The notes under the pieces are model-generated. The model did not search any database. It was not told the DNA's origin and saw nothing but the letters and a program-made list of their open reading frames with translations. 64,000 nt of DNA from a phage. The position numbers and the translations under genes were made by a program. The stretch is from sequence record PX880099.1; one strand, 5' to 3'. How positions within the stretch are numbered: position 1 is the stretch's first letter; the number at the start of each line of letters is the position of its first letter. Positions 1 through 64,000 of this stretch are shown here, one piece after another.

Positions 1-792
1 TGGCTTTCAATGTCTAACATCACCTGTAATATCTTTGATTGTGTTGGTCAACCTGAATCTGGTCCAGGGACATTTTATGATGGATTCTTCCGTAGAGAAA
101 AATCTGTTCTTGAGATGGTTAACGTAAACTGTTACCCAGATGGCAAGACTATGGTTACTGGTCGCCCACAGTGGAGCCGTTGCCGTTACTCTGATATTCA
201 TCGTGTCAACTGTAATGTTGAAGCTAATATGTATACCAATATCGCAGGTGGTATTGGAGCTATTGTAGGGACAACTGGCAAAGTTTATTACTTAGAGCCT
301 AACCCTAGCCGAAACATTGATGGGATGCATTTCCCAACAGGGAAGGAGTTTGACAAAGGGGATATGATAGTCAAAGCGGATAATACGTTCTTCCTTGTAA
401 CAACAAGTGGGGCATACATTCCAGATATCCCAGCTTTCGGTATTCGAGCTACACAAGCAGGAGATACCTTCCTGACACAGAACTTGACTCCTAATGGGAC
501 AGCAACAAACGCTTCTTGGTTGTATCACTATCCTCTGTCAGCAGGAACACGTATCCGTATTCCTGGTGCTGGTGTAGGTGGAGCAGATTTGGACACAGTT
601 ATTACTCGTGCACCTTATCAAGATAATGATACGTGGACTAACCCAGTTAAAATAGACATTGCAGATCCAATTGTAACGCCTACGAGTGCTGGAGTTAGAA
701 TCAAAACCATACCTAACGATTCTAGTAATGTTTCTGTAGGTAATACTGCGGTTATTCGCCCAACGCCAGTGGTAGATGTGCCAACAACCTAA
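1..792 (+). CDS. tail-fibre or structural protein, C-terminal part (5' end probably outside window)
   Basis: Frame open to window start; no SD before ATG at 10; Thr/Asn/Gly-rich; lies in tail-fibre block; followed by G/C hairpin. Confidence 0.4.
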   Translation, partial: WLSMSNITCNIFDCVGQPESGPGTFYDGFFRREKSVLEMVNVNCYPDGKTMVTGRPQWSRCRYSDIHRVNCNVEANMYTNIAGGIGAIVGTTGKVYYLEPNPSRNIDGMHFPTGKEFDKGDMIVKADNTFFLVTTSGAYIPDIPAFGIRATQAGDTFLTQNLTPNGTATNASWLYHYPLSAGTRIRIPGAGVGGADLDTVITRAPYQDNDTWTNPVKIDIADPIVTPTSAGVRIKTIPNDSSNVSVGNTAVIRPTPVVDVPTT

Positions 793-800
793 TGGAAATA

Positions 801-828
801 GAGAGGGGGGAATCCCCCTCTTCTTCCA
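801..828 (+). terminator. stem-loop GAGGGGGG-aat-CCCCCTC with weak T tail
   Basis: Perfect inverted repeat directly after the stop at 792; T tail interrupted, so may be an attenuator. Confidence 0.4.
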
Positions 829-857
829 ATAGAATGGTCTAATAATAGGAGAGATAA

Positions 858-2882
858 ATGAATTTAACAAGACCTAATAGTGCGATAGCCGATCTAGTAG
901 AAGCTACTTATCGAAAACGTCGCAGTTTTGAGGCAGGTTTTACATTACGTAATTCCCGTGAAGTTTTGCTGTTAGCGGCAGAAGGGAATTATTACCAATG
1001 GAAAGGAACTTTTCCTAAAGTAGTTCCAGCAAACTCTACGCCAGCCACCACAGGTGGTATTTCTTCCCTTGCATGGCAAAGTGTTGGGACCGCTGATGAT
1101 ATAGCAATTATCAATGCCAAGTTTACGGCAATGCAGCAACAGATTGATGATCTGTCGGAAACAATACCTGAAGCTGGTAAATCGGCTTATCAGATCGCAC
1201 TTGATAATGGTTTTGTTGGAACAGAAGCACAATGGCTTGCTTCTTTGAAAGGGGATACTGGTGCTCAACTTAATATTAAAGGATCATTAGCAAGCACTAG
1301 TGAACTACCATCTACAGGTAACGTTGCAGGGGATGGTTATATCGTAGGTGATGTGATTTACGCTTGGGATGGTTCTGTTTGGAAACTTATTTCTTCTCTT
1401 GGGCCAGAAGGTAAATCAGCTTATGAGGTATGGTTGGCAGATGGTAATACAGGATCTGTTTATGATTTTCTTACCTCTATAAAAGGTGATAAAGGCGATG
1501 TTGGTCCTACAGGGCCACAGGGAGCACCTGGTGTTAACGCCAACGGTTTTGATTATCGTGGGGATTTGCCTTCTACAAGTAACTTACCACAACCTAACTC
1601 TGAAAACGTAAGCCAAGCTTATTCTATCAATGGTAATCTTTATGTCTCCAATGGGACAGCTTGGGTCAACATGGGTAATATTGTTGGTCCTCAAGGTCCA
1701 CAAGGTGAGGCAGGTAAAGACGGTCTAGATGGAACAGATGGAGATGAAGGGAAATCTGCATATCAAAGTTGGCTGGATGCTGGTAATGAAGGGACAGAAG
1801 TAGATTTTATTGCCTCGCTTAAAGGTCCAAAAGGAGACAAGGGAGAGCAAGGAGAACGAGGACCACAAGGCGAATTAGGTCCACAAGGACCAGTGGGTGC
1901 AACAGGATCAGGTTTAGAGATTATCGGGGTTCTGAACAGCGAAGCTGAACTTCCTCCGACTGGAGAAGTAGGTGATGCATATAAAATTAATAATGATTTG
2001 TATGTTTGGGTTCAAGATGCTACGGAATGGATGAATGTTGGCAGTCTTGGAGGAACATCAATTACAGCTAAAGGTCATGTTCCAAACAGTGAAGCTCTCC
2101 CTGTTTACAATAACTATGGCGATGCCTACTTAACTGAAGACACTAGTAATCTTTACATCTATACCTACGATCAAGACACCAATTCCGCATCTTTTGTTGA
2201 CATGGGAAGTATTAAAGGCGACAAAGGTGAAAAAGGGGATAAAGGAGATAAGGGTGATCCTGGAACAAACGGAACCAACGGTACTGATGGGACCAACGGT
2301 AAGGACGGCGCACAGTGGTTTGTAGCAACAACTAATCCAGTCGCAGGAGACGGTGTTATCAATGATTACGCCTTCAATACTACCACTGGAGCAGTGTTTA
2401 AGAAAACAGATTCTTCTACGTGGACACTTATAGGAACTCTTCCTAGTATACCAGAAGCTCCTCAAGACGGCTTGACGTATGGTCGTTCTGATGGAAACTG
2501 GATCGAAATATCAGGATCAGATCCTACGGAAGCTATAACGCCAACTAGAGTTACAGCAGGTTTCATGGAACTTGAAACAACTACTGCCAACTCTGGAGCA
2601 TCTTGGACTCCTTCTGGAACTTCCAATATGTATGTTGTTACAGTAACTGACGCTCTGACAGTTGGAGCATGGCCTGGTGTCACTGGCTCTACAAAACCTA
2701 AAGCGTTTTCAGCAATGATTTATTTGATTCAAGATACAACGGGACACACGGTTACACTAGATGCGTCTTATGGAGCACTAAATGATACAGAAATAGCAAC
2801 TACTGCTAACGCAGTAACAATTTTGCAATTAACGTATCCTGGTGTGGGTGATATCGTGGACATGGTTGTTGTAACACGATAA
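858..2882 (+). CDS. tail fibre protein with collagen-like Gly-X-Y repeats
   Basis: SD AGGAGA before ATG; several Gly-X-Y runs (e.g. GDKGDVGPTGPQGAPG); thrice-repeated module EGKSAY..WL..G..DF..SLKG. Confidence 0.85.
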   Translation: MNLTRPNSAIADLVEATYRKRRSFEAGFTLRNSREVLLLAAEGNYYQWKGTFPKVVPANSTPATTGGISSLAWQSVGTADDIAIINAKFTAMQQQIDDLSETIPEAGKSAYQIALDNGFVGTEAQWLASLKGDTGAQLNIKGSLASTSELPSTGNVAGDGYIVGDVIYAWDGSVWKLISSLGPEGKSAYEVWLADGNTGSVYDFLTSIKGDKGDVGPTGPQGAPGVNANGFDYRGDLPSTSNLPQPNSENVSQAYSINGNLYVSNGTAWVNMGNIVGPQGPQGEAGKDGLDGTDGDEGKSAYQSWLDAGNEGTEVDFIASLKGPKGDKGEQGERGPQGELGPQGPVGATGSGLEIIGVLNSEAELPPTGEVGDAYKINNDLYVWVQDATEWMNVGSLGGTSITAKGHVPNSEALPVYNNYGDAYLTEDTSNLYIYTYDQDTNSASFVDMGSIKGDKGEKGDKGDKGDPGTNGTNGTDGTNGKDGAQWFVATTNPVAGDGVINDYAFNTTTGAVFKKTDSSTWTLIGTLPSIPEAPQDGLTYGRSDGNWIEISGSDPTEAITPTRVTAGFMELETTTANSGASWTPSGTSNMYVVTVTDALTVGAWPGVTGSTKPKAFSAMIYLIQDTTGHTVTLDASYGALNDTEIATTANAVTILQLTYPGVGDIVDMVVVTR

Positions 2883-2884
2883 CA

Positions 2885-2910
2885 GAAGCCCCGAAAGGGG
2901 CTTTCTTTTT
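2885..2910 (+). terminator. rho-independent terminator
   Basis: AGCCCC-gaaa-GGGGCT hairpin followed by TTTCTTTTT. Confidence 0.65.
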
Positions 2911-2923
2911 ATGGAGGGTTTAA

Positions 2924-5599
2924 ATGTTTCCAATTCCAATATTTACTATTATGACCAGCACTGGTGTCGTTCCTCTGCCAGCAGGTATTGTTAAAAAAGT
3001 AATCACTTTAGATTACCCAGACAATGCTGGTAATTCTAACAGCAGTTTAGCAATTTTGCTTAATGATGGTAGATTGTTTACTCAAGGCGCAAACCTTTTT
3101 GGTGAGATTGCAGATGGAACTCGTAGTGCACGATTCAATAACTTCCACTTAGCTTCTACTGTAGTAGCGGATGTGTTTACCGCAGATCGTTGTTTTGTTA
3201 TTAAAACTAACAGTGGGGGATGGCAATATTCAGGATTGACAGCAGGATTGGTAGGATCTATAGCAGCAGGTGGTACGGACGCATGTGTAACTACTTGGAC
3301 CAGCTTTCCATCTGTAATAACAGGGACTATCTCTTTAGCCAATCTTAAAGAGGTTAAGGGAGGATATAACAACACTCTCTGGTTAATGAATAGTGGTGTT
3401 CTTTATGGATCAGGTCAAAACACAGTAGGTAGTTTAGGTGCAAGTACTACTAACGAAGTTTCTACTCCTCGTCAGATAACAAGTGCAGCAGTTGCTTTTG
3501 ATGCAGGTTACAACCAATGCTCTTATGTCAACAATGTGGGAACCTTGCGTGTTTGTGGAGCTAGTAAAGGTTTAGCAGGTAATAATAACACAACAACAGC
3601 TTTTGTCAATGCCAAGATATCCGCTACTGAAACAGTGTATGTCAAAGATTACATCAATACAGTTTCCCAGACAATAGTTGTAGGAGATACCTCCGGTGGC
3701 ACGGGTACAGTAAACTACTTATATGTTAGATCTAATACAGAAACAACCTACACTAAACTGGATACCTTTGCAGCAGGTTTCTCAACATGGAAGTTTCCAC
3801 CAAGCCGCCACTCTTTTTTCGTTGGGATCAATAATTCCTTGTGGGCTATTGGTAAGAACTACACTGCAAACTTAGGTTTGGGGTATGATTCTGCGAGCGG
3901 AGATCCACTCCAAGTGGGAAAACCAGTTAAACCTGAAGGAGTGGGTTCTTGGGATATAAACAAGCTCACAAGCGTTCATACGCTGAATATGGATGTTACT
4001 AACCAATTAGGTTATCAAGGAACCTTTTTCGTTTATAATGGAGATATGTATTATTCCGGTATTTGGAAAGATGGGAAAGCCTCGTATCTGTTCAATAGTG
4101 GTCTAAACTATAATAAATTCACACCAATAGCAAGCTCCGTGATTACGGGTGATATTCTGGCAACTGGCTTAACTACAGATTCTTTAGGAATTTGTATTGT
4201 AGGCGGAACTAAACAGTTGACACATTCTGTTAGCCCAGAAGGAGGTAAACTTTTCAATATTAAATACACTTCTTCTGCCCCTGCAAACATGACAATATCA
4301 TCTACTGGTTTAATGACTTTCCATGCAGAAGGTGGTTTTGATGCAGGTATGACAGCCTTAAACGCTGAAGGAACAACTTTATCAGATACCTCTGGAGGAT
4401 ATGCTTCAACATTGAGCGTTTACACTCCTAGCTTATCTGCAATGGATGTAGGAACAACACAAACAATGGTAGCAGAAATAACGCCAACAGGGGCAGCAAG
4501 CTTACCTGGTATGGTTGTTGAGTATTTCTCTAATGACCCTACGGTAGCAACAGTTGACCCCGTTACAGGCGTTATTACAGCAGTTGCTGATGGGGATTGT
4601 CGTATCGGTTGTAGAGCAACTTATCAAGGTGTGGTAACTGCCGAAGATAGTTCTTATCTCGCAGTGAATGCTGTGGTGATTGTGATGGACTATGATTTGA
4701 CGCAAGAAACTATTCCGGCGGATGTAAAGGTCAACAGGAGTAACCGTTATGCCAGGGCTTCTGGAGATATCCTTGTACCTACGGAGAGTTCTGCTCCCGT
4801 AGCACCTTTAGAATATGTTGGTACAACTCCACAAGGTAGACGTGTTGTAGCAGCCAACCGTACACATATCTTTATCAACAACAACTTGACAACAGCTTCC
4901 CCGTGGTTGAAGACGAACTTGACAGTCACGGCATCAACAATCAACTCTCCGGTTGGAACTACGGCTAACACTTACAAGTTAACACCTTCTACAACTTCAG
5001 GACAACATATTTTATCAGCAGTGAATACAGCTTCTGATATTACAGCAGGTAAGCACTGGGCGGCATCCGTATTCTTGAAGCCAGACGGGATCACTAAAGT
5101 GAAACTCAAATTGACTTCAGGAGATGAGATTAACGAAGGGACTTATGATCTTGTAGCTGGAACATTTACAGGTGCAGATGCAAACATAATCGATATGGGG
5201 AATGGTTGGTATCGTGTAATTCTACACAAAGTGACAGTTGCCAAACAAGCATCTATAACCTATGAGATTATAGCTTTGAATGCAAGTGGATCAGACACTT
5301 TCGCAGGAGATGGTACGGCAGGTCTTATTGCTTGGGTTCCACAGCTTGAGATGGGTGATATGACAAATCCAGTTTGGGCGGGGACACCATTTGTTTGTTC
5401 TTATGCACGAGACACTACCAGTGCTGTTACCTTCACTATTCCTAAGAATGGACATACTGGCGTGGACATTTACCACACTGATGGTACTGTGCAACGAGAG
5501 GTCTTCACTGGTACAGCTACAACTTGGATGTTGACGTTCACCGCCGCAAGTGCGGATTGGGGATCGAAGTTCATTACAGGTTTGAAATATTACGACTAA
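2924..5599 (+). CDS. large tail fibre or tail spike protein with Ig-like (Big_2-type) domain
   Basis: SD GGAGGG; 891 aa; Gly/Ser/Thr-rich repeats; motif SNDPTVATVDPVTGVITAVADG typical of bacterial Ig-like group 2 domains. Confidence 0.8.
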   Translation: MFPIPIFTIMTSTGVVPLPAGIVKKVITLDYPDNAGNSNSSLAILLNDGRLFTQGANLFGEIADGTRSARFNNFHLASTVVADVFTADRCFVIKTNSGGWQYSGLTAGLVGSIAAGGTDACVTTWTSFPSVITGTISLANLKEVKGGYNNTLWLMNSGVLYGSGQNTVGSLGASTTNEVSTPRQITSAAVAFDAGYNQCSYVNNVGTLRVCGASKGLAGNNNTTTAFVNAKISATETVYVKDYINTVSQTIVVGDTSGGTGTVNYLYVRSNTETTYTKLDTFAAGFSTWKFPPSRHSFFVGINNSLWAIGKNYTANLGLGYDSASGDPLQVGKPVKPEGVGSWDINKLTSVHTLNMDVTNQLGYQGTFFVYNGDMYYSGIWKDGKASYLFNSGLNYNKFTPIASSVITGDILATGLTTDSLGICIVGGTKQLTHSVSPEGGKLFNIKYTSSAPANMTISSTGLMTFHAEGGFDAGMTALNAEGTTLSDTSGGYASTLSVYTPSLSAMDVGTTQTMVAEITPTGAASLPGMVVEYFSNDPTVATVDPVTGVITAVADGDCRIGCRATYQGVVTAEDSSYLAVNAVVIVMDYDLTQETIPADVKVNRSNRYARASGDILVPTESSAPVAPLEYVGTTPQGRRVVAANRTHIFINNNLTTASPWLKTNLTVTASTINSPVGTTANTYKLTPSTTSGQHILSAVNTASDITAGKHWAASVFLKPDGITKVKLKLTSGDEINEGTYDLVAGTFTGADANIIDMGNGWYRVILHKVTVAKQASITYEIIALNASGSDTFAGDGTAGLIAWVPQLEMGDMTNPVWAGTPFVCSYARDTTSAVTFTIPKNGHTGVDIYHTDGTVQREVFTGTATTWMLTFTAASADWGSKFITGLKYYD

Positions 5600-5638
5600 T
5601 AAAAAAGGGAACCCGCAAAGGTTCCCTTTTCTTTTATA
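5598..5638. terminator. bidirectional rho-independent terminator between convergent genes
   Basis: AAGGGAACC-cgcaa-AGGTTCCCTT hairpin flanked by A-run upstream and T-run downstream; sits between + strand stop at 5599 and - strand stop at 5663. Confidence 0.7.
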
Positions 5639-5662
5639 AAAACTCTTTATAAATCAATAAGA

Positions 5663-6544
5663 TCAGAATGGAATATCATCATCGAAGTCCATTGGAGGTT
5701 CTTCTTGATTACTTGGTTCTGGTTGTGGTTCAGGTTTCTTCTCTTCTTTCTTCTCTTCTTTCTTAGGTTGTTCTGCGGAACCACGAATGGCAGCAGCAAC
5801 TTTATCAGACAGAGCCAGAACTTTACGAGCAGAGTCGATCAGATCTTCTACAGATACAGTCTTAATGGTATGGTCTTTACAAGCATTGAGGATAGCGTGA
5901 CCAACAGATGCCCCAAGATCATAATCATTAATATCAACACCACGAGATTCAGCAATTTCCGATTTCAGCGTGACAGTTGCAGATTGAACAACCCCAGCGA
6001 TATCGAAAGCATCGCCTTTAACACCATTACGAATCAGTTCCAGTGCACCATTTACTGCGTGACCAGTTTCCAGACCTACAGTATCACGTTTTTTATAGGA
6101 TTGCTTAGGAGCAGCATCGTTGGAACCCTTATTGCCAGAAGATTTGTTAGACTTCTGAACACCATCGGTAGACAATACTGTAATACGAGATTTTTTAGTA
6201 TTGTAGTAAGTTTTACCGCCTTTATTATCAACGCGATCAATATCAATACTTACTTCTACACCTTTTTCAATAGTGATCCAGTTATCACCTTCTTTGACTT
6301 GCAGGTTTTCATAACCTTCTTTCAGTTCAATGTCACCAAGAGAAATCCAAACACCTTTCTCATCTGGTTTAGCACCTTTCTCTTTCAGAACAAGAGAAGC
6401 TCGGTGAGTTGAAACAATCGTTTTTCCTTCCCAATGAAAAGTTTTAGGTTCAGCGAATTTATCCAGTTTAACGTAGTCTACGATACCAGTTGCATAAGTT
6501 ACGGTTTTGCCTTTACGATCAGTTTCAGTATTAATTACGGACAT
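5663..6544 (-). CDS. putative ssDNA-binding or replication protein with SSB-type C-terminal tip
   Basis: C-terminus EPPMDFDDDIPF matches the E. coli SSB C-terminal tip as I recall it; Lys/Glu/Pro-rich linker precedes it; N-terminal fold not recognised. Confidence 0.65.
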   Translation of the reverse strand: MSVINTETDRKGKTVTYATGIVDYVKLDKFAEPKTFHWEGKTIVSTHRASLVLKEKGAKPDEKGVWISLGDIELKEGYENLQVKEGDNWITIEKGVEVSIDIDRVDNKGGKTYYNTKKSRITVLSTDGVQKSNKSSGNKGSNDAAPKQSYKKRDTVGLETGHAVNGALELIRNGVKGDAFDIAGVVQSATVTLKSEIAESRGVDINDYDLGASVGHAILNACKDHTIKTVSVEDLIDSARKVLALSDKVAAAIRGSAEQPKKEEKKEEKKPEPQPEPSNQEEPPMDFDDDIPF

Positions 6545-6560
6545 TATTATCTCCTCTACA

Positions 6561-6953
6561 TTACATTAATTTTGCACAGAAAGAGCGGAGTCTTTCCATA
6601 TCATCTTGCTCTAACAGGTATTTACCTTTACCTATTCCAACTCCAATTTCACCATTAGGAAAATGAACTATTTGCACTGGGAAACCTCCGAGTTTAATTG
6701 TGGCAGCTTTGCCTTCTTCGTCTATAACGTTTCGGATTGTATCTTGCAGTGAAATGAATTCTTTGTTTGTAACAGTGGTTTCAATTATTTCAGATGTTTC
6801 AACACGAGCAGTTAGCTTCTTGTTTCCACCTTGAATAACCAAAATTTGAAAATAAAAAGAGTTGTCAAGACCTACAACATTTTTCTCAACTAGTGTCAAA
6901 CTGGTATAGTTTCCATAAACAGTTTCAACAGCTATCTTAGAACGTTCAGTCAT
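6561..6953 (-). CDS. hypothetical protein
   Basis: 130 aa ORF in co-oriented replication block; no family recognised. Confidence 0.5.
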   Translation of the reverse strand: MTERSKIAVETVYGNYTSLTLVEKNVVGLDNSFYFQILVIQGGNKKLTARVETSEIIETTVTNKEFISLQDTIRNVIDEEGKAATIKLGGFPVQIVHFPNGEIGVGIGKGKYLLEQDDMERLRSFCAKLM

Positions 6954-6998
6954 TGAATGCTATCCTATCATAAAATGTTTAATATTGTCAAGCTTTAA

Positions 6999-7595
6999 TT
7001 ACCAAGGAATATCATCTTCTTCTTCCGATTTGGTATCTACTTGAGGTGGACGTGGAACCTTAACCTCTTTAACAAAGCGAAGATATGGGAAACGCGTAGC
7101 GATTTTAATAACATGTTTGGCATCTTCTCTAACATCTTTGTGCAAGAAGCAGATCCCTGTTTCCAAAGTTGTTTCAAAATCTTTAGAGTAATAACAATCC
7201 TTTCCATCAAATGCAGCCTGGCAGATGGACAGATCAAACTCATTCAGAAAGGTTGTCATTACATTTGGGTCCATAATCATAAGGTTGCAAAGCTGACCAT
7301 CACGTTCAAATTCAAAAACGTGTTTAAGACCAGTAACACCCTCGTAGTTATCAGAAGCCTCTTTGTTTCCTAGTTTACGAATATTAGTTCCCATCAAAGC
7401 AGATGCAATCAAGTCTTGTATTTGCTCTTCTGATCGATGTGCAGGAAGAGACGTGTAAAAATCCAGATCACGTCCAGCAATATCAAGAATACGCCAATCA
7501 CGAACAGCACCGCCAGCCAAGACAGAATTAGGATCAGCGATCTTTAATACAGTAAGAATTTCTTTGGCAATATTGATTTGTTTTGATTTAGTCAT
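6999..7595 (-). CDS. putative Pol-beta-superfamily nucleotidyltransferase with SSB-tip-like acidic tail
   Basis: GGAVRD..DLDF motif resembles CCA-adding/poly(A) polymerase head domain; C-terminus EEEDDIPW resembles the SSB tip. Confidence 0.5.
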   Translation of the reverse strand: MTKSKQINIAKEILTVLKIADPNSVLAGGAVRDWRILDIAGRDLDFYTSLPAHRSEEQIQDLIASALMGTNIRKLGNKEASDNYEGVTGLKHVFEFERDGQLCNLMIMDPNVMTTFLNEFDLSICQAAFDGKDCYYSKDFETTLETGICFLHKDVREDAKHVIKIATRFPYLRFVKEVKVPRPPQVDTKSEEEDDIPW

Positions 7596-7806
7596 TGATA
7601 CGCTCCACAGTTACTTTAACAATATCGTCCATATTAATCTCATCTCCCAAGACTTCAATAACACCTTCCTCATAAAGTCGAGCACATTCTTCCCATACTT
7701 CTGCTTCCGTCATTCCACCTTCAATCTTATTTGCAAGACCTTTAATAACATCTTCATTTTGTTCATCAATAAGAATTGAAACATTAAAGCTCACTAGTTT
7801 ACGCAT
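7588..7806 (-). CDS. hypothetical small acidic protein
   Basis: 72 aa; SD GGAGAA before ATG; overlaps upstream gene by 8 nt. Confidence 0.5.
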   Translation of the reverse strand: MRKLVSFNVSILIDEQNEDVIKGLANKIEGGMTEAEVWEECARLYEEGVIEVLGDEINMDDIVKVTVERIND

Positions 7807-7816
7807 TGTTTTCTCC

Positions 7817-7984
7817 TTATACCTCTAAACGGAAAGTTTCTTTAGATACAAAATCGTATCCACCTTTTTCAAGCCAGCCATTGTAAACCTCATCGGCTTG
7901 AGACTCTATCATAAAATACCGAGTGGTAACTTCGTCTCCGACAATACGCACAATTTTATAGCAAATCATGATACCATTTCCCAT
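7817..7984 (-). CDS. hypothetical small protein (55 aa, below ORF-track cutoff)
   Basis: ATG overlaps stop of upstream gene (TAATG); fills an otherwise empty gap in a tightly packed operon. Confidence 0.35.
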   Translation of the reverse strand: MGNGIMICYKIVRIVGDEVTTRYFMIESQADEVYNGWLEKGGYDFVSKETFRLEV

Positions 7985-8175
7985 TAATCTTCCTCCAGAT
8001 CAATTTCATTATAACAATGTATGCAGAAACCATCATTGTGCATATGTTGTTCATAAGACATATCTTTACCACAAGACCAACAACGGATATCCCCATCGTC
8101 CCATTCACGTTCTTCTTCACCTTCAAATTCATCTGGTAGGTAAGGCATACCAAGACAATCTAAATCGTAATGCAT
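7984..8175 (-). CDS. small Cys-rich (zinc-ribbon-like) protein
   Basis: 63 aa with CWSCG and CIHC pairs; SD AGGAGG before ATG. Confidence 0.5.
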   Translation of the reverse strand: MHYDLDCLGMPYLPDEFEGEEEREWDDGDIRCWSCGKDMSYEQHMHNDGFCIHCYNEIDLEED

Positions 8176-8188
8176 ATCTCCTCCTATA

Positions 8189-8206
8189 AAGGGGCAGAAG
8201 CCCCTT
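8189..8206 (-). other. intercistronic stem-loop AAGGGGC-agaa-GCCCCTT
   Basis: Perfect hairpin between polymerase stop and next gene's SD; no T-run, so attenuator or processing site rather than full terminator. Confidence 0.4.
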
Positions 8207-8223
8207 ATAAAACAATGAGTTAA

Positions 8224-10815
8224 CTAGTGACAGGACGCCCAGGAGTTACCCACATCATATCCGGCAGTAAGCTGAACGTTAAGATTGTAAAATTCTCCAG
8301 CCTTAGTAACAGCTAAAGCAGCAAGTTCACCTGCCCGACTATAGGCTGTAAACCATCCACCTTTGGGAGATTCATGAATGTTAGCCCAAATTTGCCCTGT
8401 CTCTTTTTCCTTATTATGCTTCCATTCTTCGACTTTAGCAAGGCATTCTTTATCAATTTTCTTTTGTTCTTCAGGATCGTCTACTTTTTTCCAACCTAAT
8501 GATTCGGGTGAAAACCATTTAAATTCTACAAGGTTACGAGAAACTTCAAGCTGGGCTTCATCGTGATATGCAATCATTTGTTGTACGAAGTCTTTATTCT
8601 TCCAGTCATCTTTAAAGAAGTCAACACTTAGTCCTTCTTCTTCGATCATATCATCATAAATAACCATTGCACGTTTAGCACAGATAACCCCACCGCTTTG
8701 GAACAGAGAGTTAAGAATCGCATGAGCAGAACGAGTAGGAACCTTACGACCGTCAATACCCAAAACATATTGTTTACCAGTCTTAACCCAGAAATCGTTT
8801 AAACGTTCTTTAAGACGCGCCAATGGGAATGCAGCTTCCCAGAAAGCATCGAACACCAATTGACCTGTAAACTTATCGCTACCAATTGTTTTAGCAACCT
8901 TGTCGGCTTGTGCACCATAGGTAATACCATACTTAACAGATTTAGCAGGACTACGTTCAAATTTACGTCCAATAGTTTCAGTGATACGTTTTGCCATCAT
9001 TGTGTGAACATCATTAGGTTTCTCTAACAACAGAGCGTTACAATATTCGTGTGGCTCCGGCTCGTATCGCCAACAGTAGTGTGATTCAATTTTTGCTTCC
9101 AAAGAGTCGAAGTCGTAGCCAATCTGGAAGTATTTAGGAACCTCTACACCAAACAAGTTACGCATCTCCCATCCAAACAAAGATGTGACACGAGGAATAT
9201 TAGCTACAGACCTATGCTTCATACGAGAGGTTGCAGCATCACATGTAGCGGCTGGTGTAGGAATACGCCCATCCGCCCTTACTGCGGCTAAGAAACCTTT
9301 ATCATATTCTTGGTCTTCTTCATCTTCTTCCCAATCAGCACCACCACCTAAAATAGAGTTCCTACGATGCTTATACGTTAAGTATTCTACAATCTGTGTA
9401 GCATAAGGGAATTTCTCACCCAAAGCTTGCAGGTTAGGACAGATTTCTTTTTCCTGACCTTTGGTAAAACATGGGTTAGTCAATACTTTAAGACCGCGAC
9501 CTTTTGCTATACGCTCTTGAATCTTCCTTTCCAAGGTTTCCGGTGTGCACTCCAGATGATCACAACGGTCCTGACAAAAATTAGAAGATAAAGTTTGCTC
9601 AACGTAAGCTCGAATACCTTTCTGAAGTTCTTCCTCGCTCTTTTTAATCTTGGTGCCAGATTTAAGAGTCAAATCTTTATCTTTATATTCCGATGGTACC
9701 CAACCTAATCCTACAAGCCAGTTTTTAATATGGGTTGTATCGTTTAATGTTGCAGGGATGTGAGGATCACATAAAGGCTCATCTGCTGCAACTGGCAGTT
9801 TCCACTCTTTCCCCAACATAACTAACCACCAATCTCCATCCCTCTCTTCCAAATGACCATCATGTTTCTTAGCAAAATTGATCATATGGTTAGTTGGTTC
9901 TAAGTTCTTTTTAATTTGCAACTTAGGTGGAATAAAAGCTTTAAGATAACCTTTTGTTGCTGGTTTAGGTGGCAAAATAGGCTCAACGAGTAAACGAAGA
10001 CGCTCCATTTCTGCATCCAAAAAAGCAAGGTTCTCTTCTGCTTGCTTCATGTTAAAAGCAAACCCACGGTGTTCCTGGCGCGTGATAATGTCTGCTACAC
10101 GTTGTTCAAGTTCAAATGGACCTTCCCATTTATCATAATCACCCCATTCTTCCATGAGGTAATTATATACACTTGTGTTGGCTTTGTTATCATAGATACA
10201 GTAATAAAGCATATCCGCAGCAAAAGTCTTAAATCGATCTTCTTCTGGAATCTCTTTACGGAAATCTATTTTTACATCACCGCCTGCTTTTCGAGAAAGT
10301 GCTGCCAAGCTATGTCCTGATTTGCCCTCAATCTTTCGATCTGGGTTTAACACTTTACTCAAAATCAAAGAGTCAATAAGTTTTACCTTATTTTTGCCCC
10401 ACGTGTTATATTTAACACTGTAATCTAATCCATAAAACAGTTTTGTAGCCAACCAGTCATAGTTGATACCGTTGTGTGCCACAGCCATTTCAACCAAATA
10501 TTCAGGCTTGTCTTTAAAATAACCTTCATGATTAATAAAGTCTGGGAAATCTTTTAATTGAAAATGTGTGTAATCTTGCGCCACATATTCTTTAAGAACA
10601 TACGTGTATTTACCATCTGATTCTTCATAAGGACGCCCGTCAAAAATATACTTAGGGCCATCGTGGAAAGCTACTATCTCTCCTGTTTCATGGTTCTCTA
10701 AGACAATACAGTGCATTTGAAATGTGTCTTTGAGACGATAAGGGCTAGCTAAATAATCGATAGTGTCATTATTCAACAATCCGTTTGCTTCAATATCCCA
10801 TGTAAACTTACTCAC
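8224..10815 (-). CDS. DNA polymerase, family A (PolI/T7-like) with 3'-5' exonuclease domain
   Basis: 863 aa; N-terminal WDIEANGL exo-like motif; GYDFDSLEAKI (motif A-like); KSVKYGITYG (motif B); YHDE (motif C). Confidence 0.9.
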   Translation of the reverse strand: MSKFTWDIEANGLLNNDTIDYLASPYRLKDTFQMHCIVLENHETGEIVAFHDGPKYIFDGRPYEESDGKYTYVLKEYVAQDYTHFQLKDFPDFINHEGYFKDKPEYLVEMAVAHNGINYDWLATKLFYGLDYSVKYNTWGKNKVKLIDSLILSKVLNPDRKIEGKSGHSLAALSRKAGGDVKIDFRKEIPEEDRFKTFAADMLYYCIYDNKANTSVYNYLMEEWGDYDKWEGPFELEQRVADIITRQEHRGFAFNMKQAEENLAFLDAEMERLRLLVEPILPPKPATKGYLKAFIPPKLQIKKNLEPTNHMINFAKKHDGHLEERDGDWWLVMLGKEWKLPVAADEPLCDPHIPATLNDTTHIKNWLVGLGWVPSEYKDKDLTLKSGTKIKKSEEELQKGIRAYVEQTLSSNFCQDRCDHLECTPETLERKIQERIAKGRGLKVLTNPCFTKGQEKEICPNLQALGEKFPYATQIVEYLTYKHRRNSILGGGADWEEDEEDQEYDKGFLAAVRADGRIPTPAATCDAATSRMKHRSVANIPRVTSLFGWEMRNLFGVEVPKYFQIGYDFDSLEAKIESHYCWRYEPEPHEYCNALLLEKPNDVHTMMAKRITETIGRKFERSPAKSVKYGITYGAQADKVAKTIGSDKFTGQLVFDAFWEAAFPLARLKERLNDFWVKTGKQYVLGIDGRKVPTRSAHAILNSLFQSGGVICAKRAMVIYDDMIEEEGLSVDFFKDDWKNKDFVQQMIAYHDEAQLEVSRNLVEFKWFSPESLGWKKVDDPEEQKKIDKECLAKVEEWKHNKEKETGQIWANIHESPKGGWFTAYSRAGELAALAVTKAGEFYNLNVQLTAGYDVGNSWASCH

Positions 10816-11609
10816 TATTCCTCCTTTCTAATGTTCTCCAGAACCCACTGAAGTTCTTTTAAACTTAAACTTCTTACTCCCGCAGTTTTACTAGCTTCGG
10901 CTTTAAGTAACGGGTAAGCCTCAATGATACGCGTTTTAAGATCAGAAGTCAAGGCTTTTAAAAAATAGGTAGATGCTTCAGATAAAGAATCTTCTTCTGA
11001 TAACACTTTACCTGCACTTGCTCCCGCTCTCCTAACAGCTATGTCGTAGTCTTTACTGTTGCCTAATACGAATAGTCGATTTTCTCCTAAAACAACGGGA
11101 GAACGCTTCTCGTTGCGTTTAATCCATACCTGGAATACACAAGGAACATCCCAAGGTTCTCCATGAAGAATAAAAGATCCTTTTGGACATTCTTCTTCGT
11201 AAAGAAGATGCATGTGGGGATTTAGTTTGTGTGCAAAAAAGATTTTTTGAAATGTGCGAGGCAAGATAAAACAAATACCACCTTCGTTATCCAACATTTC
11301 AGCACAATGGTTAAAGAATTTAATGGCAAGACTAGCATTTTTTCCAAACGGAGGATTACCGACAAAAGCAGTTACACTGCCAACAGACTCAACAGATTGA
11401 GCTAAAAAATCTGCCTCAATACAATCTTCAAACTTAGGGTCAATATCAAAAGAAGTTATGTTTTTAAAACAAGAAGAGAAAGCTCCTTCTCCCGCAGATG
11501 GTTCTACGTAGTTAGCTTCCTCTCCAAAAATTTCTTTGATCTTATCACATAAGAACCCCGCATAAGCGGGGTTAGTGTAATATTGATCAAGTGTATTCAA
11601 CTTGCTCAA
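10815..11609 (-). CDS. N6-adenine DNA methyltransferase
   Basis: SAM-binding-like VEPSAGEGAF followed by catalytic NPPF; stop overlaps polymerase start by 1 nt. Confidence 0.7.
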   Translation of the reverse strand: MSKLNTLDQYYTNPAYAGFLCDKIKEIFGEEANYVEPSAGEGAFSSCFKNITSFDIDPKFEDCIEADFLAQSVESVGSVTAFVGNPPFGKNASLAIKFFNHCAEMLDNEGGICFILPRTFQKIFFAHKLNPHMHLLYEEECPKGSFILHGEPWDVPCVFQVWIKRNEKRSPVVLGENRLFVLGNSKDYDIAVRRAGASAGKVLSEEDSLSEASTYFLKALTSDLKTRIIEAYPLLKAEASKTAGVRSLSLKELQWVLENIRKEE

Positions 11610-11618
11610 TAGTCCTCC

Positions 11619-12050
11619 TTAGTTGTTAGCGAACTCAATAGTGAGGTCAACTTTACCATCGTCAGAAATAACCATGTTTTTGGTATTTTTAAAGATGATA
11701 TCTACTTTACCTTCACTTACACGACAGAATGCAACACCATCTGCAACTTTATCAATATAATATTTGTAAGAAAGAATACCCACTTTACTACGACCAGCAC
11801 CTTTTGTGAAAGAAGGGCTTACATCGAAACGGAAACCTTTAGAAGAAACAACACGGTAAGAACGTCCAGTTGGGATATGCTCAATAACAGAGACATTGTT
11901 CTCAACAACTTTTACAGCAAACTCTTCAGGATGATCCTCAACAATCATGTGTGGGATGGCAAATGCCAACGCTTGTTTGTGTTTAATAACACCAGCACCC
12001 AGAGCACCAGCAGCTTTAACTTTTGCATTCAGATCGATTGTCATACGCAT
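11619..12050 (-). CDS. hypothetical protein
   Basis: 143 aa ORF in replication operon; no family recognised. Confidence 0.5.
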   Translation of the reverse strand: MRMTIDLNAKVKAAGALGAGVIKHKQALAFAIPHMIVEDHPEEFAVKVVENNVSVIEHIPTGRSYRVVSSKGFRFDVSPSFTKGAGRSKVGILSYKYYIDKVADGVAFCRVSEGKVDIIFKNTKNMVISDDGKVDLTIEFANN

Positions 12051-12111
12051 TTTTACTTCTCCTCTTGTTTGGTTGATGAGACAAGTATAAGTCCCTTCCG
12101 CAAAGTTGTCA

Positions 12112-12146
12112 ACAGGTATTTTTAATAAAAGGGCCGAAGCCCTTAG
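12112..12146 (-). terminator. rho-independent terminator
   Basis: AAGGGC-cgaa-GCCCTT hairpin overlapping the helicase stop, followed on - strand by TTTTATTAAAAA. Confidence 0.55.
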
Positions 12147-13921
12147 TAGTTGCTATCCGTAGGTAAGTTAGCAGGGTTGTTAAAATACTGCTCTTTGTCG
12201 TGAAGAGTTGCAGTTCTAATGTCATAGTAAAACTGCCCTGCTGGACCAGTCTCCGAGAACTCACGGTTTTTTAGGATAAAGCAATGAGTTGTATTACGTT
12301 CTACAGGATCTTCAGCAGCCTTATCTCGTTCCAAAGCCAAGGTAATACCAGCACCTTTAGCCAAGAAACTACTACCCATTGCATCGTCCTCTGTTAAGTG
12401 CTCATTGCCACCGTTAGCTGACTTCTTAACGTGTGAGATGACGATAATAGTTATAGCATACTCTTTCATGATTCGCTTCAACCATGTTGCTAACTCTTCC
12501 TGGGCTTGAACATCCATACCAGAAAGCAAATCAGAATAAGGGTCGATAACAAGAATTGTTACTCCAAAATAGATGATCATCTCCAAAACTTTTTCTTTGA
12601 TAGACTCCACATCTGCTCCACGATCATCACACACGTAAAAACGTGGTGATCCATCTTCTCTTTCGTAAAAATCTAGGATTTTTTCTTTATTCTCTTCCAA
12701 GATTTGAAATTTCTCTTCCGGTGTTTTCCTGTGTAGAGGAATGTGTAGGAAAGAGGATAACAGGTTACGAGAATACTTTTTATAAGTCGCTTCCAAGGAC
12801 AGAATACCTAGGGTATGTTCTGGGTGTGCAACAATAATATGTTTGGTGATCTCGTTCACCATCAAAGTTTTACCGATACTGGTCTTTGCCAGGATGACTG
12901 TAATCTCTTCCTCTACTAAACCACCACCCAACATGTTTGCAGCAACACGCATAAAAGGAGGCAAGGTAATCATCTTGGATTCCAAGCATTCCAATGCAGC
13001 TTCATACAAGACATTAGAAGCATAAACACCTGCGGGAGTGTATAGACGAGCACTCCAAAAAGCTTTTACGAAATCCTTTGCACGACCTTCTTCCAGATAC
13101 TGATTGGCATCCTTAAGATCCATCTGCATACGGTAGACTTTGTTACGAGGTAACACCTTAACAATATTTTCAAATGCCTCATTACCTGCTTTGTCGTTAT
13201 CCATGCAAACAATAATCTTCTTAAATTTTTCAAAGAAAGGATATTGTGCCTGAACTTGTTTATACATACTGGTTTCACCAGTTGTGCCACTTACTACGGC
13301 TGGAAGCTCATATTTACTGTCCAAGTTTTCAGATAGCATTTGATAAGCTGCCAGAGCATCGTGTTCACCACCTGTAATTACAACAGTATGAGAACGATCT
13401 GCAAAACGAATTTGTCCAAAAAGATCTACATCTTTACCTACTTGACCAATAGGTTTACTGAAATCTTTAGGATGAATACGACGCTTAAAACCGACCAATT
13501 CTTTACCGATGGTAGTTGGATATAAACAACTTTCTACTACCATCTGATCCCCTTCCTGACGGTATTCATAACGAACACCATAGAAAGATGAAACTTTTTC
13601 TTTAATGCCTCGATAACCACGTGGGTTGGTTGATGTTTCTTGAACAATTTTACGATGAATCTGTTTATTAAATTCCGAACCCACAATCTCCTCCTCTTCT
13701 TCTAAAACTTCACCATTTTCTCGTAACCATTCTACGCTAGGAATAGTGTATTCACACGCAAAGCACTTAGCACCTTTATGCTCTCCATTAGAATCTAATC
13801 CGTAAACCATCAGGTTATTACGAGAGCGATCCTTGCCATTTTTCATGCAGCGCGGACAACCTGTATGTCCTTCCTTGCTAAGATCAACATCAAATCCATA
13901 TTTAGTTATAATGTGCGACAC
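12143..13921 (-). CDS. bifunctional primase-helicase (T7 gp4-like: zinc finger, TOPRIM, DnaB-type helicase)
   Basis: N-terminal CPRC..CFAC zinc-binding motif; C-terminal Walker A AKTSIGKT and Walker B-like VLVIDPYSD. Confidence 0.85.
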   Translation of the reverse strand: MSHIITKYGFDVDLSKEGHTGCPRCMKNGKDRSRNNLMVYGLDSNGEHKGAKCFACEYTIPSVEWLRENGEVLEEEEEIVGSEFNKQIHRKIVQETSTNPRGYRGIKEKVSSFYGVRYEYRQEGDQMVVESCLYPTTIGKELVGFKRRIHPKDFSKPIGQVGKDVDLFGQIRFADRSHTVVITGGEHDALAAYQMLSENLDSKYELPAVVSGTTGETSMYKQVQAQYPFFEKFKKIIVCMDNDKAGNEAFENIVKVLPRNKVYRMQMDLKDANQYLEEGRAKDFVKAFWSARLYTPAGVYASNVLYEAALECLESKMITLPPFMRVAANMLGGGLVEEEITVILAKTSIGKTLMVNEITKHIIVAHPEHTLGILSLEATYKKYSRNLLSSFLHIPLHRKTPEEKFQILEENKEKILDFYEREDGSPRFYVCDDRGADVESIKEKVLEMIIYFGVTILVIDPYSDLLSGMDVQAQEELATWLKRIMKEYAITIIVISHVKKSANGGNEHLTEDDAMGSSFLAKGAGITLALERDKAAEDPVERNTTHCFILKNREFSETGPAGQFYYDIRTATLHDKEQYFNNPANLPTDSNY

Positions 13922-13933
13922 TTTGTTCTCCTG

Positions 13934-14212
13934 TTAAAATGGTTCGTTAGTCTCCATCATATATTCTGCTTCTAGTTCTTCCATGTGCTTTCTAAATTGG
14001 AAAGCAATTTCTGCTACAGTTACATTTAAATCTTTTTCAAAAACTTCTGTAGATCCTTCATAAAAACGAATACCGTCAATTAAAAGCCCTCCGTGGTAAT
14101 CCCAATCGCTTTCACGAGAAAGTGGATTAGGTTCTTCATAATAGTAATCCACCTCCACGACCAAGGCTTTCCCGTTACGAGTGGTGTATTCAAAATCAAA
14201 AGTGTTAATCAT
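13934..14212 (-). CDS. hypothetical protein
   Basis: 92 aa; ATGA-type overlap with downstream gene. Confidence 0.5.
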   Translation of the reverse strand: MINTFDFEYTTRNGKALVVEVDYYYEEPNPLSRESDWDYHGGLLIDGIRFYEGSTEVFEKDLNVTVAEIAFQFRKHMEELEAEYMMETNEPF

Positions 14213-15156
14213 TATAGCTCCTCAAATAAAAGTCTACGACGCTCATTCAACACATCAATGTGATAATGAGTCCTGACATACTTAGCTAATGCTAATCCTT
14301 TCTCCATGCAAACATCGGGAGCACTTAATAAGTATTCCGTAATATCTTTCCACTCGGAAGGTGTTTCAGCAAAGAATAACAAATCTTTAAACTCTTGTGT
14401 ATGATAATTCTCACGAGGAGAGCAGATTAAAGGTAAACCCTTAGCACCCGCCTCAAGAATTTTAAGATTGCTTTTTGCATTATTAAACACGTTATCGATC
14501 AATGGTGCAAGACTGATTTGATGACCATCGTAAGATTCCATGTAGTTGGCATATGGTCTTACACCTTCATAAACACAAGTTGGTGCTACATTTTCTCTGA
14601 TTAAAGACCATTCACGACTACTTAAAACTTCAGAATCCCTACGAAAACCACATATTGTAAGATCTTTACCAAAATCGGGCAAGATAGCCAAATCTTGTTT
14701 ATGTGTTTCACTTCCAGCCCAGACTAATGGAGTTTTGGAGTAGCGATCACGGGTCAACACAAATTGACCTTCATCGTAAGGAAGTCCATTAGGGATTATG
14801 TGCACATTATCATTGTATTGTGAAAGTTCAACTTGCAAGGCAGGTGTCGTAGTTGTAACAAGATCACTGTGCTCTAAAAACCATTTTAAATGTTCACGAA
14901 TACCTGATTCAAAAATACCTTCTAACATGTGTCCTTTTGGAATAACTAAAGAGTCATCCAAATCCATAACCATTTTAAAGCCTAGGTTTTTAAGGGCTAA
15001 AAAGCCCTCTTTACCTTTTGTTGGCACTCCGTTAAAAACGAAAACGTTGTGTTTAGGTTGTGAAGAGAACTGCCTTGAGTAAGGCAGCACTACCCTATGG
15101 AAATCGCAGACACTATAATTGATTCCGTTACGATTGTCAAGAATTATTTGTCCCAT
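14212..15156 (-). CDS. putative glycosyltransferase, GT-B (family 1-like), paralog A
   Basis: C-terminal ILEAGAKGLPLICS..LLFFAETPSEW resembles GT1 C-terminal domain; paralogous to 15164-16111. Confidence 0.5.
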   Translation of the reverse strand: MGQIILDNRNGINYSVCDFHRVVLPYSRQFSSQPKHNVFVFNGVPTKGKEGFLALKNLGFKMVMDLDDSLVIPKGHMLEGIFESGIREHLKWFLEHSDLVTTTTPALQVELSQYNDNVHIIPNGLPYDEGQFVLTRDRYSKTPLVWAGSETHKQDLAILPDFGKDLTICGFRRDSEVLSSREWSLIRENVAPTCVYEGVRPYANYMESYDGHQISLAPLIDNVFNNAKSNLKILEAGAKGLPLICSPRENYHTQEFKDLLFFAETPSEWKDITEYLLSAPDVCMEKGLALAKYVRTHYHIDVLNERRRLLFEEL

Positions 15157-15163
15157 ACTTCAC

Positions 15164-16111
15164 CTACAAACTTTCAATAACCTGGCGTCGCAATTCGTTT
15201 GCATCTGCCAGATTATAATGTGTTCGAACATGTTCCGCTAAGAACAAGCCGCGATCTTCCCGATAGTTCGGATTACGAAGAAGCTTAACAATTTCGTAAT
15301 GCCATTCTGCTTTATTCTCTGCGTAAGCAACAGCGCGAGCATCTACAGGGTTAAAATAAGGTAATACCTTAGAACAAACAATCGGAATACCTTTTGCCCC
15401 AGCTTCAAGGATTTTGAGATTACTTTTACAATTATTAAAATCATTATCTACCAAAGGAGCTATAGCAATAGCATGACTTTCGTAAACACTCATGTAGTTA
15501 TCTAAATCTTTTACAGCAGCTTTATATTTGGCATTTGGTAAATTTCTACGGATCTTAATCCACTCTTGCCCTGTGATACTCTGCGAAGCTTCATACCCCG
15601 CAATAGTAAGAAGTTCATCATCAAAAGTATTAGAGACTAGTCGTAAATCGGGTTCGTGACTAGCACCGCCAGCCCATACAACAGGGGCACCGGATGAACG
15701 ATCATTTGACAAAGTGAATTGTCCGCTATCAAAAGGAAGTGCATTTCGGATCACAACAACATTCCTATTTAAGTGACGGATCTTATATGCCAAATATTCC
15801 GTAGTCACAATGACCACATCGGCAAGCTTAACCATAGCTACAATAGCATGAGTGTTTGACTCATATAAACTTGCTAAATAATGTTCTGGATTAAGTTGGT
15901 AGAAATCATCTAAATCTACAACAATCTTAACACCTTGACGTTTCAGGGACAGAACATATTCTGCCCCTTTAGAATGAATACGGTTAAACACGACAACATC
16001 TTTCTTAGGCTGAAAATTATTGTTGTTAAATGGTATAACAATACGATGATAATCACAACCACTGTGAGGTTTTGCATCAATTTTCAGTTTAGTCCATTTT
16101 TTATTTGACAT
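15164..16111 (-). CDS. putative glycosyltransferase, GT-B (family 1-like), paralog B
   Basis: Start moved to ATG with SD GAGGAGG (MSNKKW); C-terminus ILEAGAKGIPIVCS..VAYAENKAEW parallels neighbour. Confidence 0.5.
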   Translation of the reverse strand: MSNKKWTKLKIDAKPHSGCDYHRIVIPFNNNNFQPKKDVVVFNRIHSKGAEYVLSLKRQGVKIVVDLDDFYQLNPEHYLASLYESNTHAIVAMVKLADVVIVTTEYLAYKIRHLNRNVVVIRNALPFDSGQFTLSNDRSSGAPVVWAGGASHEPDLRLVSNTFDDELLTIAGYEASQSITGQEWIKIRRNLPNAKYKAAVKDLDNYMSVYESHAIAIAPLVDNDFNNCKSNLKILEAGAKGIPIVCSKVLPYFNPVDARAVAYAENKAEWHYEIVKLLRNPNYREDRGLFLAEHVRTHYNLADANELRRQVIESL

Positions 16112-16784
16112 GTGCCAGTGCCTCCTCATAAGAAATTCGGATTTTCCCATTTTTAATATCTTCTAAAGACGCTTTATATTCTTCCCAGTTAATGCCAATA
16201 GCAGCTTCTTTCTCTTCTTTTGTCAGATTAGCAAAAGGCATAGGATTATTTCCAAAAACATCGTCTGGGTGGATATAAGCCATGATACGAAGTGGACAAG
16301 GTATTGCCTGAATACCCTGATTCAAACCAGCAGCTTTCAAACGGTGTACCCATTCAGCATCTTCAAAACCATAGCCGTGAGTGTAAGGGCGGAAATAACC
16401 CATCTTCTCAACAACGGCACGAGAATACATTGCAAATTGACACATTGCAAGTTCCCAGAGAATAACTTCTCCTTTACTCCCAACAACTTTATCTTTGAAA
16501 TACTCCGGCATACCAAAGAAATCCCATCCTCCAGAGACAGCTTGATCTACAAAATATGTTTCCCATCCCTCCATGATTGGGTAGCAATCGTCGTCAAAAA
16601 TAAACCAATAATCATAACCTTCTTCATAAAACTGGTGCATAAGTTCATTCCTGGCATAAGCTACACCTTTACGATCTGGATCGTTGAATACTCGAAAATC
16701 TGCGTGTGGATCTGTTACAAGGTAGTCTTTAAGTGGACGGACACCTACAGTGATAACACCCACTCCGATTTTAATATTTTCCAT
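16101..16784 (-). CDS. putative glycosyltransferase, GT-A-like (DxD motif)
   Basis: FIFDDDCYP acidic motif after a hydrophobic strand. Confidence 0.45.
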   Translation of the reverse strand: MENIKIGVGVITVGVRPLKDYLVTDPHADFRVFNDPDRKGVAYARNELMHQFYEEGYDYWFIFDDDCYPIMEGWETYFVDQAVSGGWDFFGMPEYFKDKVVGSKGEVILWELAMCQFAMYSRAVVEKMGYFRPYTHGYGFEDAEWVHRLKAAGLNQGIQAIPCPLRIMAYIHPDDVFGNNPMPFANLTKEEKEAAIGINWEEYKASLEDIKNGKIRISYEEALAHVK

Positions 16785-16792
16785 TTTCTCTC

Positions 16793-17356
16793 CTAAATAG
16801 TTTTACTGTGATCGTGACAGTGTAATAAATGATGTATAGACCGTTGAGGATTTGTTTGACCTAATCTGTAAATGTGAAACAGATACATTCCCCGCATCAA
16901 TCCTAACCTCTTTCCTTTTTCATGTAAAGTGCGAGAGAAAATTAAGTCGAATTGGATAGATTTTTCTTCGAAAGGAATTTCATTCCACAATGATTTTCTA
17001 AAAAGCAAAAAGAAACCTGCTAGAGGTGTTCCGAAAGGAACTTCTTCAACACTCACTTTATGATAGTCTCTTGCAACCTTAGCATATTCTATATGGTTTA
17101 GAATATCTGGATCATCGTTAATTTGGTTAGAGAAAAGCTGATAACCACTACCTAACCTGTTACAAGTTGCACCTATTACATCAAAAGGTGGGTTTGACAT
17201 AACAAGCTCTTCAAGCATAGATGGTTGATCAGGCAGGAGGAACATCGTATCGGTATCTCTTAAACACACCCAACTATCATCTGGAAGAACGGCAATAGCT
17301 TCATTGATAGCCTTGCCGATATTTCCTGTCAGATAGGGAGTAATATAATAAATCAT
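16793..17356 (-). CDS. putative glycosyltransferase-like protein
   Basis: VCLRDTDTMF DxD-like motif; adjacent to three other glycosyltransferase candidates. Confidence 0.4.
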   Translation of the reverse strand: MIYYITPYLTGNIGKAINEAIAVLPDDSWVCLRDTDTMFLLPDQPSMLEELVMSNPPFDVIGATCNRLGSGYQLFSNQINDDPDILNHIEYAKVARDYHKVSVEEVPFGTPLAGFFLLFRKSLWNEIPFEEKSIQFDLIFSRTLHEKGKRLGLMRGMYLFHIYRLGQTNPQRSIHHLLHCHDHSKTI

Positions 17357-17372
17357 TCTCCCCTCCGTTATA

Positions 17373-17564
17373 TTAACTGTCAGCTACAATCCCACGTTTA
17401 ATCATTTCTTGTTGGATTTGGATGACACGATCTCGTGCTTCCATATATTCTTTAAAAGATTCTTGGAGATGGTCACGAGCTACATCCCGTAGTTTAATCA
17501 GTTTGTCGTTTGTCACTTCTTGAAGAGAGATCTCGCCAGTTTCATTGGTCCCAAGCGTTTTCAT
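17373..17564 (-). CDS. hypothetical small protein
   Basis: 63 aa, charged, coiled-coil-like. Confidence 0.45.
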   Translation of the reverse strand: MKTLGTNETGEISLQEVTNDKLIKLRDVARDHLQESFKEYMEARDRVIQIQQEMIKRGIVADS

Positions 17565-17772
17565 TTACAACCTCCTTAATAGCTACTGCACAGTTCTTAC
17601 AAATACATTGACCTTTGTTCTTAGAAATTTCAATGTAAGGTTCATTTTCGTTTTCTCCGCGTCGTGAATCGTATATTACAGTATTGAAGCAGACAACGCA
17701 AATGTTTTTAATAACGACATATTTTTGCACTTTTTGTTTAGTGCGAAAATTGACTTCAATAACTTCTCCCAT
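17542..17772 (-). CDS. small zinc-ribbon-like protein
   Basis: Start set at ATG after SD GGGGAG (TGATG overlap); CVVC and CICKNC pairs. Confidence 0.45.
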   Translation of the reverse strand: MGEVIEVNFRTKQKVQKYVVIKNICVVCFNTVIYDSRRGENENEPYIEISKNKGQCICKNCAVAIKEVVNENAWDQ

Positions 17773-18056
17773 CAGTGAATCTCCCCTAAAATGTTGTTTT
17801 GAGACATTACTGCGGAGCATTCTACAGCATCATGAGTCCTTGCAAAACGCTCCCACAACACAGCATCTACTTTAAGAACCATACAAGGATAAATACTGTC
17901 GTTGATCATATCAATACTGTATTTATCTACATCCTTTTCATCTTCCATAAACAAAGTAGCGTATGCTTCCAAATGCTTACGGGTGTAGTATACGTCCTCT
18001 TCGGTAAGACCGACAACCAGGTAACTTGCTACAACAACAGTATTATCTTCTTGCAT
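17772..18056 (-). CDS. hypothetical protein
   Basis: Start set at ATG after SD GGGGAG (MQEDNTVV). Confidence 0.45.
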   Translation of the reverse strand: MQEDNTVVVASYLVVGLTEEDVYYTRKHLEAYATLFMEDEKDVDKYSIDMINDSIYPCMVLKVDAVLWERFARTHDAVECSAVMSQNNILGEIH

Positions 18057-18057
18057 T

Positions 18058-18579
18058 TTAACTCCCCTTTGGTAGATAGAAACCATGCACTTTATCTCGA
18101 TAAACAAGACGCATATCACGCTCCCAGTGTGTCTTTATATTCCGCTTCTTGAAGTATAGAGCACCTTTAGTAACATCTAAAACAGACCGCAATTCAGGAA
18201 AATGTTTCTCTAAATAAAGTAAACGCTCCGCTATTGCTTTTGCTTCCTGCCACTTATCTTTCTCTGTTACGTTAAAAGTTTTCGCATATGAGAATTGCCC
18301 TTTCTGGAACAAGACTCCTCTGACTGTGTTAGGAAAGTAGGCATCATTTCTTCTATTGATTACCACATTCCCAACGGCATTCATTCCTTTTTTACCCAGA
18401 CCGCGACCTTCTGCGTAAATTGCACAAGCTAATAGAATTTTATCATTATATTGCTTTGTACATTTGTGAACTACTTTAGCGGTTTTTACGTTTGCAGCTT
18501 CGGCTTTCGCCACAACAGGTGTAAATGTAAAAGCAGTTAAGGATAGTAACGCAACTGTTACAAAGTTTTTTATCAGCAA
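18058..18579 (-). CDS. secreted cell-wall hydrolase, SleB/CwlJ family (endolysin candidate)
   Basis: TTG start after SD AGGAGG; N-terminal signal peptide; AIYAEGRG..VINR core resembles the SleB hydrolase family. Confidence 0.65.
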   Translation of the reverse strand: MLIKNFVTVALLSLTAFTFTPVVAKAEAANVKTAKVVHKCTKQYNDKILLACAIYAEGRGLGKKGMNAVGNVVINRRNDAYFPNTVRGVLFQKGQFSYAKTFNVTEKDKWQEAKAIAERLLYLEKHFPELRSVLDVTKGALYFKKRNIKTHWERDMRLVYRDKVHGFYLPKGS

Positions 18580-18611
18580 ATTTTGCCTCCTTTTTAAGTT
18601 AACGAACTTCT

Positions 18612-18640
18612 AGTATAACACGATAGAGGCTTTATTGCAA
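18612..18640 (-). promoter_or_regulatory. sigma70-like promoter for the hydrolase operon
   Basis: On - strand TTGCAA-17 bp-TATACT about 30 nt upstream of the SD. Confidence 0.4.
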
Positions 18641-18660
18641 GAGGGGGATTTCTCCCCCTC
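18641..18660 (-). terminator. stem-loop GAGGGGGA-gaaa-TCCCCCTC after the TerD gene
   Basis: Perfect G/C hairpin 19 nt past the TerD-family stop; weak U tail; resembles the hairpin at 801-828. Confidence 0.4.
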
Positions 18661-18678
18661 AAAATCATTTGTTAATTA

Positions 18679-19281
18679 TTATGGACATTCATACCATTCT
18701 TTTTTACCACCGAAGGCCATCACCACATCGCAAATATCCAGACCAGCTTTACCTACACCATATGCTTTCAGTTTCCATTCCCCATCTTCACGAACCAAGG
18801 AAGCCACGTGGCAGATTGTGTTGCCAGCTACTTCAGGAGCCAGGAAGTCAAAATCCAGAATTTCCACATTGCGCTCGGAGTCGAAGATTTTAAGCATACC
18901 TTCAGAAGCATGACCAAAACGTTTCAGACCTGTATCATCATCAATGGTCAGAACAAAGGCAATCTCTTGTGCATCAGGAGAGATTTTAGCCAGAGTAATA
19001 TCAATCTGCTCCATGCTGCCAGTTCCATCACGAACATCGTCACCAGCGAAGGTAGAACGTTCAGGATCAAACTTGTTAGCATAGCAAACTAGATGACGTG
19101 CAGACAGCATTTCAGGATTGCCAGCGGCATTGTGACGACAAACCAGTGCACTTACATCCAGATCCAGTTTAGAATCAGATTTCCAAGAGAATTCCAGGCG
19201 CAGTTCTTTCAGAGCCGGAGCAACTTTCTTCAGGGAAATTTTTTCGCTAGAGCCTTTTTTCAGAGAAATTTTATCAGTCAT
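18679..19281 (-). CDS. TerD-family protein (tellurite-resistance/stress TerD domain)
   Basis: N-terminal KISLKK, LDLDVSALV and GDD..DG motifs typical of TerD; SD GGAGA before ATG. Confidence 0.75.
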   Translation of the reverse strand: MTDKISLKKGSSEKISLKKVAPALKELRLEFSWKSDSKLDLDVSALVCRHNAAGNPEMLSARHLVCYANKFDPERSTFAGDDVRDGTGSMEQIDITLAKISPDAQEIAFVLTIDDDTGLKRFGHASEGMLKIFDSERNVEILDFDFLAPEVAGNTICHVASLVREDGEWKLKAYGVGKAGLDICDVVMAFGGKKEWYECP

Positions 19282-19296
19282 CTTTTGTCTCCTCTA

Positions 19297-19566
19297 TTAT
19301 TTAAGTGTAATACCAGTTACAGTCAATTCTACTTCCAAAAGCTTAGATGTGTTTTGGATTGCTACTAATTGTGCATGATGGTTTAGTTCTACAGCAGAAT
19401 AATCATTTTCCCCATCATCTACTTTTAAATAAACAATAACTTCACTAAGGTCTAAACCATTTTCGTCAAATGCATTTTCATAGACGAAAGTATCTCCTAC
19501 ATCCAAATCTTTAATGGTAAGGCATCGTTTATTTACTTTTTGCTCATCAATTTCGAAGTTTAACAC
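19297..19566 (-). CDS. hypothetical protein, paralog of 20588-20866
   Basis: Shares GDTF..Y..A.DE.GLD and C-terminal E.EL.VT.ITLK with the paralog. Confidence 0.5.
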   Translation of the reverse strand: MLNFEIDEQKVNKRCLTIKDLDVGDTFVYENAFDENGLDLSEVIVYLKVDDGENDYSAVELNHHAQLVAIQNTSKLLEVELTVTGITLK

Positions 19567-19795
19567 TTCTTCCTCCTAATGTTATCTCCGGTTTGTATAT
19601 ACGAAGAATTATAGCATTTTCATTTTCTTTGTCAACCCATTCTTCATAATCGGGCCATACATGAATCTCTACTCTACTTACAATATCTTCCATCCGCACA
19701 GTCCCAATGAAATATTCTTTGAGACTGCGCATAATGAAAGCTTCTCTCTCGCGCCAATAATTTTCTACGACTTGAGAGGCAAGCTCGTCGATCAT
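19547..19795 (-). CDS. hypothetical protein
   Basis: 82 aa ORF in co-oriented block. Confidence 0.45.
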   Translation of the reverse strand: MIDELASQVVENYWREREAFIMRSLKEYFIGTVRMEDIVSRVEIHVWPDYEEWVDKENENAIILRIYKPEITLGGRSVKLRN

Positions 19796-20586
19796 TTTTT
19801 AGCACCTACCTTAACAACCCACTCTCCGAACTCTTCAGATAAGAGTTTGTCATAAAGCTCTGAATCTGTCAAGTCTAAATCTTTAATGCCAATAAAACCA
19901 ACATTGTCATAAGCATTTGCCAGTTCTTTCAGGAAGCTGAACTTCTCATTACCAACGCCAACCATGAACCAATAGATAGGCTTATTCTTATTCTCTTCAA
20001 TAAGACGACGAACAGCACTAGGATCACCATTCTCACCATCTGTCTGGAAGAATACAACACCAGGAGTAACGTCAGCACCTGGTTCAGATACAGCTACAAC
20101 TTTTTCACGCTCTACCGATACTGTTTCAGTTTTACCCAGCAGACGATTAAAGAAGCCTTTCTTTGGAGCCTCCTCTTGTACCACTTGTTTAGTGGTAACA
20201 TATTTGGTAACAGTGCCAAAATACTCATCGTAGATATCTGCCATTACAGGGGCGTAATTTGTTCCACCTCCGATACGAACATTACGCATACATTTACCAA
20301 CATAGTCATCGTAAACGTCTGCTGTTGCTGGAGTAAGCTCTTGAGAACTCGTATTGAAGGCCCACATGTCAATTTGTTCATTATCGTCGAACAGCATACC
20401 AAAAGGAAGCAGTTTGCCTACAAAATCACTCACTACCCCACGAGTATATAGACCATGCATACTACCAGAAATATCTAGAGCACATGCTACACGAAGAACA
20501 ATCTTACCTTCATTCAGGTTCTTATTCTTTTTCAGAGAGAAAGCAAGGTTTTCTTGACGTTTTTTCAGGCTGATTTTCTCGGACAT
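19792..20586 (-). CDS. TerD-like N-terminus plus vWA-domain protein (TerY/TerF-like)
   Basis: N-terminal KISLKK as in TerD; ALDISGSM fits a vWA MIDAS DxSxS motif. Confidence 0.55.
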   Translation of the reverse strand: MSEKISLKKRQENLAFSLKKNKNLNEGKIVLRVACALDISGSMHGLYTRGVVSDFVGKLLPFGMLFDDNEQIDMWAFNTSSQELTPATADVYDDYVGKCMRNVRIGGGTNYAPVMADIYDEYFGTVTKYVTTKQVVQEEAPKKGFFNRLLGKTETVSVEREKVVAVSEPGADVTPGVVFFQTDGENGDPSAVRRLIEENKNKPIYWFMVGVGNEKFSFLKELANAYDNVGFIGIKDLDLTDSELYDKLLSEEFGEWVVKVGAKK

Positions 20587-20587
20587 A

Positions 20588-20866
20588 TTATTTCTCCTTC
20601 TTAAGTGTAATATTGGTAACTTCTAAATCTACTTCCACCATATTTGTATCTGGTGGGATGCAATGAGTATAGCCTCGTTGTGCTAGTGATCCATTAATAC
20701 AGATCGCACTGTTTGTGGAATTTTTAATGAACACCAAGTTACGGTAGGTATCCAACCCTGCGTCTTCATAGGCATCATAATACATGAATGTGTCCCCTAT
20801 GCCAAGGTCTTCGAAAGCAATAGGTAAATCCTGACACTTTTCTTCTTGAATATTGAATCTAAACAC
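20588..20866 (-). CDS. hypothetical protein, paralog of 19297-19566
   Basis: Start set at GTG after SD GAGGAGG, giving MFRFNIQEEK parallel to MLNFEIDEQK of the paralog. Confidence 0.45.
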   Translation of the reverse strand: MFRFNIQEEKCQDLPIAFEDLGIGDTFMYYDAYEDAGLDTYRNLVFIKNSTNSAICINGSLAQRGYTHCIPPDTNMVEVDLEVTNITLKKEK

Positions 20867-21422
20867 GCATACCTCCTCTACCAATTTTGAAGCCCAAATC
20901 GTAAGCTTCCTTAGTGATCTTTTGTAACTCACTTATAGGAAGTGTTACAAGAGGATCATCTTCTTCAATTTCCATCTTGTCATCTTCTGTTTCAATGAGA
21001 GTATTATGCACTTTGTGATAAGGGTTGTCAACACGTTTAAACTTATTCTTTTCTGTGCTGAAAAAACAATCTGGATCTTCTTCACCATCACCCCAACCTT
21101 GGTTAGGATCTCCGTCAGATTGTTCTGTAGGGATTTCACCTGTAAAATACTCTTCCAGCACCATAGCGATACCGTCCCTTGGATTCGAGGAATGCATTAA
21201 ATCACAAACCTTACCCCAATCCATAGCCCATTCGAACCGTTCACGAACGCCATTTTCATTCTCCTTTCCAGAGAAAACACAACCATAACTATCATAGTTG
21301 CCATACATCTCTTCAATAACAACACCATCCTTCAAAAGAAAGAGATAGCAAGGTGATCCGTCGAAAGAAGTAGAAAGGGCAGCTTTGCCCGATTCCTTAC
21401 ACAAAAAGCTAAAACAACCCAT
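20859..21422 (-). CDS. hypothetical acidic protein
   Basis: 187 aa ORF; no family recognised. Confidence 0.5.
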   Translation of the reverse strand: MGCFSFLCKESGKAALSTSFDGSPCYLFLLKDGVVIEEMYGNYDSYGCVFSGKENENGVRERFEWAMDWGKVCDLMHSSNPRDGIAMVLEEYFTGEIPTEQSDGDPNQGWGDGEEDPDCFFSTEKNKFKRVDNPYHKVHNTLIETEDDKMEIEEDDPLVTLPISELQKITKEAYDLGFKIGRGGMRV

Positions 21423-21619
21423 TACAAACCCTCCTTCAGATTATCAAGAGCTACAGTGGTTTCACAAAATTCTCCATATGCTTTATGATGTTCTAGAAAA
21501 GCTTCAGGTCCACCCCAATCATTATCGTGTGTATTCCAACCATCAATAAAAGCATCTTCAATGATTGTGATCAGTTCCTGTCGAGTCAACGTAATGGTAT
21601 CAGGTTTTGGATTATGCAT
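21422..21619 (-). CDS. hypothetical small protein
   Basis: 65 aa; SD GAGGAG before ATG. Confidence 0.5.
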   Translation of the reverse strand: MHNPKPDTITLTRQELITIIEDAFIDGWNTHDNDWGGPEAFLEHHKAYGEFCETTVALDNLKEGL

Positions 21620-21785
21620 CTTCTTTCTCCTCTAAAATATGAAACCCATAGCTACAATAGTCCTGAAAGGTTTCGTGTGCAAGATCTTCTATATCCTCTT
21701 GAGACATATCATCTTCAATTTCGATATCCACAACCTCATTGCATCCACACCAAGCAGTTTCAATATTCACTCGTAAAGTTTTCAT
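21612..21785 (-). CDS. hypothetical small acidic protein (57 aa, below ORF-track cutoff)
   Basis: SD GAGGAAG before ATG; 8-nt overlaps with both neighbours; contains CGC..C. Confidence 0.35.
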   Translation of the reverse strand: MKTLRVNIETAWCGCNEVVDIEIEDDMSQEDIEDLAHETFQDYCSYGFHILEEKEDA

Positions 21786-21988
21786 TCTTCTTCCTCATTA
21801 AATTCCACATCAGAAATAACTTTAAATCTACCAAAGTTACGACAACCTTCATAGATATATCCATCACGACAAGCTGCAAAAATATCTGGAGTTTGTAGCT
21901 GGGTCATTGGGGCAAAGCGTTTCTCTTCGTCATAACGAACACCTATTTCTCCAGCTTGTTCGTCAAGCATGTATACACGGATTCTCAT
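21782..21988 (-). CDS. hypothetical small protein
   Basis: 68 aa; ATGA-type overlaps with neighbours. Confidence 0.45.
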   Translation of the reverse strand: MRIRVYMLDEQAGEIGVRYDEEKRFAPMTQLQTPDIFAACRDGYIYEGCRNFGRFKVISDVEFNEEEE

Positions 21989-23097
21989 TTACCCAACCCC
22001 TTCTTAACAGCGTCAACCATCCCATCTTCGAGAGATTGAACTTCATTGATGTAATCAACACGGGCAGCACGGGCTTCCGTATTGATGCGGTTAGTTTCTT
22101 CCAACATTTTAACCAAGTTTTCCTGATCGTGACGCAGAGTTTCAATATCCAACACTTGACGGTTAGCCAGTGCTGCTGCTTCGATCTGATTCTGTGTGGC
22201 AAGATCGCTACCCAGTTTAATTGCCAGGTTAAATTCATCAAGAACGTTATTCTGTGTCTCTGCGGCTTTCATTTGACGTAAGCTTTCAATATACATTGAG
22301 AAGTTAGCAGAGTAAGCAGGAATAACATTATTTACTATGTTACGCGCAGATCGCATTAAGCTTGCAGAAACTTTTTGCATACCTTGCACACGTGGTCCCA
22401 TTTGGACACACAGTAGGCGCAATGCTTTTAAATCCGCAATACGAATCTCCAGAAGATCCAAGGTATCTCGGATCGCTTGTCGCTGTTCTACCGCATCTTC
22501 TGGAAGAGCAGCCAAAGCTTGTTCTTCTTTTTCATAGGTCGCTGTTAGAAGCTGCATATCTCGGTTCAAACTTGCAGCATATTGTCCAATAGCTTGATGT
22601 AGCTTTTCAAGGTATACCAAAGAATCTTCTTCTTTGCGAATATCCATTTGAAGGTTCTTTACCAACTCTTCAATACGGTTATTAACATTATCAAACTCCC
22701 CAAACAGATCTTCTTTCATACCCATAACTTTTTTAATGAGTTTAGTAATACCTTTGCTTTGTTTAATAGAGTTTGGATCAAGTTGTTTTGCCTGTTTAAT
22801 CAAAGCTGTGAGTCGTTCACTCATCTGATCGCCTTGATTACTACGTTGATGTTTTAATACCTCGGCATTCAAGGAACGCAAGGTTGTTCCTGCCTCTGCC
22901 CCGATCTCTTCGATCTCTTGTCGTGTCATAGAAGGCAAAACTGGGACTTCTTGCGGTGCGGCTGGTGCATAAACAGGACTGGCATCTAACACGCTTGGAG
23001 CAAATACAGATTTACTTGCATCTGTTGTTGCAGTGAATACACTCATTTCAGACTTCTTCTGACCACCAGTAGCTGCTTTTAAAAACGGACTTGTCAT
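21985..23097 (-). CDS. TelA-like toxic-anion-resistance protein
   Basis: 370 aa, long predicted coiled-coil, overall resemblance to TelA/KlaA; sits between TerD-like and TerC genes. Confidence 0.65.
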   Translation of the reverse strand: MTSPFLKAATGGQKKSEMSVFTATTDASKSVFAPSVLDASPVYAPAAPQEVPVLPSMTRQEIEEIGAEAGTTLRSLNAEVLKHQRSNQGDQMSERLTALIKQAKQLDPNSIKQSKGITKLIKKVMGMKEDLFGEFDNVNNRIEELVKNLQMDIRKEEDSLVYLEKLHQAIGQYAASLNRDMQLLTATYEKEEQALAALPEDAVEQRQAIRDTLDLLEIRIADLKALRLLCVQMGPRVQGMQKVSASLMRSARNIVNNVIPAYSANFSMYIESLRQMKAAETQNNVLDEFNLAIKLGSDLATQNQIEAAALANRQVLDIETLRHDQENLVKMLEETNRINTEARAARVDYINEVQSLEDGMVDAVKKGLGK

Positions 23098-23684
23098 TCT
23101 TCATTCTCCTCTTCTGCATCTCTTATGTATGGTGAAACACCGTATTCTTTAGCTACTTTAACCCAATCGTCCCATTTATACAACCATAATTTTCCTTCTG
23201 TTCCTTCTTTATCTGATTTTAACCACATATTAGGTTGCTTACCTGGATACATGCGATTAGGTTTACGATTATAACCTCTAATACATCTTGTCGCAAACCT
23301 ATCTACCAGAACAAGAACATATTTATATTCGTGGTTCAACGGCTCTTTGGAAGTAGCTTTAGGGTTTGCCCCTAATTCTGCTGCCAGTTTTTGCCAATGA
23401 GCACCGTGCCGACTAAACTTACCCATACAACCATCAATAGCATGAGCAATTTCGTGCTTCATTGTATCCACGATCATATCTCTTGTAGAGTTCTTATGCA
23501 AGTGCCAATTTACAACAACAATTTTATCTCGGTAGTTGCACCAACCGAAAGAGTTATTCACTTTGTTTCTAACGCAAGCTTTATATCCTGCTTCACGTAA
23601 CATGTTGTAGTAAACAGGAAAATCTTCTTTTATTTCCTGCATCACTTCCCACCACAAGAGTTGCAAGTCTCTCTCGGTATACAT
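23094..23684 (-). CDS. SprT-like zinc metallopeptidase domain protein
   Basis: HEIAHAID (HExxH) with downstream His/Cys-containing segment. Confidence 0.5.
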   Translation of the reverse strand: MYTERDLQLLWWEVMQEIKEDFPVYYNMLREAGYKACVRNKVNNSFGWCNYRDKIVVVNWHLHKNSTRDMIVDTMKHEIAHAIDGCMGKFSRHGAHWQKLAAELGANPKATSKEPLNHEYKYVLVLVDRFATRCIRGYNRKPNRMYPGKQPNMWLKSDKEGTEGKLWLYKWDDWVKVAKEYGVSPYIRDAEEENEE

Positions 23685-23687
23685 AAC

Positions 23688-24281
23688 TTACACCTTAAAA
23701 GTGAAATGCGTGGTCGTGGCTTCAAAATCAGGGCCAGATAAACGTGCACTGAAATCTGAAATATTTGTAATTAAAAAGCTTTTATGCATACCTAACACAG
23801 CCACGCTTTCAATATCTTCTACTAACATTTCAATCATGTTAGAAACATGGCTGAACGTAGTGTTTTGTTTTTTGATGGTGTAGAAAGAAAGATTCCCACC
23901 TGCTGTATAAGATACTTCTTCAAAATCTTTAATCGTATACTGTGTCCCATCAGTAAAGAAAATGGTAGCTTTATTAGTAGCACGTTTCTTGTTTTTTGGT
24001 CCTTTTTTACGTTTACTGCGAGTAGGAAAACCATTTGGGAATACCGTAGCTACAAATTCTTCAGGAGAAACCTCCTTACCGAAATCATAACCATAAGAAA
24101 CAGCATCTATAAACTCATCGTCCTCATTTTTAAAATAATGAAAATAGGGCCAATTTGACAGATTATCAAGCATCTTATGCTCATCCACAGCAGAGAACGT
24201 ATCCCTCAAAGCACGTGTGATTTGCAAAGCATTAGGCAACCTTTTAACACCTACGATGGAAGTACGAATAGAAATTGTCAT
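23688..24281 (-). CDS. hypothetical protein
   Basis: 197 aa with basic KRKKGPKNKKR patch. Confidence 0.5.
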   Translation of the reverse strand: MTISIRTSIVGVKRLPNALQITRALRDTFSAVDEHKMLDNLSNWPYFHYFKNEDDEFIDAVSYGYDFGKEVSPEEFVATVFPNGFPTRSKRKKGPKNKKRATNKATIFFTDGTQYTIKDFEEVSYTAGGNLSFYTIKKQNTTFSHVSNMIEMLVEDIESVAVLGMHKSFLITNISDFSARLSGPDFEATTTHFTFKV

Positions 24282-24295
24282 TATTTTTCTCCTTA

Positions 24296-24733
24296 TTAAC
24301 GTCGCTTGCTACGAGATGAACTCTTTTTACTTAAAGGGCTATTGTAAGATTTACGAGTTGTATAGCTGCTATTTGTTTTAAAAGTTTGTCTCGGCTTTTC
24401 ATAAGTTTTTATCTCTTGTTTAGGCTTACCATAAAAATTAGTTTTCGGTTTAGGTGTGTTATAATGTTTATTAATAATCGTTCTGTTATCGTTATAATCC
24501 CCGCCGCTACGATTACTGCCACCGCTCATCATATGTCCTAACAACATACCTGTAGCAAACTCACCAACACCGCTACTACTAGAACCGCCACCATTGTTGA
24601 TAATAGTTGTATCTCCGTCAGATCCTTGTTGAGCGTATTGTTGAGGAGGTTGTTGATATTGTGTAGGATTTGTTTCATCCTCGCAAGCTGTTAAAAAGAT
24701 ACAACCAATTAAAATCAGGGCTAGTTTTTTCAT
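24296..24733 (-). CDS. putative lipoprotein, Gly/Ser/Gln-rich with basic C-terminal tail
   Basis: Start set at ATG after SD GAGGAAAG; signal peptide ending in lipobox LTAC. Confidence 0.55.
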   Translation of the reverse strand: MKKLALILIGCIFLTACEDETNPTQYQQPPQQYAQQGSDGDTTIINNGGGSSSSGVGEFATGMLLGHMMSGGSNRSGGDYNDNRTIINKHYNTPKPKTNFYGKPKQEIKTYEKPRQTFKTNSSYTTRKSYNSPLSKKSSSRSKRR

Positions 24734-24920
24734 ATTTGCTTTCCTCGTTTTGACTATTAATACATCTGTGTTTGAAATCTCCAGAGAAGCAATAAAGCTG
24801 CTCTCCATCTCGGTATAAACTCACTTTACTGCCGTTGATTACGCTTGTCAATACAAAAATTACAACAAACAACCCTATTGCAAAACAAATATTTTCAAAC
24901 ACAACCAACAAGTATTTCAT
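24675..24920 (-). CDS. small membrane protein overlapping the lipoprotein gene start
   Basis: One predicted N-terminal TM helix; ATGA overlap with upstream gene; 59-nt out-of-frame overlap with lipoprotein gene. Confidence 0.4.
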   Translation of the reverse strand: MKYLLVVFENICFAIGLFVVIFVLTSVINGSKVSLYRDGEQLYCFSGDFKHRCINSQNEESKYEKTSPDFNWLYLFNSLRG

Positions 24921-25267
24921 TTTAAAAATACCTCATCATCAGTTTCATTATCCCAGAAGAACAAATCCCAACCATTAGGATCATTCCACTTGGCGGCTGG
25001 AGAAGTCCAGATTTGTTCGATATCAATATTCAAAACTTCGCCGTTTCGTTTTGAAACAGCCTTGGTTAATTCCCAACGAGATACAGGTTCTACCTCTCCT
25101 GAACCACTTCCACAACAAACTACTACGTTAGGAGGAAGGTTAATTGGATCTTTGGTCACAATCATAACGCTTACCCCAGGGTAAACTTTTGAAAGATAAT
25201 CTGAAACGTAATCAACATCACCAGGTAAATCCCAAACAAGTTTTTGAATTTCATCAAAATTGCTCAT
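24917..25267 (-). CDS. hypothetical protein
   Basis: 116 aa; first gene after the TerC terminator. Confidence 0.5.
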   Translation of the reverse strand: MSNFDEIQKLVWDLPGDVDYVSDYLSKVYPGVSVMIVTKDPINLPPNVVVCCGSGSGEVEPVSRWELTKAVSKRNGEVLNIDIEQIWTSPAAKWNDPNGWDLFFWDNETDDEVFLK

Positions 25268-25269
25268 AA

Positions 25270-25296
25270 GTCTCTCCTATAAAATAGCCTCCCGAA
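25270..25296 (-). terminator. rho-independent terminator after TerC gene
   Basis: AGCCTCC-cgaa-GGAGGCT hairpin followed on - strand by ATTTTAT. Confidence 0.55.
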
Positions 25297-25309
25297 GGAG
25301 GCTCATCTA

Positions 25310-26284
25310 TTAAACAGCAGCTTCTTCTTTTTCAGGGAAGATAAAGCTTGCAATAACGCCAAGAGCTAATGTGCCTAGAACAATCATCAGACTTACGTTA
25401 GGGGAAATATCATGCGGGAGGAATGACCACTTGGCATGAAGTGTTTCACCGAACGGGTGATACATAAGTTTAGCACCAACAAACACCAGAACCACAGCAA
25501 CAGCTTTCTCTAAGTGAACCAAATATTTCACAGCTACACTTAACACAAAGAAAAGTGCACGTAAACCAAGAACAGCCATCAGCATTGCAGAATAAACTAG
25601 CAGAGGTTCTTGTGTCACACCGATCACAGCCGGAACTGAATCAAAAGAGAAGACAATATCTGTAAGCTCAATAACAAACACACAAAGAAGAGCAGGAGTT
25701 GCATATTTAATACCATTCTTAATGGTAATGAACTTTTCACCATCCAGTGCATTGTGCACAGGCAGGATTTTACCTACTAAACGAACAGCCCAATGTTTAG
25801 AGTAATCGATATCCTCTTCTTCATCACCACCTTTGATGATAGCCACGGCAGACCAAGCTACAATCAAACCGAACAACACTTGGACCGACCAATGAAGGTT
25901 AAACAGAGCGGTGCCTGCTGCAACAAAAATACCTCGGAAGACAATGGCTCCTGCAATCCCCCAAAGTAAAATCTTATGTTGGAGATGTGTGCTCTTAATT
26001 CCAAAGCTTGCAAAAATTGCCATGAACACCATTAGGTTATCTACAGAAAGACTCTTTTCCAACACATAGCCACTTAGGAAAAGCGCGGCAAACTCTTTAC
26101 CATGTTCTACCCAAATGAATGCGTAATATCCTAAAGCTAAAGCAATCCAAAAAACAGACCAAAGCAAAGCAGATTTAATTCCAATTTCTTTATTCTCTTT
26201 ATGACCAAAGAAATCGATACCAATAGACAATGCTAAAATACCAACTAAAACAACTACATCAATGATTGGGAAACCAAGTTGCAT
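25310..26284 (-). CDS. TerC-family integral membrane protein
   Basis: Multiple TM helices; signature LSVDNLMVF; SD AAGGAG before ATG. Confidence 0.8.
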   Translation of the reverse strand: MQLGFPIIDVVVLVGILALSIGIDFFGHKENKEIGIKSALLWSVFWIALALGYYAFIWVEHGKEFAALFLSGYVLEKSLSVDNLMVFMAIFASFGIKSTHLQHKILLWGIAGAIVFRGIFVAAGTALFNLHWSVQVLFGLIVAWSAVAIIKGGDEEEDIDYSKHWAVRLVGKILPVHNALDGEKFITIKNGIKYATPALLCVFVIELTDIVFSFDSVPAVIGVTQEPLLVYSAMLMAVLGLRALFFVLSVAVKYLVHLEKAVAVVLVFVGAKLMYHPFGETLHAKWSFLPHDISPNVSLMIVLGTLALGVIASFIFPEKEEAAV

Positions 26285-26303
26285 TATTTTCTCCTTTCTC
26301 TTT

Positions 26304-26362
26304 GCGGGGAACCACTCCCCGCCTCATGTGATACATCTTACTCTTTTTTAAAACCTTGTCAA
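26304..26362 (-). promoter_or_regulatory. promoter plus 5' stem-loop cassette (same type as the 48-59 kb array) driving TerC
   Basis: On - strand TTGACA-16 bp-TAAGAT-GTATCAC then GGCGGGGA-gtgg-TTCCCCGC hairpin, then SD and ATG. Confidence 0.6.
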
Positions 26363-26365
26363 CAC

Positions 26366-26587
26366 TTATTTTGAAGAACTGGAGGAAAAGATTCCACGCA
26401 GCACTGCCATAATGAACGCTACGCACACCACGGTCCAGAATGTAACAGGAACAGTGATATCTGTGTGACCCATCATTTCAACAACGTAGTTGTAAGCCAG
26501 CAGCAGAAGCCACGCTGGAATCATACTGATCAGGAAAGCCAGAACAAACACGATAACTACTGCCAGAACACCTGCAACAACACCCAT
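26366..26587 (-). CDS. small membrane protein (two TM helices)
   Basis: 73 aa, strongly hydrophobic. Confidence 0.5.
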   Translation of the reverse strand: MGVVAGVLAVVIVFVLAFLISMIPAWLLLLAYNYVVEMMGHTDITVPVTFWTVVCVAFIMAVLRGIFSSSSSK

Positions 26588-26600
26588 ATTATTTCTCCTC

Positions 26601-27083
26601 TTAAAGTTTATAAATAGTCACATCGTGACCTGCTTTTACTAAAGTTTCTTCAATCATCACTTCAATGATAGCCCAATTACCTCCTGCCAACCCTGCTCCA
26701 ATCATAGGTAAACCAATCTTATGTTCGGCAGATGTGTTCACCCATTTGTGGAGATCCTTTGCCATAGCCTCAAGAGCATCATACAGGGCATCATAGTCCA
26801 ACTGACGACCTTTACCGTTATACCCGTAACGGTACTGTCCGTATAGGTTATAAACCAGTGGGTCAGACACCTCCTCCGGCACCCCTAAACTAAAAGAACC
26901 CAGCTTACTTTGATCACCTGCGGCTGTGTCCAAGTCGGCTGCATATGCATAAGGAAATGCTCGTTTAATTTGCGGAGCAATCCCTGCACCCATATTACAC
27001 ATACAGTTACAACAGTGGGCTATAACGTTCACTTCCCCGTTCTTCGCTGCATCGATCAGATTCCCAGTAACAACCTTCAACAT
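26601..27083 (-). CDS. macro-domain protein (ADP-ribose binding/processing)
   Basis: GNLIDA..VNVIAHCCNC..GAGIA resembles the macro-domain N-terminal core. Confidence 0.65.
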   Translation of the reverse strand: MLKVVTGNLIDAAKNGEVNVIAHCCNCMCNMGAGIAPQIKRAFPYAYAADLDTAAGDQSKLGSFSLGVPEEVSDPLVYNLYGQYRYGYNGKGRQLDYDALYDALEAMAKDLHKWVNTSAEHKIGLPMIGAGLAGGNWAIIEVMIEETLVKAGHDVTIYKL

Positions 27084-27092
27084 TTTTCCTCC

Positions 27093-27920
27093 TTACAGAA
27101 TATGTTGTTTTGTGTAACGATCCAAGAACTCAAAGTTTTCAGTATACTTTGCAATTCGATTGTAGCCTTCAGCTAAACAGCCGAAGAAAAGTTGTTCCAC
27201 ATAGTAGTGTGGCAATTGGCTAAGAATGATTTTGAAGTCTTCATGATTTTGGCCCATAAGGTACTTAATAGGACGAACAAGACACTGTGCATCACGTTCT
27301 TCATTAATCATTTTAACAAACGCTTCTGGTGTATTAATATAGTTAAAATTCAGCTTAGCTTCGGTATCTGCTTGATTACCTTCATATTTTGCAAAATACA
27401 AGAAGTAAACATCATTTTTAACTTGATTTTCATCAAGAATCTCAATCAGTTTGTCTTCATGAGTTCCAGTGATATTTACATCATCAATGAACACAAGCTT
27501 CTTATCACCCCAGAATTCTTTGTTGCAGTAGAATGTATCCCCATCAATAAGTTTCTTACGACTAGCTTTATCTAAGAAACCATAATCGTTGATATAGCTA
27601 ACTTTACGATGAATAATATCCAGTTCTGCTGAACGACCTTGATCATATTGTGCTTGCAACATATTAAAGTAATTAATAAAATGATCTGTCATCATTGTTG
27701 CAGCATTATGCACATGGTTATAAGGAGAAGGAATGATAACAAATTGTTCCCCAATATGTTTCATTGCCACTTGAGCAAAAAACTGAAGTGCCAATTCTTT
27801 ACCCATACGACGCGCAGCTTGGTTACTGCCAAATTTCAATTTTGAATAATCTTTGATATCAAAAGTAGCAGTTTCCAGGTCATCAAATTTATTTGCAAAA
27901 ATTTGAGTTTGATTACGCAT
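27093..27920 (-). CDS. phosphoribosyltransferase (PRTase)-like protein
   Basis: KLVFIDDVNITGTHE fits the PRTase PRPP-binding motif (hydrophobic-DD-x-x-TG-x-T). Confidence 0.55.
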   Translation of the reverse strand: MRNQTQIFANKFDDLETATFDIKDYSKLKFGSNQAARRMGKELALQFFAQVAMKHIGEQFVIIPSPYNHVHNAATMMTDHFINYFNMLQAQYDQGRSAELDIIHRKVSYINDYGFLDKASRKKLIDGDTFYCNKEFWGDKKLVFIDDVNITGTHEDKLIEILDENQVKNDVYFLYFAKYEGNQADTEAKLNFNYINTPEAFVKMINEERDAQCLVRPIKYLMGQNHEDFKIILSQLPHYYVEQLFFGCLAEGYNRIAKYTENFEFLDRYTKQHIL

Positions 27921-28569
27921 TTACAATTTCTCCTCTTTTAAGTTTCTCTAGTAAGTCGTTAGGGTTCTTAATATGACAGAAGTTAATCCCTATGTCAACA
28001 CATTTTCCATCAAATTCTTCGCTGTCCCCAACATGTAAAATCTCTTCAGCCTTCAAAGGAATGCTTGAATATGTGGCGGTCCTAACAAAGAATCTAGGAT
28101 CTGGTTTACACAACAGATGTTCGTCTGAAAAATGCATAAATTCAAAACAATTCCAACTGTCAAACATACAAGCACGACGCAAAATATCCCCAGATATGAA
28201 ATTAGTATTGCTTTTAATACTAAGATCATATTTACCAGACAAGTATAGCAAACAAACTGGCAAATCTAAAGCAATATGTGGAGGAAATTTAAGAAACCAT
28301 TGTTCACACTCAAAACGCATTTGTGCAGATTCTACAGGGGTTAAACCTATCTTTCTTCCCAACATGTTCCATGCATATGCTACGCCTTCTGCACACCCAT
28401 TTAGTGCAGCATTATCCATAATTTCTTTGGCATCTTTATATGCTTCTTTTGCCGCACGTTCAGACATTCTACCATATGTAGCAATAGTGTGCGTACGTGC
28501 ATCTGCATAGTTTTGATTGGCAGAAATAAGAGTATTCCATACATCAAAAGAAATATGTTTTATTGTCAT
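27913..28569 (-). CDS. HAD-superfamily hydrolase-like protein
   Basis: ISFDVWNTL (motif I-like), LCKPDPRFF and HVGDSEEFD (motifs III/IV-like); start set at MTIKH. Confidence 0.5.
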   Translation of the reverse strand: MTIKHISFDVWNTLISANQNYADARTHTIATYGRMSERAAKEAYKDAKEIMDNAALNGCAEGVAYAWNMLGRKIGLTPVESAQMRFECEQWFLKFPPHIALDLPVCLLYLSGKYDLSIKSNTNFISGDILRRACMFDSWNCFEFMHFSDEHLLCKPDPRFFVRTATYSSIPLKAEEILHVGDSEEFDGKCVDIGINFCHIKNPNDLLEKLKRGEIVNA

Positions 28570-28570
28570 A

Positions 28571-29176
28571 CTAGGCCCACCACGCATCAAGATTTAAGTT
28601 ACTGTCTACCACAACTTGTTCTATGTGGTAGCCTTTTATCTGTATCCCACTGTTCAAGAGCATATCATATGCTTCATTGAAACGCAACTTATCTTCTGCG
28701 GAATATAAGCGAGCATTGTAAAATCGGTAATCAAGTTCTTCAGCATTAGAAGAAATACGGAAGAAGTTTGTTTCTACTTCAGGATCACTTGCTGAAGTTT
28801 TAATGTGAACTTCTCCGTAATTTTCTTTGCTTAGATCCATGAAAAGAACACAGGCAACATGTTTAAACATTCGTTCCAGTTTGTAACGAACAACATTGAA
28901 ACCTGCGTTCTCAAGTTTTTCTACACATTGCAACATTAACGTAGTGTCGAGATCGCTTTGATACTTTGTTAACATACGATCACGTTGAGACTTTGTATCC
29001 CGATGTAAATCAATTGTTGTGCATTTGGCACCAATGATCTTAGCTGCTTTCATCAACTCTTCAGAACTAACGTTAGATAAAGTAAGATGAAAATGGGCTT
29101 TCCACACTTTTTTAGCAGGGACACCAAAAGATTTATCCCCACTATTCGGCATGTTGACTACTACACTATGTTGCAT
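28571..29176 (-). CDS. hypothetical protein
   Basis: 201 aa; HFHLTL resembles one H-x-T-x motif of 2H phosphoesterases but the second motif is unclear. Confidence 0.45.
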   Translation of the reverse strand: MQHSVVVNMPNSGDKSFGVPAKKVWKAHFHLTLSNVSSEELMKAAKIIGAKCTTIDLHRDTKSQRDRMLTKYQSDLDTTLMLQCVEKLENAGFNVVRYKLERMFKHVACVLFMDLSKENYGEVHIKTSASDPEVETNFFRISSNAEELDYRFYNARLYSAEDKLRFNEAYDMLLNSGIQIKGYHIEQVVVDSNLNLDAWWA

Positions 29177-29191
29177 TACTTATCTCCTCAC

Positions 29192-29416
29192 TTAAAATGG
29201 AAGTCTTTGAAGTTCATCTCCTCCGATATCAAGTAATTTAGCAACATCTCGATCAGAAAGCAACTCTTTTCTTTGTAAAATATCCACAAGGGTTGCAAGA
29301 ATGTCCTTAACGTCCCGATCACTGTTCTTCAAAAGTTCTCCTGCCGTCCCTACCCTATCTCCTACAGCAAAATATGTAACCATAAAACCTCCTACGCTAA
29401 TCTGATTGCCAACCAC
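29192..29416 (-). CDS. hypothetical small protein
   Basis: 74 aa ORF overlapping nrdG start region. Confidence 0.4.
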   Translation of the reverse strand: MVGNQISVGGFMVTYFAVGDRVGTAGELLKNSDRDVKDILATLVDILQRKELLSDRDVAKLLDIGGDELQRLPF

Positions 29417-29867
29417 TCGCCGTTTTGGTCCATAATCTTTGATTATCTGACCCTCTGAAAGGTTTTGTGGTTGGATTGTTTATTTCATACTTTCCGTCTA
29501 CAATAATGTCAACAAGATTTTTAATATACAAAGGCACTTCCTCAAAAGTATATCCTGTATACACCATTATATCTTTGCTTGACCCATAAACGTCTCTAAC
29601 CTTTTCTATAAGGTTTTTAACATTGTAAATATTCTGCGGATCTAATGGTTCTCCTCCTAAAATTGTTAAACCTTTTACAAACGGTCTTGACAAATCTTTT
29701 AAAACTTGCTCTACATTTTCGTTAGTGAACGGTTTCCCATAAGAATAAGACCAGGCTTTCTGGTTAAAACAGCCACGACAACCGTGGCTACAACCACTAA
29801 CCCAGAGGGAGCACCTAACTCCCTCACCATTAATAAGATCTACAGGTTCATATCCTGCAAAATTCAA
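29397..29867 (-). CDS. nrdG: anaerobic ribonucleotide reductase activating protein (radical SAM)
   Basis: CSHGCRGC radical-SAM-type cysteine motif; immediately downstream of nrdD with 4-nt overlap. Confidence 0.85.
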   Translation of the reverse strand: MNFAGYEPVDLINGEGVRCSLWVSGCSHGCRGCFNQKAWSYSYGKPFTNENVEQVLKDLSRPFVKGLTILGGEPLDPQNIYNVKNLIEKVRDVYGSSKDIMVYTGYTFEEVPLYIKNLVDIIVDGKYEINNPTTKPFRGSDNQRLWTKTASGWQSD

Positions 29868-31678
29868 AGATGTTTCTCCCTTTGCAAAACTTCCTGCATT
29901 TTACCTTTGTTATAAGGCCGTGAATTAGGGGCAGAAAGATACCCTGATACACGTCTAACTACAGAAATAGTTTCTTCTTCATGGTTGCCACAATTAGGAC
30001 ACTCAAACCCTTTAGCCGTTGCCTTAAATTCTCCATGAAAACCACACTTAAAGCATTGATCCACGGGCTGATTAATACCAAAATAGTGAATATGTTCATA
30101 AGCGTAGTCTACTAAAGTCTCCAAAGCTTCTAAGTTATTCTTTAAGTTTGGTGTTTCGACATAACTTATGTTACCACCATTGCTAATCTGTGCAAAACCT
30201 GCTTCATAATCCCATTTTTCAAAAGGATTTGTTACCAACCATACAGGTTGATGAAAAGAATTAGTAAGATAGTCTCTTTCTACCAGACCTGGATATTTTT
30301 CATTTAAAGCTGTTGCAAATTTATAGCACAAGGATTCTGCTGGAGTTCCATAAAGACTAAATGCCAACTTAGATCGTTCTTTAAACACAGCACACACATC
30401 TTTCATATGTTGCAGAATGTTTTTACCTAGTTCCTTTTTATCTTTTTCCTCTGGATAAAGGATTTCCAAAGCTTCGGCAAGACCTACATAACCAATACTA
30501 ATAGAAGCATAACCACCTTCAAACAAAGCACCAATTTCATCGTTGGCATTTAAACGCGCTAAAGCCCCTTCCATGAAAAGAATAGGGTTTTCAGATGCTT
30601 TGGTATGTCTGATACGGTTTACACGTAGCATGTGAGCATCGTAGGCTATCTCCATATGTTTATTAAGAAGATCGGTGAAAGATTCTCCTTTACTTCTCGC
30701 TTCCGCAGCAATCAGAGGCAAGTTGATAGAAACTACTCCAAGGTTGAATCGTCCATCATATTTTTCTCCTTGTTCGGTGGCATAGTACGACAAAAAGGAA
30801 CGACAACCCATACTCGTAACGGTACCATCTGCTGATCCCGTAACTTCTTTGTTCAAAGGAACAGAAATAAAATCTGGATAAATACGATCAGCACAACATG
30901 CCAAAGCTTGTTGCTTAAGGTCGTAGTTAGGATCACTAGGTTTCATGTTAACACCTTCTTGTAAAAAGAAAATAACTTTAGGGAATACAGGCGTTACATG
31001 ATCTTTACCTAGACCGTTACTATGCACTTTAAGATAGTTAGCTGTGATCATTCTGCCAAAAACAGAGGTATCCAGACCCATACTGATTGTAATAAAAGGA
31101 GATTGTCCATTAACACTCATTAAAGTGTTAACCTGATACAAAAGAGTTTGCATAGCGTCATATACATCTTGTTCGGTCATTTCTAGGGCTTCTTTCCTTG
31201 CATAACAACCGTAGCGACGTTTGGTTATCTCCATGTTTTTAAGGAAACTGGCTTCAACATAAGGACTAAGACCTTTATCAATGTGCGCACACGTCTGACC
31301 TCCATACTGACTGGAGGCAACAGCTTGGATGATTTGAGTTAGCACTGTAGTAGCTACTCCAATAGATTTTGGTTTTTCTATCTGTGCAGCACCGATCTTA
31401 AAACCATTCTCTAACATATCTTGATAATTAACAAGACAACAGTTTGTAAGAGGAGAGAGCAGATAATCCAAGTCGTGAATATGTCCAAAACCTTCTGTAT
31501 GCCATTCTGACAAGTTTTTTGGCAGTATCTGTGTCATTGCCATATGTTTGCTTAAAATCCCCGCCAAGAGATCCCTGTGCGTGTTAACAAGGTGGGAAGG
31601 TTTGTTTGCATTCTCTCTAGTGTATGTTTCTGAAGTGCGATCTAAAAAAGAAAAAACATCTTGGTACAAATCTTTCAT
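29864..31678 (-). CDS. nrdD: anaerobic ribonucleoside-triphosphate reductase
   Basis: 604 aa; C-terminal CFKCG..CPNCG zinc ribbon and glycyl-radical motif RRVSGYL. Confidence 0.9.
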   Translation of the reverse strand: MKDLYQDVFSFLDRTSETYTRENANKPSHLVNTHRDLLAGILSKHMAMTQILPKNLSEWHTEGFGHIHDLDYLLSPLTNCCLVNYQDMLENGFKIGAAQIEKPKSIGVATTVLTQIIQAVASSQYGGQTCAHIDKGLSPYVEASFLKNMEITKRRYGCYARKEALEMTEQDVYDAMQTLLYQVNTLMSVNGQSPFITISMGLDTSVFGRMITANYLKVHSNGLGKDHVTPVFPKVIFFLQEGVNMKPSDPNYDLKQQALACCADRIYPDFISVPLNKEVTGSADGTVTSMGCRSFLSYYATEQGEKYDGRFNLGVVSINLPLIAAEARSKGESFTDLLNKHMEIAYDAHMLRVNRIRHTKASENPILFMEGALARLNANDEIGALFEGGYASISIGYVGLAEALEILYPEEKDKKELGKNILQHMKDVCAVFKERSKLAFSLYGTPAESLCYKFATALNEKYPGLVERDYLTNSFHQPVWLVTNPFEKWDYEAGFAQISNGGNISYVETPNLKNNLEALETLVDYAYEHIHYFGINQPVDQCFKCGFHGEFKATAKGFECPNCGNHEEETISVVRRVSGYLSAPNSRPYNKGKMQEVLQREKHL

Positions 31679-31740
31679 TATTAATCCTTATTTTGTGAGT
31701 AGAACTATTATTCTACCTCTTTCAACCGAAAAAAGCTTTG

Positions 31741-31774
31741 AGGGAAATCAAAAAAGGCGCAAAGTGCGCCTTTA
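31741..31774 (-). terminator. rho-independent terminator
   Basis: AAAGGCGCA-aag-TGCGCCTTT hairpin followed on - strand by TTTTTT. Confidence 0.6.
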
Positions 31775-31781
31775 AGTTTTA

Positions 31782-33167
31782 TCATTTGGAGAGGAATTGT
31801 CTTCCCATGATCTTACCGTTCTTCACAGCGGTCCCATCGTGTCCATTGTAATCCCAGGTTCCATCGATATTACGCAAGAAGCTATCACGAACAGTATAGG
31901 CTTTACCGTTCTCTACTTTACTTTCTTCCACAATGATTGCCATAACAAGCTTATTTTCAATTTCGGTAGTAACCGATTCTTTGATACCCTCTGTAACTTC
32001 ACGATCATATTGGATATAAACTCGCTCCTCGGTTACTTGCACGTCTACCACATTTTTAAATGTGTAGGTCTGTTGCGTAGTGTAGAGGACACGAACGACA
32101 CTCTTCTTACCTACCGGAGGCTTCTTACGAGGCTTACGGTAACGTGGTTTAGGGTTGTTAGTTGGAAGCCAACCAACAATATCCCGATCATATCCAACAT
32201 GACCCCAAGTGAAATGCGTAGCCGATCCACTATCCGTAGTTCCGTCACGAAAGAGAACTTCTACGTGACCACCACAAGGGCGGTGTCCACCATTATTATA
32301 GTTGTATTTTGCCGTGCGCGGGAGAATGAAGTATTCTTTAATCGCCCACTCTTCCAGATTGTCGATATTCCAAGTGAATACTGTTCCCTTAGCAACATCT
32401 GTTTGACCATTGTTGAAGCGAACCTGCACGAAATCTTCCGAAGGCATAACACCTGTGTTCGGCAGATATTCAAATGCAGTATCTTCCGCTACAAACTGTT
32501 CTTCCTCTTGCTCCTCAATACTTGGCACAGGCGCAGCTTCATCGTATTTCGCAGCAAACATATTTTTAAATTCTTGAGCCGTGACTTCTACAAGGCCGCG
32601 ATCACCAGTAGCAGCAGAGTGTGGGCGTGGTAAATCCCCAACTTCAATATGCATTGCATCTAAGCCTGCTTGACGATCAAAGAAGATAACCTTGCGGAAT
32701 TGTTTATCTTTATATTGTGGCAGTTCATACATACTTGGATCGATTGTCTTCAAACGTTCAGCATCTTCTGGCTTCCAGAAGCTTTTACCTGTTGCAAATC
32801 TAAAGTCTACCAGTAGTTTAACAACATCTCCTAATGATAAACTATCTGCATCTACGAAAACGTCTTCGATTCCCAATAACCCTGATTTCTTAAGAATCAA
32901 ATCTAACATGTAACCTCCTGTGGTTTGTTCTGCGTCTGGATAACGATCAACACTGGTGCTGGTTACACCGTTTATTTCACCAGTGGAGGCATTGTAGGAA
33001 ATATATGGGAAGGTCATATCGTTCATTGCAAAATCACCTGAACAGGTTGGATCATCTTCTCCCTCCCAGCCATACACCTTCACAATACCTTCACACAATT
33101 TGTCATACACACCAGCGCGACGTGCTGCTTCAGCAACTTCCTGTTTACGGGCAAATTTATTAATCAT
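31782..33167 (-). CDS. hypothetical protein with basic KPRYRKPRKKPP segment
   Basis: Start set at ATG after SD AGGAGG (MINKFARK); about 461 aa; no family recognised. Confidence 0.5.
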   Translation of the reverse strand: MINKFARKQEVAEAARRAGVYDKLCEGIVKVYGWEGEDDPTCSGDFAMNDMTFPYISYNASTGEINGVTSTSVDRYPDAEQTTGGYMLDLILKKSGLLGIEDVFVDADSLSLGDVVKLLVDFRFATGKSFWKPEDAERLKTIDPSMYELPQYKDKQFRKVIFFDRQAGLDAMHIEVGDLPRPHSAATGDRGLVEVTAQEFKNMFAAKYDEAAPVPSIEEQEEEQFVAEDTAFEYLPNTGVMPSEDFVQVRFNNGQTDVAKGTVFTWNIDNLEEWAIKEYFILPRTAKYNYNNGGHRPCGGHVEVLFRDGTTDSGSATHFTWGHVGYDRDIVGWLPTNNPKPRYRKPRKKPPVGKKSVVRVLYTTQQTYTFKNVVDVQVTEERVYIQYDREVTEGIKESVTTEIENKLVMAIIVEESKVENGKAYTVRDSFLRNIDGTWDYNGHDGTAVKNGKIMGRQFLSK

Positions 33168-33717
33168 GATTCCTCCTGTTAATTGCCATAGATGCACGAG
33201 GTTCGGCTATGGCTGTTGCATAAATATATGGATGACCTTGTGGGGACAATCTTGTTCCGAATGACCCTAATTCTAAACCATTCATGTCTTCCACGTCAAG
33301 CCCTATTTCTGTTTCTACAATTCTTGTTTGGACTTTGTAGTAGGTCCAGAAGAAGTATCGCATTTCTTCGGCATACTCTTTCACTTCACCAAAGCTGGGA
33401 TAGAACTCAATCAACTCCAGCTTCAAGAAGATGTTGAAGTGAGAATCATCCAACACTTCCTCTGTGCGGTAACATGGTGTCAGGGCCATGTAGGGATGAC
33501 CAGCGATAAACTCGTAGCCATCCTTTTCCATTTGCAAGAATGATTGCTCGGCACTGGCAACATAAAACTTCCCATTAGGATGCCCCAAAGGAGCATCTTC
33601 TTTGCCAGGTGGCAGTGTGAATGCCAAAATATCTGCATCCACTAAATAAGGAACATCTAACATTTCAGCAAAGCGTCCATAACTCTGGATGGCTTCGGCA
33701 ATCACACCTGTGTTCAT
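33160..33717 (-). CDS. hypothetical protein
   Basis: 185 aa; 8-nt overlap with downstream gene. Confidence 0.5.
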   Translation of the reverse strand: MNTGVIAEAIQSYGRFAEMLDVPYLVDADILAFTLPPGKEDAPLGHPNGKFYVASAEQSFLQMEKDGYEFIAGHPYMALTPCYRTEEVLDDSHFNIFLKLELIEFYPSFGEVKEYAEEMRYFFWTYYKVQTRIVETEIGLDVEDMNGLELGSFGTRLSPQGHPYIYATAIAEPRASMAINRRNHD

Positions 33718-33965
33718 GACCTTCCTCCTGTGCGGAAAGCGCGTTTAGTAATGTTGGACATAATGATTAAATCTTGTAAAGTCATATCTGGGAACTGTTG
33801 TTCTAAAACTCCCTCGACAGCCCCTATAATATCTGACAATTCAACAAGTTGCATTATTTTGCAATCCTGCTCAACAGCATCAAAAAGTTCTTCTACTTCC
33901 TCTTTAATCTTTTCTATGCTGCCATAAGGTTGTTTCTTAATGTCTGTTATGTGATACCCTGCCAT
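33714..33965 (-). CDS. putative MazG-like nucleotide pyrophosphohydrolase (small)
   Basis: EEVEELFDAVEQ..LVELSDIIGAVEGV resembles the MazG/HisE helical motif; weak. Confidence 0.35.
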   Translation of the reverse strand: MAGYHITDIKKQPYGSIEKIKEEVEELFDAVEQDCKIMQLVELSDIIGAVEGVLEQQFPDMTLQDLIIMSNITKRAFRTGGRS

Positions 33966-35558
33966 TTAACGATCCTCTCTGATTTGATTAATCTTACGAG
34001 CAAGGGCAGCTATAAGCTTATCTTCTTCAGATACAGGAGCCGTGCTCTTACCTAAACGATGCATGTCTAAAATCTCTTGAACAGTTCGGTTCCATTGCAG
34101 ACATTTAATACAACGTGTATGTGCAACATACAGAAGATTTCGTTCTGATTCTTCAAGACCTACCCACTCACCCTTCTTATCGTAATTAGAAGGGAAGTCA
34201 TTTGCAACAATAACCTGATCCCATTCCAAACCTTTTGATTTGTGGGCTGTAGTTAAAGTAACTTTAGCCGTTGGAGAGTTACGGTGCATACGTAAAGTGT
34301 ATGCAATATTATTAGCTTTACCAGAAACAACAATGTTTAAAAGTCGTTTTGCATCAGGATCTGATTCTGCACACTCTACAAATTCTTCCCAAGAAGTGTA
34401 AGGTAGAACTGTCTCATGCTTAACTTTGTCCAAATCACCTCTACGTAAAGCATTAACACTATCAACCATAGAAATGAAATCTTTGGTATCTACGTTAATA
34501 ATAATCTCTTCTCCGTTAGCGATTCGGTCCATAGCTTCGAGCAACAGGGTCAAATTCTTACGGAAAATAATGGTGTAAGGTTTACTATAATCTACCACAT
34601 CAGAATGAAAACTTCCAGTGACAGTATCATAACCTTTCCCTACCAGCGGATGCTTCAGAGGTGAGCGATCAGAAAGGATCGCATTAGCAATGTCCGCAAC
34701 TTTAGGACCAAAGCGAAAACAAGCTGTCAGAGGCAACTCAACCCCATATGTAGCCGTTTGCTTCATCATGTTCTGGCTTCCACGGAACTGATAAATACTC
34801 TGAAACTCATCACCCACAACAACAATACGTTTAGCCGATTTAGCATTGCGAAGGATAGACAGGAATGCAGGGTTAACATCCTGGAATTCATCTCCAAAAA
34901 TAATATCGTATCCTAAATCTTCTTTACTCAATTCAAAGAGTTTCACATAGGTGTCATGAGTCATAATGGTTTCTGATTTAGGATCAATACGCTCACGCCA
35001 AAGTTGCTTCGCATATTTAACAACTTCGTTAATAAGTTTTTGTTCGTTGATGTTCTTACGTTTAAGATCTGACATATGCACTTTAGGAAAATGTTTATGT
35101 CCAATATGTTCATCGTCAGAAAACTCGTATTTAGCTAAAGTTTGTTTTACCATTAACCCGATCATTGCACGAGTCAGTAGCACTTTACCATTCTTATCAA
35201 TCAAGTTCTGAATCTTGAATTTTTTGGCAATCTCACTACCAGTTCCAGCTACGTTAACATATTGACCTTCTGGACGAGACAATTTGTGTCGAAGGTTTTG
35301 TGGAAGACGCTGGTAACAGATTGAATGTAGCGTTCGGCACATAACATTAGGCGGCATTTTACGTCGAGCTTCCTCTGCCATACTTTTGTTAAACGCCAAG
35401 TATAGAATACTATCATTTGTGCCATTAGCCAACATATACAGCGTTGACGTTTTACCTGATCCAGATTTAGCTTGAATTGTAACGAAACGATTTTCTTGAT
35501 ACCCACTTTCAATAGCGTATTGTTCGTCGGTAGGTGTAAAACTCAATTGTGTAGACAC
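33966..35558 (-). CDS. UvrD/PcrA-like superfamily 1 DNA helicase
   Basis: Walker A AKSGSGKTS; DEFQD; VVVGDEFQSIYQFRGS; TAHKSKGLEWDQV. Confidence 0.85.
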   Translation of the reverse strand: MSTQLSFTPTDEQYAIESGYQENRFVTIQAKSGSGKTSTLYMLANGTNDSILYLAFNKSMAEEARRKMPPNVMCRTLHSICYQRLPQNLRHKLSRPEGQYVNVAGTGSEIAKKFKIQNLIDKNGKVLLTRAMIGLMVKQTLAKYEFSDDEHIGHKHFPKVHMSDLKRKNINEQKLINEVVKYAKQLWRERIDPKSETIMTHDTYVKLFELSKEDLGYDIIFGDEFQDVNPAFLSILRNAKSAKRIVVVGDEFQSIYQFRGSQNMMKQTATYGVELPLTACFRFGPKVADIANAILSDRSPLKHPLVGKGYDTVTGSFHSDVVDYSKPYTIIFRKNLTLLLEAMDRIANGEEIIINVDTKDFISMVDSVNALRRGDLDKVKHETVLPYTSWEEFVECAESDPDAKRLLNIVVSGKANNIAYTLRMHRNSPTAKVTLTTAHKSKGLEWDQVIVANDFPSNYDKKGEWVGLEESERNLLYVAHTRCIKCLQWNRTVQEILDMHRLGKSTAPVSEEDKLIAALARKINQIREDR

Positions 35559-35572
35559 GTATTTCTCCTCTC

Positions 35573-36082
35573 TTAATAAAAACTCTTGACAATCCTCATC
35601 ATTTCCTTAGCTCTGCTGGCATAAGGTTCTTTTAGATTAGGTGGCAAATGTGCATTAATGTATCCCATTTGTTTTTCCCATGTCCACTTATCTTTAAATC
35701 TTGGCATGGTATCTCCTGCTAAACTGTTTTCTTTTCGTGTTTGAATAATCCAATTACATGGAAAATGCACACCACCTTTACGGAAGGGAATATAATGTCC
35801 CAATGTGAATGCCTTATTGTTCTTTAAACGTCCAGCTAAATTAAGATTAACAATAAGACTACGAAACACATAGTATTGATAAAGATTGTCAACAGTATAT
35901 ACAGAGTAGTATGCTCTAAGTGCATTATCTCTACTAAGATTACCAACATCCAAACTGCACCAGTTTAAATTACTTGGATCATAGTTGTGATTATCAATCC
36001 ATTCTTCTCTTTCCTCAAATTCTGCATTAACAGCAGATTGCCCTGCTGTAGATACAAAAAGAGAATTTGCATCAAAGAACAT
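35573..36082 (-). CDS. hypothetical protein, possible HNH-like nuclease
   Basis: GHYIPFRKGG..NWIIQTRKEN loosely resembles the HNH motif; weak. Confidence 0.4.
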   Translation of the reverse strand: MFFDANSLFVSTAGQSAVNAEFEEREEWIDNHNYDPSNLNWCSLDVGNLSRDNALRAYYSVYTVDNLYQYYVFRSLIVNLNLAGRLKNNKAFTLGHYIPFRKGGVHFPCNWIIQTRKENSLAGDTMPRFKDKWTWEKQMGYINAHLPPNLKEPYASRAKEMMRIVKSFY

Positions 36083-36092
36083 ACTCCCTCCT

Positions 36093-36446
36093 TTAGTTTA
36101 CATCGTTTAGAGCATTACCAATCTTTAAGATAATAACATCGTTAAGGGCTTCTTCTCCATTAAGGCCAGAGAAAGCAGGAGTAACGAAAGTTACCATATA
36201 ATAATGGTCTTCTTGTAGGATTGCGATAACGCCGTCTAGTTTAACATCTCCTGTGAAACGAAAAACTTTCAACTTTTGTTCTAAAGGAAGATCTCCTTCA
36301 ACATTTAAAACCATATCTCCAACACCAAACTTTTCTGCCCCGATGTAGATGTAAGCTTGGTCCTCTTTTTTATGATAATACAGTGTTGCTTGTTTGTCTT
36401 GTAGTGTTGTGATACCAAACACATCTACATCAATAATATTTTTCAA
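36093..36446 (-). CDS. hypothetical protein
   Basis: Start probably TTG after SD GGAGGAG; longer ORF-track version overlaps upstream gene by 61 nt. Confidence 0.4.
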   Translation of the reverse strand: MKNIIDVDVFGITTLQDKQATLYYHKKEDQAYIYIGAEKFGVGDMVLNVEGDLPLEQKLKVFRFTGDVKLDGVIAILQEDHYYMVTFVTPAFSGLNGEEALNDVIILKIGNALNDVN

Positions 36447-36811
36447 AAATTCTCCTCCCAAATCCAATAATTGTCTACATAAGTAGGATGCCTTTTGTCC
36501 CACTCTTTTCTAGCCCAAGCCACGGCTGCTATCAATACATCTCCATGACAAGGTTGAGGGGAGCAGAAGCAAACTAAATCTTTCCCTTCTAGCTCTAATA
36601 AATCTTCAAGAGTGATCTTACCACAACGAATTTGCTCCCACAACCACTCTTTATACCTTTGTATAGTTGATCCTCGTGGTTCATCATCTTTTAACTTAAA
36701 AGGGTTTGCAAACTTGGAGGCTTTTAGTCCCATATGTGGCATTGCTCTACCAATATAAACAGCACCTTCTGGGATTGTTTTGCCTAAATGGTAAAAGTTT
36801 AATACCTTCAT
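36443..36811 (-). CDS. hypothetical protein with NPF..C.C.P..CHGD motif
   Basis: 122 aa; conserved-looking Cys/His cluster CFCSPQPCHGD; family assignment from memory, unverified. Confidence 0.45.
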   Translation of the reverse strand: MKVLNFYHLGKTIPEGAVYIGRAMPHMGLKASKFANPFKLKDDEPRGSTIQRYKEWLWEQIRCGKITLEDLLELEGKDLVCFCSPQPCHGDVLIAAVAWARKEWDKRHPTYVDNYWIWEENF

Positions 36812-36812
36812 A

Positions 36813-37175
36813 TTAACCTAAACACATACGTGCGATCAGACCTTGAATTAGTTTATCTGCTTCTTCTCGATCATAGTCGGTATCTTCTATACCACCATCT
36901 TCGTCACGATAAACTTTACCTTCCAGGTACCCAGCATCGATCAAACCAATAATCAAATCGAACTGCCAACAAGAATTACCGAAAGGACGTTTTCCACTGA
37001 AACTGTCTTCTTCTTCCCAAAGTGTAGAGAGCAGTCGTCTGAAATATTCACGCACAGTAACAGTGCCAAGATCATCGTCTTCAAAAACAACATCTAAAGC
37101 ATCTGGTTCAGCTTTATCTACAACAGGCACATAACGTTGACCATTAATAACAACATCTACAATCGTTTCTCTCAT
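36813..37175 (-). CDS. hypothetical acidic protein
   Basis: 120 aa. Confidence 0.5.
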   Translation of the reverse strand: MRETIVDVVINGQRYVPVVDKAEPDALDVVFEDDDLGTVTVREYFRRLLSTLWEEEDSFSGKRPFGNSCWQFDLIIGLIDAGYLEGKVYRDEDGGIEDTDYDREEADKLIQGLIARMCLG

Positions 37176-37534
37176 TTTTCCTCCTTCTTGTATTCTAAGA
37201 ACATGTCAACTTCATAAGCTGCCCGTTCATTAAATTTACTAGGATCTACTAAAATAAAAAGTTGTTTATTTATATCTTGAAACTCTTTTACTACAATGTA
37301 AAGGTGTTTCTTACAAGAGAAGCCTGTTGCTTGATAAGCATCGCCCCAATCATCCACACCTTTTAATGTTTCTACATACTTACATTTTATTTTATCTTTA
37401 CCGTCTTGGTAAAGTGCTTCACCTCCGAACCATGTGAAGAATTTAGTGCGATCTGCCCCAACCTTAAAGCCGTCACGAGCAAAAACACCAGTAGAGGCTA
37501 ATAACAGCAAGGCAAACAGCACTTTTCTCATCAC
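37172..37534 (-). CDS. secreted protein (signal peptide)
   Basis: N-terminal MMRKVLFALLLLASTGVFA signal peptide. Confidence 0.5.
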   Translation of the reverse strand: MMRKVLFALLLLASTGVFARDGFKVGADRTKFFTWFGGEALYQDGKDKIKCKYVETLKGVDDWGDAYQATGFSCKKHLYIVVKEFQDINKQLFILVDPSKFNERAAYEVDMFLEYKKEEK

Positions 37535-37842
37535 ATCTCCTCGTCGGACTTCAAGGCTTTAGAGAATACTACATTAAACATTTCACCGCAACCATTATTA
37601 ACATAATACATGATGTAATTATCATCTTCGTCTACAGGCGCACGATACTCCAATTCATAACTATACAGATTAGAATTACTTGTGCAACCTTGTGGATACC
37701 AAAAGTAAAGTTCACCACAAGATTCTACCCATTTAAGACCAGTCCGATCTTCAAACACCAATGTAGAAGGGTTTTCTGAATCTTTCACAGCTTCTTCATA
37801 CTGTTGATGTACCATAACTGCTAATGATAATGTACTCATCAC
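37531..37842 (-). CDS. hypothetical protein
   Basis: 103 aa; ATGA-type overlap. Confidence 0.45.
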   Translation of the reverse strand: MMSTLSLAVMVHQQYEEAVKDSENPSTLVFEDRTGLKWVESCGELYFWYPQGCTSNSNLYSYELEYRAPVDEDDNYIMYYVNNGCGEMFNVVFSKALKSDEEM

Positions 37843-38055
37843 GCCTCCAAATAGTGTTTACAAATGACAAAACGCCATGTTTGTTTATAATAGTCTCTTT
37901 TTTCAAGAGCCTCTTTGTAAGAGGGTATACGTTGCGACAGAAGCATCCATTCACAATCTGCACCCATTCTTCCATAAAGCGCGTAACGGATGTTACTTTG
38001 TTTATCTCCCATAAATGCCTCCTTAATCTTGTTTACAAGTATACCCTCTAATTAG

Positions 38056-38253
38056 TTACACTTTTTCCCAAGTACCAAAAGCACAGGAAGGGTAGATTCC
38101 AACTTGAGGGTTTCCGTTATCATCTTTGAAAGTAAAACTGTTGTTGTCTTTATCAAGAACTGTAGAATAAATCTTACCAACAGTAACGCAGTTGGAAGCT
38201 TGACCCAGTTCAGTAAGAGTAAGACATTTCATTTTCTGTTTCTTTGTAGCCAT
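38056..38253 (-). CDS. hypothetical small protein
   Basis: 65 aa; SD GGAGA before ATG. Confidence 0.45.
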   Translation of the reverse strand: MATKKQKMKCLTLTELGQASNCVTVGKIYSTVLDKDNNSFTFKDDNGNPQVGIYPSCAFGTWEKV

Positions 38254-38335
38254 TTATAAAGTCTCCTTAGTAAGTGAATCTTTATTCTCCACAAAGAGCT
38301 TTGCACATGTCAAGTAACTCTTTGTGAGATTAATC

Positions 38336-38605
38336 TTAATGATTGATGATGTTGATGACGATCTTAGTTTCAACCTTAGCCCAACAGGAATCTGCTTCAT
38401 TAAAACGACTATTTGCAATGTATTCTCCTGCACGAGAACCTGTTAAGCAAACTGCACCTGTATCTGTAGCTAAGTAGTAGTCCCGTTCTTGTTCATTTAC
38501 TTCTGAGTTGTAGTAATAGAAAACAGACATAGGTTCAATTTCAGATAAACGGTATAACTTTGGAACAGGGGATTTCTCGATAAACTCAACAGAAGTTTTA
38601 CTCAT
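38336..38605 (-). CDS. hypothetical protein
   Basis: 89 aa; SD AGGAGA before ATG. Confidence 0.45.
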   Translation of the reverse strand: MSKTSVEFIEKSPVPKLYRLSEIEPMSVFYYYNSEVNEQERDYYLATDTGAVCLTGSRAGEYIANSRFNEADSCWAKVETKIVINIINH

Positions 38606-38838
38606 TTGTTTTCTCCTAGATCTAAACTAATTAAGAAGTCACGAAGGATGATCATTTGTTCTGTAGACAATGATAATACACCTTCTCCATAAATATCACC
38701 AGACCATTCAGCAGTTAGATCTAGTGTACCAGTACCAGGAAACCAATCAATAGTGATCTGATTACCATTAGAGTCAGGTAGTATTTCACTGACTAACATA
38801 ACACACTCTCCTATTATTGTTCTTGATCTTACGATCAT
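38602..38838 (-). CDS. hypothetical protein
   Basis: 78 aa; SD AGGAGAG before ATG. Confidence 0.45.
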   Translation of the reverse strand: MIVRSRTIIGECVMLVSEILPDSNGNQITIDWFPGTGTLDLTAEWSGDIYGEGVLSLSTEQMIILRDFLISLDLGENK

Positions 38839-38968
38839 CTACCGATAAGAACAAGTACTTAAATCTCTGTTCTTCGAACATCTAACGATAGAGATTAATC
38901 TATTACATAATCTATACTCGCTATCGCTCGACCCTTCGGGGTTAGGGTAGCATATTTTTTGAAAAAAG

Positions 38969-39292
38969 TCAACACTTATTTTTGGTAAGTAGATAAATCA
39001 ATTGTTCACCTGCTTCTGGTGCATATAGTGCTTTAGTATCGAAGTCAAAGAAGTGAGTGACTCCTGTTACTTTGGATGCCTGAATAGATAATCGTGCAAG
39101 CTTAAGCAGATTATCCATTTCTGCAATCTTTGCACGAAACACTGCACGTGTAGCGTCAAAAGCTGCATGTGGCATGTATTTACGATTTAGACTACTACGT
39201 TTAAATTTACGATAATCTGCAATGATCTTGTTACGTTCTTTGTTCAAGTGCTTTACCAGTGCAGTGTATACATGTGGTTCTTTGTTAGCCAT
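38969..39292 (-). CDS. hypothetical protein
   Basis: Start set at ATG after SD GAGGAG (MANKEPH). Confidence 0.45.
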   Translation of the reverse strand: MANKEPHVYTALVKHLNKERNKIIADYRKFKRSSLNRKYMPHAAFDATRAVFRAKIAEMDNLLKLARLSIQASKVTGVTHFFDFDTKALYAPEAGEQLIYLLTKNKC

Positions 39293-39497
39293 TGTTAATC
39301 TCCTCTTCATATGTTGGTAGTGCATGGTATGCGATCACAGGTGCCAAGTCAAAATAAAAATGACCATTGATAACAGCTATCGTGCCATTGCGTGTTTTGT
39401 TAACTTCACAAAATCCCTTCTTGCCGTTTGCCATGATTACAAGCCACTCTCCGATAGGAACATCCTCGGTACCAGATACTTTAATCCATCCACTCAC
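39285..39497 (-). CDS. hypothetical small protein
   Basis: 70 aa. Confidence 0.45.
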   Translation of the reverse strand: MSGWIKVSGTEDVPIGEWLVIMANGKKGFCEVNKTRNGTIAVINGHFYFDLAPVIAYHALPTYEEEINNG

Positions 39498-39751
39498 TTT
39501 ACTTCCCCTTTGTAATCGGACACTATACCAGGTCTTACTTTTGCCTTAAGATGTTTCAACTCTACCATAGGAGTTGCCACTTGTATAGGGCTAACTTCAA
39601 CCTTGTAGATAGTATATTCATAAGTCGCATATTTACCGATGGAATGCAAATACTTAATTGCGTGTTCAGGGGAATCTGCTTCAACATACCCTAAATCTTT
39701 CGTAGTACGACCTTCGGTATCGCCTTCAGTGGTTACGTGATAAAGTGTCAT
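39494..39751 (-). CDS. hypothetical protein
   Basis: 85 aa; ATGA-type overlap. Confidence 0.45.
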   Translation of the reverse strand: MTLYHVTTEGDTEGRTTKDLGYVEADSPEHAIKYLHSIGKYATYEYTIYKVEVSPIQVATPMVELKHLKAKVRPGIVSDYKGEVK

Positions 39752-40071
39752 AAAACCTCCTTCTGGTTGGCTGCTTCAATCATAACGTTAAGAGTCTCCA
39801 TACCGCTTTCAACTGCTTGAGCAATCTCTTGGAACACTGTTTTCTTAAAGATGTATAAAGATCCTGCCTGTAAGCGTTGCACACAGCATAAGAGGGTTTG
39901 GTGATCCATAACAAAGTCTCCATAAGCACAATCAATTTTCCCTGTGATTGGGTTGTCTCGTGAGCGAGGATCGTATTCTAATGTGATATGCGTTACACCA
40001 GGTAAAGTAACAAACTGACAACGGATGTTGACACGTGGTGCAATTGACACGCTAAACAAACTGTTTGACAT
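39748..40071 (-). CDS. hypothetical protein
   Basis: 107 aa. Confidence 0.45.
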   Translation of the reverse strand: MSNSLFSVSIAPRVNIRCQFVTLPGVTHITLEYDPRSRDNPITGKIDCAYGDFVMDHQTLLCCVQRLQAGSLYIFKKTVFQEIAQAVESGMETLNVMIEAANQKEVL

Positions 40072-40214
40072 TTAAACCTCCTCGTAGTAAGGCAAAGTTT
40101 TGATCAGCTGTTCTGAAGTGCCATTCTCTGTCCATGTAACCCCGTTGTCAAGAGAAACATACCCTTTCTTATCGATAAATTTACGGAGACAACCAGTGAA
40201 CTTGTTTTTGTAGA

Positions 40215-40649
40215 TCATTTCTTCTTTCCTTTCTTTAATTTGTTGTGACCTTTACCCTTATAAAGCTTGTGATTACGAGCAGATGGGTTATTTTGGTTCT
40301 CCAGTCGGCTAACAGGTGTATTCCAAAGATTTCCTGCTACAAAAGATGCTGCCACAAGTTCTTCCAGGTATACAAAATCCAAAGCAGGTATCTTTGTTTC
40401 CCTCATCTTGCGTTCTACATTAGACAACACGCCTTCTTCCTTACTGTCTTCTTTTTCAATTACAGACCAACCCTCTTCCTGCCAAGCTTCCCCTCTGAAC
40501 CAAGTTTCCATGTTATAACCTTGTTCGTCGAGAATAACACCATCTCGCATCTCAAACCATTCACCACCGCAAAAATAACTGTGCTCAACACGTCTACCTT
40601 CCTTCATTGCTTCTTTAGCTTCGGTCCAAGTCAGTTTGATGTTTTGCAT
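40215..40649 (-). CDS. hypothetical protein with basic C-terminus; first gene of the - strand block
   Basis: 144 aa; ends KGKGHNKLKKGKKK; upstream region holds divergent promoters. Confidence 0.5.
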   Translation of the reverse strand: MQNIKLTWTEAKEAMKEGRRVEHSYFCGGEWFEMRDGVILDEQGYNMETWFRGEAWQEEGWSVIEKEDSKEEGVLSNVERKMRETKIPALDFVYLEELVAASFVAGNLWNTPVSRLENQNNPSARNHKLYKGKGHNKLKKGKKK

Positions 40650-40710
40650 TTGTTTTCTCCTCTTGTTTTGTATGAGTTGATCTTAACAGGACTAAAAAGC
40701 ATGTCAATAC

Positions 40711-40738
40711 TTGATCTGAAATTATTTTCAGGTATCAT
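40711..40738 (+). promoter_or_regulatory. sigma70-like promoter for the + strand block
   Basis: TTGATC-16 bp-TATCAT about 25 nt before the first + strand start in the divergent intergenic region. Confidence 0.35.
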
Positions 40739-40766
40739 ATATGAACATTAACAAGAGAGGTAGATG

Positions 40767-41057
40767 ATGAACATTACTTTAGCAACTAAGAATATTTCTG
40801 AGACAATTAACGGTTTTGGTGTCATTGTAGCCTTACACGGTAACAACGAGAAATGGTTGGCTTCTTTTGAAGAGGATCGTCAGCACAACATTATTTTAGA
40901 TGCTCCTATAAAAGTTATGCATATCGTTGGTGAAAGCAAAGTGCTCACTTCCTCCCGTTCAAAAGAACAAATTACAAATGAATTAGTAAAACTGCTTGAC
41001 AATGTTCTTAACATGTTTGATAATGCACCCATCGATACAAAACGTGTCTTAATGTGA
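40767..41057 (+). CDS. hypothetical protein
   Basis: SD GAGAGG before second ATG. Confidence 0.45.
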   Translation: MNITLATKNISETINGFGVIVALHGNNEKWLASFEEDRQHNIILDAPIKVMHIVGESKVLTSSRSKEQITNELVKLLDNVLNMFDNAPIDTKRVLM

Positions 41058-41069
41058 GAGGAGAACCAA

Positions 41070-41357
41070 ATGTATTATTCACAAAATGAAGTAGCAAACA
41101 TTAAACTGGCAGTTGGCGATCTTATTGTGTCACCTAACTACCATTGGGATAACACAGACTTGGTTGAAGTAGTAACTCATGTTGGGTTTGAGGGTGTTGT
41201 GCTCTACACCCTGGGTGGAGGTGTTGTTGGGGAAATGGAACGTTATACAACGACCAAGAAACTGGTAAGTTCTTATCGTATGTTCTTGCATCAAGGCTCA
41301 GAAGAGTATGCAACCTTCTTGTTGAAATTGGACGCAGATCGGGAGAAGGCACGATGA
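41070..41357 (+). CDS. hypothetical protein
   Basis: SD GAGGAGAA before ATG. Confidence 0.5.
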   Translation: MYYSQNEVANIKLAVGDLIVSPNYHWDNTDLVEVVTHVGFEGVVLYTLGGGVVGEMERYTTTKKLVSSYRMFLHQGSEEYATFLLKLDADREKAR

Positions 41358-41710
41358 AAATTGTACACGATGAAATTCAAATAGAAGAAAGTGACCTGAT
41401 GGATTTGGATGCAGCTTTGGGGAAGGTAATCTATGCAGGAATTAAAGCCTTCCGTGAGAAGGCAAACAATAGCACGTTTGTCATGATCCCCACTAAACTG
41501 ATGCGTGTTTTGTATCCAAATAGAAGTGCGCCGTATACAGATGAAGAAGAGGAGACAGGTAGAAGAGAGTGGTTAAATATTTTAGAAAAGATGGAGAATG
41601 CTTTTATTGATAGTGGTAATCCAGAAATCGTGTATACTGAAGATCAAAGGAAGGCACGGTTAGAGGGCCGTCTTTTATTCGCTAGTTATTTTGATAATCT
41701 TTGGAGCTAA
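41354..41710 (+). CDS. hypothetical protein
   Basis: 118 aa; ATGA overlap. Confidence 0.5.
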   Translation: MKIVHDEIQIEESDLMDLDAALGKVIYAGIKAFREKANNSTFVMIPTKLMRVLYPNRSAPYTDEEEETGRREWLNILEKMENAFIDSGNPEIVYTEDQRKARLEGRLLFASYFDNLWS

Positions 41711-41712
41711 AT

Positions 41713-41889
41713 ATGTCTGAATTCTTCACAATGGCTTTCTTAGGGATCTATCTGATTATTAGTGCTGTTGGCTTAATCATGTCTCTAATAGAGGAAATGG
41801 GAATTAAGTGGAATTGTGCATTCGGTATAGCTCTTATGCTCACTCCGGTTTGGATCTACATCTGCAAAGCAGTTGAACTCATTGGTTAA
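41713..41889 (+). CDS. small membrane protein
   Basis: Start set at ATG after GGAG; two hydrophobic segments. Confidence 0.45.
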   Translation: MSEFFTMAFLGIYLIISAVGLIMSLIEEMGIKWNCAFGIALMLTPVWIYICKAVELIG

Positions 41890-41899
41890 TGGAGGTAAT

Positions 41900-42238
41900 A
41901 TGTTTAGTAAAGAAATGAGAGAGGTGATCGCTACTCTGGTAGTAGATCATGGTGTTGAAGTTGAGCGTCACGTTTGGAAAGATGAGCCTCCTTTCTTTGA
42001 TTTGGCATCACGGGCTAAAAGTCACATGTATCTCCTTGAAGATGATAAGGATTTTATTCTGCGTATGCGTTATGATCGAGAGTTTAGAATTCCTCTTGAC
42101 ACAGATCCTGATGATGTAGTATTGTGGTTGGCAGAGCATTTCGCATTTAACGCTCTACATGGAAGAAGTTTTGGTAATGAACGTTGGGATACCATTTGTC
42201 GTAAACATAATATTGAACCAGAATACGGGAGTATGTAA
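41900..42238 (+). CDS. hypothetical protein
   Basis: Start set at ATG after SD GGAGGT. Confidence 0.5.
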   Translation: MFSKEMREVIATLVVDHGVEVERHVWKDEPPFFDLASRAKSHMYLLEDDKDFILRMRYDREFRIPLDTDPDDVVLWLAEHFAFNALHGRSFGNERWDTICRKHNIEPEYGSM

Positions 42239-42489
42239 TGTTAAGTATCAAACCTAAAATGATTACTGAAGATCAAAAAGATTACATTTATAAATGTGGT
42301 CGGGTGTGGAAAGAATACACTAAAGGTAATGAAGTTATTGTAGTTACGGAACATGCTATTTCTTTATCAGATCTTTTTGGTGATTATTTGCAAGTCATTA
42401 AAATTGGTATTGACAGAGGTTTGGTGCAGGTGTTAACATTATCCCAAGTTGAAGCAGAACACTTAGACAAAATCATTGTCGAGTTCTAA
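42238..42489 (+). CDS. hypothetical protein
   Basis: 83 aa; overlapping start/stop with neighbour. Confidence 0.5.
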   Translation: MLSIKPKMITEDQKDYIYKCGRVWKEYTKGNEVIVVTEHAISLSDLFGDYLQVIKIGIDRGLVQVLTLSQVEAEHLDKIIVEF

Positions 42490-42502
42490 GAGGAGAAAGA
42501 AT

Positions 42503-42667
42503 ATGATCTCTTTAGAATCAATAGCTTTTAAGAAGGGGTATACCGCAGGGTTCAAGTTTGGTATGTTTAATAAAGTAAATCCATATTGTCCAATGACACA
42601 CAAAAAGGAATTCGAAGAATGGGAAGATGGATTTTCTAAAGGCTATCAGGCAAAAGGTTGGTTGTAA
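42503..42667 (+). CDS. hypothetical small protein
   Basis: Start set at ATG after SD AAGAGGAGAAAG. Confidence 0.45.
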   Translation: MISLESIAFKKGYTAGFKFGMFNKVNPYCPMTHKKEFEEWEDGFSKGYQAKGWL

Positions 42668-42676
42668 GGAGAGAAT

Positions 42677-42841
42677 ATGATTTTAAACTTCATCATCAAC
42701 TTGTGTTTGACATTGGGGTTACTCTGTGCAATAGTATCCCCTTTGGTTGGTGAATATTGTTCTGAACTGGCGATGTTTATAGTTCTTGGTGCGGCTATTG
42801 CTAATATGTTTGTCGCTGCGATTTGTATGTTGTGGGAATAG
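42677..42841 (+). CDS. small membrane protein (54 aa, below ORF-track cutoff)
   Basis: SD AAGGAGAG before ATG; two hydrophobic segments. Confidence 0.35.
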   Translation: MILNFIINLCLTLGLLCAIVSPLVGEYCSELAMFIVLGAAIANMFVAAICMLWE

Positions 42842-42852
42842 GAGGGAAGTTT

Positions 42853-43209
42853 ATGAAAAAACTAATCTTAGCCACATTGCTGGCTACCGTAAGCTTCACC
42901 ACTTACGCTCAAAAATTTGTAGCAGTTAAAACAGATATTGGTAAAGATGTTGTGATCACAGGCAACAAGTTTTACTATACACCTGGGAATGGTGTTCTAG
43001 AAGAGTGTAAAGATGTTGAGGCATATACGGGAAAAGAAGATAACACGGAACGTCCTTTTTATTCGATTATAGCTACTTGCAAAAATGAAATAGTAGCTAT
43101 TAAACAATACAAAGATGCCCCTGGAGGAGAATACTTATTAGTCAAGAATATTAAGAGTGAAAAAACTGCAAAGTTTACAGTAATTATTTTAAAAGGAGAA
43201 ACGTTCTAA
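42853..43209 (+). CDS. secreted protein (signal peptide)
   Basis: Start set at ATG after SD GGAGGGAAG; MKKLILATLLATVSFTTYA signal peptide. Confidence 0.5.
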   Translation: MKKLILATLLATVSFTTYAQKFVAVKTDIGKDVVITGNKFYYTPGNGVLEECKDVEAYTGKEDNTERPFYSIIATCKNEIVAIKQYKDAPGGEYLLVKNIKSEKTAKFTVIILKGETF

Positions 43210-44348
43210 TGAAATACACTATTTTTGGAGATGTAGCTGTTGTAAATAAGGAATATGGCGTTGAAGCTAATAAACTTCCTGCTGGAGTTTGGGTTGTCAA
43301 CTGCGATCCGCACGGTAACTACTCTTTAGTGCGTGGTGAAAGTTTCTCTCTTCCGAACACTCTTTATGGGGAAACTAAAGATCGCGCCGCACATGTTATT
43401 AAAACATTTGCTCGTCGTAGTAAAGAAGGTAAAAATACTGGGGTGTTACTGACAGGGACAAAAGGCAGTGGTAAGACGATGTTAGCTAAACTTATTAGCA
43501 TGTCTCTAATGTCCACAGAAGGTTTAGGTATTCCAACCATTTTGGTTACACAGCCTTACACAGATGCTGGCTTCTTAGAATTTATGAGTAAAATTACAGA
43601 TCGTGCTGTTGTTTTATTTGACGAATTTGATAAAGTGTACGCTAAGAAAGAAGATCAGGAAGCACTGTTGACCTTGTTGGATGGAACAGGAAGTGGGAAT
43701 AAACTTTACATCCTCACTAAAAATAGTGGTTATATCTCGGAATATTTTGTAAACCGTCCTAGTCGTATCTACTACAGTTTCAATTACGATAAACTGTCTA
43801 GTGAAACTATGTTAGATTACTTGGATAAGAACTTGGTAAATAAAAAGCACGTAGATAACTTCCAACGTTTATGGGATGTTAGCACAGAGTTGTCTTTCGA
43901 TGTTATTCAAGGCATTGTAGAAGAATTGAATTTCTATCCAAAAATGACTTTTAAAGAATGTCTTGAAATGATGGGTATTTCTTTAGGGAACGATGCTAAA
44001 TGGAATGTGGCTTCTATCGTAGCTAATGGCAAAACCTTGAAGGTGAATTGGATCAATAACTGGCACGACTTCACCCCTACTAAGTTTTTGTCGGGCGCTT
44101 GTTCCCTGAACATCTATCTACAAAGTTTGAAAGATGATGAAGTGGAAGCAATGGAAACCAACAGTTATGTTATCCTGGATGAAGATGGTGATCCACATAT
44201 TGATCTATGTGCAACGGCTGATGGTCTAACTTGTGATCTGATTGAAGGTGGTAAGATTCTGGTTATGAGCACTACACCAGGAAACACTTTGCGAGTGGTG
44301 CTGGAGCCTGTAACACAACGTTCCACTACACTTGGTAGCGTGTTCTAA
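43209..44348 (+). CDS. AAA+ family ATPase
   Basis: Walker A LLTGTKGSGKT; Walker B VVLFDEFDK. Confidence 0.65.
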   Translation: MKYTIFGDVAVVNKEYGVEANKLPAGVWVVNCDPHGNYSLVRGESFSLPNTLYGETKDRAAHVIKTFARRSKEGKNTGVLLTGTKGSGKTMLAKLISMSLMSTEGLGIPTILVTQPYTDAGFLEFMSKITDRAVVLFDEFDKVYAKKEDQEALLTLLDGTGSGNKLYILTKNSGYISEYFVNRPSRIYYSFNYDKLSSETMLDYLDKNLVNKKHVDNFQRLWDVSTELSFDVIQGIVEELNFYPKMTFKECLEMMGISLGNDAKWNVASIVANGKTLKVNWINNWHDFTPTKFLSGACSLNIYLQSLKDDEVEAMETNSYVILDEDGDPHIDLCATADGLTCDLIEGGKILVMSTTPGNTLRVVLEPVTQRSTTLGSVF

Positions 44349-44353
44349 TAAAG

Positions 44354-44380
44354 ATGCCCCGCAAGGGGCATTTGTTATGG
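44354..44380 (+). terminator. rho-independent terminator
   Basis: ATGCCCC-gcaa-GGGGCAT hairpin followed by TTGTTAT. Confidence 0.5.
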
Positions 44381-44438
44381 AGGGATTTTAGTTATTCTTT
44401 TGTTGTAGGCTCGCACTAATAGCTAAAGGGGGGGAGGT

Positions 44439-45899
44439 GTGCCAAAAATAGTCACTTGGGAACAATATAAAACAGATATAAAACAAGCTTATCAAGGTAA
44501 GTCTTGGACTGTTGTAGATTATATTGAGCCGTGGAACGGCAATAAAACTAAACTTAGATGCATCTGTGCTCTGCATGGAGAATGGAAAACAACAAGCATA
44601 AATACCGCTAAACTAGGGAGGGGTTGTCCAGAATGCGGTAGGGAGATTATAAGTAAAGCAGTATCTATAAACAAATCAAAAACCTGGGAGCAATATAAAG
44701 AAGAAGTGCAAACCACTTACAATCAGGCAGGTAAGTTTTGGACTGTTACAGGATGGCACGGAGAATGGAAAGGATGGAATACTAAACTGGTTTGTTGTTG
44801 TGCTTTACATGGGGAGTGGAGGTCTACTTCTATATCTTCTGCGAAAAACGGGAGTGGATGCAGGAAGTGTATGGGAGAAGCAAACAGAGAAAGAACATCG
44901 ATTGCATGGGAGCAATATAAAGAAGAAGTAGAAGAAGCTTATAAAGAAAAACCCTGGATTGTTAGAGGCTATGTGGAACCGTGGAACGGTTCCCGCACTA
45001 AGTTGATTTGTGAGTGTAAGGTTCATGGTCAATGGTGCACTACCACTGTAAACAGTGCTAAACAAGGGACTGGATGCTACAGTTGTCAAAGAGAAATGAC
45101 GAAACAAAGGAATACAATGGAGGATAAACAACATGTTGAAGATTTTATAAAAGCTTGTCCTGATAATGTAGAGCGTAAATATTATCGTAGCGATAGAGTA
45201 GATAGATTAGGTCGTCAGGTTTACTGGATTGTAGAATGTCCTATATGTGCAGAGGATGATTATTGTAAAGAAGGCTTATGCGATAATAAATTTGAGATGA
45301 AGATGAGTCATTTGAAAAGGGGTGGCCTTCCTTGCCGTTGTTCTAAATATTATCATTACACTCCTGAACAATGGGCCTACCGTATGACCAAAGCTTGCCA
45401 GGAACGAGGGGATCAATTTATAGGATTCATTGATAAGGTAAGCAATAACAGCAAGTTTAAATATCTATGTAGGGAGCATGGAGAGCAAACGATCACACCT
45501 ACCGATTATCTCAATGGGAAAGGTTGTCCAGGCTGTAAGAACAGAAATATGCAAGAATTTTACATCAATATTATTCTTGATGAGTACGGAGAAGACACGG
45601 GAGCTTACAAGTTGGGGATTGCAAAGGACAGTGATATCAGGATCAAAGGGCAGAATGCAAACAACAATTACTCTATGCGCCGTATAGCATTGTTCGATCT
45701 GCCGTCCTACCAAGCTTGCAGGGCGTTAGAGAGTAAGCTAAAGTCTAAGACTGATCAGATTCTACCGTCTATTGGCTGTGTAGAACGCTTGCACATGAAA
45801 GATGGTCATAGTGAAACCTTCCTGCGCGAGGATTTGGCTATCGTCTTAAGTGCTATCAACCAAGCAGGTGGAATAATGAGAGAGGAGGAAACATGTTAG
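44439..45899 (+). CDS. Cys-rich protein with three tandem zinc-ribbon-like repeats
   Basis: GTG start after G-rich SD; module W.G..TKL.C.C..HGEW.T.S......G.GC..C repeated three times, then a Cys/His-rich C-terminal domain. Confidence 0.55.
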   Translation: MPKIVTWEQYKTDIKQAYQGKSWTVVDYIEPWNGNKTKLRCICALHGEWKTTSINTAKLGRGCPECGREIISKAVSINKSKTWEQYKEEVQTTYNQAGKFWTVTGWHGEWKGWNTKLVCCCALHGEWRSTSISSAKNGSGCRKCMGEANRERTSIAWEQYKEEVEEAYKEKPWIVRGYVEPWNGSRTKLICECKVHGQWCTTTVNSAKQGTGCYSCQREMTKQRNTMEDKQHVEDFIKACPDNVERKYYRSDRVDRLGRQVYWIVECPICAEDDYCKEGLCDNKFEMKMSHLKRGGLPCRCSKYYHYTPEQWAYRMTKACQERGDQFIGFIDKVSNNSKFKYLCREHGEQTITPTDYLNGKGCPGCKNRNMQEFYINIILDEYGEDTGAYKLGIAKDSDIRIKGQNANNNYSMRRIALFDLPSYQACRALESKLKSKTDQILPSIGCVERLHMKDGHSETFLREDLAIVLSAINQAGGIMREEETC

Positions 45900-46258
45900 T
45901 TGACGTTCAAATTATGCGCAACGAAAGAATGGACTTCTTTGAAGCAGTAGAGAAACATCTGATCAGATGGGACTATGAATTTGTTCCTGCTGGATGTGGA
46001 CCAGTAGAGCATTTAGCGGAAGACGACGATGTATACATGATCATTCGTCAAGTGTACCAGACAGACCAGTGTGAAGAAACTCCCGAACTGATTTTGTTTG
46101 AGTGTAAAGATCTTGCAAAATATTTTGACTATGGCGGAAAAGAGGGTCATAATCTCTCCAGATACAATAAACGTCTACTTATCTTAGACTACATGCGGAA
46201 CAACAAACACAAACTCATCGACGCAGACGCAGTTTATGGCTACTGGTGGATGGACTAA
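45893..46258 (+). CDS. hypothetical protein
   Basis: 121 aa; SD GAGGAGGAAA before ATG. Confidence 0.5.
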   Translation: MLVDVQIMRNERMDFFEAVEKHLIRWDYEFVPAGCGPVEHLAEDDDVYMIIRQVYQTDQCEETPELILFECKDLAKYFDYGGKEGHNLSRYNKRLLILDYMRNNKHKLIDADAVYGYWWMD

Positions 46259-46271
46259 CAAAGGAGAAACT

Positions 46272-46451
46272 ATGGCACGTTTAGCAGATCATGAAATCTT
46301 TAAACCTATTCTGAACCACTATGATGAACTTAAAGCAGTGTTGGATTGTTATAGAGAGGATGAAGAACGTTTGGAAGTCAATCTTAAGATAGTTCTGATG
46401 AAAGCTTTTCAAGACGGGCAAGCTAAAGTTTTAGAAGGCATGAAAAAATGA
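46272..46451 (+). CDS. hypothetical small protein
   Basis: Start set at ATG after SD AAAGGAGA. Confidence 0.45.
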   Translation: MARLADHEIFKPILNHYDELKAVLDCYREDEERLEVNLKIVLMKAFQDGQAKVLEGMKK

Positions 46452-46990
46452 GAATAACTGATGAATATGTATTCTTCTTTTCACATAAAGATGTGTTTAG
46501 TAATTGGTATATTGCACCCTTTACAGAAACTGAACCAGGTTACAATGAGACTTTCTGTTGTGTTGAGCAATATATGATGTGGCGTAAGGCTTTGCTGTTC
46601 AAGGATCATGCGATTGCAGCAGCTATCCTTGATCACTCAACTATACGTGACAACGAGAGGAAACAAGCATACTACAAACGTATGGGTCGAGCGGTATCTG
46701 GTTTTAATAATGATATGTGGGAAGAGAACCGTGAGCGTATTGTTATGCGAGGCTTATGCTTGAAATATGTACAGAATCCAGATTTGTATGCAGACTTACA
46801 CCTTTACCAATACAAAACGTTTGTTGAAGCAAATCCTTACGATAAGGTTTACGGTATTGGAATGGGAATGTATGAACCAGGGGTGCTAAACCCTGCTACC
46901 TGGAAAGGGCAGAATCTTTTAGGCAAATATCATAATAAACTGATCGAAATACTTTTCCCAGACAAAATACCGCAAAGACGATATTTGTGA
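46448..46990 (+). CDS. NADAR-family (YbiA-like, DUF1768) protein
   Basis: FFFSHKDVFSNWY..FCCVEQYMMWRKA..RKQAYYKRMGR..YGIGMG resembles the NADAR/YbiA domain. Confidence 0.6.
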   Translation: MRITDEYVFFFSHKDVFSNWYIAPFTETEPGYNETFCCVEQYMMWRKALLFKDHAIAAAILDHSTIRDNERKQAYYKRMGRAVSGFNNDMWEENRERIVMRGLCLKYVQNPDLYADLHLYQYKTFVEANPYDKVYGIGMGMYEPGVLNPATWKGQNLLGKYHNKLIEILFPDKIPQRRYL

Positions 46991-47042
46991 TATTTTAACT
47001 TTTTTCATTTTTAGAACAAAGGTGTCACTTTGTAGCACAGAA

Positions 47043-47078
47043 ATAAGGCTCCTACAGCACCGTAGAGAGCCTGTTATT
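47043..47078 (+). terminator. rho-independent terminator
   Basis: GGCTCCTAC-agcacc-GTAGAGAGCC hairpin followed by TGTTATTTTG. Confidence 0.55.
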
Positions 47079-47234
47079 TTGTCCTATACAAACCCTTGTC
47101 TTTTTCAGTTTGCATCACTAGGATTCGATCTGAGTGGGTTCCTGAAGGTTTACCAATAAGATTAAAGGTTATATCAAATTCCCACTATCTTTTATCTCAA
47201 AAATCCCTCAAATTATTTAAACTTTTTAAGAATT

Positions 47235-47420
47235 TACAAAAGTGAAAGTTGAAAACCAAAATTTAAAGTTTAGGAAAATTATCTTAAAATGTTAGATACA
47301 AAACAAAACTCAAAAGTCAAGGAAAATTTTAAAAATTTTGCGCGCCCACAGTATTTAAAGTTTTTTTGCTTTTACAAAAATGAAAGTACAAAAGCAAAAT
47401 TTAAAGTTTACAAAAATTTT
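47235..47420. repeat. two copies of a ~46-bp AT-rich direct repeat
   Basis: TACAAAAgtGAAAGTtgaAAAccAAAATTTAAAGTTTAggAAAATT at 47235-47280 repeated with few changes at 47374-47420. Confidence 0.6.
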
Positions 47421-47461
47421 TATGCAGGTGAAAATGAGAAGAGTTCTCATATGGAAATGCA

Positions 47462-47480
47462 AATGATAATGATTCGCATT
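47462..47480. promoter_or_regulatory. Fur-box-like palindrome
   Basis: TGATAATgATTcgCA versus 7-1-7 consensus TGATAATnATTATCA; flanked by palindromic AAATGC..GCATTT. Confidence 0.3.
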
Positions 47481-47519
47481 TAAGTTTATAAATGAGATTG
47501 ATTCTTATTTAATAAGGTA

Positions 47520-47538
47520 AATGACAATCATTCTCATT
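47520..47538. promoter_or_regulatory. Fur-box-like palindrome
   Basis: TGAcAATcATTcTCA, two mismatches to 7-1-7 consensus. Confidence 0.3.
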
Positions 47539-47798
47539 TAGAGAATGACGCGCAGGGGCGGTGTTTGTCTCGCGCTCCCGTGTCCACTCGCCATGTAATA
47601 AGAATAACAGATCCAGCCAGGAAAGCAAGCGATTATTTTATCTTTACATTTCTTTACAAATATATAGCACCCAGCCTACCGGCGATCAACCTTCCAACCA
47701 GTGCCCCCTGGTATGTTAGCCCCGCCTTTACGCCGTGGGGTGGCGCTTCCTCTTCTGTATGTAAAACAGTATAAGCCCGATCCCTGGGCTTGTCAAGA

Positions 47799-48065
47799 TT
47801 ATTTTTTGTTTTCTTGCCAGGATAGGACACCTAACCAAAAATACATATCGCCCCGCGCCCCTGGTGGTATCTTGCTTTCCCCGCCGCCACTGCAAGCCCA
47901 TAGATAACCATTTGCGAACGTATCAAAATGATCTATCTCTTCCACCTTATGATCGCCCAGGTTGAGAACGGTTTCAACCTTTAAGCCCGTTGCGCTTGCT
48001 ACCTGGTGCACCGTGCCGCCTTGCCAGCCCAATGAGTGCATAAGGTGTAATGTAGTATTTGTCAT
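47799..48065 (-). CDS. hypothetical protein on opposite strand in GC-richer island
   Basis: 88 aa ORF; only - strand gene between two + strand blocks; real C-terminus may be shorter. Confidence 0.4.
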   Translation of the reverse strand: MTNTTLHLMHSLGWQGGTVHQVASATGLKVETVLNLGDHKVEEIDHFDTFANGYLWACSGGGESKIPPGARGDMYFWLGVLSWQENKK

Positions 48066-48173
48066 GATATCGCCCTTTCTTTGTTGTGCGCCCTGGTTGG
48101 CGCGGTAGAAAGATAATAGCCCTTTTCTTTATATATAGCAAGCAAAAAGAAAATAAAAAAGATTGAAAAATGG

Positions 48174-48231
48174 TTGACGTTAACCAGGCGGCGGCGTAGT
48201 ATTCATCTTGTAGGGCGGCAATGGTGCCGCT
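48174..48231 (+). promoter_or_regulatory. promoter plus 5' stem-loop cassette 1
   Basis: TTGACG-17 bp-TAGTAT, then GGCGGCA-atgg-TGCCGCT hairpin at predicted transcript 5' end. Confidence 0.6.
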
Positions 48232-48251
48232 CACTATTTGGAGTTAAGATC

Positions 48252-48449
48252 ATGGCAACATTGCACATTGTGGCGAAAGCTGGACAAATCAACGTAGTGG
48301 TAAACGGTTTTACTGAGTTCAGTCACCCCCAGGATGATCATGAAACGGTTTTATCTTTCATTGATTCCCTGTTAGAAATGGGAGTCATTACAGAAGACCA
48401 GCACGCTACAAAATGCAAGCGCGTTAATCAAATTGTAGGAATAGAATAA
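48252..48449 (+). CDS. hypothetical small protein (cassette gene)
   Basis: Start set at ATG after GGAG; 65 aa. Confidence 0.5.
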   Translation: MATLHIVAKAGQINVVVNGFTEFSHPQDDHETVLSFIDSLLEMGVITEDQHATKCKRVNQIVGIE

Positions 48450-48456
48450 AAAGTAT

Positions 48457-48516
48457 TGACAACAAACAACAACCTGATAAGATGTATCACATAGGGCGGC
48501 GGAATGGTCCACCGCT
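48457..48516 (+). promoter_or_regulatory. promoter plus 5' stem-loop cassette 2
   Basis: TTGACA, -10-like TAAGAT/ATAGAT, GTATCAC, then GGCGGCGGA-atgg-TCCACCGCT hairpin. Confidence 0.6.
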
Positions 48517-48540
48517 CACAACAGAAGAGAGATTATCATC

Positions 48541-48813
48541 ATGGCATCATATAGCGCAACAATGATCGTAGCTGGCACCACTGGTAAACCTATGCGCGGT
48601 GGCGGATCTTTCGCTAATATCAATATTGACGGGCGTTTATCCCTGGACGCAGCGATCACCGTGGCGCGGGAAACATTTAAGAAAGAATGTAAATTCAATA
48701 AACAAGATTATCTCGGTTTTGCTATTGAAAAAACCGCGCGCTTTGTTGATTATAAAAGCCCGAAAATGGTTGACACTACATTAAAAGCGCAAGATGTAGC
48801 GTTTTTGCTTTAA
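48541..48813 (+). CDS. hypothetical small protein (cassette gene)
   Basis: 90 aa; purine-rich SD before ATG. Confidence 0.55.
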   Translation: MASYSATMIVAGTTGKPMRGGGSFANINIDGRLSLDAAITVARETFKKECKFNKQDYLGFAIEKTARFVDYKSPKMVDTTLKAQDVAFLL

Positions 48814-48816
48814 GGC

Positions 48817-48872
48817 TTGACATTAACGAATAATTTGTTAATATGTTACATAAAGCGGGAATAGTTCCCGCT
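48817..48872 (+). promoter_or_regulatory. promoter plus 5' stem-loop cassette 3
   Basis: TTGACA-16 bp-TAATAT then AGCGGGAA-tag-TTCCCGCT hairpin. Confidence 0.55.
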
Positions 48873-48889
48873 ATTTGTAAGGTGGTAGA

Positions 48890-49147
48890 ATGTTTTACAT
48901 CAAATTAAAAGGTCACGTGATCGCGTTCAAAGATAACGCTTTTTACAGATTAGCAAAATATGCGTTAATACATCCCCACTATGTTTATATAAGGGGGCGT
49001 GATGAAATAAATATCTTTGATCAAACAACATGCGAGAACATCGAGATCCGCAAGGTTGGCGTACGTGATTATCGTACATCTTTCTACCCTTGCAAGGATT
49101 CAGCAAGTCTTTTTAAAGTATGCCAATTGTTGAAAAAAGGTGGTTAA
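48890..49147 (+). CDS. hypothetical small protein (cassette gene)
   Basis: 85 aa; SD AAGGTGG before ATG. Confidence 0.55.
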   Translation: MFYIKLKGHVIAFKDNAFYRLAKYALIHPHYVYIRGRDEINIFDQTTCENIEIRKVGVRDYRTSFYPCKDSASLFKVCQLLKKGG

Positions 49148-49148
49148 T

Positions 49149-49706
49149 ATGGGCCGCGAATATGTGATCCAGTCTTGGGTAAAACATGAAGCAGATGATC
49201 CGCGCATCATTCCCGATCATCTTATCGATGAATCCACGGGATATAGTGGTGAGCAAATAGGTAACAGATTAGCACGTAGTAACGGCAACGTAAAAGCGCG
49301 TTATGTGCGCCCTGGCTGGCTGGCAAATGGTAACGCTGATTTATCCAGTGCGGAAGATGCGAGCGACGGCGCGAAAGATAATCCTTTGTACAAAGTTGAT
49401 CCAGCTTTTCGTGTCCTGGATGAATACCCCAGCAAGATAGCGGCGCTCGATCAGGCCCTGGAAAGTAAGCGCATCACCTGGACCGCTTACAACATGGCAA
49501 AAAACGTACTTGATGGTAAATTGATTCAAGCTGAAAGAAAATTAGCCAAAATTGCAGCCATAGCCCAGGAGGAAGACGAGGAGACAACGGAAGAGGAAGA
49601 GTACGAAGAGATCCCGCCGTTGTTGTGTGTTGATGCTTTTCCTGATTATCAGCCGACAGAGGAAGAAAAAAGGATCGCACTAGAAAACTTTGAAAATAGT
49701 CTTTGA
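49149..49706 (+). CDS. hypothetical protein with acidic C-terminal region (second gene of cassette 3 operon)
   Basis: Start set at ATG after SD AAAGGTGG; no promoter between it and the upstream gene. Confidence 0.55.
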   Translation: MGREYVIQSWVKHEADDPRIIPDHLIDESTGYSGEQIGNRLARSNGNVKARYVRPGWLANGNADLSSAEDASDGAKDNPLYKVDPAFRVLDEYPSKIAALDQALESKRITWTAYNMAKNVLDGKLIQAERKLAKIAAIAQEEDEETTEEEEYEEIPPLLCVDAFPDYQPTEEEKRIALENFENSL

Positions 49707-49761
49707 CATATCGCCGCCACTGGCATAATATTTACCACGTAGGGCGGCAATGGTGCCGCTC
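49703..49761 (+). promoter_or_regulatory. promoter plus 5' stem-loop cassette 4
   Basis: TTGACA-17 bp-TAATAT-TTACCAC then GGCGGCA-atgg-TGCCGCT hairpin. Confidence 0.6.
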
Positions 49762-49788
49762 ATAGTGAAATTATGCAAGAGGCTTACA

Positions 49789-49884
49789 ATGATTAATAAA
49801 GAAAATAGCTTGACGGTTGGAACGATTAACGCTATCATTCTAGCCGTTCCATTTTGGGTTGTAGTAGCGGCTATTATTTTCTAA
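49789..49884 (+). CDS. possible 31-aa hydrophobic peptide
   Basis: ATG after AAGAGG; single predicted TM segment; only ORF between cassettes 4 and 5. Confidence 0.3.
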   Translation: MINKENSLTVGTINAIILAVPFWVVVAAIIF

Positions 49885-49892
49885 AAATATTC

Positions 49893-49952
49893 TTGACAAC
49901 GTTTTTTAATCTGATAAGATGTATCACGTAGGGCGGCGGAATACTTCCCCGC
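49893..49952 (+). promoter_or_regulatory. promoter plus 5' stem-loop cassette 5
   Basis: TTGACA-16 bp-TAAGAT-GTATCAC then GGCGGCGGAA-tac-TTCCCCGCC hairpin with one bulge. Confidence 0.6.
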
Positions 49953-49974
49953 CAAAACAAAAAAGGGTAACACA

Positions 49975-50337
49975 ATGAGCAAGCAAATCAATACTATCAT
50001 GTTTAATCTGGTATCTTTCCGCGATGATATGAAAAATTTACCACGTGAAACGGTTGATATTCATGTTTCAGCTTATCGCGCCCTTATTGACATGTTACCG
50101 CTAAAACGTGATCAACATGCCGCTAATATGATGCTTAATGCTATGCTTAAAAAGATGATTCAAACGGATCTTACTCTGGCGTATGAGTATCAAGGGCGCT
50201 TATATGCGACTTACAACAAAGCGGTACCTGGTCTGGGAAGTACCGAAGAGTTGCACGGCTTAAACCTGGATCAAAACACTTGGGATAGTATGCGCCGCGT
50301 TATGGTATGGGCCGAAAGCGGTAAAATTTACGAATAA
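49975..50337 (+). CDS. hypothetical protein (cassette gene)
   Basis: 120 aa; SD AAAGGG before ATG. Confidence 0.55.
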   Translation: MSKQINTIMFNLVSFRDDMKNLPRETVDIHVSAYRALIDMLPLKRDQHAANMMLNAMLKKMIQTDLTLAYEYQGRLYATYNKAVPGLGSTEELHGLNLDQNTWDSMRRVMVWAESGKIYE

Positions 50338-50343
50338 AAACGG

Positions 50344-50401
50344 TTGACACTGTTTAAACTTCTGGTATAGTTTATCACGTAGGGCGGCAATGGTGCCGCC
50401 A
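50344..50401 (+). promoter_or_regulatory. promoter plus 5' stem-loop cassette 6
   Basis: TTGACA-16 bp-TATAGT-TTATCAC then GGCGGCA-atgg-TGCCGCC perfect hairpin. Confidence 0.65.
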
Positions 50402-50420
50402 ACAATAAAAGGTTAACATC

Positions 50421-50600
50421 ATGGCTATCATTGCAAAAACTGAGATTATAGGTTTAGATTCGATCCTCCTGGCTTATGAGGAAACTTTAAAAATGTATGT
50501 AGTGACCTATGGTGATTATGTGCGTGAATACGAATACATTGATCTTGCTTTCGAATGTTACATTCGCCAGGTCAATAAAGCCTATAATGATTATCGTTAA
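50421..50600 (+). CDS. hypothetical small protein (59 aa, below ORF-track cutoff)
   Basis: ATG after AAAAGG; only ORF between cassettes 6 and 7. Confidence 0.45.
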   Translation: MAIIAKTEIIGLDSILLAYEETLKMYVVTYGDYVREYEYIDLAFECYIRQVNKAYNDYR

Positions 50601-50619
50601 AAGTTTTAGTCTTATACTA

Positions 50620-50670
50620 TTGACAATGAGTGATAGTATAAGCATAATAACTTTTATCGGGAATACTTCC
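50620..50670 (+). promoter_or_regulatory. promoter plus short 5' stem-loop cassette 7
   Basis: TTGACA-17 bp-CATAAT then GGGAA-tac-TTCCC hairpin. Confidence 0.5.
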
Positions 50671-50697
50671 CACTAACCAAAAAGAGAGAGTGACACC

Positions 50698-51063
50698 ATG
50701 GCTATTAATATCAATGTTTCCGCTTATGCTACCCTGGCTAACACGGCTAAAATTGAATTATCCAGCATTGAGGCGGTGCATATTAGCGCCCGTCGCTGGT
50801 TTCAACAGTCCTACGGTAACACATATTTTTCTTTAATGGTTGACGTTGAGATCGGCGGTAAACTGATCGAGGTGGTTAACGTTCCGTTTCAATATGGCTA
50901 TGGTGATCATTTTGATACCGTCGCCCTGGAAGAATTTAGCAAGGTTATCAACCTTGAGGGCAAGGAATTTTCACGCGGCGCGTATCTTTCCCGTTTTTGC
51001 CGTGACAATGGGATCACTGTATACAGTCATGCAAGCGATGTAAAACGTAAAAAAGATTTATAA
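50698..51063 (+). CDS. hypothetical protein (cassette gene)
   Basis: 121 aa; SD GAGAGAG before ATG. Confidence 0.55.
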   Translation: MAININVSAYATLANTAKIELSSIEAVHISARRWFQQSYGNTYFSLMVDVEIGGKLIEVVNVPFQYGYGDHFDTVALEEFSKVINLEGKEFSRGAYLSRFCRDNGITVYSHASDVKRKKDL

Positions 51064-51069
51064 AAAGCA

Positions 51070-51129
51070 TTGACAGCACGAATAAAAAGAGTAAACTGTA
51101 TTACATAGAGAGCGGGAATAGTTCCCGCC
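51070..51129 (+). promoter_or_regulatory. promoter plus 5' stem-loop cassette 8
   Basis: TTGACA-16 bp-TAAACT-GTATTAC then GCGGGAA-tag-TTCCCGC hairpin. Confidence 0.6.
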
Positions 51130-51152
51130 TCATTCAAAGAGAGATTATCATC

Positions 51153-51392
51153 ATGGCTATTACTAAAACTTACAACGGTCACAAAAACAAAACTCACTGG
51201 AATGTAAGCCTTTGGATTAATAACGACGAATCATTATATCGGTTGGCGAAAGAATTTATCGCCGCTAATACTAATCGTAATGATGCTGCCCGTGATATGA
51301 TGTTATTCCTGGAACAAACTGGACAAGATAAAACTCCAGACGGTTTCAAGTATAGCACTACAGCGATCCGCGCCGCGATGGTTGGAATGTAA
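51153..51392 (+). CDS. hypothetical small protein (cassette gene)
   Basis: 79 aa; SD AGAGAG before ATG. Confidence 0.55.
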   Translation: MAITKTYNGHKNKTHWNVSLWINNDESLYRLAKEFIAANTNRNDAARDMMLFLEQTGQDKTPDGFKYSTTAIRAAMVGM

Positions 51393-51401
51393 TAAAAACA
51401 G

Positions 51402-51461
51402 TTGACAACGTTTAAAATTAGTGTAAGATGTATCACATAGGGCGGGAAGTGGTTTCCCGCC
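51402..51461 (+). promoter_or_regulatory. promoter plus 5' stem-loop cassette 9
   Basis: TTGACA-16 bp-TAAGAT-GTATCAC then GGCGGGAA-gtggt-TTCCCGCC hairpin. Confidence 0.6.
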
Positions 51462-51483
51462 AACAACAGAGAGATTAAAGATT

Positions 51484-51711
51484 ATGGCTATCAATATTGT
51501 TCGCGTATCCGGCACCGTTGGCACTTCCCAGGTTATTGCAGTTGTAACAAACAAAAAGATTAATGATGTATGTGAGATCTTGAATAAGTGGGCTATTGCT
51601 AATTTTGGGGAATATGCAAGCGTCGAGTACATCGAATCCTACCAGGTGCCAACCATCAGCCTGACCGATCTCAACGTTGATCGCCTGTTATGCCTGGATG
51701 AATTAATCTGA
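51484..51711 (+). CDS. hypothetical small protein (cassette gene)
   Basis: 75 aa; SD GAGAG before ATG. Confidence 0.55.
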   Translation: MAINIVRVSGTVGTSQVIAVVTNKKINDVCEILNKWAIANFGEYASVEYIESYQVPTISLTDLNVDRLLCLDELI

Positions 51712-51720
51712 AAAAGATTG

Positions 51721-51777
51721 TTGACACGGGAAAGAAAAAGAGTAAACTGTATTACGTAGGGCGGCAATAGTGCCGCT
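51721..51777 (+). promoter_or_regulatory. promoter plus 5' stem-loop cassette 10
   Basis: TTGACA-16 bp-TAAACT-GTATTAC then GGCGGCA-atag-TGCCGCT hairpin. Confidence 0.6.
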
Positions 51778-51801
51778 CACAACAGAAGAGAGATTATCAC
51801 G

Positions 51802-52014
51802 ATGGCTAATATCCGCACACTGTTAAAAAATGCAAGTCAAGTTTTATTTTCTGATCACGATCATTTTAATAAAGATATTACAGGCGTGAAGAATATCAAA
51901 GATGTAAAAAGTGTTATGGGTATATATTGCAATGTTAAACGTGTTGGAACGTTCGGTGATAAAGTATTGTACCAATCAGGTGATTACAATTTTACTTTGA
52001 CGATTATTTCATAA
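51802..52014 (+). CDS. hypothetical small protein (cassette gene)
   Basis: 70 aa; SD AGAGAG before ATG. Confidence 0.55.
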   Translation: MANIRTLLKNASQVLFSDHDHFNKDITGVKNIKDVKSVMGIYCNVKRVGTFGDKVLYQSGDYNFTLTIIS

Positions 52015-52019
52015 AACGC

Positions 52020-52081
52020 TTGCAATACTGCAAAAATAAAGTAAACTGTATTACATCAAGGCGGCGGAATGGTCCACCGCC
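52020..52081 (+). promoter_or_regulatory. promoter plus 5' stem-loop cassette 11
   Basis: TTGCAA-16 bp-TAAACT-GTATTAC then GGCGGCGGA-atgg-TCCACCGCC hairpin. Confidence 0.55.
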
Positions 52082-52105
52082 TAACAAAGAGAAGAGGAAA
52101 ATATT

Positions 52106-52273
52106 ATGATCACTTTCGCTACCCGTGAAGCCGCTCGCAACGTTGCACGTAAAGTTAACGCCGCCAACCTGGGCGCTACGCTTAAAGCCCCTGTAAAAGA
52201 TGAATCAGGAAAATGGATCTTCCCTGGTCTACGTCATGCTGACAAGTTAGGTACTTTAAGCCTTAAAAAATAA
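52106..52273 (+). CDS. hypothetical small basic protein (55 aa, below ORF-track cutoff)
   Basis: ATG after SD GAAGAGGAAA; N-terminus MITFA shared with 52526-52747. Confidence 0.45.
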   Translation: MITFATREAARNVARKVNAANLGATLKAPVKDESGKWIFPGLRHADKLGTLSLKK

Positions 52274-52276
52274 TCG

Positions 52277-52314
52277 TTGACTTTTCGTTATAGCGCCTTA
52301 TAATGGGCGCTATA
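52277..52314 (+). promoter_or_regulatory. promoter with palindrome straddling the -10 (variant cassette 12)
   Basis: TTGACT-16 bp-TATAAT with inverted repeat TATAGCGCC..GGCGCTATA enclosing the -10 hexamer. Confidence 0.5.
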
Positions 52315-52350
52315 GAGAAGAGAAACCAGTCACAACAGAGAGAAAATATC

Positions 52351-52512
52351 ATGACCAATAAAGAAAAAGCCATCATTAAAGCACATTATCCACATCTAAC
52401 ATTACGTTTTAAAGCCGATGGATCTGTTATGGCCTCCAGTGGGCGCGGGTATGCTTACGGTTTACTTTACACCGCACAACAAGCGCAAGATCATTTAAAC
52501 GCAGTAAAATAA
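52351..52512 (+). CDS. hypothetical small protein (cassette gene)
   Basis: Start set at ATG after AGAGAGAA (MTNKEK); 53 aa. Confidence 0.45.
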   Translation: MTNKEKAIIKAHYPHLTLRFKADGSVMASSGRGYAYGLLYTAQQAQDHLNAVK

Positions 52513-52525
52513 CAAGGAAACCATT

Positions 52526-52747
52526 ATGATCACTTTCGCTATTGTCGCCGTTGTTGCTGGTCAAGTTTACGTAAATGAGACATTTACTACAGAAGACAAG
52601 GCAGCAGGAGATATAACCGCCGTTTACAATGAGTGCAAGGCAGTAGAAAGGATGTTAGCGCCTTGTATGCTAATGAGTGAACGCCAGGACGGAATAACAG
52701 TATTTACTAACATTGGAACAGGGTACCAAATGGTAGTAACAAAATAA
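52526..52747 (+). CDS. hypothetical small protein (second gene of cassette 12 operon)
   Basis: 73 aa; SD AAGGAAA before ATG; hydrophobic N-terminus. Confidence 0.5.
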   Translation: MITFAIVAVVAGQVYVNETFTTEDKAAGDITAVYNECKAVERMLAPCMLMSERQDGITVFTNIGTGYQMVVTK

Positions 52748-52750
52748 AGC

Positions 52751-52808
52751 TTGACACCGATTTAATTTTTAGTAAACTGTTACAGGTAGGGCGGGAATAG
52801 TTCCCGCT
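52751..52808 (+). promoter_or_regulatory. promoter plus 5' stem-loop cassette 13
   Basis: TTGACA-16 bp-TAAACT then GCGGGAA-tag-TTCCCGC hairpin. Confidence 0.6.
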
Positions 52809-52826
52809 CAAAAAGAGAGAAAGACC

Positions 52827-53180
52827 ATGAAAGCACAAAATGCAATTAAAGAGTACATCCTTGCCGCTATCGATTTTAATGATTACGGTATTACAACCGA
52901 AAAAGAGAAGATCGCGGAATTGATGCGCCGTTTTAATTCCGAGTACTGGTACCCTGATAACCAATCACGTTTTAATTATAGTATTGTTAAAGCACTTGCA
53001 TCATGGTTACAAGGTTTGCCATCAGATATCAATATCGCTTTCGAATATTGGGAAATTGATCGCTTGTTAACATCCTGGGGATACATTAAAGAGAATAGCA
53101 GCGATGATAAAATCCAACGAGAAAGGGAAAATTATTGGCTTTATATTGCAGGCGTGATCCTTGCTTGCTCTTATGAATGA
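52827..53180 (+). CDS. hypothetical protein (cassette gene)
   Basis: 117 aa; SD AGAGAGAAAG before ATG. Confidence 0.55.
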   Translation: MKAQNAIKEYILAAIDFNDYGITTEKEKIAELMRRFNSEYWYPDNQSRFNYSIVKALASWLQGLPSDINIAFEYWEIDRLLTSWGYIKENSSDDKIQRERENYWLYIAGVILACSYE

Positions 53181-53186
53181 TAAACC

Positions 53187-53240
53187 TTGACAATTTTACA
53201 AAACAGTTTAAATTAACAATATAGCGGCAATGGTGCCGCT
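53187..53240 (+). promoter_or_regulatory. promoter plus 5' stem-loop cassette 14
   Basis: TTGACA, weak -10, then AGCGGCA-atgg-TGCCGCT hairpin. Confidence 0.5.
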
Positions 53241-53259
53241 CATATGAAGAGGAAACAAA

Positions 53260-53406
53260 ATGAATACATCTAATCGCGCAGAAAAAATTCAATCTTCCAA
53301 GATCCGCAAAGCCTGGAACGAGGAAGTGATCCGCAAAGGCGACAAGCGTAATAAAACAAAGCGCGGGAAGAGTGACAAATATAATTGGATGGATTTAGAG
53401 GATTAA
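53260..53406 (+). CDS. hypothetical small basic protein (48 aa, below ORF-track cutoff)
   Basis: ATG after SD GAAGAGGAAA; Lys/Arg-rich. Confidence 0.4.
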   Translation: MNTSNRAEKIQSSKIRKAWNEEVIRKGDKRNKTKRGKSDKYNWMDLED

Positions 53407-53413
53407 CATAACA

Positions 53414-53441
53414 AGGGCGCATCAAGCGCCCTTTCTTTTTA
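53414..53441 (+). terminator. rho-independent terminator (module AAGGGCGCAYCAAGCGCCCTTT)
   Basis: AGGGCGC-atcaa-GCGCCCT hairpin followed by TTCTTTTT. Confidence 0.7.
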
Positions 53442-53461
53442 CATGTAGAGGATAAACAAAA

Positions 53462-53647
53462 ATGACTTTAAACGAGCTTAAAACAGCCTACAACGCAACA
53501 TTAAAAATAGCCGTGCGTTACCGTGATGCGTATGGTTTTATCGCGCAGGGCGTGATCCTGGGCTTTTCTGACGATGGTTTGATCTATGTTGATGCACATC
53601 ACAACAAGGTTAAACCTGAAAACGTCATTAGCATAAAATATCTTTAA
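53462..53647 (+). CDS. hypothetical small protein
   Basis: 61 aa; SD GAGGA before ATG; no cassette promoter directly upstream. Confidence 0.5.
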   Translation: MTLNELKTAYNATLKIAVRYRDAYGFIAQGVILGFSDDGLIYVDAHHNKVKPENVISIKYL

Positions 53648-53653
53648 AAACGG

Positions 53654-53710
53654 TTGACAGCATAACCAAGTATGATAAGATGTATCACATAGGGCGGGAA
53701 TAGTTCCCGA
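53654..53710 (+). promoter_or_regulatory. promoter plus 5' stem-loop cassette 15
   Basis: TTGACA-16 bp-TAAGAT-GTATCAC then GGGCGGGAA-tag-TTCCCGACC hairpin. Confidence 0.6.
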
Positions 53711-53732
53711 CCACATAAAAGAGAAAAACATT

Positions 53733-53945
53733 ATGACCACTATCACAACAAAACAAGAAAAAATTATTACAGACATTGCCGCAGTAGCCGCTATTGCTAT
53801 TATTGGTACCTACTATGACACCGCGCGACCTTCCTCCTTACATGAGATCGCCGCCGTTGCATCAGTTGGCGTACTGTTTTACGTTGGTAAACGCTATTTA
53901 TCACCAATGATTAACAAGCTGACACCGTGGAAAAATAAAGGTTGA
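53733..53945 (+). CDS. small membrane protein (cassette gene)
   Basis: 70 aa with two hydrophobic segments; SD AGAGAAAAA before ATG. Confidence 0.5.
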   Translation: MTTITTKQEKIITDIAAVAAIAIIGTYYDTARPSSLHEIAAVASVGVLFYVGKRYLSPMINKLTPWKNKG

Positions 53946-53997
53946 TCCTGTTTTATATTGTGTTATAGTTATCGTGTAGGGCGGCAATGGTGCCGCG
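53942..53997 (+). promoter_or_regulatory. promoter plus 5' stem-loop cassette 16
   Basis: TTGATC-16 bp-TATAGT then GGCGGCA-atgg-TGCCGCG hairpin. Confidence 0.55.
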
Positions 53998-54016
53998 CCC
54001 CTTTGAGGATGCAATC

Positions 54017-54301
54017 ATGCGTAAAGCTAACACCGTGCTAATGTTTTCCCTGATTAATAATGCCGCTTACTTGTCCAACATGACGCAGGAGGGTAACACA
54101 TTAACGGCAACATTCACCAATAAGCTTGACCGAGTGATCATAATCTCACTGAAAACAGTTAGTAAAGGCTTTTACTCGTTAGCTTATCATTGTATCACTG
54201 ACACCGACGAGACAAGCCAGGACTATAGCGCCCCTTTCCCTGAATCAATGGCACGGGAGATCATCGCCGCCGTTGTAAATGATGGTTTGTTTACTGCATA
54301 A
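54017..54301 (+). CDS. hypothetical protein (cassette gene)
   Basis: Start set at ATG after SD GAGGA (MRKANTVL); 94 aa. Confidence 0.5.
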   Translation: MRKANTVLMFSLINNAAYLSNMTQEGNTLTATFTNKLDRVIIISLKTVSKGFYSLAYHCITDTDETSQDYSAPFPESMAREIIAAVVNDGLFTA

Positions 54302-54318
54302 AATAATTCAGAAAAGGC

Positions 54319-54378
54319 TTGCAATAATTTTCAGACCGTGTATATTTAATTCATAGGGCGGCGGGAATAGTTTCCTAA
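54319..54378 (+). promoter_or_regulatory. promoter plus degenerate 5' stem-loop cassette 17
   Basis: TTGCAA-16 bp-TATATT then partially decayed GGCGGGAATAGTTTCC element. Confidence 0.4.
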
Positions 54379-54398
54379 GCAAACGAGAGGATTACACG

Positions 54399-54518
54399 AT
54401 GAGCAAGTATACAGTAGAATACACGGTAGAAAATCCGGCAGTATCCGAAGGTAAAAAGATGACATTTGCCATCAGTATAATCGCTTTCGTTATCACTATC
54501 TTATCAATCATCTTATAA
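54399..54518 (+). CDS. possible 39-aa membrane peptide
   Basis: ATG after GAGAGG; hydrophobic C-terminal half. Confidence 0.3.
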   Translation: MSKYTVEYTVENPAVSEGKKMTFAISIIAFVITILSIIL

Positions 54519-54528
54519 GGTGCGTACT

Positions 54529-54690
54529 ATGAAAACAACAGACATTATCAAAGAGATCGCCCTTGCCGCTGACGTTGAGATCGAGGAAGTGATCGCGCTC
54601 AACCTTACAGAAAACGATCTGCGCAACTATGAAGCGGAAAGCGTGAAAGCAAGCGGCGCGGTCCTGGCATATAATCCGGCTAACAAGTAA
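54529..54690 (+). CDS. hypothetical small acidic protein (53 aa, below ORF-track cutoff)
   Basis: ATG after SD AAGGTG. Confidence 0.4.
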   Translation: MKTTDIIKEIALAADVEIEEVIALNLTENDLRNYEAESVKASGAVLAYNPANK

Positions 54691-54699
54691 GGGGATAAC

Positions 54700-54810
54700 A
54701 TGAATCCAAAAGATATGCAAGCATGGAAAGGGTACGACGATCTAAGCGCCTTGCGCAATAAGTCAAGCCGTAACCTTAGACGGTTGGAAGCAAAGAAAAA
54801 GAAAAAATAG
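54700..54810 (+). CDS. possible 36-aa basic peptide
   Basis: ATG after AAGGGG; ends in a Lys run. Confidence 0.3.
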   Translation: MNPKDMQAWKGYDDLSALRNKSSRNLRRLEAKKKKK

Positions 54811-54811
54811 T

Positions 54812-54868
54812 TTGACAAGTCCGCCTAGTCTGATAATATGTATCTTGTAGGGCGGCAATGGTGCCGCT
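54812..54868 (+). promoter_or_regulatory. promoter plus 5' stem-loop cassette 18
   Basis: TTGACA-16 bp-TAATAT then GGCGGCA-atgg-TGCCGCT hairpin. Confidence 0.6.
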
Positions 54869-54888
54869 CACAAGAAGAGAGAAAAATC

Positions 54889-55173
54889 ATGAAAATCACA
54901 AAAAGCCTAACTAATTATGCAGCACGTCGCGGATTATGTTTAACCGTTGAAAACTTAGGGAAAGAAGACTTTTTGTGTTTTTGGGAGCTTGAAAATGATT
55001 GCGAGTGGATGTTTTCTTATTCTATCTGCGAAGATCAAAACGGTTGTTTGTTAACCTGGCGCGGTAATATCTATTTACCGGAAGAAATTAAAGAAGAGTT
55101 ACCAGGTACGATCATGACAGAGAGACAGCTTAAGGAAGTGATCAATTTTGTAGGGCAAAACATTAAAAAATAA
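54889..55173 (+). CDS. hypothetical protein (cassette gene)
   Basis: Start set at ATG after AGAGAGAAAAA (MKITKSL); 94 aa. Confidence 0.5.
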   Translation: MKITKSLTNYAARRGLCLTVENLGKEDFLCFWELENDCEWMFSYSICEDQNGCLLTWRGNIYLPEEIKEELPGTIMTERQLKEVINFVGQNIKK

Positions 55174-55174
55174 T

Positions 55175-55236
55175 TTGACAGTAGGCAAACAACGTAGTAA
55201 AGTTTATTACATAGAGCGGCGGAATGGTCCACCGCT
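55175..55236 (+). promoter_or_regulatory. promoter plus 5' stem-loop cassette 19
   Basis: TTGACA-17 bp-TAAAGT-TTATTAC then AGCGGCGGA-atgg-TCCACCGCT hairpin. Confidence 0.6.
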
Positions 55237-55258
55237 CACAACAGAAGAGAAACAAATC

Positions 55259-55429
55259 ATGATCCCGACTATGTTTTATGTATCGCGCAAAGGTCACAAT
55301 ATTTTTTGGTCTGAAGATTTAAATGAAGCTATGACGTTTGCCCGTGATCGTGTTGCTATCGGTGGCGTTAATATCACCGTGACCGATGAAAACGGCATTG
55401 AATACTATAACGGCGATGATGAAGAGTAA
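55259..55429 (+). CDS. hypothetical small protein (cassette gene)
   Basis: Start set at ATG after AGAGAAACAA (MIPTMFYV); 56 aa. Confidence 0.45.
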   Translation: MIPTMFYVSRKGHNIFWSEDLNEAMTFARDRVAIGGVNITVTDENGIEYYNGDDEE

Positions 55430-55436
55430 TCAACAA

Positions 55437-55455
55437 GGCGGGATTAATTCCGCCT
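55437..55455 (+). other. promoter-less intercistronic stem-loop GGCGGGA-ttaa-TTCCGCC
   Basis: Hairpin right after the stop at 55429 with no -35/-10 upstream and no T-run. Confidence 0.4.
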
Positions 55456-55473
55456 ATATTAAAGGGTAATACA

Positions 55474-55611
55474 ATGAAAACTTTCAACGCAACAGCCTCG
55501 ACAATTGGTTATATTATTACAGTGCAAGCCGTGGATCTGGTAGCAGCAGCAAACAAGATTAAAAAGATGATCCCGCCAGGTAGTGAATTTTCCGTTTGGG
55601 AAGTAAAATAA
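55474..55611 (+). CDS. hypothetical small protein (45 aa, below ORF-track cutoff)
   Basis: ATG after AAAGGG. Confidence 0.35.
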   Translation: MKTFNATASTIGYIITVQAVDLVAAANKIKKMIPPGSEFSVWEVK

Positions 55612-55614
55612 ACC

Positions 55615-55676
55615 TTGACAATAATTTGTTATCTGGTAAAGTGTATTACGTAGGGCGGGGCAATGGTGCAACGCCC
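55615..55676 (+). promoter_or_regulatory. promoter plus 5' stem-loop cassette 20
   Basis: TTGACA-16 bp-TAAAGT-GTATTAC then GGGCGGGGCA-atgg-TGCAACGCCC hairpin with internal mismatch. Confidence 0.55.
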
Positions 55677-55694
55677 ATTAATGAGGGTAGAATC

Positions 55695-55799
55695 ATGTTA
55701 GAGAAAATTTTCACGGTTGTAATAGTGGGCCTGGCGTTATCGGTTGGAGTGGTTGCAACTATGGCTAACATGATCCTATCTTCCCACGGTATCGGTTAA
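55695..55799 (+). CDS. possible 34-aa membrane peptide
   Basis: ATG after SD GAGGGTAG; single hydrophobic helix. Confidence 0.3.
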   Translation: MLEKIFTVVIVGLALSVGVVATMANMILSSHGIG

Positions 55800-55809
55800 G
55801 GTGAAACAA

Positions 55810-55971
55810 ATGATCACGAACAAAACAGGCAAAACGGAATTTTTACGCGGCTTACAAGTTGGTAAGCCTGAGATCTGGCATTGCACGAAGTCCGCGCATA
55901 ATGAAATGAAAGATTTCACCGCTACTTTACAACGTGTTAAAATATCTATTACGCAGAAAAAGCCTTATTAG
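55810..55971 (+). CDS. hypothetical small basic protein (53 aa, below ORF-track cutoff)
   Basis: ATG after AAGGTGAAACAA. Confidence 0.4.
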   Translation: MITNKTGKTEFLRGLQVGKPEIWHCTKSAHNEMKDFTATLQRVKISITQKKPY

Positions 55972-56020
55972 TAGTAGAAAACGAGATCCCGCAAACCATT
56001 ATTATTGTCGAGCGTACAGC

Positions 56021-56407
56021 ATGAAAACAGAAATCATTAACGAAATCATCAACGGCTATAAAGAAGCCTTTATTTTTGCTGAATCAGCAAGGGATCATGA
56101 AGGTAATTTTATAGATGACATGACTGATTATGATTTTTCAGATCAAGCCCATCAACGGATCGCCCAGGATGTAACAGCCTTTATTAATGCTAATCTTGCC
56201 GCTATCTCTGAGGCAATGAGCGACGGCGCAACAGCCAACCAGATCGGGAATGATTTACATTTTACCCGTAACGGTCACGGCGTAGGATTTTGGGATCGCC
56301 CTGAAATATACACCACTAACACGGCGAACCGCCTAACAAATGCAGCTAAGTTTATGCCGAACGTGTCGGCTTACATTGGTGAAGATAATTTGATTTATAT
56401 TGAATAA
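56021..56407 (+). CDS. hypothetical protein
   Basis: Start set at MKTEIINEI; weak SD, possibly translationally coupled; 128 aa. Confidence 0.45.
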   Translation: MKTEIINEIINGYKEAFIFAESARDHEGNFIDDMTDYDFSDQAHQRIAQDVTAFINANLAAISEAMSDGATANQIGNDLHFTRNGHGVGFWDRPEIYTTNTANRLTNAAKFMPNVSAYIGEDNLIYIE

Positions 56408-56413
56408 AAAGTA

Positions 56414-56470
56414 TTGACACAGATCGCCAGTGTGCTAATATTTACCACGTAGGGCGGCAATGGTGCCGCC
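56414..56470 (+). promoter_or_regulatory. promoter plus 5' stem-loop cassette 21
   Basis: TTGACA-16 bp-TAATAT-TTACCAC then GGCGGCA-atgg-TGCCGCC perfect hairpin. Confidence 0.65.
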
Positions 56471-56488
56471 GATAATGAGGAAAATAAA

Positions 56489-56788
56489 ATGGAAACTATC
56501 GCTATTGTTACCGTAGAAAAACTGGTTGTTGGTGATGTGTTCGCGTTAATGGTGCCTAACAGCAGCAAACTGGGCGCTTATGAAGTGATGGACCATAAAA
56601 ATGAATCATTTGGCGACGGTTGCACAATGGCGGTAAAATCCTTAAAGGATGGAATCATCCGCCAGGCTAACTGGCACAAAGGGAATCAAGTCGGTTTAAT
56701 ATCAGCTAATTTCTTGCCAGAAGAGCAAACGTTAGACCAACTATCAGGCGGTAAGACGTTAGCCGAACTACTGGAAACAGCGATCTAA
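56489..56788 (+). CDS. hypothetical protein (cassette gene)
   Basis: 99 aa; SD GAGGAAAATAAA before ATG. Confidence 0.55.
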   Translation: METIAIVTVEKLVVGDVFALMVPNSSKLGAYEVMDHKNESFGDGCTMAVKSLKDGIIRQANWHKGNQVGLISANFLPEEQTLDQLSGGKTLAELLETAI

Positions 56789-56802
56789 TCAACAAAGGGG
56801 CG
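56787..56802 (+). other. promoter-less stem-loop GGGGCG-gcaa-CGCCCC
   Basis: Perfect hairpin overlapping the stop at 56788; near-identical copy at 57079-57094. Confidence 0.45.
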
Positions 56803-56832
56803 GCAACGCCCCACATCAGAAAGGAAAAGATT

Positions 56833-57069
56833 ATGAGTATTGCAACAGTATTAAACGCCGTTAAAACCGCTGAATCATCCGGCTTGCATGTTGAGCTTAT
56901 AGATCAACCAGGTGGCGATCTCCTTGTCCAGGTTTACCCGCCGAAAGTAGGGGATGATTATTATTGGGCTTATTCTGATACGTTCGAACAAGTAGACACG
57001 AAAGCGATCACGGCTTTTATTTTAAAAGCTATTGAAGAAAATAACTTTCATCATAACATCAATCAATAA
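56833..57069 (+). CDS. hypothetical small acidic protein
   Basis: 78 aa; SD AAAGGAAAAGA before ATG. Confidence 0.55.
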   Translation: MSIATVLNAVKTAESSGLHVELIDQPGGDLLVQVYPPKVGDDYYWAYSDTFEQVDTKAITAFILKAIEENNFHHNINQ

Positions 57070-57078
57070 ACCATAAGC

Positions 57079-57094
57079 GGGGCGGTAACGCCCC
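57079..57094 (+). other. promoter-less stem-loop GGGGCG-gtaa-CGCCCC
   Basis: Second copy of the 56787 hairpin, immediately after the stop at 57069. Confidence 0.45.
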
Positions 57095-57123
57095 ATTAAA
57101 CGCAATAGGAAGAGGATAGACGC

Positions 57124-57414
57124 ATGAAAAACATGATCGCAGTAGTTGCCCTAGTTGTTGGTATTAACGCGCCTGTACTGGCTAATGAGTTGTCAGAATC
57201 CATCACGCTAACCGATATCAACGCAATAAACCGGATCGGCGTTAATTATCGCCTATGCCTTGCCGCTAAAACTTTCCAGGACGGCACGACAGAATACCAC
57301 GGATTCGAGGGTATCCGCTGCGGTGAGCTTGCACGCGACCTTAAAGAAGATCCAGACCTTGAGGCCATACCGATGACCGTAAACGGTAAAGCTTACGTAA
57401 ACCGCCAACAATGA
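57124..57414 (+). CDS. secreted small protein (signal peptide)
   Basis: MKNMIAVVALVVGINAPVLA signal peptide; SD AGGAAGAGGA before ATG. Confidence 0.55.
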   Translation: MKNMIAVVALVVGINAPVLANELSESITLTDINAINRIGVNYRLCLAAKTFQDGTTEYHGFEGIRCGELARDLKEDPDLEAIPMTVNGKAYVNRQQ

Positions 57415-57545
57415 GAAAGGTAATCATCACAATGGGGATCGTAGTAGCAACGCTGGCGCTTATCCCCTTCATGGTTGAACATGTGCTGATCAGTGTTGTC
57501 CTTGTAGTCAGTGACCTATTGGAAACGGTTGGCACCTGGTTTTAA
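57411..57545 (+). CDS. possible 44-aa membrane peptide
   Basis: ATGA overlap with upstream stop; two hydrophobic stretches. Confidence 0.3.
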   Translation: MRKVIITMGIVVATLALIPFMVEHVLISVVLVVSDLLETVGTWF

Positions 57546-57550
57546 GATAA

Positions 57551-57580
57551 TAAATAGGGCTTGCAATAGTCCTATTTTTT
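57551..57580 (+). terminator. terminator-like hairpin with T6 run
   Basis: TAGGGC-ttgcaata-GTCCTA imperfect stem followed by TTTTTTG. Confidence 0.4.
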
Positions 57581-57620
57581 GTTATACTTATTGAACGGGC
57601 GGCACCTGGGAGCAGGTGAA
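57561..57620 (+). promoter_or_regulatory. promoter followed by CACCTG-ggag-CAGGTG palindrome (variant element)
   Basis: TTGCAA-16 bp-TATACT; then GGGCGG and a perfect CACCTG/CAGGTG inverted repeat; about 100 nt ORF-free leader follows. Confidence 0.4.
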
Positions 57621-57719
57621 GATAATCACCGGAAGATCCCGCTATATATCGATAGCTAATACCTATCAAACAACAAAACATCAAAGAGATAAACTATCAA
57701 ATCTTTACAATCCTACCTA

Positions 57720-57778
57720 TTGACACCGGATCACGCTTACATTATTATTTATCACGTAGGGCGGGAATGTTTCCCGCC
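57720..57778 (+). promoter_or_regulatory. promoter plus 5' stem-loop cassette 22
   Basis: TTGACA, AT-rich -10 region, TTATCAC, then GGCGGGAA-tgt-TTCCCGCC perfect hairpin. Confidence 0.6.
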
Positions 57779-57796
57779 TGATTTAGGAGTCATATC

Positions 57797-58030
57797 ATGA
57801 TCGAACAAATTAAAAGCACTAAACCAAATGTTAACGGTAATGTTTCTCACTTTATCGGGGATAATGAAAGAGGTACACCGTACGCCGCCGTAACCGTTCA
57901 ACCGAACGGGGATTATTGGTTTACCGTGTACGGATCTTACTCTTTTGGACGTTCGGCACATGATAAGATCTTGCAAGTGGTTAAGCCTACTGGGAAGAAT
58001 ATCACAGCAGAAAAATTTTATAAAAAATAG
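57797..58030 (+). CDS. hypothetical small protein (cassette gene)
   Basis: 77 aa; SD AGGAG before ATG. Confidence 0.55.
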   Translation: MIEQIKSTKPNVNGNVSHFIGDNERGTPYAAVTVQPNGDYWFTVYGSYSFGRSAHDKILQVVKPTGKNITAEKFYKK

Positions 58031-58032
58031 CT

Positions 58033-58091
58033 TGCTTTATATACCCTGTTAACTTATAGTTATTGCGTAGGGCGAGCAATACAGCAAGCCC
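58033..58091 (+). promoter_or_regulatory. promoter plus degenerate 5' stem-loop cassette 23
   Basis: TTGCTT-16 bp-TTATAG/TATAGT then GGGCGAGCAATACAGCAAGCCC imperfect inverted repeat. Confidence 0.45.
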
Positions 58092-58108
58092 ACAAAGAGG
58101 AAAATAAA

Positions 58109-58477
58109 ATGAGCAAATCAGCAATTAAAGCACTTGAAAAAGCACAAGAAGTGATCGCAACGTCAACCACTGGCGCAAAGGTTAATCTCGTTTGTTATCT
58201 GACAGATGAAACTATCCGTAAAAATTGGCGTAATGCTGATTTACTGGCTTGCTTATTGATTAATAGTGTCGCTAATGCTTTCCAGTGTGAAACAGCCGAG
58301 AGCCTGGAGGAAAACTTGTTTGATAATATGGATCAAGCCATTGAAACCTATATACAATCAAACCTGGATAGCTGGAACAGTAAAACATGGCCCGACAATT
58401 TACGCGATACAACTGATCAACTGATCCGCCTTGCCCTGATGGTTGAACGCGATAACGTTTACAACAGCACAAAGTAA
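58109..58477 (+). CDS. hypothetical protein (cassette gene)
   Basis: 122 aa; SD AAGAGGAAAA before ATG. Confidence 0.55.
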   Translation: MSKSAIKALEKAQEVIATSTTGAKVNLVCYLTDETIRKNWRNADLLACLLINSVANAFQCETAESLEENLFDNMDQAIETYIQSNLDSWNSKTWPDNLRDTTDQLIRLALMVERDNVYNSTK

Positions 58478-58486
58478 GATTATACA

Positions 58487-58510
58487 AGGGCGCACTAAGC
58501 GCCCTTTAAC
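58487..58510 (+). terminator. terminator-like hairpin (same module as 53414 and 59050)
   Basis: AGGGCGC-actaa-GCGCCCT followed by TTTAAC, weak T tail. Confidence 0.45.
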
Positions 58511-58536
58511 GTAAAGAAATGTAAATAATGCGCTAT

Positions 58537-58571
58537 CCCCTATTGACAGGGGATCGGCGTTATATTATATT
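58537..58571 (+). promoter_or_regulatory. promoter with palindrome around the -35 (variant cassette 24, no 5' hairpin)
   Basis: TCCCCT-aTTGACA-GGGGA inverted repeat enclosing -35 TTGACA; 17 bp; TATATT. Confidence 0.5.
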
Positions 58572-58616
58572 TAACTTACTGGCAGCAAACAACGAAACGA
58601 AACAAAGGACAACATC

Positions 58617-59036
58617 ATGAACATTAAATCAAATAATCCAGCTTACTCCTTCGATAACGCTTTTTGTCACGGTAGCGCCGCCAAAGGCTTCGAAATCGAT
58701 GGTAAATTGGTTATCGTGAACGTTGACGGGGAAGAGGTTGCAGTGTATCCGGTAAACGATGTTAAAAGCCGTTTACAATGCCGCATGGATGTTACCGCAT
58801 ATCAGCTTGATCCGGTCCGTGTAGTTGCCTTGGTGTTAGAGGAAGAGATCAAAGCAATGCATCACAGTAATAAGTTTATTGGTGACGCGCAGGATAATAT
58901 GAACGTTTGCCGCCATAAAGTTAATGAAGCATTGAAAGAATGCGGTTTTAAGGATCTGATGATTAAACGTGATGAAAAATTCCGCTTTCGTAATGACCTG
59001 GCAAACCGGATCTACTCAATCTATGAAGCGTTATAA
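58617..59036 (+). CDS. hypothetical protein (last gene of array)
   Basis: 139 aa; SD AAAGGA before ATG; followed by strong terminator. Confidence 0.55.
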   Translation: MNIKSNNPAYSFDNAFCHGSAAKGFEIDGKLVIVNVDGEEVAVYPVNDVKSRLQCRMDVTAYQLDPVRVVALVLEEEIKAMHHSNKFIGDAQDNMNVCRHKVNEALKECGFKDLMIKRDEKFRFRNDLANRIYSIYEAL

Positions 59037-59049
59037 TTGACAACAAAAC

Positions 59050-59078
59050 AAGGGCGCACCAAGCGCCCTTTCTTTTTG
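59050..59078 (+). terminator. rho-independent terminator (module AAGGGCGCAYCAAGCGCCCTTT)
   Basis: AGGGCGC-accaa-GCGCCCT hairpin followed by TTCTTTTT. Confidence 0.75.
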
Positions 59079-60039
59079 CCCGAACAATATTGATAGCTTT
59101 CGCCTATGAAAAACCGACACAGAACAAAACTGAATAAATCGCGGTATCGAGCTAATCAACCAGCAAACGAATAACCATACCTCCCAGGGTTACAGGCTGT
59201 TAGAGAGCCATTTAGAGCGGTTAAAATCGATCAACAACCAACAACAAACCATCAAAAACACCCTTTTACCTCCTTTCTAGTGCAATGATAACCATTATCA
59301 TCTACCCATGATTATCTATGCAATATAAGCGCATAATTATAATGTTGATAATAGTTCGCAACAACTAACCAACAAACAACATAAAACAATAAGCAAACTA
59401 ATCATAATCAAAGGAATAATAGCAAGATGATTGATAACGACAAACAATCAAACCATGATGAATACTAAGCAAGATAACGATAACACGACAAAACAACCAA
59501 CTAACGAACAATAACAAACGAAACCATTAAAATAATAACTATTAGCAAAATAGTGCATGAATGAAATCATTACAAAACGAATCATTCATAGAGTCATCAT
59601 TAGCACGCTATGCCGGACACATAGCGAGCTAATAATAAGCCAACTACACCCCAACAATCATAACCATCGGTGATGGTTATTTCTTGTTACTGCGTAGCTT
59701 GCAATAATTGCAAGCGTAATGACGCTTACACTTATTGCGCTGGCTTATTATTAGCATTATATGTAATTACCAAGATCATAACATTAGCGCAATAACAATA
59801 ATCATTGTGGTAATTACGTAAGGAAACAATTAGCATGGCAATAATTATGGGGGCAATGGGAGGATGATTATCATCATTCCGATACATTGCACACTATGCA
59901 CATAATAGAATAAAAAGCAATAATTTTGGGGGCGAAATGTTACCGCCACAGGCGGGAATGTTGAGCAAGTTCTCTTAAACGTAAATAAAATCAGAATAAT
60001 CTTGATTTATTTTAGTTTTTATGTTAATAAACGTTTAAA

Positions 60040-60054
60040 TAATAATCATTCTCA
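60040..60054. promoter_or_regulatory. Fur-box-like palindrome
   Basis: TaATAATcATTcTCA, two mismatches to 7-1-7 consensus TGATAATnATTATCA. Confidence 0.3.
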
Positions 60055-60215
60055 TATAAATAATAGTCTGCTTGTCATGAGCGGGATTAGTTGACAATGT
60101 TCCGTCATATGATGAGGTTGCCAAGCCATTGATAAATAAGTGTTTGTGTGATTTATAATCAGGTGGCCCACCTTGTCGCTATGTTGGCATGAGCCTTGCA
60201 TAAGTCATTGAATAC

Positions 60216-60236
60216 GAATGATAATTATTCTCATTC
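60216..60236. promoter_or_regulatory. Fur-box-like palindrome (best match in window)
   Basis: TGATAATtATTcTCA, one mismatch to consensus; embedded in larger palindrome CGAATGA..TCATTCG. Confidence 0.35.
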
Positions 60237-60576
60237 GCATGATATTTGGGAATTGTCGCTGCGTGGACCTGACGGCCCGAAAATTCGCGTTAAGCACTTC
60301 TTACGTATGCACCATGATTTTTGCCATATCATATTGATTCTATTAGATATTCTTGCCATGATTGCCATGAAACAGGGTGTCCCGAAATAATCTCTCCCCG
60401 TAGATATTTTGGGTTACTTTTTATACAAGAGTGGGGTGTCAAAAATAATCGGTATATATGGGATAATTGATAGGAATCCCCTATGATAATTCGATTGTAA
60501 TTCCCTAAGATTGATCGTATGATGTTGGTGATTAATGATTGCCATGAAAGATGGCTAACGATGAGAGGAGATTATC

Positions 60577-60951
60577 ATGCAAGAGAGTAAAAATGTTCCG
60601 TTGAGCAGTGCAACATTGCTTCGCTTCTATAAAGCATGGATTGCCAACTATCCTGCAATGAATCGCACAACGAGTGGCTTATGTGGTTGTCTGGTAGATT
60701 ATGTAGATGATTTTGTTGGTGAGACAACTAGAGAAGAAGATAGAAGATGGCGTGATCATTTGTTGGACCGTTTGAAATATGAAATGAGGAAACAATTTAC
60801 ATGTGCAGGGTTGGACTACAATCTTCCGTTCAATGCAGATTGCATGGATTACCTTTCAGAGTGTATAAACTTGGCGTGTCATACCAACACGTTACGTCTT
60901 CAATGGGTGAAAGACAGAATTGAAGATGCAAATAATGCTTGCATTGAATAA
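60577..60951 (+). CDS. hypothetical protein
   Basis: 124 aa; SD GAGAGGAGA before ATG; first gene after the ORF-free region. Confidence 0.55.
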   Translation: MQESKNVPLSSATLLRFYKAWIANYPAMNRTTSGLCGCLVDYVDDFVGETTREEDRRWRDHLLDRLKYEMRKQFTCAGLDYNLPFNADCMDYLSECINLACHTNTLRLQWVKDRIEDANNACIE

Positions 60952-61000
60952 AGATGTTTGTATAATGGATGACATAACAGATAGCCAATGAGGAGATGAA

Positions 61001-61210
61001 ATGAAGAATTTGAAAACTGTCACAATGTTCTTGACTAATCCTACACGTGTGCAAGCACTGGCTAAAGCCAGCCGTGTAGCTGTAGAATTCCAAAACTTTA
61101 AGCCGTCCGTTGTGACAGGCAGTGAAACGTGTGTTATCGATTTCATTAACGAATACTTCCGAGGGAATCCGGTTGGTCGTTACTTTATTAAGGGTCTGAA
61201 GGATGCATAG
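61001..61210 (+). CDS. hypothetical small protein
   Basis: 69 aa; SD GAGGAGA before ATG. Confidence 0.5.
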   Translation: MKNLKTVTMFLTNPTRVQALAKASRVAVEFQNFKPSVVTGSETCVIDFINEYFRGNPVGRYFIKGLKDA

Positions 61211-61433
61211 CATGAAACGCATGAAAATTCGTATTGAGAATGATGGTGGTTATAAAGGACTTACCCGTGCAAAATTCCCACTTGTGTTGGAAGCTACGGT
61301 GGAATACAGTGGGCTTGCTCATGTGCGATTCTCGAAGATGATGGAAGTGCAGGAATGGTTTTGGGACGAGATAGATGCACGAGAAGGGGAAGATTATGTT
61401 TTCTTTCCTCACGAATATGAAATTGTTTATTAA
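61203..61433 (+). CDS. hypothetical small protein
   Basis: 76 aa; 8-nt overlap with upstream gene. Confidence 0.5.
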   Translation: MHSMKRMKIRIENDGGYKGLTRAKFPLVLEATVEYSGLAHVRFSKMMEVQEWFWDEIDAREGEDYVFFPHEYEIVY

Positions 61434-61436
61434 AGG

Positions 61437-61685
61437 TTGTATGCAATGATCACACCACAACAAAATGAAGCAGCAATGGATCTTCTTGATAGTTTGTATT
61501 TCGATAATTGGTACTCTGAATGTGAATGGATGAATATGCAAACTCTGAAAGAGAAGACAAAAGCGTTGATTACAGTAGATCAATTTCTTGCAGAGACGGA
61601 AAGAATGAATTATGATATGGCATCTCGCGCACGACGCGTTTCCATTTTCAATAAAATGTTAGCATTATGGGGAGGTAGAAAATGA
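61437..61685 (+). CDS. hypothetical small protein
   Basis: 82 aa; start may instead be the internal ATG (MITPQQ). Confidence 0.45.
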   Translation: MYAMITPQQNEAAMDLLDSLYFDNWYSECEWMNMQTLKEKTKALITVDQFLAETERMNYDMASRARRVSIFNKMLALWGGRK

Positions 61686-62143
61686 GACAATTCACTATAC
61701 TGGCAGCTTATGTGCAATGTGTTCACGATTATGTTAGTGCTCATACAGGTTTGCTGGAAGTTACCAGTAAAATTGAAGGTAATATGGGTACTGTCTGTGT
61801 GCAACATACTTTATCCAATGTGCCGTTTAAAGTGTTCACTGTTGTAGCTGCCGATTACAATCGTGTAGATGTGCGTTTCTTGGATCATAATTTTCGTAAC
61901 GCACTAGATAATATCGAAGATTATCTTCCCGTGAAACCTTTGTCATTTCCACCAAGTCGTGCAAATAATGTAGTGACAAATCTTAATGAAAGAAATGTGG
62001 CTATGCACAAAAAAGTCCGTCAACTGAAAATGCTGATGGAAATGCAAGAAGAGATTGAAAAAGAACTGAAAGAAGATTTTGGTATGCTTCCAAAAGACGC
62101 TTTGAAATGGTATGATGAACTAGGAGGAGAAAGTTATGAATAA
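61682..62143 (+). CDS. hypothetical protein
   Basis: 153 aa; ATGA overlap; SD GGAGG before ATG. Confidence 0.5.
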   Translation: MRQFTILAAYVQCVHDYVSAHTGLLEVTSKIEGNMGTVCVQHTLSNVPFKVFTVVAADYNRVDVRFLDHNFRNALDNIEDYLPVKPLSFPPSRANNVVTNLNERNVAMHKKVRQLKMLMEMQEEIEKELKEDFGMLPKDALKWYDELGGESYE

Positions 62144-62330
62144 AGGAACTACTGTATATTTAGTGACTAAGAACACCCCAGGTTGGAATCAGTGCACAAC
62201 GACTCCATATAAGATTTGTGCAACACTGGAACTAGCACAACGTGCAGAAGCGGAAGTTGATGCTATGCGATACAGCTACGGGGAGATCATTCCTTTCACT
62301 CTGGAACAAGAAGGAGCACATAGTGTTTAA
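62136..62330 (+). CDS. hypothetical small protein
   Basis: 64 aa; SD GGAGGAGAAAG before ATG. Confidence 0.5.
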   Translation: MNKGTTVYLVTKNTPGWNQCTTTPYKICATLELAQRAEAEVDAMRYSYGEIIPFTLEQEGAHSV

Positions 62331-62778
62331 GGTAGGGTTTACTTATAAATTCAAAAGCGTTGCTGACCAAGGAGATATGGCAACACATGACAAAGCAAAT
62401 ATTGCTGTTTGCCAAGCGATTGGAAACGAAGTTTTCAAAGTTATGAATACAGATGATAAGTATGGTCATGTTCTTGAGTTTTATATCAATGGTACCCTCT
62501 ATACAGCAGGTGTTACCCCAGGGTTTAATTCGTATACTTATTTGATTGATAACGAAGAATTTAAATATTTTGAAGAAGTAAAGGAGGAAACAATGGGTAA
62601 AGCAGAACCACAATGGCATGTTGTGATCGTAGGATCAGAGTGTGTAGATGTTTGTTCTAGTTTTGAAAAAGCTTCTGAAGTCGCTACAAAAGCTAAGAAG
62701 GACTATCCGTCGAAGACGGTTGAGATTTACGCTCGTGTTGCAGTAGCAAACGCCACAATCACTATTGATAAGGAGTAA
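62323..62778 (+). CDS. hypothetical protein, paralog family member 1
   Basis: Start set at GTG after SD AAGGAG, giving FKVGFTYKFKS parallel to paralogs; shared C-terminal ..YP.KTVEIY.. Confidence 0.5.
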   Translation: MFKVGFTYKFKSVADQGDMATHDKANIAVCQAIGNEVFKVMNTDDKYGHVLEFYINGTLYTAGVTPGFNSYTYLIDNEEFKYFEEVKEETMGKAEPQWHVVIVGSECVDVCSSFEKASEVATKAKKDYPSKTVEIYARVAVANATITIDKE

Positions 62779-62783
62779 AGCCA

Positions 62784-63242
62784 ATGTTCAAAGAAGGTCA
62801 TGTCTACCGTTTCCAGGATGAGGATTATATGCGACTATATTCTACCTTTGATAACAGTATTGCGGCTATCATTGGAGAGAATTTTTTCGAGGTGTTGAGC
62901 ACTGATGCAAATGGTAATATCTTGTCAATGGTTGTAATAGGTATGAGAGATGGTATTATCACTGCTGGTGATGGGGATCGTTACATAATCAATTCTGCTC
63001 ATATAGATTATTTTGTTGACGGTGGTGTTCGTGGTGGTCGTGGAAAACCCCAAGAAGAACCTGTTGATACGACAAAAGAAGAGTGGTATGTTGTAATGAC
63101 TGATGACACCTGTATTTCTGGATTTGAAAGTTATGAAGAAGCTTTGAAAGAAGCAGCAGAGCATAAAATGGCTAATCCTACAGAAGAGGTTGAAGTTTAT
63201 AAACGTCTGGTTGTTGCTACCATCGGCGTATCTTTTGTTTAA
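62784..63242 (+). CDS. hypothetical protein, paralog family member 2
   Basis: N-terminal MFKEGHVYRF and C-terminal PTEEVEVYKRLV parallel the neighbours; SD AAGGAG. Confidence 0.55.
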   Translation: MFKEGHVYRFQDEDYMRLYSTFDNSIAAIIGENFFEVLSTDANGNILSMVVIGMRDGIITAGDGDRYIINSAHIDYFVDGGVRGGRGKPQEEPVDTTKEEWYVVMTDDTCISGFESYEEALKEAAEHKMANPTEEVEVYKRLVVATIGVSFV

Positions 63243-63254
63243 AAGGGGAATGTT

Positions 63255-64000
63255 ATGTTTAAAGTAGGTTTTGTTTATAATTTCAAATCGGAAGATACCA
63301 AAAAGAATTTTGGTAAAGCTAGTATTCGTAACGCTTTCTTTGTAGGTTGCATTCAAGATAGCAAGTTTAAAGTTTTAGATGTTGATTTTCTAGGTTCTGT
63401 GTCAAAGGTGAAGGTATTAGACACAAATAAGATCATCGAAGGTAGTTCTGGGCTTTTTCCTGAAGGCTATAAGCTTGTAAGTTGTATAGATTATAGTCGT
63501 TTTGAAGAACATCCTCCTGAAGATTATGAGGATTCTCCTACAGGAGGTTGTGTCTTTGTAGAAGGTGGTGTCTATAAGTTTGCAAGTGAACAAGATCGTA
63601 AGCTTTTCGCCAATTATATTGACGGCGGACAAACGACAAACAATGTAAACCGAAAAATTTCCGATCTTATTGGAGATGATCCTTTCGTGATCACAAAGAT
63701 GGTTGGACAAGATGTAACAGCAATCCGTAGGCTTGTATGTAATACAAATCATGTAGCAGGTGAAGGTTGGTTCAAAGAAGCTTGTGCACTGCTAATCAAA
63801 AGCGATAACCCTTACTTTAAAAATATTAAAAATGCTGTTGAGCCTAAACAAGAGGAACCCGCAGCGAATTTTAAACACTATGCTATTGTTAAAGGTATGA
63901 ATGTCCAACTGGTGTCACATTCTTACGAAGAGATCGCCACAGAAGCAAAAAAGATGAAGGAAGAATACCCAATTTCTACTGTTGAGATCTATGAGCGTAT
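63255..64000 (+). CDS. hypothetical protein, paralog family member 3 (3' end outside window)
   Basis: ATG after SD AAAGGGGAA; N-terminal MFKVGFVYNFKS matches paralogs; frame open to window end. Confidence 0.5.
   Translation, partial: MFKVGFVYNFKSEDTKKNFGKASIRNAFFVGCIQDSKFKVLDVDFLGSVSKVKVLDTNKIIEGSSGLFPEGYKLVSCIDYSRFEEHPPEDYEDSPTGGCVFVEGGVYKFASEQDRKLFANYIDGGQTTNNVNRKISDLIGDDPFVITKMVGQDVTAIRRLVCNTNHVAGEGWFKEACALLIKSDNPYFKNIKNAVEPKQEEPAANFKHYAIVKGMNVQLVSHSYEEIATEAKKMKEEYPISTVEIYER

Follow-up and report, generated by a model that had tools for sequence, protein, structure and literature searches.

A 1.5-kb gene-free region of a phAPEC8-like myovirus as a probable genome-end control region

What does a phage keep in a stretch of 1.5 kb that carries no genes? 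The stretch in question, positions 59080-60576, lies in the 64-kb DNA segment analysed here (the window), which derives from a phAPEC8-like coliphage, a Phapecoctavirus myovirus, and it is unannotated in most related phage records. The sequence-only reading had found no convincing open reading frame in it, and no credible one exists: the longest spans 64 aa from a TTG start and all others have at most 51 aa. No tRNA or tmRNA was found in the gene-free region. The Rfam 15 database (including phi29 pRNA, 6S and sRNAs) gave no match at E<=1 in positions 56000-64000, and no family reached the gathering score across the whole window. Captured host DNA was rejected, with 0 matches in 5,426 E. coli genomes, as was a degenerate coding sequence or trinucleotide-binding array, the period-3 signal being absent in five of five lineages. 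Comparison with relatives instead suggests that the region is probably the genome-end (concatemer-junction) control region of this phage, which may act in cis in terminus processing and packaging. About 140 phage records match this region. DNA-pattern scans yielded more relatives than did searches via a neighbouring protein, which returned only three loci, from viral contigs. In Av-05, a phage of the Vequintavirinae, an analogous ORF-free region spans 1.9 kb.

The right half of the region contains the genome termini, as the sequence-only reading had suggested when it listed a packaging site among its candidates. Segment 59964-60292 matches the 329-bp repeat of phage Schickermooser base for base at both boundaries, which also match those of the annotated 343-bp repeat of phi92. 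In the window, where it is present as a single (collapsed) copy, it is delimited by TGTTG|AGCAAG at 59963/59964 and by CGCGTTA|AGCAC at 60292/60293, the cut-site motif GTTR|AGCA being common to both. More than 10 lineages conserve the two boundary motifs, at a spacing of 321-420 bp, and at least 10 related records begin or end exactly at window position 59964. Exact repeats are found at both record ends of Schickermooser (MK373788, 329 bp), Mt1B1_P17 (MT496970, 328 bp) and phi92 (FR775895, 343 bp). Published terminal repeats of the Stephanstirmvirinae span 328-343 bp, including the 342-bp repeat of BME3, for which packaging was determined with PhageTerm (PMC6563267, PMC12210895, PMC12695924). 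We conclude that 59964-60292 is almost certainly a short direct terminal repeat and that virion DNA would begin and end at its two boundaries. Since the region is thus the genome end, the 1.5-kb gap in these genomes is not an annotation failure; for annotators, it means that these genomes start at window position 59964.

Because 59964-60292 is the terminal repeat, segment 60293-60576 on the plus strand becomes the left-end leader. It holds promoter-like and operator-like sites, a 24-bp tandem repeat and a ribosome-binding site that serves the gene coming first at the left genome end (60577-60951, plus strand, 124 aa). Two tandem promoter-like sites, recognized as consensus matches only, occupy 60362-60391 and 60420-60449. 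The GGGTGTC..AAATAATC repeat noted earlier is indeed present twice, near 60375 and 60435, within these sites; of the two copies claimed for the direct repeat ATGATTGCCATGAAA, the first was found at 60358 and the second at 60535 instead of 60537. The 24-bp tandem repeat (60462-60511) holds a TGATAG-N6-CCTAT palindrome. A late regulatory region had been among the functions proposed; the DNA to the right of the repeat looks more like early promoters and operators than late ones.

On the other side of the repeat, positions 59080-59963 represent the last unique DNA of the right end. Across the subfamily, the same order of elements is found here: a terminator, a conserved palindrome block, two Fur-box-like palindromes, an unfoldable G-depleted tract, a 177-nt structured element, a variable spacer and, mostly, a hairpin 5-9 nt before the cut site. 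This arrangement very probably constitutes a conserved, functionally constrained right-end module. It opens with a bidirectional intrinsic-terminator hairpin (59050-59070), which closes the rightward small-gene array whose last gene ends at 59036; its 8-bp stem has six GC pairs and is followed by a T-run on the plus strand, and both hairpin and T-run are kept in the Stephanstirmvirinae and in Av-05, a phage of the vequintavirus subfamily. The next block (59089-59170, plus strand), conserved across the same set, contains ATCGCGGTATCGAGCTAATCAA and a further copy of the palindrome TGATAG-N6-CCTAT (59091-59107). This palindrome recurs at 60468 and 57650 (five matches versus 0.94 expected) and flanks both genome ends of phi92 too.

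At the opposite border of the module, the predicted hairpin CCGCC-ACA-GGCGG was confirmed at 59943-59955, with 8 nt between it and the left boundary of the repeat. A hairpin with a stem of 5-7 bp and a loop of 3-4 nt stands 5-9 nt before TGTTG|AGC in every examined lineage outside Justusliebigvirus, its stem sequence differing between lineages and its shape being kept. The phi92 group (Justusliebigvirus) has no hairpin at the cut site, so a universal requirement for it is excluded. The preceding spacer (59771-59942) is hypervariable, with 47-55 % identity to phAPEC8 and 50-60 % to the phiWec181 lineage. It carries ATTAGC motifs, of which there are five, all in one orientation, within 59541-59829 (0.4 expected).

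The Fur-like palindromes of the earlier reading proved to exceed chance. Three sites with at least 12 of 14 matches to TGATAATnATTATCA (at 59286, 60040 and 60219) were found versus 0.03 expected from shuffles, and the two best Fur-like sites of the window both fall in 59080-60576. One site belongs to a two-box module (59281-59362) with palindromes at 59286-59300 (13/14) and 59346-59360 (11/14), 60 bp apart, between which lies a third palindrome, TATGC..GCATA (59317-59335); the other two (60040-60054 and 60219-60233) are inside the terminal repeat. The two-box module is conserved in 10 lineages including Av-05, the spacing of 58-60 bp being kept in phi92 and Av-05, and the site positions are conserved across two subfamilies. 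The predicted binder is possibly host Fur or, equally, a phage protein. A second non-coding region, at 47.4 kb, has Fur-like palindromes as well, a distribution that would suit a general regulator better than a packaging factor. The literature searched contained no discussion of phages using Fur or iron status via Fur boxes located at their ends.

From about 59100 to 59700, the sequence-only reading had described a plus strand almost devoid of G and rich in A and C. The A+C bias, detectable over 59100-59700 with its core at 59220-59595, is the strongest of the window (z about 5), whose highest values are reached here (71.7 % over 300 nt, z = +5.1; 66 % over 600 nt, z = +4.6). G is only about halved, however, and A is the base in excess, with C not enriched at 20-22 %: the composition is A 42.8, C 22.3, G 13.1 and T 21.8 % over 59100-59700 and A 48, C 21, G 9.7 and T 21 % in 59220-59560, versus a 64-kb mean of A 30.8, C 20.3, G 19.2 and T 29.7 %. 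The G content is similarly low in a minus-strand coding stretch near 7.6 kb. The tract also has the weakest plus-strand fold of the window, -22.7 versus -63.2 +/- 11.0 kcal/mol per 300 nt.

Conservation of the tract lies in its composition. Its sequence diverges between genera, yet the G depletion (4-13 %) is retained in every lineage, the minus strand having accordingly 4-13 % C; the tract is always found just inside the right genome end, flanked by the pair of Fur-box-like palindromes and by the 177-nt element, which it adjoins directly upstream. Within the genus, it shows no extra conservation compared to the neighbouring genes, and the constraint therefore rests on cross-genus composition rather than on sequence; the whole block 58000-59700 is 90-97 % identical to the phiWec181 lineage, which makes this comparison uninformative on selection. 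Phased A-tract bending was rejected for lack of a 10-11 bp (10.5-bp) periodicity, and an Hfq sponge built of A-R-N repeats was rejected since the motif, as judged by eye, is not common to the phi92-type tracts. Avoidance of T7-type primase sites that would leave the repeat single-stranded fails as an explanation: although 59071-59592 has no GTC, the repeat itself contains six. With regard to known packaging signals, G depletion is no known property of pac or cos sites, a point against a packaging reading.

The composition of the tract might also be explained at the level of transcription. If it were the rut loading zone of a plus-strand, Rho-dependent fail-safe terminator, transcripts reading through 59050-59070 would be untranslated, G-poor and unstructured, and Rho would stop the polymerase before the junction. 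The tract shares two features with rut sites (C>G and unstructured over at least 80 nt of the transcribed strand): C outnumbers G about twofold here and up to fivefold in relatives, an excess that extends over 300-500 nt in every lineage, with 25-29 % C in some metagenomic lineages and the least structured plus-strand RNA of the window; it lies untranslated right behind the last operon, possible pause-site hairpins come after it, and the T7 concatemer junction also has a polymerase pause or termination signal. We nevertheless regard this explanation as decidedly unlikely, as C is not enriched in this phage, the intrinsic terminator upstream is strong, and termination would account neither for the palindrome module nor for the fact that the neighbouring fold prefers the minus strand.

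Another candidate transcript is a plus-strand non-coding RNA that would start between the Fur-like boxes (around 59344), be repressed by Fur and end in the structured block. Its appeal comes from a conserved TGCATAAT placed like an operator-controlled element between the two palindromes, from the start of the G-poor tract straight after the second box in all lineages and from a hairpin with a T-rich tail at 59660-59690. The -10-like hexamer is, however, part of the third palindrome, lacks a -35 element and is degenerate in Av-05 and Tr1, the T-run is missing in several lineages, and the fold favours the opposite strand, all of which makes such an RNA most improbable. TGCATAAT was accordingly rejected as a promoter, being half of the third palindrome. 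A sigma-70 promoter in the tract was rejected as well: the scan gave 12 sites versus 10.5 in shuffles, and no site of at least 10/12 was found left of the repeat. The hairpin at 59660-59690 covaries, but its T-run is not conserved, and it was dismissed as an intrinsic terminator.

The same hairpin lies within the conserved structured element, 177 nt at 59594-59770, which folds on the minus strand. A 15-bp long-range helix (59628-59642 with 59750-59764) encloses its internal hairpins, and a further hairpin of 8 bp lies next to it. In the RNAalifold consensus, 98.6 % of cells are paired by pair counts, and 14 pairs are changed on both sides, compared to 8.6 +/- 1.1 among 500 shuffles (0/500), with slid controls yielding 2-4; an alternative central fold has 19 such pairs. 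The covariation spans four or five helices, which also contain conserved G.U pairs. Minimum free energy z-scores are -8.75 for the minus and -7.05 for the plus strand, and the minus-strand fold is better by 12-25 kcal/mol (about 18) in 18 of 18 homologues. A covariance model of the element (R1), run on the window and on related loci, matched the window strongly at a single place and each related locus once, the hits in Av-05 and one metagenomic lineage being only weak and strand-inconsistent. In every examined lineage, TGTTG|AGC sits 246-339 nt downstream of the palindrome in the element. The structured non-coding RNA proposed from sequence is thus borne out insofar as a covarying fold exists; it adjoins the A+C tract, itself the least structured 300 nt of the window, and is on the minus strand. 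The 15-bp long-range helix argues for a single-strand function, since a dimeric protein site cannot explain it.

A leftward, minus-strand, terminus-associated non-coding RNA would have a structured 5' domain (59770 to 59594) and a C-poor, U/G-rich tail (to about 59100). It would work in trans or while being transcribed, in a process such as packaging, priming or regulation, and, being untranslated, would be a poor Rho substrate owing to its C depletion. The minus-strand preference of the fold with its conserved G.U pairs, the low C content of the tail in all lineages and the terminator at 59050-59070, which scores on the minus strand too in this window, agree with it. No convincing promoter for the element was found in either direction, however; leftward, the best site in 59770-60300 scores 9/12 and is not conserved in phi92, neither phi92 nor Av-05 keeps the minus-strand T-run of the terminator, and the element has no Rfam match. 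Such an RNA is therefore unlikely. The strand asymmetry fits minus-strand single-stranded DNA equally well, because G.T is the least destabilising DNA mismatch; that it fits both counts against certainty of a DNA-level reading. In its boldest form, which we consider rather improbable, the 177-nt element and the C-depleted tract would make up one Rho-immune leftward RNA found throughout the Stephanstirmvirinae, controlled by Fur or a phage mimic via the palindromes and serving genome-end processing either by priming repeat duplication or as a packaging RNA. If true, phages with short-terminal-repeat genomes would have an RNA of a new class, one that links host iron status to phage genome maturation.

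An origin of replication had also been proposed, with the AT-rich asymmetric tract as unwinding element and the palindromes and ATTAGC motifs as initiator sites. The 29-33 % GC of the tract, the local change of sign of both GC and AT skew near 59700-59950 and the five ATTAGC copies in a single orientation would suit this role, and the right end of T7 likewise has a secondary origin-promoter. The cumulative GC skew did not bear the proposal out: it tracks gene orientation, reaching its global minimum at the orientation switch at 40622 and showing only a slight local dip in the present region. For rV5, cumulative skew has likewise been reported to follow gene orientation. DnaA boxes are at chance level (89 found versus 90 expected), T7-type primase sites are absent from the tract and present in the repeat, and a better iteron-like candidate exists at 47.0-47.5 kb, where 47.2-47.5 kb combines direct repeats of 72 nt with four palindromes spaced 29 bp apart, rendering an origin at this locus highly unlikely.

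Returning to the genome-end control region, we suggest that its right-end segment would act in cis, in single-stranded form, in recognition and processing of the concatemer junction. As in T7, one repeat would be present per junction, so that two ends could form only after a nick at each of its boundaries and a round of copying. The hairpin and the GTTR|AGCA motif would mark the nick site, and the structured element could provide a minus-strand fold-back or priming structure, either as displaced DNA or in a leftward transcript. The G-depleted tract may serve as an unstructured flank on which one strand stays open so that proteins can load, and the palindromes may be binding sites for an architectural or regulatory factor, either host Fur or a phage protein. 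This specific role in junction processing and packaging is advanced tentatively, with somewhat less confidence than doubt. To our knowledge, junction recognition, nicking and repeat duplication in short-repeat phages are understood, and that incompletely, only for T7 and T3. The phages considered here, whose subfamily includes many therapeutic coliphage candidates, offer sharply defined conserved cis elements at the junction: a cut-site motif, a hairpin kept in shape but not in sequence, a strand-specific 177-nt fold rich in compensatory changes and a tract kept poor in G across genera.

Among known systems, the closest are the terminal repeats of other Stephanstirmvirinae (phi92, Schickermooser and BME3), which are the same element: the boundaries in the window are identical to those of Schickermooser and homologous to those of phi92, and the length of 329 bp is the same as in the genus. 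The papers on these phages give only the existence and length of the repeats, the flanking elements being absent there, and the G-poor tract and folded 177-base element beside the repeat do not seem to have been described before. The phage palindromes match the E. coli Fur box (a 19-bp consensus, or 7-1-7 TGATAATnATTATCA) at 12-14 of 14 positions, the phi92 repeat containing a perfect match; their own consensus is AAATGA(G/T)AAT-n-ATTCTCATTT, in arrays spaced 29 bp and 58-60 bp. E. coli Fur boxes lie in iron-uptake promoters, whereas these near-perfect boxes are at the genome ends of a virulent phage, which raises the question of whether the phage exploits host iron status or Fur.

The complementary-strand origin of G4, plasmid ssi sites and the phi29 packaging RNA are likewise single-stranded elements that fold, 100-180 nt in size, and they function in priming or packaging, either in cis or close to genome ends. 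The 177-nt element differs from them in architecture and has no sequence or Rfam match (E<=1). The untranslated injection-stop (iss) region of T5 is dense in direct and inverted repeats. Like the present region, it is an extensive ORF-free stretch close to a genome end. The iss site is reported to lie in a large left-end region (bioRxiv 10.1101/866236). T5 differs in its 10-kb repeats and two-step injection, shows no homology to our phage, and DnaA boxes are not enriched in the region described here.

The right end of T7 carries pacB and the phiOR promoter-origin, and its concatemer junction the CJ pause site. It has no sequence similarity to the present region, which lacks a phage RNA polymerase promoter, and its elements are much shorter, with neither a G-depleted tract of 300-500 nt nor a 177-nt multi-helix fold. 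A T7-type primase-helicase and Pol A have been reported for rV5, of the sister subfamily. Like the present region, the T7 right end and concatemer junction have a short terminal repeat and, towards the right end, non-coding cis elements. In T7, a junction signal stops transcription and repeat duplication involves a hairpin intermediate, and the T7 model proceeds through junction nicking, repeat duplication and this hairpin intermediate (PMC4281155). Both the position and the conservation of the right-end elements described here fit packaging and replication signals of the T7 type.

The right half of the ORF-free region 59080–60576 is, by comparison with the ends of related records, a physical genome end. 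In the record of phi92, a phage of the sister genus Justusliebigvirus, a direct terminal repeat of 343 bp is annotated, left and right, within the homologous non-coding region, and comparison of record ends revealed exact repeats at both ends of Schickermooser (329 bp) and Mt1B1_P17 (328 bp), both corresponding to window 59964–60292. The Schickermooser repeat starts with AGCAAGTTCTCTTAAACG, ends with GAAAATTCGCGTTA, and is preceded by TTG and followed by AGCAC; Mt1B1_P17 has the same boundary motifs in reverse complement. At least ten further records start or end exactly at the base matching 59964. Previously, a 328-bp repeat was reported for Schickermooser (PMC6563267) and a 342-bp repeat for BME3, whose packaging was determined with PhageTerm (PMC12210895), and direct terminal repeats have been described at the ends of subfamily members (PMC12695924). 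The boundary motifs TGTTG/AGC and CGCGTTA/AGC (slash, boundary), which have GTTR/AGCA in common in direct orientation, are kept in every lineage collected, including five metagenomic ones, at a spacing of 321–420 bp. Accordingly, the record of the window has the repeat collapsed to one copy, with the junction internal. The repeat length inferred for individual relatives (L015, L019, L024 and L029 among the loci compared) differs by lineage, from 321 to 420 bp. In Citrobacter phage Tr1 and in L029, two TGTTGAGC motifs lie 67 bp apart, each with its own hairpin ahead of it, suggestive of a duplication of the left cut site.

The hairpin CCGCC-ACA-GGCGG, noticed in the sequence-only reading and located at 59943–59955, ends 8 nt upstream of the left repeat boundary. 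In all lineages examined outside Justusliebigvirus, a hairpin occurs 5–9 nt before TGTTG/AGC, with a GC-rich stem of 5–7 bp, a loop of 3–4 nt and unrelated stem sequences (e.g., ATCGC–GCGAT, AGCGC–GCGCT, ATACCGC–GCGGTAT, GCCCAC–GTGGGC, AACCCT–AGGGTT and AGCCTT–AAGGCT); none was found at the corresponding place in the phi92 group. Since the shape is kept while the sequence is replaced, the hairpin is suggested to belong to the cut-site signal.

In the left-end leader 60293–60576, on the other side of the repeat, a consensus scan found two sigma-70-like sites: TTGCCA-18-AATAAT at 60362–60391, which is the best in the region, and a second one at 60420–60449. These two sites account for the GGGTGTC..AAATAATC repeat proposed earlier, which was recovered together with the ATGATTGCCATGAAA direct repeat (60358 and 60535). 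The leader also contains a 24-bp tandem repeat carrying the palindrome TGATAG-N6-CCTAT. This palindrome, in the form TGATAG-N6-CCTAT(CA), has five matches versus 0.94 expected, including copies at 59091–59107, directly after the right-end terminator, at 60468–60484 in the tandem repeat, and at 57650–57666, and it flanks both genome ends in phi92 as well. It is probably the operator of some DNA-binding protein. The left end of T7 consists of a short repeat, promoters and small genes reading inward, and the succession in the window, with promoters predicted here, resembles it.

The 1.65 kb around the region is 93–98% identical to about 70 records of Phapecoctavirus, a genus of phAPEC8-like myoviruses of about 150 kb in the subfamily Stephanstirmvirinae. 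Identities of 72–94% to this coliphage region were also seen for 'Campylobacter phage B15', 'Campylobacter phage A145' and other records with Campylobacter jejuni as stated host, and for single records labelled Pseudomonas phage and Acinetobacter phage; mislabelling or contamination is the probable explanation for all of them. The flanking genes encode small proteins of unknown function. At the position of window 60577–60951, phAPEC8 and many relatives have two tandem paralogous genes, gp18 and gp19 (compared in L001, 4581–5283), whereas the window has one gene with the first 11 codons of gp18 and the rest of gp19. The arrangement resembles the outcome of a 315-bp deletion via unequal recombination at the common ATTCCGTTGAGCAGT, and it accounts for the differing lengths in the first similarity search.

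The longest ORF in 59080–60576, which follows a bidirectional terminator predicted by consensus scan at 59050–59070, has 64 aa and a TTG start, in line with the earlier view that no convincing ORF is present; related records mostly annotate nothing in the homologous stretch. The composition of 59100–59700 is A 42.8, C 22.3, G 13.1 and T 21.8%, and that of its core 59220–59560 is A 48, C 21, G 9.7 and T 21%, versus window means of 30.8, 20.3, 19.2 and 29.7%. The highest A+C content of all 300-nt (z = +5.1) and 600-nt (z = +4.6) stretches in the window lies here, so the strand bias is real and exceptional. Of the tract described as A+C-rich and nearly devoid of G, the A excess was confirmed, G is halved rather than near-absent, and C is not enriched.

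This tract sits just inside the right end of the genome. Members of the genus share it at 91–99.5% identity without indels, which carries no weight because neighbouring genes are equally conserved. Across genera, Blast similarity is lost in mid-tract, yet G depletion is kept in all genera and lineages compared: G content is 4–8% over 400 nt in phi92, 4–6% in Klebsiella phage phi1_175008, 5–10% in Tr1 and 5–12% in metagenomic lineages. Since A, T and C differ by lineage (C up to 29%), the common property is absence of G from the plus strand rather than A+C richness. As a consequence, plus-strand 59251–59550 has the weakest predicted fold of 425 overlapping 300-nt windows (−22.7 versus −63.2 ± 11.0 kcal/mol); on the minus strand the value, −47.3 kcal/mol, stands out less. 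No period-3 or helical periodicity was found in the tract. Two mirror-image readings of the composition are possible: rightward read-through could meet a zone where Rho loads, for which the excess of C over G and the unstructured plus strand speak, or the tract could form the C-depleted, Rho-proof tail of an RNA transcribed leftward. A replication origin at this place is the weakest explanation.

The best-conserved part between genera is 59594–59770, for which 18 distinct homologues were collected from phage records, IMG/VR and metagenomes. RNAalifold predicted a 15-bp long-range helix (59628–59642 with 59750–59764) around internal hairpins, and a separate hairpin at 59606–59626. In the minus-strand alignment, 98.6% of cells are paired, and both-side changes occur in 14 of 48 pairs, versus 8.6 ± 1.1 in shuffles (0 of 500 reach 14) and 2–4 in slid controls. 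These compensatory changes rule out a protein-binding palindrome as the source of the long-range helix and indicate intramolecular pairing within one single strand. An alternative central fold from single-sequence MFE has both-side changes in 19 of 61 pairs; two folds may therefore alternate in the centre, or its resolution may be imperfect. In all 18 homologues the predicted minus-strand fold is more stable than that of the plus strand (−74 to −84 versus −56 to −70 kcal/mol; mean difference 17.8 kcal/mol), because several conserved G.U (or G.T) pairs turn into C.A on the plus strand, and we infer that the minus strand folds; no comparable strand bias was seen across the window as a whole. The covariance model matched strongly once in the window and once in each related locus; outside the subfamily it gave weak matches only. 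No Rfam family matched the element region, no E. coli homologue was found, and a promoter search in both directions around the element returned nothing convincing. The element may act either as displaced DNA or as RNA.

The Fur-like palindromes noticed earlier are also present: three sites, versus 0.03 expected, agree with the 7-1-7 Fur consensus in at least 12 of 14 positions, namely 59286 (13/14), 60040 (12/14) and 60219 (13/14). A two-box module at the start of the G-poor tract, with boxes 58–60 bp apart around a third palindrome, TTATGCA..TGCATAA, recurs in ten lineages, one of them that of Av-05, a phage of the vequintavirus subfamily, and two further boxes lie within the terminal repeat. 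Phi92 has four such sites, the single perfect one inside its repeat. The binder may be host Fur or a phage protein; the sole match for a Fur box with virulent phages in the literature searched describes one in temperate lambda-like phages. The Fur-like motif of these boxes also occurs in a second ORF-poor region, 46990–47700, as four palindromes AAATGAnAAnnATTCTCATTT at exact 29-bp spacing (47432–47540). This region, kept at over 99% in related phages, also contains two copies of a 72-nt direct repeat with 82% identity (47209 and 47347), a set of shorter repeats of the AAACTTTAAAT type and the lowest C content of the window (47211–47510). It may be an origin of replication or a major regulatory region.

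Compared with the phiWec181-type lineage, 58000–59700 is 90–97% identical, versus only 50–75% for the terminal repeat and left-end leader, with a mosaic boundary at about 59720–59750 and 59770–59940; the spacer 59800–59900 is replaced even relative to phAPEC8 (47–55%). The two genome ends appear to have been exchanged as separate modules. Av-05 (L016, 2928–4844) has a 1.9-kb ORF-free region that opens with the terminator, conserved block and two-box module also found in the window. Next come a short segment rich in A and C, a centre dense in hairpins, and a G/T-rich segment in which A+C falls to 26%. This suggests that the right-end architecture is older than the split between Stephanstirmvirinae and Vequintavirinae. 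The covariance model of 59594–59770 scored only weakly there (17 bits).

The bias is a true and unusual compositional feature, and an element of known kind, a short terminal repeat with its junction, explains the region overall. Four further features had no mention in the literature searched and deserve experimental follow-up: the conserved tract depleted in G, the minus-strand fold with its covariation, the cut-site hairpin conserved in shape, and the Fur-like palindromes. The right-end segment, with its genome-end location, conserved element order, strand-specific predicted fold and tract kept poor in G, would act in cis as a module serving the recognition of the junction and the duplication of the repeat. 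T7 offers the closest analogue, with concatemers that have one repeat per junction. The T7 junction bears a polymerase pause signal, and a T7-type primase-helicase and Pol A have been reported in the related phage rV5. Models of the T7 junction involve nicking and synthesis through the repeat, and a hairpin-containing intermediate has been observed (PMC4281155).

Follow-up and report, generated by a model that had tools for sequence, protein, structure and literature searches.

A tandem, recombining gene family of a Phapecoctavirus encodes predicted GoF-type barrels joined to a distinct C-terminal module

For decades, GoF of bacteriophage T4 has been an unsolved gene; its family dates only from 2025 and was defined in Tevenvirinae alone. 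[quoted passage not shown] 2025, PMC12152347). GoF is early, abundant, and non-essential, and both GoF and MotB.1 run as monomer plus dimer (PMC12152347). The mutant GoF(D25Y) stabilizes mRNA, raising its half-life, and goF genetics links mutants to stabilization of gene 41 mRNA and suppression of host rho defects. Such effects on mRNA stability and rho have been seen with mutant GoF only; in an RNA reporter assay, neither the wild-type protein nor MotB.1 made a difference. The phAPEC8-like phages go unmentioned in that paper (PMC12152347).

The DNA analyzed here is a 64,000-nucleotide stretch of a phage sequence record (PX880099.1), referred to as the window. Its last 3 kb are 96-98% identical to the Phapecoctavirus genomes ECO340P1, ESCO37, and ESCO13. 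This identity marks its source as a Phapecoctavirus, one of the phAPEC8-like myophages of E. coli. These phages have genomes of ~150 kb and belong to the subfamily Stephanstirmvirinae. At the right end of the window lie three genes, g1, g2, and g3 (Table 1). A preliminary description had read them as a tandem paralog family, and the gene boundaries it gave agree exactly with the open reading frames and, for g1, with the coding sequence annotated in relatives. Under the 3-kb match, relatives are annotated as 'hypothetical protein' throughout, except for occasional automated goF labels; some GenBank records call g2 or g3 'goF mRNA metabolism modulator'.

Table 1. Features of the array and its surroundings (positions are those of the window unless marked otherwise)
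Feature	Position	Strand	Description and evidence
64-aa gene	62136..62330	+	Stop overlaps g1 start; PHROG 24303, function unknown
g1	62323..62778	+	151 aa; GTG start (ATG in relatives), GAAGGAG 7 nt upstream; ORF and translation, annotated CDS in relatives, AF2 model, N and C HMM matches
g1 barrel	62323-62580		aa 1-86
g1 linker			aa 87-95
g1 C-domain	62608-62736		aa 96-138, beta-beta-alpha-beta
g1 conserved tail			aa 139-151
g2	62784..63242	+	152 aa; BLASTP to g1, full-length PHROG 3710 match, family alignments
g2 barrel	62784-63020		aa 1-79
g2 linker	63021-63077		aa 80-98, Gly/Arg/Pro/Glu
g2 linker microhomology CAAGAAGAACC	63051..63061	+	Crossover point behind the g2-N/g3-C hybrid of phAPEC8; junction alignment
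g2 C-domain and tail	63078-63239		aa 99-152
g3 ribosome-binding site and ATGTTTAAAG start	63243..63265	+	Crossover site with the equivalent g4 start in phages without g3 (e.g., ASO2A)
g3	63255..64000	+	248 of 261 codons inside the window, last 13 absent; full length of 261 aa in relatives (ECO340P1), full-length ortholog at L001 6822-7607 (relative); translation, full-length ortholog, two N-domain HMM matches
g3 barrel N-a	63255-63527		aa 1-91
g3 barrel N-b	63552-63839		aa 100-195
g3 linker microhomology CAAGAGGAACC	63849..63859	+	Partner site of CAAGAAGAACC in the phAPEC8 hybrid crossover
g3 C-domain	from 63870		from aa 206
g4	just past the window end; L001 7617-8054 (relative)		145 aa; 10 nt after g3 in ECO340P1

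The paralogy of the three genes holds up well beyond the motifs by which it was noticed, and both motifs are indeed found in all three. The N-terminal motif reads (M)FKVGFTYKF in g1, MFKEGHVYRF in g2, and MFKVGFVYNF in g3. The C-terminal motif reads YPSKTVEIYARVAV, NPTEEVEVYKRLVV, and YPISTVEIYER, respectively. By BLASTP, g1 and g2 are 26% identical over 156 aa (E 2e-13), g1 matches residues 100-257 of g3 (E 3e-6), and g2 matches g3 at E 7e-4. Smith-Waterman scores of the paralog pairs correspond to z = 22, 13, and 9, and none of 1000 shuffles attained the observed score. With both end motifs cut out, g1 and g2 still align at z = 13.6. Therefore, the similarity is neither confined to the ends nor a matter of low complexity. 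What had been described as divergent middles is a homologous domain that can be aligned, together with a linker whose length varies. On these comparisons, g1, g2, and g3 are true paralogs and the tandem family is genuine.

Three points about the array had been overlooked. g3 holds two N-terminal-type domains, and its barrel N-a, which was not in the model-building set, scores E 9e-12 with the N-domain HMM. In addition, a fourth paralog, g4, lies directly beyond the window. The first 64 residues of g3 are 41% identical to g4 (BLASTP E 1e-7), and g4, left out of HMM building, is detected in relatives at E about 1e-16. Third, HMMs of the N and C halves match only g1-g3 in the 64-kb window and, apart from g4, no further member in 13 kb of flanking sequence of relatives. 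The layout is thus N-C (g1), N-C (g2), N-N-C (g3), and N-X (g4), where g3 is an N-N-C fusion and g4 a barrel with an unrelated C-terminus.

Structure prediction gives a consistent picture of these parts. The AF2 model of g1 (mean pLDDT 84.5) has two domains with a low-confidence linker between them. Five strands (residues 6-9, 37-42, 49-54, 57-60, and 82-85) form the barrel, with two helices inserted after strand 1. Residues 88-94 are a disordered linker of low pLDDT, and residues 97-137 fold as a beta-beta-alpha-beta domain. The model of full-length g3 (P0036; pLDDT 81.9) shows two barrels (1-91 and 100-195) and a C-domain arranged as beads on a string, joined by low-pLDDT linkers at residues 92-97 and 198-204. 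The tail after the C-domain has low pLDDT in both monomer models. The N-domain is accordingly modeled as a five-stranded SH3/LSm-like beta-barrel of ~85 aa. The linker from barrel to C-domain is acidic or Pro-rich and disordered. The C-domain is a minimal alpha/beta module of ~45 aa, beta-beta-alpha-beta, with a conserved hydrophobic tail.

The preliminary description drew no link to GoF, and profile comparison places the N-domain in the GoF/Frd.2 family. A 21-sequence profile of the family aligns with residues 4-88 of T4 GoF over 84 columns (hhalign probability 97.4%, E 1.3e-11). It aligns with Frd.2 at 79% (E 1.7e-5), while the match to MotB.1, at 7% and E 0.005, is not significant. The N-domain HMM was also run over 1090 ORFs from 127 kb of T4. 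GoF ranked first (6.9e-12), Frd.2 second (1.2e-4), MobD.1 third (1e-3), and MotB.1 fourth (0.069), so that the top four include all three members named by Kim et al. 2025. The three PHROG families labeled 'goF mRNA metabolism modulator' were matched weakly, at 1e-3 to 2e-6. Taken together, these matches argue for homology of the N-domain with the corresponding domain at the N-terminus of T4 GoF and for a more remote relationship with Frd.2. We hold with high confidence the identification of these proteins as a GoF-type barrel, a linker, and a C-terminal module, and the locus amounts to a subfamily within the GoF/Frd.2 family of phages, itself described only recently.

The likeness to the T4 proteins extends past the alignment. 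Both groups have an N-terminal barrel of ~85 aa and the plan of N-domain, flexible linker, and variable C-domain. Both have FeoA/IdeR SH3-like domains as PDB neighbors, and both are small acidic proteins encoded in blocks of non-essential small ORFs. They differ in phage subfamily, the T4 family members being found in Tevenvirinae and the present proteins in Stephanstirmvirinae (Phapecoctavirus), where phi92 gp003 is also a relative at ~30% identity. They differ in gene arrangement, the three T4 genes being dispersed whereas the present genes stand in tandem arrays of 2-4 that include the N-N-C fusion. Finally, the beta-beta-alpha-beta C-domain with its tail has no counterpart in the scanned 127 kb of T4, where the best HMM match has E 0.06.

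Comparison with solved structures bears on what the barrel might do. A PDB sequence search with g1 returned nothing significant, and Foldseek against the PDB returned nothing at E < 0.4. The predicted N-domain is a bent five-stranded antiparallel sheet, and its closest solved structures are of the FeoA/IdeR type. The likeness to FeoA and to the C-terminal SH3-like domain of DtxR/IdeR is one of fold only, with sequence identity of 5-15% and no sequence-level relationship, and the metal-binding His cluster of those proteins is not present here. A small bent five-stranded antiparallel sheet is likewise shared with Hfq and Sm/LSm proteins, and the family took its published name from it. That name, together with the raised mRNA half-life caused by GoF(D25Y), would fit an alternative in which the barrels are Hfq-like RNA chaperones that form rings of the Sm type and directly bind RNAs of the phage or the host. 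Judged by the set of Hfq/Sm hallmarks, namely a helix at the N-terminus ahead of five strands, a basic surface for RNA binding, and oligomers in ring form, the proteins do not qualify. Charge, topology, and structural neighbors all speak against such rings, and we consider this alternative quite improbable.

Beyond T4, the wider family is small. Word-indexed homolog searches gave close relatives only, and an exhaustive HMM search was required to reach further. A profile search of 1.84 billion representative proteins yielded 31 matches at E<=1e-3, all from phages, most of them proteins of 140-170 aa with the same N-C plan. PF03197 (Bacteriophage FRD2 protein) is the only named Pfam family touched by several members. 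It matches 5 of the 21 in the barrel region (best E 0.007), all below the gathering threshold; g1, for example, reaches 15.4 bits where the cutoff is 29. We therefore rejected PF03197 membership as sub-threshold by Pfam's own criterion. DUF2782, DUF7336, and T4_Y13H were rejected too, each being sub-threshold and matched by 1-2 of the 21 members only. PHROG 3710 matches g2 over its full length (E 4e-34) and g3 over N-b and the C-domain (E 5e-41). With PHROGs 622, 5347, and 5804, it shows that the N-C subfamily was already clustered publicly, with function unknown, but PHROG 3710 carries no annotation, domain dissection, or GoF link.

The C-domain is the part that sets these proteins apart. Conserved within it are a Lys, a Pro, a V-E-I-Y strand, and a T/V-A-x-x-x-V tail, which suggest a packing or docking surface, not an active site. 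One could imagine that the domain mimics the ClpS core and docks on ClpA, so that the proteins would be adaptors redirecting host proteolysis. Neither sequence or profile similarity to ClpS nor coverage of the whole ClpS core was found. ClpS mimicry was rejected at the sequence level, and we give this idea hardly any credence.

The proteins themselves appear to be cytoplasmic. All four are acidic (pI 4.4-5.7) and soluble, with a negative GRAVY for g1-g3 and a slightly positive one, +0.10, for g4. A simple run scan, which is not a dedicated predictor, found no hydrophobic run of at least 10 residues in g1-g4 and therefore no signal peptide, lipobox, or transmembrane segment. This matters for two of the roles suggested in the preliminary description, the blocking of receptors and the exclusion of superinfecting phages by diversifying proteins, considered here as acting at the envelope. 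In favor of such roles, the paralogs stand in tandem, their region is accessory, and their copy number varies between relatives. Envelope exclusion proteins such as T4 Imm/Sp and T5 Llp, however, carry the very signal peptide, lipobox, or transmembrane segment that was not found here. Moreover, the N-domain is homologous, as far as profiles can tell, to the cytoplasmic T4 GoF, the supposed variable center is a conserved fold, and the ortholog dN/dS ratios given below are low. An envelope role is very unlikely.

The genes are accessory, as had been proposed, since their presence varies between related phages. Of some 75-82 records of related phages, 24 have g1, 54-60 have g2, and 17-19 have g3. 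An upstream 153-aa gene has matches in 75 records, 38 of them at a coverage of at least 80%. Wherever one of the genes is present, its orthologs share at least 95% DNA identity. ESCO37 has all four genes, and three other phages illustrate the variation. The array of ESCO13 lacks exactly the 64-aa gene and g1, which are thus gained or lost together as one module. ASO2A lacks g3, and its g3 upstream sequence and first codons are fused to the body of g4. phAPEC8 has a single hybrid of the g2 barrel and the g3 C-domain (P0037, phAPEC8_0024), followed by g4.

Alignment of the junctions locates each of these events. The phAPEC8 crossover lies in the linker microhomology CAAGA(A/G)GAACC. In ASO2A, it lies in the paralogous starts TTATGTTYAAAG of g3 and g4, and in ESCO13, it lies in the RBS/start region. 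Database proteins add further combinations. A comparison of P0004 and P0009 shows the g1 barrel joined to a different C-domain, and in P0008, the 76-aa gene lying upstream is fused to the last part of g3. Judging from these junctions, the array changes through recombination between short homologous sequences in conserved gene starts and linkers, which generates presence/absence variants and hybrids. Natural variants without g1, without g3, or with the hybrid only imply that the proteins are probably dispensable.

Sequence change within the genes is of a different kind. Nei-Gojobori dN/dS is 0-0.26 in 14 of 15 ortholog pairs, and the one exception, a g1 pair at 0.52, rests on only 3 substitutions; all ratios are pairwise and the substitution counts small. 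For g3, the window and ECO340P1 differ by 22 synonymous and 10 non-synonymous changes, a ratio of 0.11. These values indicate that the orthologs are under purifying selection. The earlier picture of diversifying, variable centers does not survive here, as the center is the rest of the conserved barrel plus the linker. The variation is one of gene loss, gain, and fusion via recombination, not of sequence diversification.

The same data bear on an anti-defense role, in which the proteins would be small acidic early inhibitors, each paralog neutralizing a different host immunity protein, with presence and absence reflecting host-specific selection. Accessory genes that vary between phages at least 95% identical would suit such a role, as would small, acidic, soluble products encoded in a presumed early ORFan block and a phage-restricted family with so few representatives. 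Yet the orthologs show purifying and not arms-race evolution, and the proteins have no similarity to characterized inhibitors and nothing significant in the PDB by sequence or Foldseek. GoF, the sole characterized relative, is tied to RNA metabolism and rho, not to defense. We regard an anti-defense function as plausible, though rather unlikely.

Tandem arrangement is not peculiar to the phAPEC8 type. Tandem triplets of the N-C family occur in at least two other phage lineages, seen in two contigs, one a metagenomic relative and the other T4-like. The members of the metagenomic triplet correspond loosely to g2, to an outgroup type, and to g3; the T4-like triplet has a 30.3-like gene and DNA ligase beside it. 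A rough neighbor-joining tree, with long branches and low confidence, suggests that the phAPEC8-type paralogs are old and that the T4-like triplet expanded separately.

The surroundings of the array fit an early region. On the upstream side are two units of one gene each, with sigma-70 promoters that match the consensus perfectly or nearly so (57720 and 58543) and with terminators. A 1.5-kb ORF-free stretch follows, and from 60577 onward a dense series of small same-strand ORFs includes g1-g3. The neighboring operon genes all fall in PHROGs of 'unknown function' and have no Pfam match. Neither the locus and its vicinity nor the ORF-free gap upstream yielded a structured RNA or tRNA, and the repeats in the upstream region are short and unremarkable. 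From its position, the small-ORF block is presumed to be expressed early, in a layout typical of early host-takeover regions.

What, then, might these proteins do? By analogy with GoF, the most likely role would be that of a dispensable cytoplasmic host-takeover binder, acting by binding and not by catalysis. We lean toward an overall explanation in which the locus is a tandem family of GoF-like, acidic, cytoplasmic proteins that recombines and supplies such binders. The barrel would serve as the target-recognition or specificity module. Its target may lie in host RNA metabolism, as the rho suppression and gene 41 mRNA stabilization by GoF mutants would suggest, and would probably be a protein, not RNA, because the domains are acidic. 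The C-domain with its tail could be a common oligomerization or docking module, by which paralogs would bring different barrels to the same place. This division of labor, with the barrel recognizing and the C-module docking or oligomerizing, is put forward tentatively as one possible mode of action.

A bolder version is unlikely but worth stating. Here the C-domain and tail would be a hetero-oligomerization module, and mixed, multivalent particles displaying different barrels would be built from the co-transcribed paralogs. If true, the five barrels from four genes could make a combinatorial adaptor that holds several host targets, such as Rho, the RNA degradosome, and immunity proteins. Recombination at starts and linkers would then re-assort barrels and C-domains between phages.

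The natural variants with four genes, three genes, or the hybrid only are ready-made material for probing function. What the locus adds is a GoF-type barrel outside Tevenvirinae, in large E. coli myophages that form an unrelated group, its coupling to a distinct conserved C-terminal module, and the tendency of the family toward tandem arrays that recombine at conserved starts and linkers. These results do not overturn current understanding. Their value lies in better annotation, 'GoF-like N-terminal domain' replacing 'hypothetical protein', and in offering a comparative system that is tractable.

Two other local duplications had been proposed in the window, of which one stands. The genes at 19297 and 20588 encode a TerD protein and a vWA-TerF-like protein that have only a short N-terminal SEKISLKK motif in common (E 0.004). 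The genes at 14212 and 15164 are a true duplicate pair, with 41% identity (E 1e-76), and their products are glycosyltransferase-like.

Triplets of N-C family genes, which encode a GoF-like N-terminal barrel (N-domain) linked to a beta-beta-alpha-beta C-domain, occur in tandem on two other contigs. One contig is metagenomic and phAPEC8-like (L011). The other is T4-like (L012), and its triplet has a 30.3-like gene and DNA ligase on either side. Genes of the N-C subfamily thus seem to be arranged in tandem repeatedly. In T4 itself, the N-domain HMM of the family matches residues 100–170 of MobD.1 (E 1.2e-3), outranking MotB.1. The GoF/Frd.2/MotB.1 family may therefore include MobD.1 as its fourth member in T4; the 2025 paper by Kim et al. 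(PMC12152347) does not name this protein.

Within the window, the first paralog of the array, g1, starts at 62323 with GTG, whereas the related genomes ECO340P1, ESCO37 and ASO2A have ATG. The stop codon of the upstream 64-aa gene overlaps this start (GTGTTTAA), an overlap that suggests translational coupling of g1 to that gene. The database protein P0008 (141 aa, from a 1.3-kb contig) is a fusion: its N-terminal part comes from a homolog of the window's 76-aa gene and is joined, at an EWF/GWF motif, to the last ~90 residues of the third paralog, g3. Such a fusion implies a variant with a ~2.4-kb deletion that takes out five genes.

Further upstream, two near-perfect sigma-70 consensus promoters lie ahead of small genes of unknown function, one or two per promoter, and a hairpin terminator follows each unit. 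These units look like strong early transcription units for the host polymerase. An AT-rich stretch of ~1.5 kb without ORFs lies between a terminator and the small-ORF operon. The records of several GenBank relatives start within this stretch (the ESCO37 record, for example, at about window position 59889). It contains short repeats only, and no tRNA or Rfam matches were found in it. The stretch might mark where the genome physically ends, or it might be regulatory DNA.

Two other local duplications had been proposed in the preliminary description. The one at 14212/15164 is real, being an adjacent pair of glycosyltransferase-like paralogs with weak matches to Pfam Glyco_trans_1_2/1_4. The one at 19297/20588 does not hold, as the TerD-domain and vWA-TerF-like proteins share only a short N-terminal motif, SEKISLKK (E 0.004). 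These two genes look like parts of a phage-borne tellurite-resistance-like (Ter) gene set.

Coordinates of features in the window and in other sequences
Feature	Sequence	Position	Strand	Detail
Sigma-70 promoter	window	57720-57748	+	TTGACA-17-TATTAT
Sigma-70 promoter	window	58543-58571	+	TTGACA-17-TATATT
Hairpin terminators	window	57552-57577; 59050-59070		
ORF-free stretch	window	59100-60570		flanked by terminator 59050-59070 and operon start 60577
P0008 counterparts	window	61203-61433; 63730-64000		76-aa gene; g3 end
Glycosyltransferase-like pair	window	14212-15156; 15164-16150	both -	41% identity, E 1e-76
TerD-domain; vWA-TerF-like	window	18679-19281; 19792-20586	both -	
N-C triplet	L011	1760-3172		
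N-C triplet	L012	3557-4882		
mobD.1	T4 NC_000866 (L009)	57283-57828		N-domain HMM match
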